DNA of 27,978 bases, from the NCBI GenBank assembly GCA_041637935.1, contig JBFKXV010000001.1:1-27978 (forward strand). The letters run 5' to 3'. Made by a program: the position numbers and the translations under genes. This stretch comes from Burkholderiales bacterium (GTDB taxonomy: Bacteria; Pseudomonadota; Gammaproteobacteria; Burkholderiales; Eutrophovitaceae). How positions within the stretch are numbered: the first letter of the stretch is position 1; each line of letters opens with the position of its first letter. The notes below the pieces were generated by a model. That model made no database searches and had not been told where the DNA came from. It saw only the letters and a program-made list of their open reading frames with translations. Shown here in pieces: positions 1-27,978 of the stretch.

Positions 1-25
1 AAATCACCAACCAACGCCAACTCTG

Positions 26-243
26 TCCCCTTCTGAATCGCCGAGTAACGCAGAAGCGACAGGGGGTTTCGGCGAGGACTGTTTGAGCCCGCGCGTGACG
101 CATGCGCGGGCGAGTTCCGCAGCCGCCTGTCGTTTCGAGTAACACAGGGCACCCCGAAGGGGCGGTTCAGTGGGGCGGCCTTCTTTGGCCTACCTTTCTT
201 GGCCGCGCAAGAAAGGTAGGTGGCCGCCGGGCTACCCCCGGCC
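26..243 (+). repeat. Structured ~220-bp intergenic repeat (MITE/REP-like), copy 1
   Basis: Shares GAGGACTGTTYGA, AGTTCCGCAG and GCCGGGCTACCC motifs with copies at 2191-2457 (inverted) and 2514-2728. Stems at 53-63/126-136 and a perfect 13-bp hairpin at 189-220. Confidence 0.85.
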
Positions 244-312
244 TGCCGGTGCAAGCGACGGGCAGATCCGGTGGTGACTGGTTTTCGAACCACAGCCTAC
301 GAGAAGAAACGG

Positions 313-423
313 TTAATAGCCTTTCGCGCGATCAACTACACCAACAGGTTGTTCACCCCGTCCCATACGTTTTACGTTTTCGATCACTTGCGCTTCGGCC
401 TCTGCGGCAATCGTCACGCCGGC
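313..423 (-). pseudogene. Detached duplicate of the last 36 codons plus stop of ghrA
   Basis: Translates AGVTIAAEAEAQVIENVKRMGRGEQPVGVVDRAKGY*. 101/111 nt identical to 2795-2905 by manual alignment. No start codon, and homology ends abruptly at 423. Confidence 0.9.
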
Positions 424-589
424 GGGATGCTCTACGCACACTTCAACAACGAGGCAACACGCCGCGTACTGGTATGCCGGAATGCGGTAAGCAATTAGAA
501 ATAATTAACCGCGGTTGCTGTGCCGGTGGGCCTCGCGTAATCTACGGTTGCGAGCCCAGACATCCTCCCTAAGAACAGTGAGGCGCACG

Positions 590-2098
590 ATGAAACGACG
601 CACGTTTCTCCATACTGGAATTGCGGCGACAGCGGCCCTCGCCATCCCCTACAGGCGATCGCTGGCGCTCCTTTACAAGGAAGCACCTCAGACTCCACCC
701 GACGTTGCGGCTATCACGGGCGCCGGCAAGGAGATCACGCTGAGGGGGAAGGACATCGCCGAGCTGAGTGCGCGGTTGCGTGGACGTTTGCTCATCGCCG
801 GTGACGCCGGCTATGAGAAAGCTCGACACGTCCTCAACCCGTCCTTCGACAAACACCCCGCGCTCATCGCCCAGGTCACGGGTACGGCGGATACCCGAGC
901 GGCGGTGGAGTTCGCCCGGGACCACGACAATCTGTTGCTCGCGGTCAAGTGCGGCGGCCACAGTTTCTCGGGTAAGTCGACCTGCGACGGCGGCATGATG
1001 ATCGACCTGTCCCCCTTCCAGAATGTGCGCGTCGATCCGAGGGCTCGGCGGGCCTGGGTGACAGGGGGCAGCTTGCTGGGTCTGCTGGATCACGAATCGA
1101 TGGCCTACGGCCTGGTGACGACAATGGGAACCGTATCGCACACCGGTGTCGGCGGCCTGGTCACCGGGGGCGGAACTGGCCGGGTTGGGCGGCGGTTCGG
1201 TCTTTCCATCGACAGCCTGAAGTCGGTGGATATCGTCACGGCAGACGGCCAGTTGCGTCACGCGGACGTACACGAGAACCCGGATCTGTTCTGGGGCGTG
1301 CGCGGCGGTGGCGGGAACTTCGGTATCGTCACCGATTTCGAGTTCCAACTACATCCGATGCAACGCCGGGTCGTGGGTGGCGAGATGATGTTCCCGATCG
1401 ATCGGGCGCAGGACGTGCTGAGCCTCTATGCCGAGTACGGTCCTAACGCGCCGGACGAGCTCGACATGATCTTCTCGATGATCCAGCCGCCGGGAGGCGC
1501 ACCGGGCGTGACCGGCATCGCAGTGTGCTACTCGGGCTCCGAGAAACACGCGGATCGGGTCCTCGCCCCCATCCGTCGATTGGGGACACCGCTGGTCGAT
1601 AACTTCCGGGCTATGGATTACGTCGCCCTGCAGCGGTCCGGCGACACCGACGATCCGCGGGCCCGCGCTGCGTATTTGAAGAGTGGATTCTTACCGGATG
1701 TGCCGGCGGACCTGGTCTCGGCAGTCGTCGACGGCTTCGAAGGAGATTCCAGCCGCACGACGATCGTCGTCTACCAGCAGCTCGGAGGCGCGATCAGTCA
1801 AGTTCCGAACGATGCCACCGCGTTCTCGCACCGAGACGCGGCCGGCAACATGCTGGTGATAACGAACTGGCCATTCGGCGATGACCCGACACAGCACATC
1901 GCGTGGACGAGGAGGTACTGGGCGACTCTCGAACCGTTCACCCAAGGGTTCTATACCAACGACCTGGGACCCGATCAGACGGCGGCGCAGATCAACCGTA
2001 ATTACCGGGAGAACTACCCGCGGTTGGTACGCATCAAGAACAAGTACGACCCTGGCAATTTATTCCGCTTGAACGCGAACGTGCAGCCGACGGTGTGA
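590..2098 (+). CDS. Tat-exported FAD-binding oxidoreductase, BBE/vanillyl-alcohol oxidase superfamily
   Basis: ATG at 590 after GAGG gives MKRRTFL (twin-arginine signal). KCGGHS covalent-FAD His motif, FWGVRGGGGNFGIVT, and C-terminal BBE motif RLVRIKNKYDPGNLF. ORF track start 515 is probably too early. Confidence 0.88.
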   Translation: MKRRTFLHTGIAATAALAIPYRRSLALLYKEAPQTPPDVAAITGAGKEITLRGKDIAELSARLRGRLLIAGDAGYEKARHVLNPSFDKHPALIAQVTGTADTRAAVEFARDHDNLLLAVKCGGHSFSGKSTCDGGMMIDLSPFQNVRVDPRARRAWVTGGSLLGLLDHESMAYGLVTTMGTVSHTGVGGLVTGGGTGRVGRRFGLSIDSLKSVDIVTADGQLRHADVHENPDLFWGVRGGGGNFGIVTDFEFQLHPMQRRVVGGEMMFPIDRAQDVLSLYAEYGPNAPDELDMIFSMIQPPGGAPGVTGIAVCYSGSEKHADRVLAPIRRLGTPLVDNFRAMDYVALQRSGDTDDPRARAAYLKSGFLPDVPADLVSAVVDGFEGDSSRTTIVVYQQLGGAISQVPNDATAFSHRDAAGNMLVITNWPFGDDPTQHIAWTRRYWATLEPFTQGFYTNDLGPDQTAAQINRNYRENYPRLVRIKNKYDPGNLFRLNANVQPTV

Positions 2099-2190
2099 AT
2101 CCGCTGCGGGACGAGCTGATCAATAAGGGTGAAGTTGGGCACTGAGGCGTGTGTTGCGCAGGTTAGGATGTCTTTAACGTCTGTAGGCTG

Positions 2191-2457
2191 AGGGTAGCCC
2201 GGCAGCTACTTACCTTTAGTTCCGACATAACCTGGCTGAAGCCAGGTGAGTCTCCACTGAAACTGCGTTTTCTTGCGCGGCCAACAAAGGTAAGCCAAAC
2301 AAGGCCGCCCCACTGATCCGTCCCTCCGGGATACCCTGCGCTACTCGAAGCGACAGGCGGCTGCGGAACTCGTCCGCGCGAGAACCATGCGCGGACTCAA
2401 ACAGTCCTCGCCGACTACCCCAGTCGCCTCTGTGTTGCTCGGCGGTTCAGAAGGGGA
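2191..2457 (-). repeat. Structured intergenic repeat, copy 2 (inverted, interrupted by a ~51-bp insert)
   Basis: Reverse complement aligns closely with 26-243. Extra sequence at about 2218-2268 splits the 3' hairpin. Confidence 0.85.
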
Positions 2458-2513
2458 GCAACGCTTTGACGGTTCAAGTATGTTCACCAACCCCAGCACG
2501 CCGGGTTTTGAAC

Positions 2514-2728
2514 TCCCCTTATGCCGCGCCGAGCAGTCCGATGTGCACGCGGGGTTTCGCCGAGGACTGTTCGAAGGCCGCGCGCGTTTTTTGCGCGGAC
2601 AAGTTCCGCAGGCGCCGCGTGGACATCGGGCAGCGCAGGAACAAAGCGGCATTGGGGTGCCCTTCTCTTTGGTTACTTTCTCTTGGGCAAGCAAGAGAAA
2701 GTAACTAGCCGCCGGGCTACCCCCGGCC
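2514..2728 (+). repeat. Structured intergenic repeat, copy 3 (more diverged subfamily)
   Basis: Same motif order as copy 1. Stem 2538-2552/2615-2629 and a perfect 14-bp hairpin GTTACTTTCTCTTG-ggcaag-CAAGAGAAAGTAAC at 2672-2705. Confidence 0.85.
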
Positions 2729-2794
2729 TACCGATGTAAGCAACAGGCAGGCAGGGCGGTGAACTCGTGAACCACAGCGTTCGGGAAAGAACGG

Positions 2795-3721
2795 TTAATA
2801 GCCCTTCGCTCGATCAACCACGCCAACAGGTTGCTCACCGCGTTCCATACGTTTGACGTTTTCGATCACCTGCGCTTCGGCCTCAGCGGCAATCGTCACG
2901 CCGGCAATGTGCGGTGTCACTATGACCTTTGGGTGCGACCATAGCCGGCTCGATTGCGGCAAGGGTTCATCGTTAAAGACATCGAGCATGGCGCCGCCGA
3001 TCTGGCCCGAATCAAGTGCGTCCAAAAGGTCCTCTTCGACGAGGTGACCACCGCGCCCGATATTGACCACGTAGCTGCCGCGCGGCATAGCGTCAAACGT
3101 GCGCCTGCCCAGAATACTCGTAGTAAGCGGCGTCAGCGGCAAAACGTTGATAACAACCCGGCAGTTCGAAAGGAAGGCGTCCAATCCGGATTCACCAGCG
3201 AAGCTCTCGACGCCTTCAATTGACGTGCCAGAACGGCTCCAGCCACAGGTGCGATATCCCAGTGCCACCAGATGCTTGAGAATGAGGCCCCCAATGACTC
3301 CCGCTCCCATCACGCCGACTGACCACCCGCTTGCCGCCAGCGGCGTGAGTTGATTCCAGATGCGTTGTTGCTGCTGCCGTTCGTAGTCGCGCATCCGCCG
3401 GTGAAAACGCAGCACGGCATAAACCGCGTACTCGGCCATTTGCGGAGCGAGGCCAGCGTCAAGAAGCCGCACCACGGGAACCTGCGGCGTCGTCGTATCA
3501 GCAAGCAGCGCATCGACGCCGGCACCCAACGCCAACACGGCTCGCAATTTTGGAAGCGTTTTCAGTAGTCCCGGAGGCGGATTCCAAACCAGCGCGTAGC
3601 GAACCGAATCGATGTCTTCTACGTCCGGCCACACCTCGAACGGCATTTCCGGAAGCGCGGCTGCAAAAGCCCGCCGCCATGGCCGCGGATCATCGGTCTT
3701 ACTGTAGAACAGGACGCTCAT
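2795..3721 (-). CDS. ghrA: Glyoxylate/hydroxypyruvate reductase A (D-2-hydroxyacid dehydrogenase)
   Basis: ALGAGVD, GAGVIG Rossmann motif, NIGRG, DVFNDEP and TPHIAG catalytic motifs; 308 aa. Confidence 0.88.
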   Translation of the reverse strand: MSVLFYSKTDDPRPWRRAFAAALPEMPFEVWPDVEDIDSVRYALVWNPPPGLLKTLPKLRAVLALGAGVDALLADTTTPQVPVVRLLDAGLAPQMAEYAVYAVLRFHRRMRDYERQQQQRIWNQLTPLAASGWSVGVMGAGVIGGLILKHLVALGYRTCGWSRSGTSIEGVESFAGESGLDAFLSNCRVVINVLPLTPLTTSILGRRTFDAMPRGSYVVNIGRGGHLVEEDLLDALDSGQIGGAMLDVFNDEPLPQSSRLWSHPKVIVTPHIAGVTIAAEAEAQVIENVKRMERGEQPVGVVDRAKGY

Positions 3722-3870
3722 GGGCAGTACAAATAAAAAGCTATCGCGCGACTCGTTTGCTGTGTCGCGTGTTCCTCTTCCTCTCGGTCACACGACTCTG
3801 TCAAATCCGGCAGCTCCTTGCACTCGGGTCACCCGTTACGCTTTTCCGATCAAACTGCCAGTGCTCAGTA

Positions 3871-3900
3871 TCAATAGATTCGTGATCAATAGAATCGTGA
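3871..3900. repeat. 15-bp direct tandem repeat x2 (TCAATAGAWTCGTGA)
   Basis: 3871-3885 and 3886-3900 differ at one base; lies immediately after the panC stop. Confidence 0.75.
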
Positions 3901-3902
3901 AA

Positions 3903-4736
3903 TCAAGGTGCCTCCACTTCGAGGTTGTCAATCAGCCGCGTCGAGCCGAGCGTCGCGGCGCCGAGAATCACCAACTCGGAGTCGTCAGGTGACGGCCTTT
4001 TCAAGCCACGCTGAGTTCGAACGACGACGTAATCGACAGTCCAACCGTGCCGGGCAAGCAACGCGCCGGCTGCATACTCCATCGCGACAAACTTGCGGTC
4101 GCCCTCGCGGATTGCATCGCGGACCTGCAATATGGCTTCACGCAGCCTCGGCGCTTCAATTCTTTCTTGTTGCGACAAATAGCGATTACGCGATGACAGC
4201 GCCAGCCCGTCCTCAAACCGAACCGTCTCTGCCGGAATAATGCGAATCGGCAGGCTAAGCTGATCAACCATGTGGCGAATGATGGCAAGCTGTTGGTAGT
4301 CCTTCTTGCCAAACACCGCCGACTGCGGTTGCACCATGTTGAACAGTTTCGTGACCACAGTGCAAACGCCGCGAAAATGCCCGGGCCGAAAACGCCCCTC
4401 GAGCTTTTTGGCAACCTTCGGCGGGTCAATAAAGTACGCCTGTGGCTCCGGGTACATCTGCTGCTCGTCAGGGTGGAAAACGATGCTATTGCCGGCGGCC
4501 TCGAGCTTGGCGCAATCCTCCTCGAAAGTGCGGGGATAGCGTTCGAAATCTTCACCCTGTTGAAACTGGAGCCGATTGACAAAAATCGTCGTCACCGTGA
4601 CCGGTGCAGTCTGGACGGCGATTTTGACCAGGCTCAAATGACCGTCGTGTATGTTGCCCATGGTCGGCACACAACACACGTCGGGCTCGCTGGCCAAGCG
4701 TGCGCGCAGTTCATCAATGGTGCCTATGATGTCCAT
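3903..4736 (-). CDS. panC: Pantoate--beta-alanine ligase
   Basis: PTMGNIHDGH, RPGHFRGV, FGKKDYQQ and ALSSRN motifs. Confidence 0.97.
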   Translation of the reverse strand: MDIIGTIDELRARLASEPDVCCVPTMGNIHDGHLSLVKIAVQTAPVTVTTIFVNRLQFQQGEDFERYPRTFEEDCAKLEAAGNSIVFHPDEQQMYPEPQAYFIDPPKVAKKLEGRFRPGHFRGVCTVVTKLFNMVQPQSAVFGKKDYQQLAIIRHMVDQLSLPIRIIPAETVRFEDGLALSSRNRYLSQQERIEAPRLREAILQVRDAIREGDRKFVAMEYAAGALLARHGWTVDYVVVRTQRGLKRPSPDDSELVILGAATLGSTRLIDNLEVEAP

Positions 4737-4926
4737 ATTCTCCCTTGACCAGTCTTCTCCCGGCCGGTGCGATGCATCGCGCCGCCAGGTGCACTTCCTA
4801 TGTTTGTTCTGCCCTGGTTCGCGCCAGGATCTTTACCGTACTTTCATAAGCCATTAGTCGCAAGCGGGGATTTCCACGATGGCAATAAATTCTGACTAAA
4901 TGCACTTTACGCTGGCCAAACATCAG

Positions 4927-5721
4927 TTAGAAACTATGTTCCGGTCCGGGAAAGGTCCCCGCCTTGACTTCATTGACATAGGTGCTGACGGCAGCGGAAA
5001 TCGAATCGGCGCCTTGCATGAAATTCTTGACAAAACGGGGTTTGCGCCCCTGATAGATATCCAGCATGTCGTACAGGTTCAGGATCTGGCCGCTACAGTG
5101 AGGACCGGCACCGATCCCCATAACGGGAATATCAAGCGACGCGGTCACTTGTTTTCCGACATCGGCCGGTACCAGTTCCAACACCATCAGACTCGCACCG
5201 GCCTGCTGCAATGCTTTGCCGGAATTGACCAGAGCGCGCGCCGCGTCATCGGTTTTGCCCTGTACTTTGAAGCCGCCGAGCGCGTGAACCGATTGCGGCG
5301 TCAGTCCGATATGGCCACACACAGGAATGCCGCGGCTGACCAGAAAGTCGACTGTTTCGGCCATAACCTCGCCGCCTTCGAGCTTGACCATGTGCGCACC
5401 GGCGCTCATCAAGCGCGCCGAGTTCTCGAACGCCTGCTGCGGGCTTTGCTGATAACTCCCGAACGGCAAGTCGCCAAGGACGAGTGCGCGTTGCGTCGTG
5501 CGGGCAACGCAACGCGTATGGTAGACCATGTCGTCCATCGTCACGGGAAGCGTCGAGTCGTGGCCTTGCACCACCATGCCGAGCGAATCTCCAATGAGAA
5601 AAACGTCAATGCCGGCAGCATCGAGCAACGCAGCGAAGCTGGCGTCGGTGCAGGTCAGCATCGTGATCGCATCTTTCTCATCACGCATTTTTTGTAGTGT
5701 GCTAGTGGTAACTTTTGCCAT
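4927..5721 (-). CDS. panB: 3-methyl-2-oxobutanoate hydroxymethyltransferase
   Basis: [25 protein letters not shown] and GHIGLTPQS motifs. Start taken as MAKVT at 5721; 5748 is the alternative. Confidence 0.96.
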
Positions 5722-5825
5722 AATGAAAATTCCGAAAAGTAGCACCATTTGAACAGATGCTCGGCCCCCTCACGCGCCCCGATATGAAGCGCCCGTCAAT
5801 TGTTGTGCGTGCGAAATCCGCCTCA

Positions 5826-6482
5826 TTAGTCGCCCCGGCTGAAAAACGCGCGAGGACCCTTCATTTCGGCGATGCGTCGCAACAATAAATCAAAATCCGC
5901 CTTGTCATCAACAAAGTTCAACCGATCGCTATTGACGATCAGAAGCGGCGCCGCATCGAACTGATAGAAAAATCGCTGGTACTCGTCGGCGAGCGTGCCC
6001 AAATAACGCTCATCGATATTACGCTCGTAATCAATATTGCGACGCTTTACGCGCTCGAAAAGTTGGCGCTGTGACGCTTGCAAATAAATCACCAGATCAG
6101 GCACGGGTGCCTGTGGTGCGAGTTGGTTGTAGATCTGCTGATACAAGTGCAACTCGTCGTCGGCAAGATTAAGCCGCGCGAACAGAGCGTCCTTGTCGAA
6201 CAGGAAATCCGAAACGGTAACGTCCGCAAACAAGTCGATTTGTTTCAAATCACGCAATTGCTGAATGCGCTGAAACAGAAAAAACAACTGCGTAGCCAGG
6301 GCATGCCGCTCTGGCTCCTCATAAAAGCGGGGTAGAAACGGATTCTCATCCGGTGCCTCAAGCACAAGTTCTGCACCAAGGTGGCTTGCGAGAAGTTGAG
6401 CAAGACTAGTCTTGCCAGCACCGATCGGGCCCTCGACGACAATGTAACGAAACCGCGCTGGCAGGAGCATGGTTGATGACAC
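5826..6482 (-). CDS. Deoxynucleoside kinase family protein
   Basis: IVVEGPIGAGKTS P-loop, FLPRFY, ATQLFFL and PDLVIYL; usual neighbour of folK/panB. Confidence 0.92.
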   Translation of the reverse strand: MSSTMLLPARFRYIVVEGPIGAGKTSLAQLLASHLGAELVLEAPDENPFLPRFYEEPERHALATQLFFLFQRIQQLRDLKQIDLFADVTVSDFLFDKDALFARLNLADDELHLYQQIYNQLAPQAPVPDLVIYLQASQRQLFERVKRRNIDYERNIDERYLGTLADEYQRFFYQFDAAPLLIVNSDRLNFVDDKADFDLLLRRIAEMKGPRAFFSRGD

Positions 6483-6485
6483 GGG

Positions 6486-7016
6486 TCAGGCAACGCCGCG
6501 GCTATGCAGCTCGCTCATATCACCAAGCCGTCTCACGCCGTCGGTGCAAATTGCCTGCAGCAATTGAGCCGCCGTTCCAGCAGCACCCACCATCACGTCG
6601 GGGGCAATCTCGGCCAATGGCACCAGCACAAAAGCACGCTCAGCCATTCGCGGGTGCGGCAACCTCAGACTGTCCGAGTCGATCTGTCGATCACCATAGA
6701 GCAACAAGTCGAGGTCGAGGGTGCGCGGCGCATTACGCCAGGTGCGCTTGCGTCCGAATTGCTGCTCGATTACGTGCAATTGTGCGAGCAACGTGTGCGG
6801 CTCCAAAGCAGTTTCGAGTTCTACCACGGCGTTGACGAAATCGGGTTGGTCAAGATAGCCGACCGGTGCCGTCCGGTACAGCGATGAGCATCTTAGAATT
6901 TTCACTCCGGTCATGCGGCGCAGCGCCTGAACGGCGCGCAACACCCCCGATTCGGGGTCATCGAGATTGGCGCCTATGCCGATAAACGCCCGCTGCCATT
7001 GAGCGTGTTGCATCAC
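6486..7016 (-). CDS. folK: 2-amino-4-hydroxy-6-hydroxymethyldihydropteridine diphosphokinase (HPPK)
   Basis: IGIGANL, QPDFVNAV, PRTLDLDLL and LPHPRMAERAFVLVPL motifs. GTG at 7016 followed by ATG at 7013. Confidence 0.97.
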   Translation of the reverse strand: MMQHAQWQRAFIGIGANLDDPESGVLRAVQALRRMTGVKILRCSSLYRTAPVGYLDQPDFVNAVVELETALEPHTLLAQLHVIEQQFGRKRTWRNAPRTLDLDLLLYGDRQIDSDSLRLPHPRMAERAFVLVPLAEIAPDVMVGAAGTAAQLLQAICTDGVRRLGDMSELHSRGVA

Positions 7017-7056
7017 GGTTACCCTGATTTCAAAATTGCGCCGATTTCACGATCGC

Positions 7057-7108
7057 CCCGATTCATGTTTGACCCGATTCGTGTTTGACCCGATTCATGT
7101 TTGACCCG
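7057..7108. repeat. 16-bp tandem repeat x3.25 (CCCGATTCRTGTTTGA) containing the pcnB stop codon
   Basis: Units at 7057, 7073 and 7089 plus a partial at 7105; minus-strand unit TCAAACAYGAATCGGG. Confidence 0.92.
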
Positions 7109-8444
7109 GTGTAACGTCATCGCCGGGCGGCGACTTTGTTTTCTTTCGACGACGGCGACGACGACGGCTAACAGTTCCGGGAAGTAGCATGCTTTTGCGC
7201 TCCTCTTCACCAGCATGTTGAAAGCGCTCCCACCAGTCACCGATCTCCATGTCCAGTTCTCCGCTCTCGCAACGCAACAGCATAAAGTCATAAGCAGCGC
7301 GGAAGCGCGGATTGCCCAACAACGCGAAAGGCCGGCGGCCGGAACGATTGAGCAACCGCGCCTGCAATATCCATATCTCCCTCATGTCAGAGCTGAAACG
7401 ACGCGGGATGGCCAGGTTCGCCGACTGTTCTTCGATCACCCGATCAATTGCTTCGAACAAGGCAAGCATGGTGCTTTTGCCGGCGGCCTCGCCGGCACGC
7501 CAGGCGGACAGTACTTCATGCCACAGCAACGCAGCGAACAAAAAACCCGGCGATACCGGCTTGTCATCTCGTACACGCTCGTCGGTGCGTTGCAAGGCCA
7601 GCATAACAAAACGCTGTCCCAGCGGCTGCTCGAGTATGACATCGAGCATTGGCAACAATCCATGGTGCAAGCCGAGTGTGCGCAGCTGTTTAACACTTTG
7701 CGCCGCACCGCCGGATAACAGCAGCTTGAGCATTTCTTCAAACAGCCTGGAAGGCGGAACACTCTCAAGGAGACCGGCGAGTTTCGGAATCGGCGCGCGC
7801 GTGTTGCGTTCAATTTCAAGGTCGAGTTTCGCGGCGAAGCGAACTGCCCTGAGCATGCGCACCGGATCTTCCCGATAGCGCGCCTCAGCATCACCGATGA
7901 TGCGCAGCTTTCGATTCTTGAGATCGGCCAGCCCGCCACAGTAGTCGATTATCTCCTCGCTTGCAGGATCGTAGAACAGCGCATTAACAGTGAAATCGCG
8001 ACGTACGGCGTCTTCTTCGCGGCTACCGAACACATTGTCGCGCAGAATACGCCCGTGTTCATCGGTGGCACCGCGCTCACCATCAACACCAGCGTGTTTG
8101 CCGCGAAACGTGGAAACCTCCACAACCTCACGCCCGCAGAGCACGTGCACCAGTTGGAAACGCCGCCCAATGATGCGCGACCTGCGAAACAACGAGCGTA
8201 CGCGCTCAGGCGTGGCGCTGGTGGCAACGTCGAAATCCTTTGGCTCGCGGCCGAGCAGAAGGTCGCGTACAGCACCGCCCACGACGTAAGCATCAAACCC
8301 GTCGGTTTGCAGAGTCGATGTCACCCGCCGGGCACATGCGCTAATCGCGTGGCGCGATACGCCATGCCTGGGCCCTGCTACGATCAGCGGCGCGGCCGGC
8401 CGTGATGGACCGTTGACGAGTCGAAGCAACAATTTCCGAATCAT
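7095..8444 (-). CDS. pcnB: Poly(A) polymerase I
   Basis: VVGGAVRDLLLG, DFDVAT, PAP-diagnostic IIGRRFQLVHV, RRDFTVNAL and EDPVRMLRA; Arg/Lys-rich tail. Confidence 0.96.
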   Translation of the reverse strand: MIRKLLLRLVNGPSRPAAPLIVAGPRHGVSRHAISACARRVTSTLQTDGFDAYVVGGAVRDLLLGREPKDFDVATSATPERVRSLFRRSRIIGRRFQLVHVLCGREVVEVSTFRGKHAGVDGERGATDEHGRILRDNVFGSREEDAVRRDFTVNALFYDPASEEIIDYCGGLADLKNRKLRIIGDAEARYREDPVRMLRAVRFAAKLDLEIERNTRAPIPKLAGLLESVPPSRLFEEMLKLLLSGGAAQSVKQLRTLGLHHGLLPMLDVILEQPLGQRFVMLALQRTDERVRDDKPVSPGFLFAALLWHEVLSAWRAGEAAGKSTMLALFEAIDRVIEEQSANLAIPRRFSSDMREIWILQARLLNRSGRRPFALLGNPRFRAAYDFMLLRCESGELDMEIGDWWERFQHAGEEERKSMLLPGTVSRRRRRRRKKTKSPPGDDVTPGQT

Positions 8445-8504
8445 TGATGGCGCCGGTTCGGAGCAGTCATCGGTGATGAAAACAACGCATTGGAAAGTGG
8501 CGGA

Positions 8505-9290
8505 TTATAACTTTGCCGCATCGCCGCGCCTCAAAGGCAAGAAAACCGAGTCATTGCCAATCATGCGCACTTGTACCGGAAAACCGTAAAGCTTACGCAG
8601 ATTTTCCTCGGTCATCATCTCGTCACGCCTGCCTTGCATGTAACTTCCGTCGCCGAACAGGAACAGCAGACGGTCGCAATAGCGATGCGCCAACACCAGG
8701 TCGTGCATCACCATCATGCAGGCGCGTTGTTGACGCTGCACTTCGCGATTTATCCATTCGAGAAAGGCGACCTGGTGCGGCAGATCAAGTTGCTGCAACG
8801 GCTCATCACATAAATAGCATGCCGGTTGTTGCGCGAACAGCGCTGCCAGGCGGGCACGCTGACGTTCGCCCCCGGAAAGTGAGCGATAGGCGCGACCCGC
8901 AAGCGCATCCAGATCCATTGTCGCCAGCGCGCGTTCCACGATCGCGCCATCGTTCGGGCCCGGACCGAACAATCCGCGTTGATGCGGATAGCGGCCGAGC
9001 GCCGTGTAATCCCGTGCACTGCCCCAGTATTCACGTGTTTCCTCCTGCATTAGAACACCGACATGGCGCGCAACGTTACGGCGCGGCATCGCGGCGATGG
9101 GTTTTCCGTCGATCAGCACCCGGCCTGCATCGGCGGGTCGTAAACCCGCAAGCACATGTATCAGGGTTGATTTACCGACACCATTTCGCCCCAACACCGC
9201 CCAACACTCACCCTTGGCAACAACGAGGTCAAGTCCGCGGACCAGCACGCGTTCACCTACACGCACGTCAACCGCGTCAGCGTGCAGCAT
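8505..9290 (-). CDS. ABC transporter ATP-binding protein, iron-chelate/cobalamin (FepC/BtuD) type
   Basis: GRNGVGKS Walker A, LSGGERQR signature, YLCDEP Walker B and MHD H-loop. Start reassigned to ATG 9290 (MLHADAV), overlapping the permease end. Confidence 0.88.
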   Translation of the reverse strand: MLHADAVDVRVGERVLVRGLDLVVAKGECWAVLGRNGVGKSTLIHVLAGLRPADAGRVLIDGKPIAAMPRRNVARHVGVLMQEETREYWGSARDYTALGRYPHQRGLFGPGPNDGAIVERALATMDLDALAGRAYRSLSGGERQRARLAALFAQQPACYLCDEPLQQLDLPHQVAFLEWINREVQRQQRACMMVMHDLVLAHRYCDRLLFLFGDGSYMQGRRDEMMTEENLRKLYGFPVQVRMIGNDSVFLPLRRGDAAKL

Positions 9291-10251
9291 CGGCCTGCCT
9301 TCCCAACAACACGAGCAGCATCGGCACGCCAACGATTGCCGTGAGGATACCCACCGGCAATTGAACGGGGGCCCACGCACTTCGCGCAACCGTGTCGGCA
9401 ACGATGACCAGGCTACCGCCCGCAAAAGCTGACAGCGGCACAAGCAGACGGTGATCGTGAACGCCGCAAAGCCGGATCAAGTGGGGCACGACCAACCCGA
9501 CGAAGCCGATTGTTCCGGCAGTTATCACCGCTGCCGCCGTCGCTGCCGCAGCACCCAGGTAGAGGGTGTATTCGAGGCGTTGCGTGGCGACTCCAAGACT
9601 GGCCGCTTTGAGCCGTCCGAGCGCCAGCGCGTTGAGTGCCGGGCCAAGCGCAATCGACAACACGAACAGAATACACAATAGGCTTGCGGCGCCAATTGGC
9701 GGCTCGGCGTATGTCAGGTCACCCATGAGCCAGAACAACATGCCCCTGGCTGCGTGGGCAGGGGCCAGTACCAGGACCAGGCTGATTACGGCGTTCAACC
9801 CGGCCGCTACCATCACGCCGGTGAGCAGCAGGCGGTAGGGGTTCCAGTCGGCAACGCGGTACGACAACAGCGCGACCAATAGTGCAACTGCGGCGGCTCC
9901 TGCAAAGCCGAGCAGATAGCCGAAATCCATGGTCAGTCCGAGCAGCATAGCGGCAAGCACGCCGGCGGCTGCACCGCTGGACACACCGAAAATGTACGGA
10001 TCGGCGAGCGGGTTACGCAGCAGCGCCTGAAGGAAACAGCCGGCTACGGAAAGAAGTGCTCCAGTGACGAACGCGGCAAACACGCGCGGCGCGCGCAACT
10101 GCCATACGATGTCCGATGCGACACCTTCGCGCATCAAAAGTGCGGATGCCAACTGATTGGCGCTTAGCGAAACACTTCCAGTCGCGAGTCCGGCCGCTAC
10201 AGCGGCGAGGGTGAGAACAATGACGAGGACGAACTTGCGCGCGGTTTCCAA
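9277..10251 (-). CDS. FecCD/BtuC family ABC permease
   Basis: LRAPRVFAA, LLRNPLADPYIFGVSSGAA and IGFVGLVVPHLIR family motifs; many hydrophobic helices. Confidence 0.92.
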   Translation of the reverse strand: METARKFVLVIVLTLAAVAAGLATGSVSLSANQLASALLMREGVASDIVWQLRAPRVFAAFVTGALLSVAGCFLQALLRNPLADPYIFGVSSGAAAGVLAAMLLGLTMDFGYLLGFAGAAAVALLVALLSYRVADWNPYRLLLTGVMVAAGLNAVISLVLVLAPAHAARGMLFWLMGDLTYAEPPIGAASLLCILFVLSIALGPALNALALGRLKAASLGVATQRLEYTLYLGAAAATAAAVITAGTIGFVGLVVPHLIRLCGVHDHRLLVPLSAFAGGSLVIVADTVARSAWAPVQLPVGILTAIVGVPMLLVLLGRQADAAR

Positions 10252-10284
10252 TTCCAGTTGACGACGGGGACTTTGCGCAGATAC

Positions 10285-10947
10285 TCAGCGCAGACTGATG
10301 ACCTGCCAATCCTCTCTCAACGCATGCTCTTTAAGGGTCTCATCAGGATCAACCGCGACCGGATGACTCACGATCTCGAGCAGTGGCAAGTCGTTGAGCG
10401 AGTCGCTGTAGAACCAGGTTTCTTCGAACACTTCCCACTTCAGATCATGCTCTTTCAGCCACTCTCTGAGCCGTTCGACTTTTCCTTCGCGGAATGCGGG
10501 CGTGCCGTTGACACGACCGGTGAATTCGCCATCGACCTCCTCAGGCTCAGTCGCGATAAGATTTTCGACGCCGAATTCACGAGCGATCGGCCAGGTAATA
10601 AAACTGTTAGTAGCGGTGACGATGACACGCGCATCGTCATCGTGGCTATCCACCAGGTCGCGCGCCTTTTGCGAGATCATGGGCAGGACCTTCTCCTCCA
10701 TGAACTCCGCATGCCATTGGTCAAGCTGCTCGCGTGGATGACGCGACAGAGGCTTGAGCTGGAAGTCGAGGAATTCGTGGATATCCAGACTGCCTGCCTT
10801 ATACGCCTCGAAGAATTCCTGATTGCGCGCCTCATAGACCTCACGGTCGAGGACTTGCTTTTCAATCAGGAACTGCGCCCACTCGAAATCACTGTCGCCC
10901 GACAGCAAGGTGTTGTCCAGATCAAACAGTGCGAGCTTCACCAGCAC
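10285..10947 (-). CDS. HAD-IB family hydrolase (SerB-like)
   Basis: LALFDLDNTL motif I, VTATN motif II, GK motif III and YSDSLNDLPLL motif IV. Confidence 0.93.
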   Translation of the reverse strand: MLVKLALFDLDNTLLSGDSDFEWAQFLIEKQVLDREVYEARNQEFFEAYKAGSLDIHEFLDFQLKPLSRHPREQLDQWHAEFMEEKVLPMISQKARDLVDSHDDDARVIVTATNSFITWPIAREFGVENLIATEPEEVDGEFTGRVNGTPAFREGKVERLREWLKEHDLKWEVFEETWFYSDSLNDLPLLEIVSHPVAVDPDETLKEHALREDWQVISLR

Positions 10948-11014
10948 GCCCCCACGGACTCACTGGCGCAGCACCAGCGAGCCAAACCAGAAAGGGGAAT
11001 TACTCGAATCGTGT

Positions 11015-11126
11015 CAGTCAGTATTCGCTCCAGTCAGGGTTGGCAGCGGTTAGTGTTCGTTCCGGTCAATACAGGCACCAATCAATAATGGCGCCAATCA
11101 GCAATGGCAACAATCAGCAGCTGCGC
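11015..11126. repeat. Degenerate 16-bp tandem array x7 (units begin CRRTYAR)
   Basis: Units in exact 16-nt register: cagtcagtattcgctc / cagtcagggttggcag / cggttagtgttcgttc / cggtcaatacaggcac / caatcaataatggcgc / caatcagcaatggcaa / caatcagcagctgcgc. Confidence 0.7.
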
Positions 11127-11243
11127 TGTGACCACAGCCCACTGTGACATCGCCCGCGCGCCAGTATAGCCGAATTGACGCATTCACAAGTCTGCCGACA
11201 GCACTGGAAATCAAGCAAATAACGGGACCGGAAAACGCCCCGG

Positions 11244-11921
11244 TCAGCGCTCAGCCAACGGCGCCGACAACAACTCACGAACCAGCGGAATCGTCACTGT
11301 CCGTTTGCTCTCGAGAGAATATCGATCCAGCGCGTCGAGGATGCCGAGCAGCCCGGCAAGATCACGCGACTGTCGTTTGAGAAGATAGTCAATTACCTCG
11401 TGCTTCAGATTGAAACCTCGCGCGCGCGCATGTTCTATCATGGCCGCCATCTTTTCCTCATCAGACAGTGTATGAACCTGGTAAACAAGGCCCCAGCCGA
11501 GACGAGTCACCAGGTCATTTCTCGCAGCAAGGCGCGCCGGTGGCGCGGCACCTGCAGCGATGAGCACGCCGCCCGCGTCGCGCTGTTCGTTGTAGACGTT
11601 GAACAGTCGCTGCTGGTCCGATTCGGTCAGCTGATCAACGTCGTCAGCCAACACCACTTCAATTTGCGGCAAATCAGCTTGAGACGCGCCGCCAGTGAAC
11701 ATCGTTGTAGCCACGTCTTGCGCCTCGAACCCGGCACGCATCGCTCGCAACAAATGCGTCTTGCCGCTGCCAGGAATGCCCCAGATGTAGACAAAACGCT
11801 CGTCGCGTGCACCGCCTGCCAGCGCGCTCAACACCGATACAAGCTCGGCATTGCGCCCGCAAACAAAATTATGCAGCGTCGGTGCCGGAGCCGGTGCCAG
11901 TGCCAATACCATTTGTCTCAT
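11244..11921 (-). CDS. hda: DnaA regulatory inactivator Hda
   Basis: Start MRQMVLAL at 11921 (clamp-binding Q-L-x-L-like motif). GIPGSGKTHLL Walker A, LADDVD and DLVTRLGWG. ORF track start 12062 is too early. Confidence 0.93.
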   Translation of the reverse strand: MRQMVLALAPAPAPTLHNFVCGRNAELVSVLSALAGGARDERFVYIWGIPGSGKTHLLRAMRAGFEAQDVATTMFTGGASQADLPQIEVVLADDVDQLTESDQQRLFNVYNEQRDAGGVLIAAGAAPPARLAARNDLVTRLGWGLVYQVHTLSDEEKMAAMIEHARARGFNLKHEVIDYLLKRQSRDLAGLLGILDALDRYSLESKRTVTIPLVRELLSAPLAER

Positions 11922-12171
11922 CAGCGACTGCCCTCTGCAGTTTGCCCTGCTCGCACGCCAGCCAGTGTGCTCGTGATAACCATCTACACCCAGGTAGGAA
12001 CCGGGACGGGGCGAATAATATTCTTTTTTTTTGTAGAATTCGCAGGTGTCGGATGGCGTCACCGGCGCGAGTTCCTCACGATACGGCTTTTCGCGCCAAT
12101 GGTTCTCGCGGAACCGGCTATTTGGCCGAAATCAGACGCTCAATGTATCCTGAAGCGGACAACCACTCAAT

Positions 12172-13218
12172 TTGAAATCCGGCAAAGACAGTAATCAGCT
12201 CTCCTACCGCGATGCCGGTGTCGACATCGATGCCGGAGAACAACTGGTTGAGAACATCAAGTCGCTGGCGCGCAGTACCGTCGGCGAGGGTGTGCTGGCC
12301 GGCGTGGGCGGCTTTGGCGCTCTGTTCGAGATTCCGAAGCGCTACCGGCAGCCTGTGCTCGTGACCGGGACCGACGGCGTCGGCACCAAACTGAAGCTTG
12401 CATCGGAAATTGGCAAACACGACACCATCGGCATCGACCTGGTGGCAATGAGTGTCAACGACATTCTGGTGCAAGGCGCCGAGCCGCTGTTCTTCCTCGA
12501 TTATTTCTCTTGCGGCAAGCTCGATGTGAAGATTGCAACGGATGTTGTGGGCGGCATCGCGCGCGGCTGTCAGATTGCCAACTGCGCCCTTATCGGCGGT
12601 GAAACAGCCGAGATGCCCGGGATGTATGCCGGAGACGACTACGATCTTGCAGGCTTTGCGGTTGGCGCCGTCGAGAAAACAGCCATCATTGACGGCAGGT
12701 CGATTGGTCCAGGTGACGCGGTGCTCGGCCTGGCCAGCAGCGGACCGCATTCCAATGGCTATTCGCTGATCAGACGTATCATCGAACACACCGGCTCGGA
12801 TCTGTCATCCGCTTACGGGGACCGGACGTTAGGTGAAGCATTGCTGGAACCGACGAGAATTTACGTCAGACCGGTATTGGCGGCGATAAAGGAGACGACG
12901 ATTAAAGGGATGGCGCATATAACCGGGGGCGGACTGCTGGACAACGTGCCGCGGGTGTTGCCCGCAGAGGTGGTCGCCGAGCTGCACCGTGACGCCTGGC
13001 CGCGCCCGCCGCTGTTCGACTGGCTGCAAAACGGCGGCAACGTGGCGGCGGCGGAAATGCTGCGCGTATTCAATTGCGGTATCGGCATGGTGCTGATATG
13101 TGCCGAGGTCGATGCAGACCGACTGACCGGCGTCCTGAAGGATCAAGGCGAGAGCGTCTATCGAATCGGTGCGGTGCGCAAACGCCGCGGCGACGAAGTG
13201 CAAACCATCGTTGTATGA
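12172..13218 (+). CDS. purM: Phosphoribosylformylglycinamidine cyclo-ligase
   Basis: [38 protein letters not shown] and AHITGGG motifs; TTG start. Confidence 0.97.
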
Positions 13219-13247
13219 ATATGCGCTCGTGTGACGATACACCCGGC

Positions 13248-13886
13248 ATGAAACGCATTGTCATTCTGATCTCCGGCCGCGGCAGCAATATGCGCGCGTT
13301 GTTCGAAGCGCGGCTGCCGGGAAAAATCGTTGCCGTCATCAGCAACAGTCCGGCTGCCGCCGGCCTCGACTACGCGCGCCAAAAAGAGACCGAAACACGC
13401 GTCATCAACCACCGCGACTTCGCCGACCGCGGCGCATTCGACACAGCATTGGCGAATGAGGTCGACGCGTTCACACCAGATCTGGTTGTACTGGCCGGCT
13501 TCATGCGAATCCTCACGGAGGCGTTTGTGTTGCGCTTTGCCGGGCGCATTCTGAACATCCACCCGTCCCTACTGCCCGCGTTTCCCGGCGTCAATACTCA
13601 CCAGCGAGCCATTGTTGAGGGCGTCAGACTGCACGGTTGCACGGTGCATTTCGTAACCCCGGCACTGGATCACGGCCCGATCGTCATTCAGGCTGCAGTT
13701 CCGGTGCTGCCGGACGATGATGAAGCCGCACTCGCGGCACGCGTCCTGCAGCAGGAACACCGCATCTTGCCGCTGGCAGTGCGCTGGTTTCTCGACGGCC
13801 GGATCAGACTCCAGGGCAGTCAGGTACAACTCGACGGCACAATGGTCTTTCCCGAAGCAGTCATATCACCGAATGATCAGAGCTGA
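13248..13886 (+). CDS. purN: Phosphoribosylglycinamide formyltransferase
   Basis: ATG 13248 gives MKRIVILISGRGSNM; LAGFMRIL, LNIHPSLLP and LDHGPI motifs. Confidence 0.97.
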   Translation: MKRIVILISGRGSNMRALFEARLPGKIVAVISNSPAAAGLDYARQKETETRVINHRDFADRGAFDTALANEVDAFTPDLVVLAGFMRILTEAFVLRFAGRILNIHPSLLPAFPGVNTHQRAIVEGVRLHGCTVHFVTPALDHGPIVIQAAVPVLPDDDEAALAARVLQQEHRILPLAVRWFLDGRIRLQGSQVQLDGTMVFPEAVISPNDQS

Positions 13887-13887
13887 C

Positions 13888-14604
13888 ATGCGCGCGCGCC
13901 GCAGTACCTTGAAACTGACTTGCTACCTCCTTCTCTGCGTCACCTTGCTGGGCATCAGTGCGGCACAAGCAGCACCGCCGCAGCATGTTGAGATGACTTT
14001 CGAAATCAACTACGGGTCGATGAGGCTCGGCATCGGCGAGGACCGGCTCACACATAATGGCAAGCAATACCAGGTGCACAGCGACACCATTCCGAAAGGC
14101 ATTGCCGCCCTGTTCATCGAACCCATCCGCCGCGAAAGTAAAGGCTCCGTCACAGAGAACGGCCTGAGGCCGGTTAGCTTCATCGAACGAGGCCGCAAGA
14201 AAGGCATTCGGGCTGCAGAATTTGACTGGACCAATAACCGGCTGCGCTTGATTGATGGCGAATCGAATCAGGTCGTCGACCTGCCGAAAGGCTCGATCGA
14301 CCAGGCCAGTCTGCCGTATGCCTTCGCCTTTGCCGGAAAAATCCCTGACGACTTCAGCGTCCATGTCACCGACGGACGCAGAATCAAGGAGTATCAGTAC
14401 CGCATTGTCGGCCGCGAGCGTATCAAGTCCGCATTGGGCGAAATCGAGACCATCCACATCGAACGCCTGCCCAATCCCGATACCAAGCGCAGCTTCGAGT
14501 TCTGGGTCGCGGTGGAGCAGCACTATCTGCCAGTGCAGGTGCGTTTCACCGACAAGAAAGGCCGGCTGTTCGTATCCGTCGTAACCGCGATCCGTTATCC
14601 CTGA
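13888..14604 (+). CDS. DUF3108-like exported protein
   Basis: Signal peptide (LLLCVTLLGISAAQA), beta-rich body and C-terminal W...HYLPVQVRF; typical position after purN. Confidence 0.7.
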   Translation: MRARRSTLKLTCYLLLCVTLLGISAAQAAPPQHVEMTFEINYGSMRLGIGEDRLTHNGKQYQVHSDTIPKGIAALFIEPIRRESKGSVTENGLRPVSFIERGRKKGIRAAEFDWTNNRLRLIDGESNQVVDLPKGSIDQASLPYAFAFAGKIPDDFSVHVTDGRRIKEYQYRIVGRERIKSALGEIETIHIERLPNPDTKRSFEFWVAVEQHYLPVQVRFTDKKGRLFVSVVTAIRYP

Positions 14605-14608
14605 TTCG

Positions 14609-15874
14609 GTGAAGCTTTCCAGGGCAGTACTCGAGGCAACCTGCCAGGCGACCACTCTCGCATGCAAATTCGACCGGCCGGCTGACACCGTATTGGCCGA
14701 GTTTTTCCGGCACAACCGCCAATTCGGCAGCCATGATCGGCACTTCATCGGCGACACGGTATTCAACATTCTTCGCCACAAGCGGCTGCTCGAGACGATC
14801 GTTCCGCAGCCAGACTCACGCCGGCTGGTGCTGGCAAGTCATCTGAAATTTCAGGATATTCCGCTAGGCGCTTTGGAAGCGATAAGTGACCCGTCTGACC
14901 ACGCATGGCTGACCAGGGTCATGCGCGCGCCGACCAGTAGCTTGCCACCAGCCGTTCAGCTGTCATTGCCGGACTGGCTGTGGCAAGACCTTCGGTCGCA
15001 GTTCGGTGAGGCAAAAGCGATTCGGCTGGGCTCGGCGCTGTTGGTTTCCGCGCCGCTGGATGTGCGAGTCAACACGCTAATCGGAAACAGAAAAGATGTG
15101 ATCGAAGGGCTCATTCGCGAAGGAATCGAGGCCCGGGCAACGCGTTTCTCCCCGTTTGGCATACGGCTCGAGGGCAAACCATCACTGAACCAGACTGCGC
15201 TTTATCTGAGCGGTGCAATCGAAGTACAGGACGAAGGCAGCCAGTTGCTCGGCTTGCTGGTGGCAGCGGCGCGGCGCCAGATGGTGGTCGACTTCTGTGC
15301 CGGCACCGGCGGCAAGACCTTGTTGCTCGGCGCCATGATGCGCGATCAGGGCCGGCTCTATGCCTTTGATGTATCTGCCAAACGGCTGGAAACACTGAAA
15401 CAGCGTGTACGCCGCGCGCAGCTCACCAGCGTCCACCCGCAACTCATCGGCAGCGAACGCGATCCGCGCATCGGCAGACTGACAGAGAAGATCGACCGGG
15501 TGTTGGTCGATGCGCCGTGCAGCGGGCTTGGCACCCTGCGGCGCAGTCCCGACCTGAAGTGGCGCCAGTCGCCCCAATCGGTACATGAGTGGGCTGCCAA
15601 GCAAAGCAGTATTCTCGAGGCCAGCAGCCGATTGGTGAAACCGGGCGGGCGCCTCGTTTATGCGACCTGCAGCCTGCTGGCGGCAGAGAACGAGGAGATT
15701 GTTGAGGCCTTCCTCGGGTCGCAGAACGGCAGGTTCTGCCTGGCCGATTGTCAGGCAGTCCTGAGCGCGCAGCACGTTGAGCTGAACAGCGGCCGCTATT
15801 TCCGGGTCCTGCCCGATGAACATGGCTGCGATGGCTTCTTTGCGGCCGTTCTGGAGCGAGCCACGACAGCTTAG
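14609..15874 (+). CDS. RsmB/NOP family class I SAM-dependent RNA m5C methyltransferase
   Basis: VQDEGSQ, DFCAGTGGKT, DAPCSGLG and YATCS with both catalytic cysteines. Confidence 0.93.
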   Translation: MKLSRAVLEATCQATTLACKFDRPADTVLAEFFRHNRQFGSHDRHFIGDTVFNILRHKRLLETIVPQPDSRRLVLASHLKFQDIPLGALEAISDPSDHAWLTRVMRAPTSSLPPAVQLSLPDWLWQDLRSQFGEAKAIRLGSALLVSAPLDVRVNTLIGNRKDVIEGLIREGIEARATRFSPFGIRLEGKPSLNQTALYLSGAIEVQDEGSQLLGLLVAAARRQMVVDFCAGTGGKTLLLGAMMRDQGRLYAFDVSAKRLETLKQRVRRAQLTSVHPQLIGSERDPRIGRLTEKIDRVLVDAPCSGLGTLRRSPDLKWRQSPQSVHEWAAKQSSILEASSRLVKPGGRLVYATCSLLAAENEEIVEAFLGSQNGRFCLADCQAVLSAQHVELNSGRYFRVLPDEHGCDGFFAAVLERATTA

Positions 15875-16212
15875 TAAGCACTAAGGTAAACAGTCTGACA
15901 GGCCTCGCCTGAACCGATCTTCGTACCGGCCGGCAGCATTTTGTGATGGGAGCAGAACTTGCTCGAAATCAAGTTGAAATCAACGAAAACGCCTCAAAAT
16001 TGAAGTTTGTGCCATCGCGATTTGGAAGGATGGCTGCTTGTTCGATGACATTTGGCGTTTTTTCGACGAATTTGAGGAGAATTCCGAAGGTCTAACAAGC
16101 TTCGATGCCGGTCCGGGCCCGAGCCGAGGCGCAACGCGCAGATAAAATTCACGGGTGCGGTCAGCATCGTTCCTGTAAAATAGTATTATTCGACTGTCAT
16201 AAAGGAAACTAA

Positions 16213-17409
16213 ATGGATATCAATGGGTTACCATCGCTGCCGAGCTGGATAGGCGGTGTGCTTGATTTGCCGTGGTGGGGCTACGTGGTCGTGGCGCTCG
16301 TGCTCACGCACATCACTATCGCCGCAGTCACCATCTACCTGCATCGGCATTCTGCGCACCGTGCGCTCGATCTGCACCCGTTGGTATCGCATTTCTTCCG
16401 CTTCTGGCTGTGGCTGACCACCGGCATGGTCACCAAAGAATGGACCGCCGTGCATCGCAAACACCACGCCAAATGCGAGACGGAAGAAGACCCGCACAGT
16501 CCCCAGGTGCTCGGATTGCGAAAGGTTTTGCTTGAAGGATCAGAACTTTACCGCAACGGGTCTATGGACCAGGAAACGCTGGATAAATACGGCCAGGGCA
16601 CGCCGAATGACTGGATAGAAAGGAATGTCTACAGCAAGACCGACATGGGCGGTGTCGGACTGATGCTGGTCATCAATACGGTGCTGTTCGGCCCGATCGG
16701 CTTGACCATCTGGGCGATTCAGATGCTGTGGATCCCGATCTGTGCCGCTGGCGTCATCAACGGTGTCGGACACTATCTCGGCTACCGCAATTTCCAGGTT
16801 GACGACGCCAGCACCAACATCGTGCCGTGGGGGATCATCATCGGCGGAGAGGAATTGCACAACAATCACCACGCCTATGCCTCGTCGGCGCGCCTTTCAT
16901 CGAAGTGGTACGAGTTCGATATCGGCTGGCTTTATATCAGACTGATGGAAATGGCCGGGTTGGCGAAAGTCAAGAAACTGGCGCCTCAGGTACGCATGGG
17001 AACTACGGCGCGCATCTGCGATGACCAGACGCTGCAGGCGGTCATTACGCACCGCTGGGATGTGCTGGCGCGGTTCTCACGCTCTGTGCGCAATACGTGT
17101 GCCGAGGAAATTCGCCGCATTGCCGCGAACAGTTCGGCTTCCGCACTCGACTTCCGGCGCTGGCTGAACCAGGACGAGCGTTTCATCAGTGAGCAACAGC
17201 TGGCTAGAGTATCCAAACTGGCAGAGAGGAGCCGTATCCTCAAGACAGTAGTGACCATGCGGCAGGAACTGATACAGCTTTGGCAGAGATCTTCGGCCAC
17301 CAAAGAACAGCTGGTCAAACAACTCGAGGACTGGTGTCGGCGCGCCGAGCTTTCCGGCATCGCCGCATTACAGGACTTCTCCAGAACGCTACGCAGTTAC
17401 GCCGTTTGA
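16213..17409 (+). CDS. desA: Membrane fatty-acid (acyl-CoA/lipid) desaturase, DesA type, with C-terminal extension
   Basis: Three His boxes HRHSAH, HRKHH and HNNHH; RBS AAGGA upstream. Confidence 0.88.
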   Translation: MDINGLPSLPSWIGGVLDLPWWGYVVVALVLTHITIAAVTIYLHRHSAHRALDLHPLVSHFFRFWLWLTTGMVTKEWTAVHRKHHAKCETEEDPHSPQVLGLRKVLLEGSELYRNGSMDQETLDKYGQGTPNDWIERNVYSKTDMGGVGLMLVINTVLFGPIGLTIWAIQMLWIPICAAGVINGVGHYLGYRNFQVDDASTNIVPWGIIIGGEELHNNHHAYASSARLSSKWYEFDIGWLYIRLMEMAGLAKVKKLAPQVRMGTTARICDDQTLQAVITHRWDVLARFSRSVRNTCAEEIRRIAANSSASALDFRRWLNQDERFISEQQLARVSKLAERSRILKTVVTMRQELIQLWQRSSATKEQLVKQLEDWCRRAELSGIAALQDFSRTLRSYAV

Positions 17410-17441
17410 TCGCACTGCATTCGACTGGCGTCGGCCACAAC

Positions 17442-17471
17442 AAAAAAAGCCCGCAAACGCGGGCTTTTTTT
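17442..17471. terminator. Bidirectional intrinsic terminator between desA and rpmG
   Basis: AAAAAAAGCCCGC-aaac-GCGGGCTTTTTTT between convergent genes. Confidence 0.93.
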
Positions 17472-17486
17472 GTCATCAGCAGCGAC

Positions 17487-17642
17487 TCACTTCATCTTTG
17501 ATTCCTTGTAAATCACGTGCTTACGAGCAACCGGGTCAAACTTCTTGATTTCCATTTTCTCCGGCATGGTGCGTTTGTTCTTGGTTGTGGTGTAGAAGTG
17601 ACCGGTGCCGGCACTCGATACCAGCTTGATCTTGTCACGCAT
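17487..17642 (-). CDS. rpmG: 50S ribosomal protein L33 (absent from ORF track; 51 aa)
   Basis: Manual translation [51 protein letters not shown]; RBS GGAGG upstream. Confidence 0.97.
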
Positions 17643-17705
17643 TGCCTGGTTCCCTCCTGATTCAGATCGTTCGACTGGCTCGCCAGATTAAACTGATACG
17701 AAATA

Positions 17706-17942
17706 TTAAACTGATTCTCCGCGGGCACGCATTTCGGCAAGCACGGCATCGATGCCCTTCTTGTCGATGATGCGCAAACCGGCCCGCGTCAGGCGCAAAC
17801 GCACCCAACGATTCTCGCTCTCGACCCAGATACGCTTGTAATGAAGATTGGGCAGGAAGCGACGCTTGGTCCTGTTATTGGCGTGGGAAACGTTGTTCCC
17901 TGACTGGGGTTTCTTGCCGGTCACCTGACACACGCGGGACAT
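17706..17942 (-). CDS. rpmB: 50S ribosomal protein L28
   Basis: [33 protein letters not shown], 78 aa. The 239-aa ORF-track call is an upstream overextension. Confidence 0.98.
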
Positions 17943-17981
17943 CAATATACTTTCTCTGAGGCACTCAATTCGAAGCCCGGC

Positions 17982-18010
17982 TTTATACCATGAGGGGCGC
18001 GCCCAGGCAA
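17982..18010 (-). promoter_or_regulatory. Putative sigma70 promoter of rpmB-rpmG
   Basis: TTGCCT (18010-18005), 17-nt spacer, TGn extended -10 TATAAA (17987-17982), about 40 nt upstream of rpmB. Confidence 0.65.
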
Positions 18011-18342
18011 GGAGTGCGGGCCCGGTCCGGCCACATCGCGACACACCGTCAGGCGCGTTGGGAATTTGCAGAAAAGACGGATTTGAGGAACTGCAGACAC
18101 ACCGGTAGAAACTTGCTCTGCCGAGCATTTTTATGTTGTACCGCCGTGCGCGTCTATAGTAATCTGGCGGGTGAGTCAGCAGACTCCAGAAGAAATAACG
18201 GCTCTGAAAAGCGTCAAAGCGTCGGATTCGTGAAACTATCCCGAGCGGGACATGACTAGGTCTCGGAGCCCAAAAGGCGAACGGGTTTCTCACGACGCGC
18301 TGCAGCCAATGATAAGACCACCATATGGAGGAAAGTCTAGCC

Positions 18343-19212
18343 ATGAAGAAGTCAACCATTTTTGCGGTGATACTCGGCCTCGCCTGTGCCATGGGCGCGT
18401 CGGTAGGTTCCGCACACAACACCAAGATCCAGGCCTATTGGGCGACCAGCGGCATGTTTGGCCCATTCAACATTCGCGGTCTGATCCCGGCACTGCCGGA
18501 AGATCGTGCCCGTGACATTACCATTCCGGTGCCAATGTGGATTATCAAGCACCCGAAAGGCGTTGTCGTTTTTGATACCGGTAACAACGTCGCCCTGAAT
18601 ACGGGCGGTTGCGCGTCACACTGGGGCGAAGGCAGCTGTGCGTTCCTCAAGCCCAGCCAGAAGCGCTCGGATGTGATCGACATGCAGCTGAAGAAGCTCG
18701 GCTTTTCCATCGATGACGTGGTCGCCGTGGTTACCTCTCACTCGCACCTGGATCACATCGGCAACATCGAGATGTTCCCCAACGCGCTGCACATCATCCA
18801 GAAGCAGGAGCTGTATCAGGCATGGTGGCCGGAAAAATTCCAGCGTGCTTCCGGCGCCCACATCATGGCCGACTATGATGATGCGCGTGACTTCAACTAC
18901 CTGGCACTGGAGGGTGATTACGACGTCTTTGGCGACGGTTCGATCGTTGTGCTGAGCGCTCCGGGTCATACCTTAGGCAACCAGTCGATGAAGCTCAAGT
19001 TCGCCAATGGTGATACCTTCATCATCGCGCAGGACGCGCTGTGGATGCGCGAGAACCTCGAAGGCTATCCGGCTGGCCTGAACTTCAGCGTCAAGACTTA
19101 TTTTGAAAGCGCCAACCGTCTGAAGTCCATGGCCGACCTCGAGGGCGGTGAGTTGTTCTTCGGTCACGACGAACAGCAGTGGAAGGAAAAAGGCAATCGC
19201 TGGTACAGATAA
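18343..19212 (+). CDS. Secreted/periplasmic N-acyl-homoserine-lactonase-family metallo-beta-lactamase-fold hydrolase
   Basis: GGAGG RBS, then [24 protein letters not shown] signal peptide; DTG, SHSHLDH, PGHT, QDA and FGHD metal ligands. Confidence 0.85.
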
Positions 19213-19243
19213 ACTGTAGGCGGTCACAAGCCGTAATTCAGTG

Positions 19244-19270
19244 AAAGGCCCTCCGCACGGGGGGCCTTTT
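19244..19270 (+). terminator. Intrinsic terminator after the lactonase gene
   Basis: AAAGGCCCTCC-gcac-GGGGGGCCTTTT hairpin with U tract. Confidence 0.8.
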
Positions 19271-19301
19271 CTATTCCGCGTTTTCCGTAACATCCAACAT
19301 C

Positions 19302-20255
19302 ATGTCAGCAGCTATTGAACTGCGGTCCGTGAGCAAGCGCTACGGTCCGAAGACGATCATTCACGATGTGTCTTTTTCTGTCGAATCCGGGGAGATCGTC
19401 GGCTTCCTTGGGCCCAACGGTGCCGGCAAGACGACAACCATGCGCATGATCGCCGGCTTCAGCACGCCCAGTTCCGGAACGATCAAAGTCGCCGGTCACG
19501 ACATGGTCAACGCGAATGAGCATGCGGCGGAAAAGATCGGTTACCTACCGGAGCACCCGCCACTGTATGACACGCTCGATGTCGAGCAGTACTTGCGTTT
19601 TGTCGCCAAGGTCAAAGGCGTTCCTGCGCGATCGATGGCAGACAATCTTGATCGCGTCATCACCGCCTGCCGTCTCGAGGCAGTGGTACGCCGCGAAATT
19701 TACAAACTGTCCAAAGGCTATCGACAGCGAACCGGGCTGGCGCAAGCGCTGCTGGGCAGCCCGGAAGTATTGTTGCTCGACGAGCCAACCGCCGGGCTCG
19801 ATCCGGGCCAGATCCAGGAAACCCGCGAAGTGATTTGTTCGTTCGGCGAAAAAAACGCAGTGCTGATCAGCACGCACATCCTTCCCGAAGTCACACTGAT
19901 CTGCAATCGCGTCGCCATCATTAACAACGGCAGGCTGCTGGCCATCGATTCGCCGAGCGGCCTGCAGCAGGCGTCGGAAAAGTCCAGCAGAGTAACCTTA
20001 CGTGTAGCAGGCTCCGAAAACGATGTGCGTCAGGAATTGCTCGCCATCGCCGGTGTCGAGTCAGTTGACATCAGCAGTGACGCTCAGGGAATCGCCAGTG
20101 TCGATTGCCACGTCGAAGCGCGTGAAGGCATCGAGGCGGCAATCGCAAAGGCCATGACTGCACGCTGGGACCTGTACCAACTGGAACGAGTGCATCCAAC
20201 ACTGGAGAACGTTTTCCTGCGCTACATCGGCGCACAGCAGCAGGAGGCAGCATGA
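19302..20255 (+). CDS. ABC-2/GldA-like ATP-binding protein
   Basis: GPNGAGKTT, GYLPEHPPLY, LSKGYRQR signature, LLDEPTAGLDP and STH. Confidence 0.92.
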   Translation: MSAAIELRSVSKRYGPKTIIHDVSFSVESGEIVGFLGPNGAGKTTTMRMIAGFSTPSSGTIKVAGHDMVNANEHAAEKIGYLPEHPPLYDTLDVEQYLRFVAKVKGVPARSMADNLDRVITACRLEAVVRREIYKLSKGYRQRTGLAQALLGSPEVLLLDEPTAGLDPGQIQETREVICSFGEKNAVLISTHILPEVTLICNRVAIINNGRLLAIDSPSGLQQASEKSSRVTLRVAGSENDVRQELLAIAGVESVDISSDAQGIASVDCHVEAREGIEAAIAKAMTARWDLYQLERVHPTLENVFLRYIGAQQQEAA

Positions 20256-20959
20256 ATCGCGTTATGGCGCTGTACGTAAAGGAGCTGTTCACCTACTTCC
20301 GTTCGCCAATCGCCTACTTCGTAGTCGCTGTTTTCCTGCTCGGCACCGGCTACTTCTTTCTGTATGAGGTTTTCCTGACCGGCACGGCGAGCATGAACGA
20401 GCCGTTCAAGAACATGGGTGTGCTGCTCTTGATTGTTGCTCCGATCATCACCATGCGCCAGTTTTCCTCTGAGTACACCGGGCGCACGATGGAACTGCTC
20501 AGTACACTGCCATTGCGTCCATGGCAGATTGTTCTCGGAAAATATTTGGGCGCAGTCACCATTCTCTTGCTCATGACATTGGGCACGGCGGTCAATCTCA
20601 TTCCGCTCTATCTGTACGGCTCGCCGGAAACGACAAATATTATCGCCGGCTACATCGGTTTTCTGTTGCTCGGCATGGCGTGTCTGGCGATTGGTCAGTT
20701 TTTCTCGGCGTTAACACACAACCAGGTGATCGCTGCGCTGATCACATTTCCGATTCTGCTCGCATTCTGGTTCGTCGGGCACCTGTACAGTTTTCAGTCG
20801 GCGGTGATCCTGCAAACGTTGTTCGGCTACCTTTCTTTCTCCCTTCACTTCGGGGATTTCATTGCCGGACTGATCCGCAGCGAGGCGGTCGTCTTTTATC
20901 TGGTTGTCACCGCGATCGCGTTGACCCTCAACGCCAGTTATCTGCAATGGCGCAGATGA
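20252..20959 (+). CDS. ABC-2/GldF-like permease
   Basis: KELFTYFRSPIAY, PIITMR, ELLSTLPL...IVLGKY and THNQVIAA; ATGA overlap with the ATPase. Confidence 0.9.
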   Translation: MNRVMALYVKELFTYFRSPIAYFVVAVFLLGTGYFFLYEVFLTGTASMNEPFKNMGVLLLIVAPIITMRQFSSEYTGRTMELLSTLPLRPWQIVLGKYLGAVTILLLMTLGTAVNLIPLYLYGSPETTNIIAGYIGFLLLGMACLAIGQFFSALTHNQVIAALITFPILLAFWFVGHLYSFQSAVILQTLFGYLSFSLHFGDFIAGLIRSEAVVFYLVVTAIALTLNASYLQWRR

Positions 20960-21026
20960 AAACCGGCGCAGATGAAAACCGGCGTAGATGAAAACCGGCG
21001 TAGATGAAAACCGGCGTAGATGAAAA
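20949..21026 (+). repeat. 16-bp tandem repeat x~4.9 (GGCGYAGATGAAAACC) spanning the permease stop and GldG start
   Basis: Units at 20949, 20965, 20981, 20997 and 21013; each contains ATGA. Confidence 0.95.
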
Positions 21027-22722
21027 TAGCGTAAAAGTGAATAGCCAGGATGAAATCAGCAGTGATAAAAATCGCTTCGAAAATGAAGCAGCTTCGGTAA
21101 CCATGGAACATTCATTTCGTTCGTTCTTGATCCTACTGGCCGGGCTGGCCTGCGTGGTCACCGCCATCGCGCTGGATGCGATCATCCTTGAAGGCGGTGT
21201 CTGGAATTTGCTGCTGGCAGCACTCGGCCTGGGATTAACCGGGGTCGGGCTTTACCAACTGCGTACCGAGCTGGCTAGTTTGGTACAACAGCGCCGGGGC
21301 GAGATTGCCCTGTTCACGATTGGCGTAATCGGCATTCTTGTGGTCATCGCATACTTTTCCACCCGCTATACTGTTCGCTTCGATCTGTCGGAGGCGAAAC
21401 TGCACTCACTGTCCGATCAGACCGTAACCATGCTGCAGAGGCTCGACAACCCGGTAGAGATCACCTTCTTTCATGATTCGGGAATGCGTGAAACGATTGA
21501 ACGCTATGAACTGATCGCCGCACAAACAGACAAGGTCACCGTCGAATTCTTTGATCCGATGGTGAATCCAGCTCAGGCACGCATGCGCGGTGTGCAGTTT
21601 CCGGGCACCGCGATCCTCAAAAGCGGTGATCGGGAAATGCAGGTCCATGGACCAGAGGAAACCGACATTGCTAACGCGGTTCTGCGCATCTCGCTCGGGA
21701 TGCAGCAGACAGCGTGCTTTCTTGACGGACATGGTGAAGCCGACCCATTCAGCATGGAGTCGCACGATCACCTCGAAGGTGCCGCCGGCCATTCGCACGG
21801 CGCGGGTACCAAGATCGTCGTTCACGAAACACACGGCATGGCAAAAGCCAGGCACGGCCTCGAGGCAATGAACTACGTGGTCGAGAAAACGGGATTGATG
21901 CGCAGCGACAAGTCTCTGTCGCATTGTGCGGTGCTTGTCATCGCGGGACCAAAAACAGCGTTGTTAGCCGAAGAAATCGAATCGGTCAGGAACTATCTCG
22001 ACCAAGGCGGCAATGTCTTTTTCATGCTGGATCCGTTCGTCGAAACCGGTCTGGAACCGGTCGTCAGCCAGTATGGCATCGTCGTAGACGACAACATCGT
22101 GCTCGATGAGCTGAGTCATTTCTGGGCGGATCCGTCTTCGCCGGCAGTAACCCAATACAATCGCCATCAGATCACGCGCGGCCTTCCGCTCACTTTTTTC
22201 CCCGGCGTGCGTTCATTGTCGCCAACGGCCACAAGAGTTCCCGGCACTTCGGTGGTACCGCTGATCAATACGTCGCGAAAGAGCTTTGGCGAAAGCAATC
22301 GGGATGAGGTTCGTTTCGAAGAGGGTGCCGATATGCCGGGACCGCTGACGGTGATGGTGGCATCGGCGCTGCGACCGGAACGGGTCGCGGAGGAGGCAGC
22401 GATGCTAGACGGACAGAACGAAAGCGAGCTCCCGTCGCCGGTCATCGAAGGCAAAGTCAAATCACGCATTGTGGTAATCGGGGATTCCGACTTCGCTACC
22501 AATTCATTCTTCCACATCCTCGGTAACGGTAATCTGTTTCTGAATACAGTCAACTATCTTGCGGAACAGGAAAACCTGATTGGCGTCGAGCCCCGCACCT
22601 ATGACCCGCCGCGGGTCAACCTGACCAACCGCCAGATGAAAGGCACCTTCCTGCTCTCGGTGGTGTTGATTCCCGCATTGCTCGCCATCATCGGTTTCGC
22701 CGTTTGGTGGAGACAGCGTTGA
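21004..22722 (+). CDS. GldG-like ABC transporter auxiliary membrane/periplasmic protein
   Basis: N-terminal TM helices, RFDLSE, CFLDGHGE, LVIAGPK, SRIVVIGDSDF, LFLNTVNYL and a C-terminal TM helix. Start ambiguous (21004, GTG 21037 or ATG 21103). Confidence 0.85.
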   Translation: MKTGVDENSVKVNSQDEISSDKNRFENEAASVTMEHSFRSFLILLAGLACVVTAIALDAIILEGGVWNLLLAALGLGLTGVGLYQLRTELASLVQQRRGEIALFTIGVIGILVVIAYFSTRYTVRFDLSEAKLHSLSDQTVTMLQRLDNPVEITFFHDSGMRETIERYELIAAQTDKVTVEFFDPMVNPAQARMRGVQFPGTAILKSGDREMQVHGPEETDIANAVLRISLGMQQTACFLDGHGEADPFSMESHDHLEGAAGHSHGAGTKIVVHETHGMAKARHGLEAMNYVVEKTGLMRSDKSLSHCAVLVIAGPKTALLAEEIESVRNYLDQGGNVFFMLDPFVETGLEPVVSQYGIVVDDNIVLDELSHFWADPSSPAVTQYNRHQITRGLPLTFFPGVRSLSPTATRVPGTSVVPLINTSRKSFGESNRDEVRFEEGADMPGPLTVMVASALRPERVAEEAAMLDGQNESELPSPVIEGKVKSRIVVIGDSDFATNSFFHILGNGNLFLNTVNYLAEQENLIGVEPRTYDPPRVNLTNRQMKGTFLLSVVLIPALLAIIGFAVWWRQR

Positions 22723-23321
22723 GCGCAACGAGGCACGGCCGTTCCAGGATCATCTGGAGTGTCCTGGCGGTGTTAGTCTTCATCGTCGCGGTGCTGGAAA
22801 TCCGTGATCGCTCATCGCGCCCTGAGGCCGAGGAGCCAACAGGTCCGAGCATGCTGATGCCGGCGCCAATGGAAGAGATCGGTGTAATCGAGATCGCTGT
22901 CGCTGGCAATTTGCACCGCTTCTCGCGCGATGAAAACAACGCATGGTTCTATCACGGCATTCATGCCGGTCCGCAAGCGGCACACGAGCATGTGCCCGAT
23001 CCGGTGATGTCCGAGAAAATCGCGAAATTCCTCGCCGGATTGGGACGCGCACGCATCGAACGGCGTTTCGAGTTGACCGATGACGACCCGTTCGGCGTCA
23101 CCAAACCGGAAATGATCATCATGGTGTACGTCTCGGACCTGGTGAAACCGACCATGCGCTATTCGGTTGGGGATTTGGCCCCGGATGAACTCAGCCGTTA
23201 TGTGCACATCGTCGGCGGATCGGAGGTTGTCTCAATCCCCGACTACCAGATTCGCAACCTTCTTGACTTGCTAAAGACCGTCACCGCTGAACCACTCCAG
23301 GCGCCCGCGCCGGCAGGCTGA
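22719..23321 (+). CDS. DUF4340-like membrane-anchored periplasmic protein
   Basis: TTG overlapping the GldG stop (TTGA) with GGAG RBS; single N-terminal TM helix; FGVTKP motif; typical fourth gene of Gld-like ABC operons. Confidence 0.65.
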   Translation: MSATRHGRSRIIWSVLAVLVFIVAVLEIRDRSSRPEAEEPTGPSMLMPAPMEEIGVIEIAVAGNLHRFSRDENNAWFYHGIHAGPQAAHEHVPDPVMSEKIAKFLAGLGRARIERRFELTDDDPFGVTKPEMIIMVYVSDLVKPTMRYSVGDLAPDELSRYVHIVGGSEVVSIPDYQIRNLLDLLKTVTAEPLQAPAPAG

Positions 23322-23372
23322 GATGTCTGCCCTGCTTGCGACACGGGCGCGCCAGAGCCAGGCAATTCCCGA

Positions 23373-24047
23373 CTAAATCAATCCGCGCTCGGCAAACGAC
23401 ATCATGCCGCCGTGGCCAACGACGAAGTGATCGAGCACACGCACGTCGACCAGCGCGAGGGCTTGTTTCAACGCCTGGGTCAGGCTTTCGTCCGCTCGGC
23501 TCGGCTCGGCCACACCCGACGGATGGTTGTGGGCAAAGATGACCGACGCCGCGTTATGTCTCAACGCCTGCTTGACTACTTCACGCGGATAGACGCTGGT
23601 CTGCGTGAGCGTGCCGGAGAACAGTTCCTGGGCGGCAATAAGCCGGTTCTGCGCATCGAGAAACAGCCCGGTGAAGACTTCGACCGGCCGGTGTTCCAGC
23701 AACAGGCGCAGATATCGCCTGACCGCTTCGGGAGAACTGAGATTGTCCGAGCCGCGCATTTCCTGCGTCAGTGCGCGGCGCGCCAATTCAACCGCCGCTT
23801 GCAGCTGTATGTACTTTGCGTCTCCGAGCCCGTCGATGGCGGTAAATTCCGATCTCTCGGCTGCGGCAATCGCACCCACCGAACCGAAACGTTTGAGCAG
23901 CTCACGTCCGAGATCGACTGCGCTTTTGCCCTTGACGCCGGTGCGTAGAAATATCGCTACCAGTTCGGCATCCGCCAATGCCGCCGCCCCCCTGTTGAGT
24001 AGTTTCTCACGCGGCCGCTCGTCCGCCGGCAAATCCCGCAGCGCCAT
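23373..24047 (-). CDS. radC: RadC family JAB-domain protein
   Basis: [32 protein letters not shown] and VLDH motifs. Confidence 0.96.
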
Positions 24048-24130
24048 TGTATCCTCCCGTTATTTGGTGCTTTCCCCCTATGCAACAAGAGTTTACACTT
24101 CACACCTGTCAGTTTGTAACAGCCGGAAAA

Positions 24131-25345
24131 ATGACCGAACTTGCTGAAAAACGGATTCTCTTGGGGCTGACCGGCGGGATCGCCGCTTACAAGGCCGCCG
24201 ACCTGGCGCGCGGACTCATCAAGCAGGGGGCCGATGTGCAGGCGGTCATGACCGACGCCGCCTGCCGCTTCATATCGCCGACGACGCTGCAGGCCCTGAC
24301 CGGCAAGCCGGTTTACACCAGCATGTGGGATGACAGCGTGAGCAACGGCATGCCGCATATCGAGTTGTCGCGCGATCGCGATCTGATCGTGGTCGCGCCG
24401 GCCACCGCCGACTTCATGGCAAAACTGGTACACGGTGCGGCCGATGATCTGCTGGCAACACTGTGCATCGCCCGCGAGTGCCCGCTGATGGTGGCACCCG
24501 CCATGAACCGGCAGATGTGGGAAAACCCCGCCACGCGGCGCAACGTCAAACAACTCCGCGCCGACGGCGTCATCATCGAGGGTCCGGCCAGTGGCGATCA
24601 GGCCTGTGGCGAAAACGGCATGGGGCGAATGTCCGAGCCGGAGCAGATCGTCGACTCCATCGTTACCTGGTTCCAGCCGAAATTGCTTGCCGGCGCCCGT
24701 ATCGTGGTGACCGCCGGGCCCACCTACGAGCCGATCGATGCGGTACGTGGTATCACCAATCTCAGTTCGGGACGCATGGGTTATGCAGTTGCGCGCGCCG
24801 CGCATGAGGCGGGGGCACAGGTGACCTTGATTTCTGGCAGAACCGGACTGCAGTCACCCGCCAACGTTTCGGTGGTCGACGTCATTACTGCCCAGCAAAT
24901 GCACGACGCGGTGATGGCGCACCTGCCTGATTGCGACATCCTGATCGCCGTCGCGGCAGTTGCAGATTATCGGGTCAGAAACCGACAAGAACACAAGATC
25001 AAGAAGCAGGCCGGCGCCGGCCTGACGTTGGAGCTGGAACCGAACCCCGATATCCTTGAATCGGTTGCGGCACGCAAAGATGCGCCTTTCTGCGTCGGCT
25101 TCTCCGCCGAAAGCCAGAACGTCGAGTCGCATGCCGCGGAAAAACGCCGGCGCAAAAAGATTCCACTGATCGCCGCCAATCTGGTACAGGACGCCTTTGG
25201 CAGCGAACAGAACGAGCTTATTCTCATCGACGACGAGGGCACGCATCGCCTGCCGCGCAGTTCCAAACTGGATCAGGCGCGCGGCCTGATCCGGCACATC
25301 ACGCGGCTGTACAAGCCGGCTCGAAAATCGGTAACGACCCCCTGA
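24131..25345 (+). CDS. coaBC: Bifunctional phosphopantothenoylcysteine decarboxylase/synthetase
   Basis: LTGGIAAYKA, HIELSR, PAMNRQMW, ACGENGMGRM, VTAGPTYEPID and NLSSGRMG; start reassigned to ATG 24131. Confidence 0.96.
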   Translation: MTELAEKRILLGLTGGIAAYKAADLARGLIKQGADVQAVMTDAACRFISPTTLQALTGKPVYTSMWDDSVSNGMPHIELSRDRDLIVVAPATADFMAKLVHGAADDLLATLCIARECPLMVAPAMNRQMWENPATRRNVKQLRADGVIIEGPASGDQACGENGMGRMSEPEQIVDSIVTWFQPKLLAGARIVVTAGPTYEPIDAVRGITNLSSGRMGYAVARAAHEAGAQVTLISGRTGLQSPANVSVVDVITAQQMHDAVMAHLPDCDILIAVAAVADYRVRNRQEHKIKKQAGAGLTLELEPNPDILESVAARKDAPFCVGFSAESQNVESHAAEKRRRKKIPLIAANLVQDAFGSEQNELILIDDEGTHRLPRSSKLDQARGLIRHITRLYKPARKSVTTP

Positions 25346-25369
25346 CAAACCAACGATCGTTCGAGAGAT

Positions 25370-25819
25370 ATGACGCAAATCGATGTGCGGATACTCGATC
25401 CGCGCCTGAAGGCAAACATGCCGCAGTACGCCACAGCAGGTTCAGCCGGATTGGATCTGAGAGCCTGCATCGACGATGTCATCTCGATCAGGCCCGGTGA
25501 GACGACGCTGGTGCCGGGTGGGATTGCAATTCACATCGCCGATCCCGGCCTGGCTGCGGTGATCTTGCCGCGTTCCGGTCTCGGTCATAAACACGGTATC
25601 GTGCTTGGCAACCTGGTCGGCTTAATCGATTCGGACTACCAGGGCCAGATTTTCGTCTCGGTCTGGAATCGTGGCAACCAAGCATTCGAGCTCAAACCGC
25701 TGGAAAGAATTGCGCAACTTGTCGTTGTGCCTGTGGTTCAGGTCTCGCTCAATGTAGTAGACACGTTCGACGAGAGCGAACGCGGTGCAGGCGGATTCGG
25801 CAGCACCGGCAAAACCTAA
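25370..25819 (+). CDS. dut: dUTP diphosphatase
   Basis: [22 protein letters not shown] and [10 protein letters not shown] motifs. Confidence 0.98.
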
Positions 25820-25846
25820 ACCCGGCGTCGCGGTCCAGGCGAACAG

Positions 25847-25870
25847 AAAAAGGCCGGCATGTGCCGGCCT
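25847..25870 (-). terminator. Intrinsic terminator for the cytochrome c gene (convergent with dut)
   Basis: AGGCCGGCA-tg-TGCCGGCCT inverted repeat with an A run at 25847-25851, which is a U tract on the minus strand. Confidence 0.75.
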
Positions 25871-25921
25871 TCGGATTGCGGGTGACCCGCCCTCAGGCAG
25901 GCAAGACTGTTTCCTAAAGCA

Positions 25922-26413
25922 CTATTCCGGAAACACCAACTGTTGATTCGACTCGTCCTTGGCTGGATCGGGTATTTCCCCGGCAGCAATGCGGCGTTTC
26001 TCCTCCCAACGCATGAAAGTCAGCACGGCGAGTATTTCCTCGGCGGTCATCGTCGTACCGAACGCGCCCATGGTTCCGCCGAGTGAGCGATTCGGCAGGC
26101 CGCCGGCGATGACCCCATAGATCTCGGCGTTGGTATTACCGACGTAGGCGAACTTGCCGCAACTCAGGCATGGTCCCTTACCGCCATGGCCGTCACCGCC
26201 ATGGCAGAACGAGCAGCGCTGCGCATACTTGGCGCGGCCGAATTCGACTACCTTCATGTCGTTGGTCGGCACCTCCAGGTCGGACTCATTCGCCTTGTGC
26301 TGCGCCATTGCCGGTGTTGAGAGCAGCACACCCGTCATCAGGCCAACGGTCAAAACCGCCAGTGCGTAACCGGCCGCGCGAGCAACCGCCGTCTTAATCA
26401 AGTTGTCTAACAT
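25922..26413 (-). CDS. Periplasmic monoheme c-type cytochrome (probable electron acceptor of the PQQ dehydrogenase)
   Basis: Signal peptide ending PAMA, CSFCH heme motif and a distal Met candidate in GTMGAF. Confidence 0.88.
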   Translation of the reverse strand: MLDNLIKTAVARAAGYALAVLTVGLMTGVLLSTPAMAQHKANESDLEVPTNDMKVVEFGRAKYAQRCSFCHGGDGHGGKGPCLSCGKFAYVGNTNAEIYGVIAGGLPNRSLGGTMGAFGTTMTAEEILAVLTFMRWEEKRRIAAGEIPDPAKDESNQQLVFPE

Positions 26414-26436
26414 CTTTACGTTCCTCCACTCAATGC

Positions 26437-27279
26437 TTACGACGCGAAAGGCGGGTAAAACGGCACGCCGTAGCTTTCCACGATTTCCTTGATCTTGCCA
26501 TTATCGAGCAACTCCCGAATACCTTCGTTGATGAACTTCATCAACGACTTGTCGCGCTTCCGTACCAGATAATTGAGGTCCCATTGCTGGCCTTCCACGG
26601 GAACATAGTCTTTGGCCATTCGGAAAGTGGCTTCCGGGAATTTACGCTGGGCATTGGTCAGAACCGTCGCCCACACCAGCGCCGCATCGATCTCGCCTCT
26701 GGCCATTCCGCGCATGACACGCGGATTGTCGGGGTATAGCTCGCGCGCGGTGCCTTTCTCGTGAAGATACGCGTCGATCGGCGTCGACATTTGCACGCCT
26801 ATCTTCATTCCCGCCGCAGAAATCTCCTCGAGGGTCGTCATGTCAGCGGCCTTGTTCTGCACCACCAGGATATAGCCCATCCCCAGATAGGGATCGGTAA
26901 ATGCCAGCTGGCCCATCAGAATATCGTCATCACCGCTATCGGAGACACCGGCAAAAACGTCGCAGCGGCCCTTCATCATGGAATTACGCAAGGCACGCGA
27001 CATGCCGCCACGTGTGCCGGTATCGGCCCAATACATCTCCAGCTCCATACCGCCTCGCTTGGCGATTGCCTGCAGGATTTCAACATCGAAACCCGGTGGA
27101 TTTGCGTTGCGGGATGCATAGGGAAAGCCGTACGGATCAGCGCACGCAATCAACTTACCTTTTGCTTTCGATCTTTCCAGTACGTCGGCAGACTCCGACG
27201 CATCCTGTGCCTGGACCGCGGCGCTCGCAAAAAAAGCCATTGCTGCCGCCAGCCCGATTACCAAACGTTGCTTACTCAA
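26437..27279 (-). CDS. MxaJ/XoxJ-like periplasmic substrate-binding-fold protein
   Basis: TTG start after AGGAG; signal peptide; LIACADP...FP, GFDVEI, RCDV, FTDPY and AALVW, resembling the family-3 SBP/MoxJ type; adjacent to PQQ dehydrogenase and cytochrome c. Confidence 0.8.
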   Translation of the reverse strand: MSKQRLVIGLAAAMAFFASAAVQAQDASESADVLERSKAKGKLIACADPYGFPYASRNANPPGFDVEILQAIAKRGGMELEMYWADTGTRGGMSRALRNSMMKGRCDVFAGVSDSGDDDILMGQLAFTDPYLGMGYILVVQNKAADMTTLEEISAAGMKIGVQMSTPIDAYLHEKGTARELYPDNPRVMRGMARGEIDAALVWATVLTNAQRKFPEATFRMAKDYVPVEGQQWDLNYLVRKRDKSLMKFINEGIRELLDNGKIKEIVESYGVPFYPPFAS

Positions 27280-27380
27280 GATTCTCTCCTCAGGCGCGTT
27301 ATTTAGTTTCCGTTGGTCTAATGATCCCCAAACGCGCGCCAAGTTCCTCTGGATGACAGCAGCGGAGCACTGCTACACAC

Positions 27381-27413
27381 AAAAAACAAGGGAGGGCGCC
27401 TCACGCCCCCCCT
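27381..27413 (-). terminator. Intrinsic terminator downstream of the PQQ dehydrogenase
   Basis: 10-bp GC-rich stem (one G-U on the minus strand) at 27389-27413 followed by TGTTTTTT. Confidence 0.75.
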
Positions 27414-27459
27414 CGTCATCACTGCATAGTGCGTCTACTTCTTGCGGTATTCCCGGTGA

Positions 27460-27978
27460 TCAATCAACCGTGAAGACCATCAGACCGCCACCCTTGGTGT
27501 GGGTCTTCAGGAAGTTCGAATAGTACAGCGGCCAGATACCGCCACCGCCAGCACCGTAGACGATCGCGACATATTGCTTGCCTTCGGCCGTGTAGGTCGT
27601 CGGGTTGCCGTGAATGCCGGAGCCGGTGTTGAACGACCACAGATGCTCGCCGGTTTCGTCGTTAACGGCGTTGAAGCGCCCGTCCGGATCGCCGTAGAAG
27701 GCAAGTCCGCCAGCCGTGGCCAGCAAGCCGCTGGTCGCCGGCCAGCTCTGCGACTTGGCCCAGACGCGTTTGCCGGTCGCGCCGTCGTAGGCCTGGATCT
27801 GGCCCGCGCCGGCGTTGAAGGTAATCACCTTGGCACCGAGATACCACTCACCACGCTTCCATTCCATCTTCTTGGCCTGGAGGTCCATGGTGAAGTCGTA
27901 AACCGGTACGTAGGTCATCTTGGTGCGGTGGCTGTAAGCCATCGGGTGCCACTCTTTACCACCGTCGAGCGACGGGGC
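27460..27978 (-). CDS. PQQ-dependent dehydrogenase, methanol/ethanol family, C-terminal part (runs off window)
   Basis: Open frame to window edge: APSLDGGKEWHPMAYS...AYDGATGKRVW, GLLATAGGLAFYG, AVNDETGEHLWSFNTGSG and GKQYVAI beta-propeller Trp-docking repeats. Confidence 0.9.
   Translation of the reverse strand, partial: APSLDGGKEWHPMAYSHRTKMTYVPVYDFTMDLQAKKMEWKRGEWYLGAKVITFNAGAGQIQAYDGATGKRVWAKSQSWPATSGLLATAGGLAFYGDPDGRFNAVNDETGEHLWSFNTGSGIHGNPTTYTAEGKQYVAIVYGAGGGGIWPLYYSNFLKTHTKGGGLMVFTVD

Follow-up and report, generated by a model that had tools for sequence, protein, structure and literature searches.

A foreign oxidase gene between two neighbouring housekeeping genes, next to a displaced 3' end of ghrA, in a Burkholderiales bacterium

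In the window analysed here, a stretch of 27,978 nt whose first position is also position 1, and thus the end, of contig C1 (JBFKXV010000001.1) of a Burkholderiales MAG (GCA_041637935.1), a foreign oxidase gene, probably recombined in along with a spare end for ghrA, lies between two neighbouring housekeeping genes, and a 36-codon end of ghrA, one of the two, probably the older one, is displaced. The insertion scar is real and well preserved, it belongs to a kind that has already been described, and it does not look like site-specific integration of the icd type. The best reading, which we regard as probable, is a homology-anchored insertion, free of any recombinase, that displaced the 3' end of ghrA. 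The locus reads, in order, fadD, old tail, promoter and oxidase, the dispersed repeats repC and repB, and intact ghrA; this order follows because relatives place fadD next to ghrA and because a second contig of the MAG, C205, runs through a ghrA tail into the oxidase.

The intact gene (2795–3721, minus strand) encodes a D-2-hydroxyacid dehydrogenase with the Pfam domain 2-Hacid_dh_C. Its top NCBIfam match is GhrA (NF012013 equivalog), over the full length; since the score (305.8 bits) is under the curated cut-off (403 bits), ghrA-like is the safe name, and ghrA is used below in this sense. The working end of the gene, tail B (2795–2905), has a 5'-truncated counterpart, tail A (313–423, also on the minus strand), consisting of 36 codons and a stop. 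An earlier note on this DNA had described the second as a copy of the first with nine synonymous substitutions and one E to G change, and the alignment bears this out: it is gapless, 101 of 111 positions are identical, and the 10 substitutions comprise nine synonymous changes at third positions and one Gly/Glu difference at tail codon 20. With dS at 0.44, dN/dS is 0.028, and, since about 25% of the tail sites are synonymous, a count of at least nine synonymous ones among 10 changes has P = 3e-5. The tail on C205 is identical to tail B at 92/111 positions; comparisons that involve it give dN/dS of 0.08–0.09, and dS ranges from 0.44 to 0.8 over all tail comparisons. Judged by these substitutions (dN/dS 0.03), both 3' ends derive from functional ghrA alleles of different lineages, as the earlier note had proposed, and their origin is allelic and selected. 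At residues invariant in seven functional genes, the orphan tails are altered, a sign of decay (E20G in tail A, G22D and G27C in the C205 tail), and tail B shows 0 changes. A complete second ghrA paralogue, which the note had named as a source that might explain the fragment, was rejected, the MAG having a single full-length ghrA; matches to the ghrA tail number three in this MAG and one in each of the seven genus relatives.

The homology stops exactly at GCCGGC, right after the PHI motif, where the earlier note had placed its end. On the side of the gene the sequence is ...CCGCACATT (PHI motif), and on the side of the remnant it is the upstream region of the oxidase; GCCGGC|GG is a sharp joint. 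The first 20 nt are identical in all three tails, and this identity is not diagnostic of a recombination core because the same stretch is conserved among species. Which tail came in, and by what recombination, we infer. A 108-nt tail tree is without resolution as to which tail matches the ghrA body, and a sliding-window comparison of that body with the relatives G007 and G001 gives only a weak hint on the native tail. The affinities, which involve few sites, place tails B and A nearer to G007 and the C205 tail nearer to G001, these two relatives being 85.7% identical in the ghrA body and only 82/111 in the tail.

The relatives show what the site looks like when it is empty. The locus is assembled in six of the seven genus relatives (G001, G002, G003, G004, G005 and G007), and panC and panB, the upstream neighbours of ghrA (3903–5748, minus strand; Pfam), are collinear in all six, were used as the synteny reference and may be a homologous anchor. 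In 6/6 of these loci ghrA is followed by 0–2 dispersed repeats and then by a convergent AMP-binding (fadD-like) gene, and synteny indicates that panB-panC-ghrA, 0–2 dispersed repeats and a convergent fadD-like gene is the ancestral arrangement of the genus. Their DNA beyond ghrA and any repeats there matches the AMP-binding gene of C205, a contig that carries AMP-binding and Liv genes, and it holds no oxidase and no second tail. The path of C205 leads from the AMP-binding gene through a 273-nt spacer and the third ghrA tail to the start of the oxidase, and its final 99 nt are identical to positions 558–656 of C1. The earlier suggestion that a foreign segment with the FAD oxidase separates the displaced from the intact end of ghrA therefore finds support in relatives that are empty in 6/6 cases; with 0 second tails among them, the alternative of a duplication shared by the relatives was not seen.

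The insert begins at the junction 423/424 with the putative promoter region of the oxidase (424–589, plus strand), which would have travelled with the gene, positions 450–589 being conserved with a cassette that G007 carries at another locus. The oxidase itself (590–2098, plus strand) is of the BBE type and FAD-linked (Pfam FAD_binding_4 and BBE), has a twin-arginine signal (KRRTFL) predicted by reading the sequence, and is the only sizeable ORF with a family match between the repeats. The 58 nt that follow its stop codon (2099–2156) match G007 at neither of the two loci. From about 2157 onwards, beginning with CAGGTTAGG, the sequence is again homologous to the fadD-repC spacer of G007, which places the right junction near 2157. 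At the outer borders, a 6-nt target duplication (CTGGTT/CAGGTT) was considered and dropped, being too short and equally explicable by ancestral homology of the spacers.

By its distribution and composition the oxidase is foreign, that is, horizontally acquired. It is present in one of the seven genus relatives, G007, at the other locus mentioned and with 90% amino acid identity; the nucleotide identity to this copy is 89%, against about 79–86% for core genes. The closest sequences outside the genus are found in Gemmatimonadota MAGs (67–72% amino acid identity), and the gene's GC content is 62–66%, compared with 52–60% in the flanks. The plasmid collection contained no relative of the oxidase above 45% amino acid identity. 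Among 160 related oxidase loci (80 from GTDB genomes), none has a ghrA homologue beside the oxidase, so the tail is no old neighbour of this gene, and no donor genome was found in which the oxidase is merely added downstream of ghrA. Relatives on metagenome contigs (best 80% amino acid identity) are uninformative about the tail because they come with only 66 nt of upstream DNA.

The earlier note had compared the locus with phage integration into icd, or with a satellite that uses a recombinase in trans. Its observation that no integrase lies between the repeats holds and can be extended: a profile search found none on C1 or C205, none is linked to the cassette in either oxidase-bearing genome, and the three matches to PF00589 tyrosine recombinases in the MAG lie on other contigs only (C72, C7 and C329). 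An element lacking an integrase could in principle bring the oxidase and a substitute ghrA end, with a core near GCCGGC and a recombinase acting in trans. The architecture is indeed that of icd...e14...icdC in Escherichia coli, where e14 or phage 21 supplies a substitute 3' end that keeps the gene intact, and the displaced original end is a pseudogene differing mostly at synonymous sites (PMC13626634); in addition, two haplotypes of our MAG, discussed below, agree exactly in their junction, and the three tails agree in their first 20 nt. However, e14 is a prophage of 15 kb that encodes an integrase and shows SOS-inducible excision (PMC13626634), whereas the insert at ghrA measures 2.5 kb, has one cargo gene and no integrase, and gives no evidence of site specificity. 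Of the features of the icd/e14 type, the substitute 3' end with a displaced old end is present, and an integrase in or beside the insert and recurrent use of the same site are absent (0/7 genus relatives with a second tail; 6/6 loci unoccupied). In G007 the cassette is flanked by tRNA-Asn and a GFA gene, without a ghrA tail and without an integrase, at a site that is empty in G001; a search of its flanks for an integrase or a duplicated gene tail met only tRNA-Asn, an aminotransferase gene, the GFA gene, map and glnD. The exact junction motif had 0 matches in JGI metagenome contigs, and the shared junction is more simply explained by one event followed by exchange of a flank, because positions 376–557 show only strain-level divergence between the haplotypes. 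Site-specific integration is for these reasons very unlikely, and the suggestion of the earlier note has gained no positive evidence.

Tails A and B are each followed by a copy of a structured repeat of about 220 nt, so that 63–423 and 2551–2905 align at 77% identity over 368 columns, and the earlier note had read the downstream DNA as duplicated together with the tail. This stands for the 26-nt spacer after the stop codon, whose copy (287–312, minus strand) is identical to 2769–2794 at 21/26 positions, but not for the repeat. The member directly after the displaced tail, repA (27–285, plus strand), has 90–91% identity to copies in G003, G004 and G007, 71–77% to repB and 86% to the inverted repC, with a fold z-score of –5.07; repB, together with the 26-nt spacer directly downstream of intact ghrA (2484–2794, plus strand), shares 88–97% identity with the repeat that G005, G007 and G003 have in this position. 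These identities indicate that repA is no copy of repB and that each repeat is an independent member of a dispersed family, occupying the same relative position. The spacer and repC, the inverted member of the native pair (2157–2483, minus strand), are collinear with the ghrA loci of G007, G003 and G005, repC having a 52-nt insertion at 2217–2268, and the spacer at the start of the contig (1–26) reads AATCACCAACCAAC, homologous to AATCACCGACCATC in the spacer between two repeats downstream of ghrA in G004. With 1–19 matches per genome in the genus, the structured repeat is a genus-wide dispersed family native to the ghrA-fadD spacer, and not cargo that would mark an element; since Rfam gave no match for window positions 1–4000 at E ≤ 1, it belongs to no described RNA family.

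These repeats bear on the idea that the second tail arose in place, the oxidase entering the spacer, a tandem duplication with a deletion producing an identical second tail, and a later homologous recombination with a relative overwriting one of the copies and so giving rise to the synonymous differences. Exchange of the ghrA 3' end and spacer between lineages does seem to occur, as suggested by G007 and G001, and the mosaic of the two haplotypes shows that it took place here. Nevertheless, this would take at least three events in place of one or two, and the left copy, with another repeat arrangement (as in G004) or, on C205, no repeat, is unlike the product of a local duplication; we consider such an origin unlikely.

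The MAG, which is 87% complete and lacks contigs shorter than 1.5 kb in the bin, contains 116 cases of contigs overlapping end to end by 200 nt or more, with a median identity of 97.3%, and these overlaps indicate that it is a mixture of strains and that the copy at 1–557 is one of two haplotypes. Tail A (haplotype 2) and the tail of C205 are identical at 376–423 and match at only 42 of the 63 positions of 313–375 (21/63 differ). Further right, C205 and C1 differ at five positions within 424–557, giving 5/182 for 376–557, a divergence typical of strains given the median in the overlaps. To the left of the tail, C205 has no repeat and C1 carries repA in a G004-like arrangement; the junction GCCGGC|GG is common to the two haplotypes. 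The copies thus form a mosaic of haplotypes, and the mixture calls for caution, as such scars sit exactly where contigs break.

Two readings of the assembly have to be weighed here. Both left flanks enter the same oxidase path, and rhs and T6SS loci are known to hold arrays of such ends (PMC5361080), so that a single chromosome might carry, as a tandem array of two units, fadD, the C205 tail, oxidase, ..., repA, tail A, oxidase, repC, repB and ghrA as the result of two successive insertions. Strain mixture, however, is the default explanation (116 overlaps, median 97.3%), C1 is unbroken at the 3' end of the oxidase, and the DNA left of repA resembles a native inter-repeat spacer of the G004 type rather than the repC-side spacer of C1, which makes an array improbable. 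The other reading, a caveat already raised in the earlier note, is a chimera in which window positions 1–375 come from the ordinary ghrA locus of a co-occurring strain or species and were joined through the 50 identical bases at 376–425. The contig end at which the window begins does lie within a multi-copy repeat, and the mixture and the missing short contigs would favour such a join. Yet 50 shared nt are fewer than the 99-nt overlap at contig ends, so that a false join would need a small k and would have to survive, and the promoter haplotype of C1 differs from that of C205 at five sites and needs a left flank of its own. A chimera is highly improbable, and even if it were real, C205 independently joins a displaced tail to the oxidase, and synteny places C205 next to ghrA. 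The caveat was justified to the extent that the MAG is mixed and the tail seen is one of two haplotypes, but it does not remove the finding.

Under the preferred reading, insertion anchored by homology, a related lineage would have supplied a segment of about 2.5 kb, comprising a ghrA 3' end, repB, repC and the oxidase with its own promoter. It would have recombined in with no dedicated recombinase, through ordinary homology within ghrA at one border and, at the other, through a single illegitimate joint at GCCGGC, which directly follows the catalytic His codon. The incoming tail would have kept ghrA intact, leaving the resident tail as an orphan of 36 codons on the fadD side of the oxidase. 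A second, later homologous exchange from the fadD side, ending within the orphan tail at about 375, would then have produced the two haplotypes (C205 and C1 1–557). A circularised fragment entering by a single crossover would give the same product. In Campbell-type insertion-duplication, as with suicide plasmids, a single crossover yields an intact gene, inserted DNA and a 5'-truncated copy in the same order; here, in contrast, the fragment forming the circle would have to come from a relative's chromosome, and no replicon or circular form is known.

Comparable scars are on record. Integrase-free insertions flanked by target repeats of 46–423 bp have been documented (Nobusato et al., 2000; Furuta, Abe & Kobayashi, 2010; PMC2853133), with small foreign units without mobility genes and with direct repeats, tens to hundreds of bp long, that align to a single-copy sequence at empty sites and often overlap the 3' end of a gene. 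At ghrA, the foreign insert is shorter than 20 kb and absent at the site in related genomes, there are no other mobile-element genes, and direct repeats longer than 30 bp, the 111-nt tails (in haplotype 2 together with spacer and repeat), align to one empty-site sequence, the single ghrA end of G007 and G001. The documented cases have a restriction-modification system as cargo and nearly identical repeats (e.g., 417/423), whereas here the cargo is an oxidase and near-identity is absent (101/111; 92/111); repeats that are 83–91% identical and differ almost only at synonymous sites point to a second copy from another lineage, not to copying of the target. C-terminal or sequential displacement of the HFIR type (homology-facilitated illegitimate recombination), documented to leave orphan 3' ends at rhs, CDI and Vibrio cholerae T6SS effector-immunity arrays (PMC5361080; Jackson et al., 2009, cited there), anchors incoming DNA by homology to a gene's constant part, adds a new 3' end and cargo, and pushes the old end downstream as a 5'-truncated orphan without a recombinase. 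The intact gene, the cargo and the truncated orphan in the same orientation are all present here. Those systems, though, have tips that encode different toxins and an immunity gene as cargo, whereas the incoming and old tips of ghrA, a housekeeping dehydrogenase, specify one and the same peptide, with a BBE/FAD oxidase as cargo.

There is a slender chance that the 2.5-kb unit of promoter, oxidase, repeat pair and ghrA tail is a self-perpetuating mobile cassette free of any recombinase, its flanking tail repeats letting the host's RecA loop out a circle that would re-enter the ghrA of other strains by single crossover and always restore the gene; in that case repeated insertions at one joint, and not one event with flank exchange, would lie behind the two haplotypes or a tandem pair. 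Taken alone, the case is ordinary recombination biology, and its value is that of one more integrase-free scar, with a duplicated gene end marked by synonymous differences. It is also a clean natural example of how an accessory gene enters the neighbourhood of core genes without a mobile-element gene and without damage to the flanking gene. The orphan tail is a datable scar, indicating that the incoming DNA arrived via a related lineage, and the 3' end of ghrA would act as a homology anchor whose adjoining spacer keeps being exchanged between strains.

The 3' end of ghrA occurs twice in the window, on the minus strand, as a displaced copy at 313-423 (tail A) and as the working end of the intact gene at 2795-2905 (tail B), each consisting of 36 codons plus the stop codon. 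The two tails differ at 10 positions, of which nine are synonymous third-position changes and one is a Gly/Glu replacement, exactly as counted in the earlier note; with synonymous sites making up 25% of the tail, at least nine synonymous changes in 10 have a probability of 3e-5, and the comparison gives dS 0.44 and dN/dS 0.028. A 26-nt spacer past the stop codon is present in both copies (21/26 identical), and a structured repeat lies next to each tail and its spacer. The homology ends, as had also been noticed, at a GCCGGC beside the PHI motif, beyond which the intact gene reads ...CCGCACATT (Pro-His-Ile) and the fragment reads into the upstream region of an oxidase gene. The product of the intact gene is a full-length D-2-hydroxyacid dehydrogenase whose top NCBIfam match, GhrA, scores 305.8 bits against a curated cut-off of 403 bits, so that "ghrA-like" is the safe name. 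A second complete ghrA had been considered as the source of the fragment; in the metagenome-assembled genome (MAG) the full-length gene is single copy and no other was found. The orphan tail also lies within a 42-codon open frame (313-441, minus strand) with a GTG start in the oxidase upstream region; this frame, retained in the second contig described below with a Pro->Ser change just upstream of the joint, is probably fortuitous.

The MAG consists of 589 contigs and is 87% complete, and position 1 of the window is the end of its contig, C1. The last 342 nt of another contig, C205, match window 315-656 at 93%, comprising a separate variant of the tail, an identical junction (GCCGGC followed by GG), five differences from C1 in the promoter region and a final 99 nt identical to C1 558-656; such a pattern is typical where two paths of an assembly graph merge. 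Contig ends in this MAG overlap by 200 nt or more in 116 cases, with a median identity of 97.3%, and these imperfect overlaps indicate that it is a mixture of closely related strains. One of the 116 involves the other end of C1, where 27478-27978 overlaps the start of contig C266 (94.4% over 501 nt).

In six relatives of the same genus (G001, G002, G003, G004, G005 and G007), ghrA follows panB and panC, as in the window, and beyond it come zero to two repeat copies and then DNA matching the AMP-binding (fadD-like) and Liv transporter genes of C205. The ancestral order was therefore Liv, fadD (forward), spacer, ghrA (reverse), panC, panB. The order on C205 is fadD, a 273-nt spacer, ghrA tail and oxidase, and that on C1 is oxidase, repC with adjoining spacer (2157-2483), repB with the 26-nt spacer (2484-2794) and intact ghrA. 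The oxidase segment thus lies exactly between two ancestral neighbors, fadD and ghrA, and is bordered toward fadD by a 5'-truncated ghrA end. Since a chimeric join is not expected to rebuild ancestral synteny, the overall architecture is taken as real. Two alternatives were weighed: a tandem array of two units on a single chromosome, considered unlikely, and a small-k assembly chimera producing window 1-375, which is more improbable still; the displaced-tail architecture stands under either, being shown independently by C205. The earlier note had allowed for the case that the duplication and the oxidase are shared by all relatives, but no oxidase at the ghrA locus and no second ghrA tail was found in any relative of the genus.

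The oxidase (590-2098, plus strand; promoter region 424-589) is a 502-aa protein with FAD_binding_4 and BBE domains and, as read from the sequence, an N-terminal twin-arginine motif, KRRTFL. Its only orthologue in the genus is that of G007, 90% identical in amino acids and 89% in nucleotides over window 450-2094, whereas their core genes share 79-86% identity. The G007 cassette (8323-10281 of locus L017) is 1 Mb away from ghrA, flanked on one side by tRNA-Asn and on the other by a GFA-family gene, map and glnD; neither a ghrA tail nor an integrase accompanies it, and G001 has an empty site at this position. The ~130 nt from the tRNA terminator to the cassette can be read as an open frame on the other strand. 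The nearest relatives outside the genus are found in Gemmatimonadota MAGs (67-72% aa) and in one metagenome contig (80%); relatives on plasmids stay at or below 45% aa identity, and a ghrA homologue stood beside the oxidase in none of 160 fetched oxidase loci. The GC content is 62-66% for the oxidase versus 52-60% for its flanks. This cargo is foreign.

The repeat, an element of ~220 nt, has a strong fold (z = -5.07), matches nothing in Rfam and is dispersed in the genus, with nine hits in G007, 19 in G002, seven in G006 and six in G003 (range per genome 1-19); the window has copies at 27-244, 2269-2457 (inverted) and 2551-2750, and those of the relatives are at loci L028-L033. An inverted pair lies between ghrA and fadD in G007, G003 and G005, is flipped as one unit in G004, and is represented by no copy in G001 and G002. 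repB and repC, 88-97% and 84-88% identical, respectively, to the same-place copies in relatives, are the native pair at this locus, and carriage of the repeat as cargo is thus not supported. The left copy, repA (27-285), belongs to another subtype, 90-91% identical to relatives' copies and 71-77% to repB, and, taken with window 1-26, it corresponds to the flipped arrangement of the G004 type; the left "ghrA downstream region" therefore derives from a differently arranged allele and was not copied from the right. Of the duplication of spacer and repeat proposed in the earlier note, the spacer stands and the repeat does not. Between species, ~220-nt copies are up to 97% identical, against about 75% for neighboring coding DNA, and repC carries a 52-nt insertion (2217-2268) missing from repA and from the G007, G003 and G005 copies. 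Downstream of its AMP-binding gene, C205 (L233) has ~34-nt inverted units at 4773-4806 and 4965-4998 (CTCACCGCGGAGCACGCAGAGGACGCCGAGGAAA and its complement) bracketing about 160 nt; units like these also lie in this spacer in G001 and G007, and in G001 the enclosed segment is seemingly inverted. Two further repeat families were seen in the MAG, an unrelated dispersed one of about 260 nt with 10 or more copies that are 86-94% identical (e.g., C57:5400-5663, C255:1855-2117 and C113:2198-2462) and one of about 267 nt (C101, C175, C208).

Over 111 nt, tail B matches tail A at 101 positions, the C205 tail at 92 and that of G007 at 96; tail A matches C205 at 90 and G007 at 92; C205 matches G001 at 91 and G007 at 83; and G007 matches G001 at 82, a lower identity than the 85.7% of their ghrA gene bodies. 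In the 48 nt beside the junction, tails A and C205 have the same sequence, whereas the distal part matches at 42/63 only. The C1 and C205 haplotypes differ at 5/182 positions across 376-557, which is ordinary strain divergence, and at 21/63 left of 375, where the structure differs too: one haplotype has a repeat, the other REP-like inverted units. We read this mosaic as a single insertion followed by homologous exchange entering from the fadD side, which had to stop inside the orphan tail because homology to the normal ghrA locus ends there. At residues invariant in seven functional genes, tail A carries one replacement (E20G), C205 two (G22D, G27C) and tail B none, which fits relaxed selection on the orphans.

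The foreign segment is indeed a gene-restoring insertion, as the earlier note had interpreted it, but the phage-like, site-specific integration also proposed there is not supported. The locus shares its architecture with e14 in icd (PMC13626634) and differs in having neither a linked recombinase nor recurrent use of the site: no integrase is present on C1 or C205, in keeping with its reported absence between the repeats, and the three tyrosine recombinases of the MAG are all on other contigs. The simplest path is homology-facilitated illegitimate recombination, a proposed origin of the orphan 3' ends in rhs and T6SS arrays (PMC5361080). It would start from a relative in which the oxidase was simply inserted between genes, on the downstream side of ghrA and its repeats, much as the G007 cassette is a plain insertion, there beside tRNA-Asn; a donor fragment spanning from inside ghrA to just past the oxidase promoter would then recombine homologously in ghrA and form an illegitimate joint at GCCGGC. 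Alternatively, a circularized fragment could integrate through one crossover; the product would be the same, and this route corresponds to "insertion with long target duplication", a documented class with repeats of 46-423 bp and no mobility genes (PMC2853133). Either route may apply, and the incoming tail is not proven because the tail tree gives no resolved branching. The displaced-tail insertion at ghrA thus belongs to a known kind of event.

Follow-up and report, generated by a model that had tools for sequence, protein, structure and literature searches.

Closest described systems

ABC-2 machines that handle cofactors include CcmAB for haem and NosDFY for copper. The NosDFY-NosL system delivers copper to the periplasmic N2O reductase and does no classical substrate pumping, and its ABC-2 ATPase and permease are co-encoded with periplasmic accessories and with the metalloenzyme served (PMC8457098). 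The locus described here, part of a window of 27,978 nucleotides (the whole stretch of DNA analysed) from a Burkholderiales bacterium, likewise pairs an ABC-2 ATPase and permease with periplasmic accessories beside a putative metalloenzyme gene, a likeness of logic only and read from the genes. The accessories of NosDFY are the beta-helix NosD and the lipoprotein NosL whereas those of the window are unrelated GldG/GIFT-type and DUF4340 proteins; Pfam finds neither NosD nor NosL in the cassette, the accessory matches being to ABC_transp_aux, DUF7088 and DUF4340. The candidate ligands differ too, being His, Asp and Glu where Cu(I) sites typically use Cys and Met, and the would-be client is a di-metal hydrolase and not a copper enzyme.

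With GldA, GldF and GldG of Flavobacterium johnsoniae the window shares the three-component architecture and the Pfam domains, and the gliding models TIGR03522, TIGR03518 and TIGR03521 are the best NCBIfam matches of its ABC proteins. All three scores are however far under the equivalog cut-offs (267.1 bits against 402.6 for the ATPase, 117.9 against 288.5 for the permease and 51.4 against 389.85 for the GldG-like protein), and the window host is a betaproteobacterium. Unlike GldG of F. johnsoniae, the GldG-like protein has a His-cluster insertion, extra N-terminal helices and linkage to MBL and DUF4340 genes.

The enzyme compares best with the AHL lactonases (AiiA, AttM/AiiB, GcL and MomL/MzmL), with which it has the MBL fold and the full ligand set in common at ~30% identity. 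An earlier note on this DNA took AHL lactonases to be cytoplasmic, which is over-general since an exported clade, that of MomL and MzmL, is already known (PMC11112094), and so a signal peptide like that of the window enzyme occurs on some described members. In contrast to the window MBL with its linked ABC genes, none of them is known to have a dedicated ABC system, and the window enzyme differs also in an extra Cys pair and in a Trp for Tyr194.

The Ang-1 "anglerase"-HupE/UreJ-2 permeases (Franco Cairo et al. 2025, PMC12537917) have a layout matching that of a sixth gene which many related cassettes carry. One protein built in this way has been found to bind Cu2+ and Ni2+ in vitro (PMC12537917); ABC or lactonase neighbours are unmentioned in that paper, and the window cassette lacks the PF13795 gene. 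A literature search found no paper describing the MBL/His-GldG module.

Organisation of the cassette

Five intact ORFs lie on the same strand between 18343 and 23321 (Table 1), in agreement with the single-strand cassette claimed in the earlier note, whose placing of the MBL start at M7 was also correct. Its overlapping stop/start junctions hold for the ATPase and permease genes (a 4-bp ATGA overlap) and for the end of the GldG-like and start of the DUF4340-like gene (19 nt), but not for the permease/GldG-like junction, a gap of 45-143 nt containing a 16-bp tandem repeat. This repeat lengthens the GldG-like ORF upstream to an ATG at 21004; orthologues begin at M34 (21103), where close ones read MEHSF, and matches to relatives' proteins start at about residue 30 of the long ORF. 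The radC gene starts at 23373, 51 bp past the DUF4340-like stop, and the rpmB-cassette-radC-coaBC-dut neighbourhood is syntenic throughout the window's own family.

Aligned across the genus, the rpmB-MBL intergenic region is conserved in a block GCATTTTTnTGTTGTnCC...TCTATAGTA and in parts of the leader; with a promoter-like TATAGT at 18155-18160 and a ~180-nt 5' leader ahead of the MBL gene, it is a putative promoter and leader. Searches of the region upstream of MBL gave no Rfam family match and revealed neither a riboswitch nor a metal-responsive operator. The terminator proposed between the MBL and ATPase genes is indeed a strong hairpin (12-bp GC-rich stem, GCAC loop, then UCUAUU; spacer MFE -31.6 kcal/mol, z -3.4), conserved in position in that hairpins of -18 kcal/mol or stronger occur in 74 of 76 MBL/ATPase spacers as against 10 of 76 shuffled ones. 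Such conservation is consistent with the hairpin setting an enzyme-to-transporter ratio, leaky or partial termination being an assumption here.

Table 1. Features of the cassette, with positions in the window
Feature	Position	Strand	Basis
Conserved promoter-like block and leader	18124..18342	+	Genus alignment of rpmB-MBL intergenic regions
MBL hydrolase, predicted Sec-exported, AHL-lactonase-like, MBL-fold, di-metal, 289 aa precursor	18343..19212	+	Profile and PDB matches
Intrinsic-terminator-type hairpin	19243..19277	+	Stem-loop 19243-19270, then U-tract
ABC ATPase, GldA/DrrA-like	19302..20255	+	PF00005, TIGR03522
ABC-2 permease, GldF/NosY-like, six predicted TM helices	20252..20959	+	PF12698, PF12679, TIGR03518
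16-bp tandem repeat, permease/GldG junction	20949..21026	+	4.9 copies of GGCGTAGATGAAAACC
GldG-like membrane-anchored periplasmic accessory protein	21103..22722 (ORF open from 21004)	+	DUF7088, ABC_transp_aux
His-cluster insertion of GldG-like protein, right after GHGE: DPFSMESHDHLEGAAGHSHGAGTKIVVHETHG	21730..21834	+	Alignment, 32 sequences
Short DUF4340-like protein, TTG start	22704..23321	+	N-terminal TM anchor, periplasmic beta-rich domain
His loop of DUF4340-like protein (HRF...WFYHGIH...HEH)	22914..22991	+	Alignment, 26 sequences

An exported lactonase-like enzyme

The MBL N-terminus is a Sec-type signal of 24 residues, then HN, and signal peptides are present in all 15 aligned orthologues and paralogues. 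The Cys of the signal is unconserved among orthologues and so the enzyme is probably soluble and not a lipoprotein; export would be by Sec and not Tat, and therefore metal acquisition must occur in the periplasm. Pfam Lactamase_B (PF00753) is matched at E 5e-13, and the best PDB matches range from 2e-30 to 1e-19, with the AHL lactonase 9kho at the top. Against NCBIfam the enzyme falls below all four AHL-lactonase equivalog cut-offs, scoring 159.7 bits for AttM (its best; cut-off 390), 106 for AiiA (375), 91.1 for AhlS (475) and 21.4 for AidB (360). The HxHxDH...H...D...H set is complete, and 15 sequences show no variation at H133, H135, D137, H138, H209, D231 or H275. Where 9kho has DAAY, the aligned query has DALW; the Tyr of this D-x-x-Y corresponds to Tyr194 of AiiA, a lactone contact. 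That position is Trp in the window and in all cassette-1 orthologues (DA[LI]W), the paralogues of a second cassette type (cassette 2) having DNVY. The Cys pair is present in the cassette-1 proteins.

The ABC proteins and their His-rich partners

The ATPase matches PF00005 (E 4e-32) and carries Walker A GPNGAGKTT, signature LSKGYRQR and Walker B LLLDEPT, and it has a DrrA-type C-terminal domain with 211 bits on the DrrA model. The permease exceeds the cut-offs of PF12698 and of PF12679, which we take to be the ABC-2 family of NosY.

The GldG-like protein matches ABC_transp_aux (E 1e-21) and DUF7088, and three N-terminal helices with a single C-terminal TM helix place its large domain in the periplasm. 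MBL-linked GldG proteins bear an invariant His cluster, HDHxEGxxGHSHG...HExHG, with seven conserved His within 35 residues: among 32 sequences from several phyla, H241 is kept in more than 90% and the other six (H210, H221, H223, H230, H232 and H244) never vary. The insertion occurs in both MBL-linked paralogue lineages and is absent from nine MBL-less GldG-like proteins; the His-rich GldG, whose co-occurrence with a signal-peptide MBL the earlier note had proposed surveying, is specific to the linked form. AF2 gives the loop pLDDT below 50, that is flexible and predicted to be disordered.

The DUF4340-like protein of the window reaches 19.8 bits on PF14238 (E 1e-3, about half of the model covered) where the gathering cut-off is 25 bits, and 23 of 26 orthologues match DUF4340 at E <= 0.01 (best 1.2e-7). 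Its AF2 model has pLDDT 86.7 and no fold match in the PDB. This protein too has a His loop, in which W81, H84 and H96 are invariant and H71 and H94 at least 90% conserved (26 sequences), and at an alphaproteobacterial locus (L084) the loop has grown into a GHSHGGDGHGHSHG run, a GHSHG expansion. From their composition both His loops may bind metal.

Linkage of the enzyme to the ABC genes

The lactonase-like MBL and the ABC genes were found to be co-conserved from both sides. ABC genes lie directly downstream in 77 of the best 80 MBL relatives in genomes, loci whose flanks are unrelated and whose hosts (Burkholderiales, Alphaproteobacteria, Rokubacteria, Entotheonella and Acidobacteria) span at least five phyla. 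From the ABC side, among GldG relatives in an independent metagenome collection, MBL is present in all of the 50 that are informative in having enough upstream DNA. The ATPase-permease-GldG order is kept in all relatives, and the paralogous cassette 2 (MBL 35-39%, GldG 32-36% identity) keeps both gene order and linkage. Pairwise distances of MBL and GldG co-vary (r = 0.64, Mantel 0/999), and in sampled relatives MBL and cassette-type GldG are found or missed jointly, both going unfound in G004 and G013; one-sided misses are G005, where the contig ends beside the GldG gene, and G026, an incomplete genome (75%). That the five genes make up one functional, dedicated module is thus supported by gene linkage.

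Cassette 2 and many related loci (29 of 80 in genomes, about 45 of 80 in metagenomes) have a sixth gene just downstream, for a HupE/UreJ-2 protein (PF13795, E 3e-46); PF13795 was found neither in the window cassette nor in the source genome (G000, 87% complete). In the relatives' protein a signal peptide, whose cleavage leaves His at the N-terminus, comes before a periplasmic domain and the PF13795 membrane domain; by sequence its N-terminal domain matched neither the solved Ang-1 structure nor any PDB chain.

Proposed function and alternatives

Linkage and the His-rich periplasmic loops together make it probable that this orphan transporter class handles metal for, or with, the MBL enzyme, and the metal idea is supported indirectly by the GldG His cluster, the DUF4340 His residues and the downstream HupE/UreJ-2 gene. 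The reading we tentatively favour, at somewhat less than an even chance, is of an ABC machine that works like NosDFY, handles metal in the periplasm and is coupled to the enzyme, whose di-metal site it most likely loads. A Sec-exported, AHL-lactonase-like binuclear-metal hydrolase would fold in the periplasm, and an ABC-2 motor of GldA-like ATPase and GldF-like permease would bear two anchored periplasmic partners, GldG-like and DUF4340-like, whose flexible His clusters would bind divalent metal, Zn2+ most naturally and possibly Ni2+, Co2+ or Cu2+. ATP hydrolysis could then power metal capture and hand-over at the periplasmic face, the recipient most likely being the di-metal site of the enzyme (for loading or upkeep) by the logic of NosDFY/NosL and N2O reductase; we infer both this direction of transfer and the enzyme as recipient. 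The hairpin after the enzyme gene might terminate or stabilise part of the transcripts, and so the soluble enzyme would exceed the membrane machine. In many relatives the HupE/UreJ-2 permease with its N-terminal His1 domain would complete the module, a gene that the window lineage may have lost. Doubtful, if possible, is the wider idea that the MBL-linked His-GldG ABC is a third ABC-2 cofactor-loading class, in which His loops, powered by ATP hydrolysis, insert a specific divalent metal into a Sec-exported binuclear hydrolase that would otherwise be mis-metallated. ABC-2/DrrA-like pumps typically export organic compounds, and this counts against metal loading. So does the fact that reports on the exported lactonases MomL and MzmL mention no such ABC machine (PMC11112094). 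The predicted disorder of the His loops, the negative upstream search for a metal-responsive operator or riboswitch and the missing HupE/UreJ-2 gene of the window lineage weigh on the same side.

Just as compatible with the His clusters and with HupE/UreJ-2 linkage is a machine for metal acquisition or homeostasis to which the enzyme is an accessory: the His-rich ABC, joined by HupE/UreJ-2 at loci that have it, would move metal along the inner membrane or across it, and MBL would cleave an ester- or lactone-containing chelator or metallophore and so free its metal in the periplasm, or would buffer metal. The proposed role of Ang-type HupE/UreJ-2 proteins as metal catchers fits here (PMC12537917), as do the 2-3 tandem MBL copies at Entotheonella loci, which are expected of a substrate-facing enzyme family. 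Metallophore biosynthesis or TonB-receptor genes are however not conserved near the cassette, and the module of the window lineage does without HupE/UreJ-2. To our knowledge there are also no importers with an ABC-2 fold, and we consider this alternative unlikely, if worth keeping in view.

Hydrolase plus pump is a common layout in resistance, and given the DrrA likeness of the ATPase and the AHL lactonases as nearest solved relatives of the enzyme, the cassette could instead process small molecules, the ABC-2 pump exporting a lactone, signal or antibiotic and the enzyme hydrolysing the same or incoming lactones (periplasmic quorum quenching or detoxification), with His loops that are structural or substrate binding. 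Such a cassette leaves unexplained the seven conserved His that mark exactly the MBL-linked GldG, and likewise the frequent downstream metal permease gene; the enzyme is far under the AHL-lactonase cut-offs and has Trp in place of Tyr194 of AiiA, and the surroundings of the cassette hold no conserved luxI/luxR-type or biosynthetic genes, and so this seems quite improbable. A last view denies any functional tie and sees in the enzyme gene and ABC operon separate transcription units, kept together only by inherited synteny between rpmB and radC. It could appeal to the strong terminator dividing them and to the synteny within the window's own family, but is already contradicted by the surveys, the pairing recurring in unrelated flanks, several phyla, the divergent cassette 2 and all informative metagenome loci and both partners going unfound in G004 and G013, and it has next to no likelihood.

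Occurrence and significance

GldAFG-like ABC systems are common beyond gliding bacteria, being present in 45 of 61 related genomes, and are without known substrate or partner. The MBL-linked subclass offers an easily assayed enzyme as near-obligate partner, a His-cluster signature against the generic form and a frequent metal-permease neighbour, and the module bears on how Sec-exported metalloenzymes get the correct metal in the periplasm. Were the cofactor-loading reading true, the GldAFG-like class would gain its first defined client and a role as periplasmic assembly motors, not pumps. The family, with at least 1068 clusters at 90% identity, is abundant in its uncultured hosts, which are lineages of soil, sediment and sponges (Rokubacteria, Entotheonella and sediment Burkholderiales).

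Layout of the cassette

The contig that makes up the entire window (27,978 bp) belongs to a betaproteobacterial MAG whose assembly is 87% complete in 589 contigs; its closest named relatives are Burkholderiales MAGs, and the stretch is present in DNA runs from marine, mangrove, estuary and sediment metagenomes; no RNA run is listed for it. The cassette consists of five plus-strand genes (see the table) flanked by rpmB (minus strand, ending at about 17945) and radC (minus strand, 23373-24047). The earlier note had located and called these genes correctly apart from the junction of the permease and GldG-like genes, which it took to overlap. In the window a tandem repeat with a 16-bp unit, GGCGTAGATGAAAACC (20949-21026, 4.9 copies, 98% matches), keeps them apart. 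It begins within the last codons of the permease gene, gives rise to short mini-ORFs chained by ATGA and lengthens the GldG ORF artificially at its N-terminus. Relatives match this ORF from about residue 30 onwards, and so the later of its two possible starts is indicated.

Coordinates of the cassette genes in the window and of features in related loci (L-numbers)
Feature	Position	Strand	Remarks
MBL-fold hydrolase	18343-19212	+	
ABC ATPase	19302-20255	+	
ABC-2 permease	20252-20959	+	ATGA overlap with ATPase gene
GldG-like protein	ORF opens 21004, start probably 21103, end 22722	+	relatives' matches begin near ORF residue 30
Short DUF4340-like protein	22704-23321	+	TTG start, overlaps end of GldG-like gene
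Tandem MBL copies	L101:8001-10032; L102:8001-10845; L124:8001-10846; L135:1238-3092		
Conserved promoter TTGACG-N17-CACACT, then 5' leader	about 150-180 nt before MBL ATG		L072, L077, L085, L089, L098, L119, L128, L138
Palindrome TCWTACGAA-N8-TTCGTAWGA	L077:7775-7800; L098:7746-7771; L119:3906-3931		8 further loci

Elsewhere in the window, a 398-residue ORF (16213-17409) has a fatty-acid desaturase domain at its N-terminus while its C-terminal third matches the ISL3 transposase Pfam model (E 9e-9); its full length is kept at 60-92% identity in all relatives, and so it is a genuine conserved gene and no IS fusion. Beyond dut lie a cytochrome c gene and a family-3 solute-binding protein gene (25922-27978, minus strand), syntenic within the family; in other phyla neither accompanies the cassette. 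The same holds for the PQQ-dehydrogenase genes with which the window ends: their synteny is confined to the family, and in other phyla they do not belong to the cassette. Membership of the PQQ-system ABC family (TIGR03864) was rejected at 155 bits against a cut-off of 302.

Linkage of the hydrolase to the ABC genes

Within the window's family the whole neighbourhood (DUF3108-rsmB-desaturase-rpmB, cassette, radC-coaBC-dut) is syntenic, which taken alone could be plain inheritance, but wider surveys across other phyla and metagenomes rule this out as the cause of the linkage. The best 80 relatives of the hydrolase (MBL) among 185,579 species genomes, at 60-92% identity, fall in Burkholderiales, Alphaproteobacteria (Thalassobaculaceae, Rhodospirillales), Rokubacteria/Methylomirabilota, Entotheonella/Tectimicrobiota and Vicinamibacterales, and their named carriers are all MAGs. 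In 77 of the 80 the ATPase, permease and GldG genes follow some 60-250 bp downstream, usually with the DUF4340 gene and amid unrelated flanks; two loci counted in the 77, L073 and L124, have about 2.3-2.7 kb inserted ahead of the ATPase gene. Of the three exceptions, two end at a contig edge and one is an extra MBL gene, its MAG having a full cassette as well. From the ABC side, among the best 80 GldG relatives in JGI metagenomes, the MBL gene is found in all 50 loci with at least 2.65 kb upstream, and no locus with enough upstream room is without it. Co-conservation of enzyme and ABC genes, on which the earlier note had staked its proposal of an exported lactonase with a dedicated Gld-like apparatus, thus held both ways.

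Across 61 related genomes MBL and cassette-type GldG are present or missed together, bar cases of contig ends or incomplete genomes, and their pairwise divergences correlate (r = 0.64, Mantel 0/999). A paralogous cassette 2 keeps the same gene order (MBL 35-39%, GldG 32-36% identical), standing in tandem with the first in some genomes and, with six genes, on its own in G282, a complete genome of 5.4 Mb from another family. The ubiquitous generic GldAFG-like operon is without MBL, including a second one in the window's own genome that makes a useful internal control for the MBL-linked form (G000:C20:1975-4996; GldG 26% identical and free of the His insertion described below); no MBL was found in the 12 kb examined there. 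Chance neighbourhood is excluded, and a single functional unit is strongly supported.

The hydrolase

The MBL precursor has a Sec-type signal with the mature end beginning HN, and signals of this type occur in all 15 aligned orthologues and paralogues. A lipoprotein was ruled out from the alignment, where the signal-peptide Cys is not conserved, and so by its sequence the enzyme is a soluble protein of the periplasm. The aligned proteins all keep the seven residues with which AHL lactonases bind two metals, and the nearest solved structures are AHL lactonases, 9kho (E 2e-30) being followed by AiiA, GcL and 4-pyridoxolactonase. The protein belongs to none of the curated lactonase families, scoring below the cut-offs for AttM (160 bits against 390) and AiiA (106 against 375), and the window's lineage has Trp at the position aligned with the lactonase Tyr of D-x-x-Y; for both reasons we call it only lactonase-like. 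Databases name it just 'N-acyl homoserine lactonase family protein' or 'MBL fold metallo-hydrolase'. Exported MBL lactonases are known in MomL and MzmL (PMC11112094), and so export by itself is not new. Entotheonella/Tectimicrobiota loci carry two to three tandem exported MBL genes before a single ABC set, these copies being 55-62% identical to the window's MBL.

Histidine clusters and a sixth gene

MBL-linked GldG proteins carry, directly behind a GHGE motif, the insertion DPFSxESHDHxEGxxGHSHGxGxxxVxHExHGMAKA, with six invariant His and a seventh conserved to more than 90% (32 sequences, several phyla); H221, H223, H230, H232 and H244, numbered from the later start (M34), are among the invariant ones. 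The insertion recurs in cassette 2 as FEFHTHxEGxxGHSH...GHG, and it is absent from all nine MBL-less GldG-like proteins compared. AlphaFold2 models it with low confidence as a flexible loop; the periplasmic domain that carries it, about residues 90-505 from M34, is otherwise folded, and the topology of the protein (three N-terminal helices and one C-terminal, positive residues inside) places the loop in the periplasm. The DUF4340-like protein, in which an N-terminal anchor precedes a beta-rich domain predicted with confidence (pLDDT 86.7) and the periplasmic part spans about residues 40-205, has a conserved W/H loop of its own that includes H84 and H96, expanded to GHSHGGDGHGHSHG in one alphaproteobacterial locus. 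Against the PDB its fold gave no match at E <= 0.001 (Foldseek), and the GldG-like protein gave a weak match to the IFT52 GIFT domain and nothing else.

Relatives often have a sixth gene, for a PF13795 HupE/UreJ-2 permease that has an N-terminal His and a signal peptide. It lies downstream in 29 of 80 genome loci and about 45 of 80 metagenome loci, and cassette 2 has it too. The window is without it, and PF13795 was not found in the 87%-complete assembly; the HupE-like N-terminal domain had no match in the PDB. Ang-1, of the same architecture, binds Cu2+ at 74 nM and Ni2+ at 220 nM, and its report does not mention ABC or MBL neighbours (PMC12537917).

What the module may do

The His clusters specific to the linked form, the DUF4340 His loop and the recurrent metal-permease gene are three independent observations that point to a divalent metal being handled at the periplasmic face. 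The His/Asp/Glu chemistry, with no Cys or Met, argues against Cu(I) and fits Zn2+, Ni2+, Co2+ or Cu2+. The most economical mechanism, which we put forward tentatively, would have the ABC-2 motor, together with the two accessory proteins, supply the di-metal site of the exported enzyme (Sec route) with its metal or keep it loaded, by the same logic as NosDFY/NosL (PMC8457098). The same His clusters and permease gene would also suit a machine for metal uptake or homeostasis to which the enzyme is an accessory, a rather unlikely reading. A cassette of hydrolase plus pump for an organic lactone, to which the AHL-lactonase fold lends itself and the sub-cut-off scores do not, is unlikely. That the MBL and ABC genes lack any functional link is highly improbable beside their co-conservation.

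All parts of the cassette are known families and the proposed loading of the enzyme has precedent; no description of the module was found in the full-text literature (searched by Pfam/COG identifiers, for GldG/DUF4340, and for lactonases together with HupE, ABC or gliding). Through the module, a class of orphan transporters gains a partner that can be tested.

Hairpin, leaders and upstream motifs

The 89-nt MBL-ATPase spacer (MFE -31.6 kcal/mol, z -3.4) contains a GC-rich hairpin with a 12-bp stem, and a U-rich tail comes after it. At this junction hairpins of -18 kcal/mol or below are present in 74 of 76 loci from different phyla; of 76 shuffled spacers, 10 have one. The hairpin is thus a conserved feature of the module. 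Hairpins are known behind the binding-protein genes of ABC importer operons, and by analogy this one plausibly raises the enzyme-to-transporter ratio, whether by partial termination or by stabilising the mRNA upstream of it.

Rfam gave no match in the window or in 11 related loci. One Burkholderiales subgroup has a conserved 5' leader with one conserved candidate long-range helix (GTATCGC/GCGGTGC) and no Rfam match; it was dropped as a riboswitch candidate as no compensatory changes were seen. In 11 Burkholderiales loci the 26-bp palindrome of the table is found 226-264 nt ahead of the MBL start; they account for 11 of its 12 matches in about 1.1 Mb. It is probably the operator of a dedicated regulator; we know of no regulator box that it fits, and it is absent from the window. 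A Zur/NikR/Fur-like operator was sought upstream of the window's MBL, and the only inverted repeats found were two short overlapping palindromes immediately before the start codon. The near-palindrome CCACCATATGGAGG (18318-18331) spans the MBL Shine-Dalgarno sequence and may serve in its sequestration; an ACCAYC-like motif precedes the Shine-Dalgarno sequence in other promoter classes of the cassette too.
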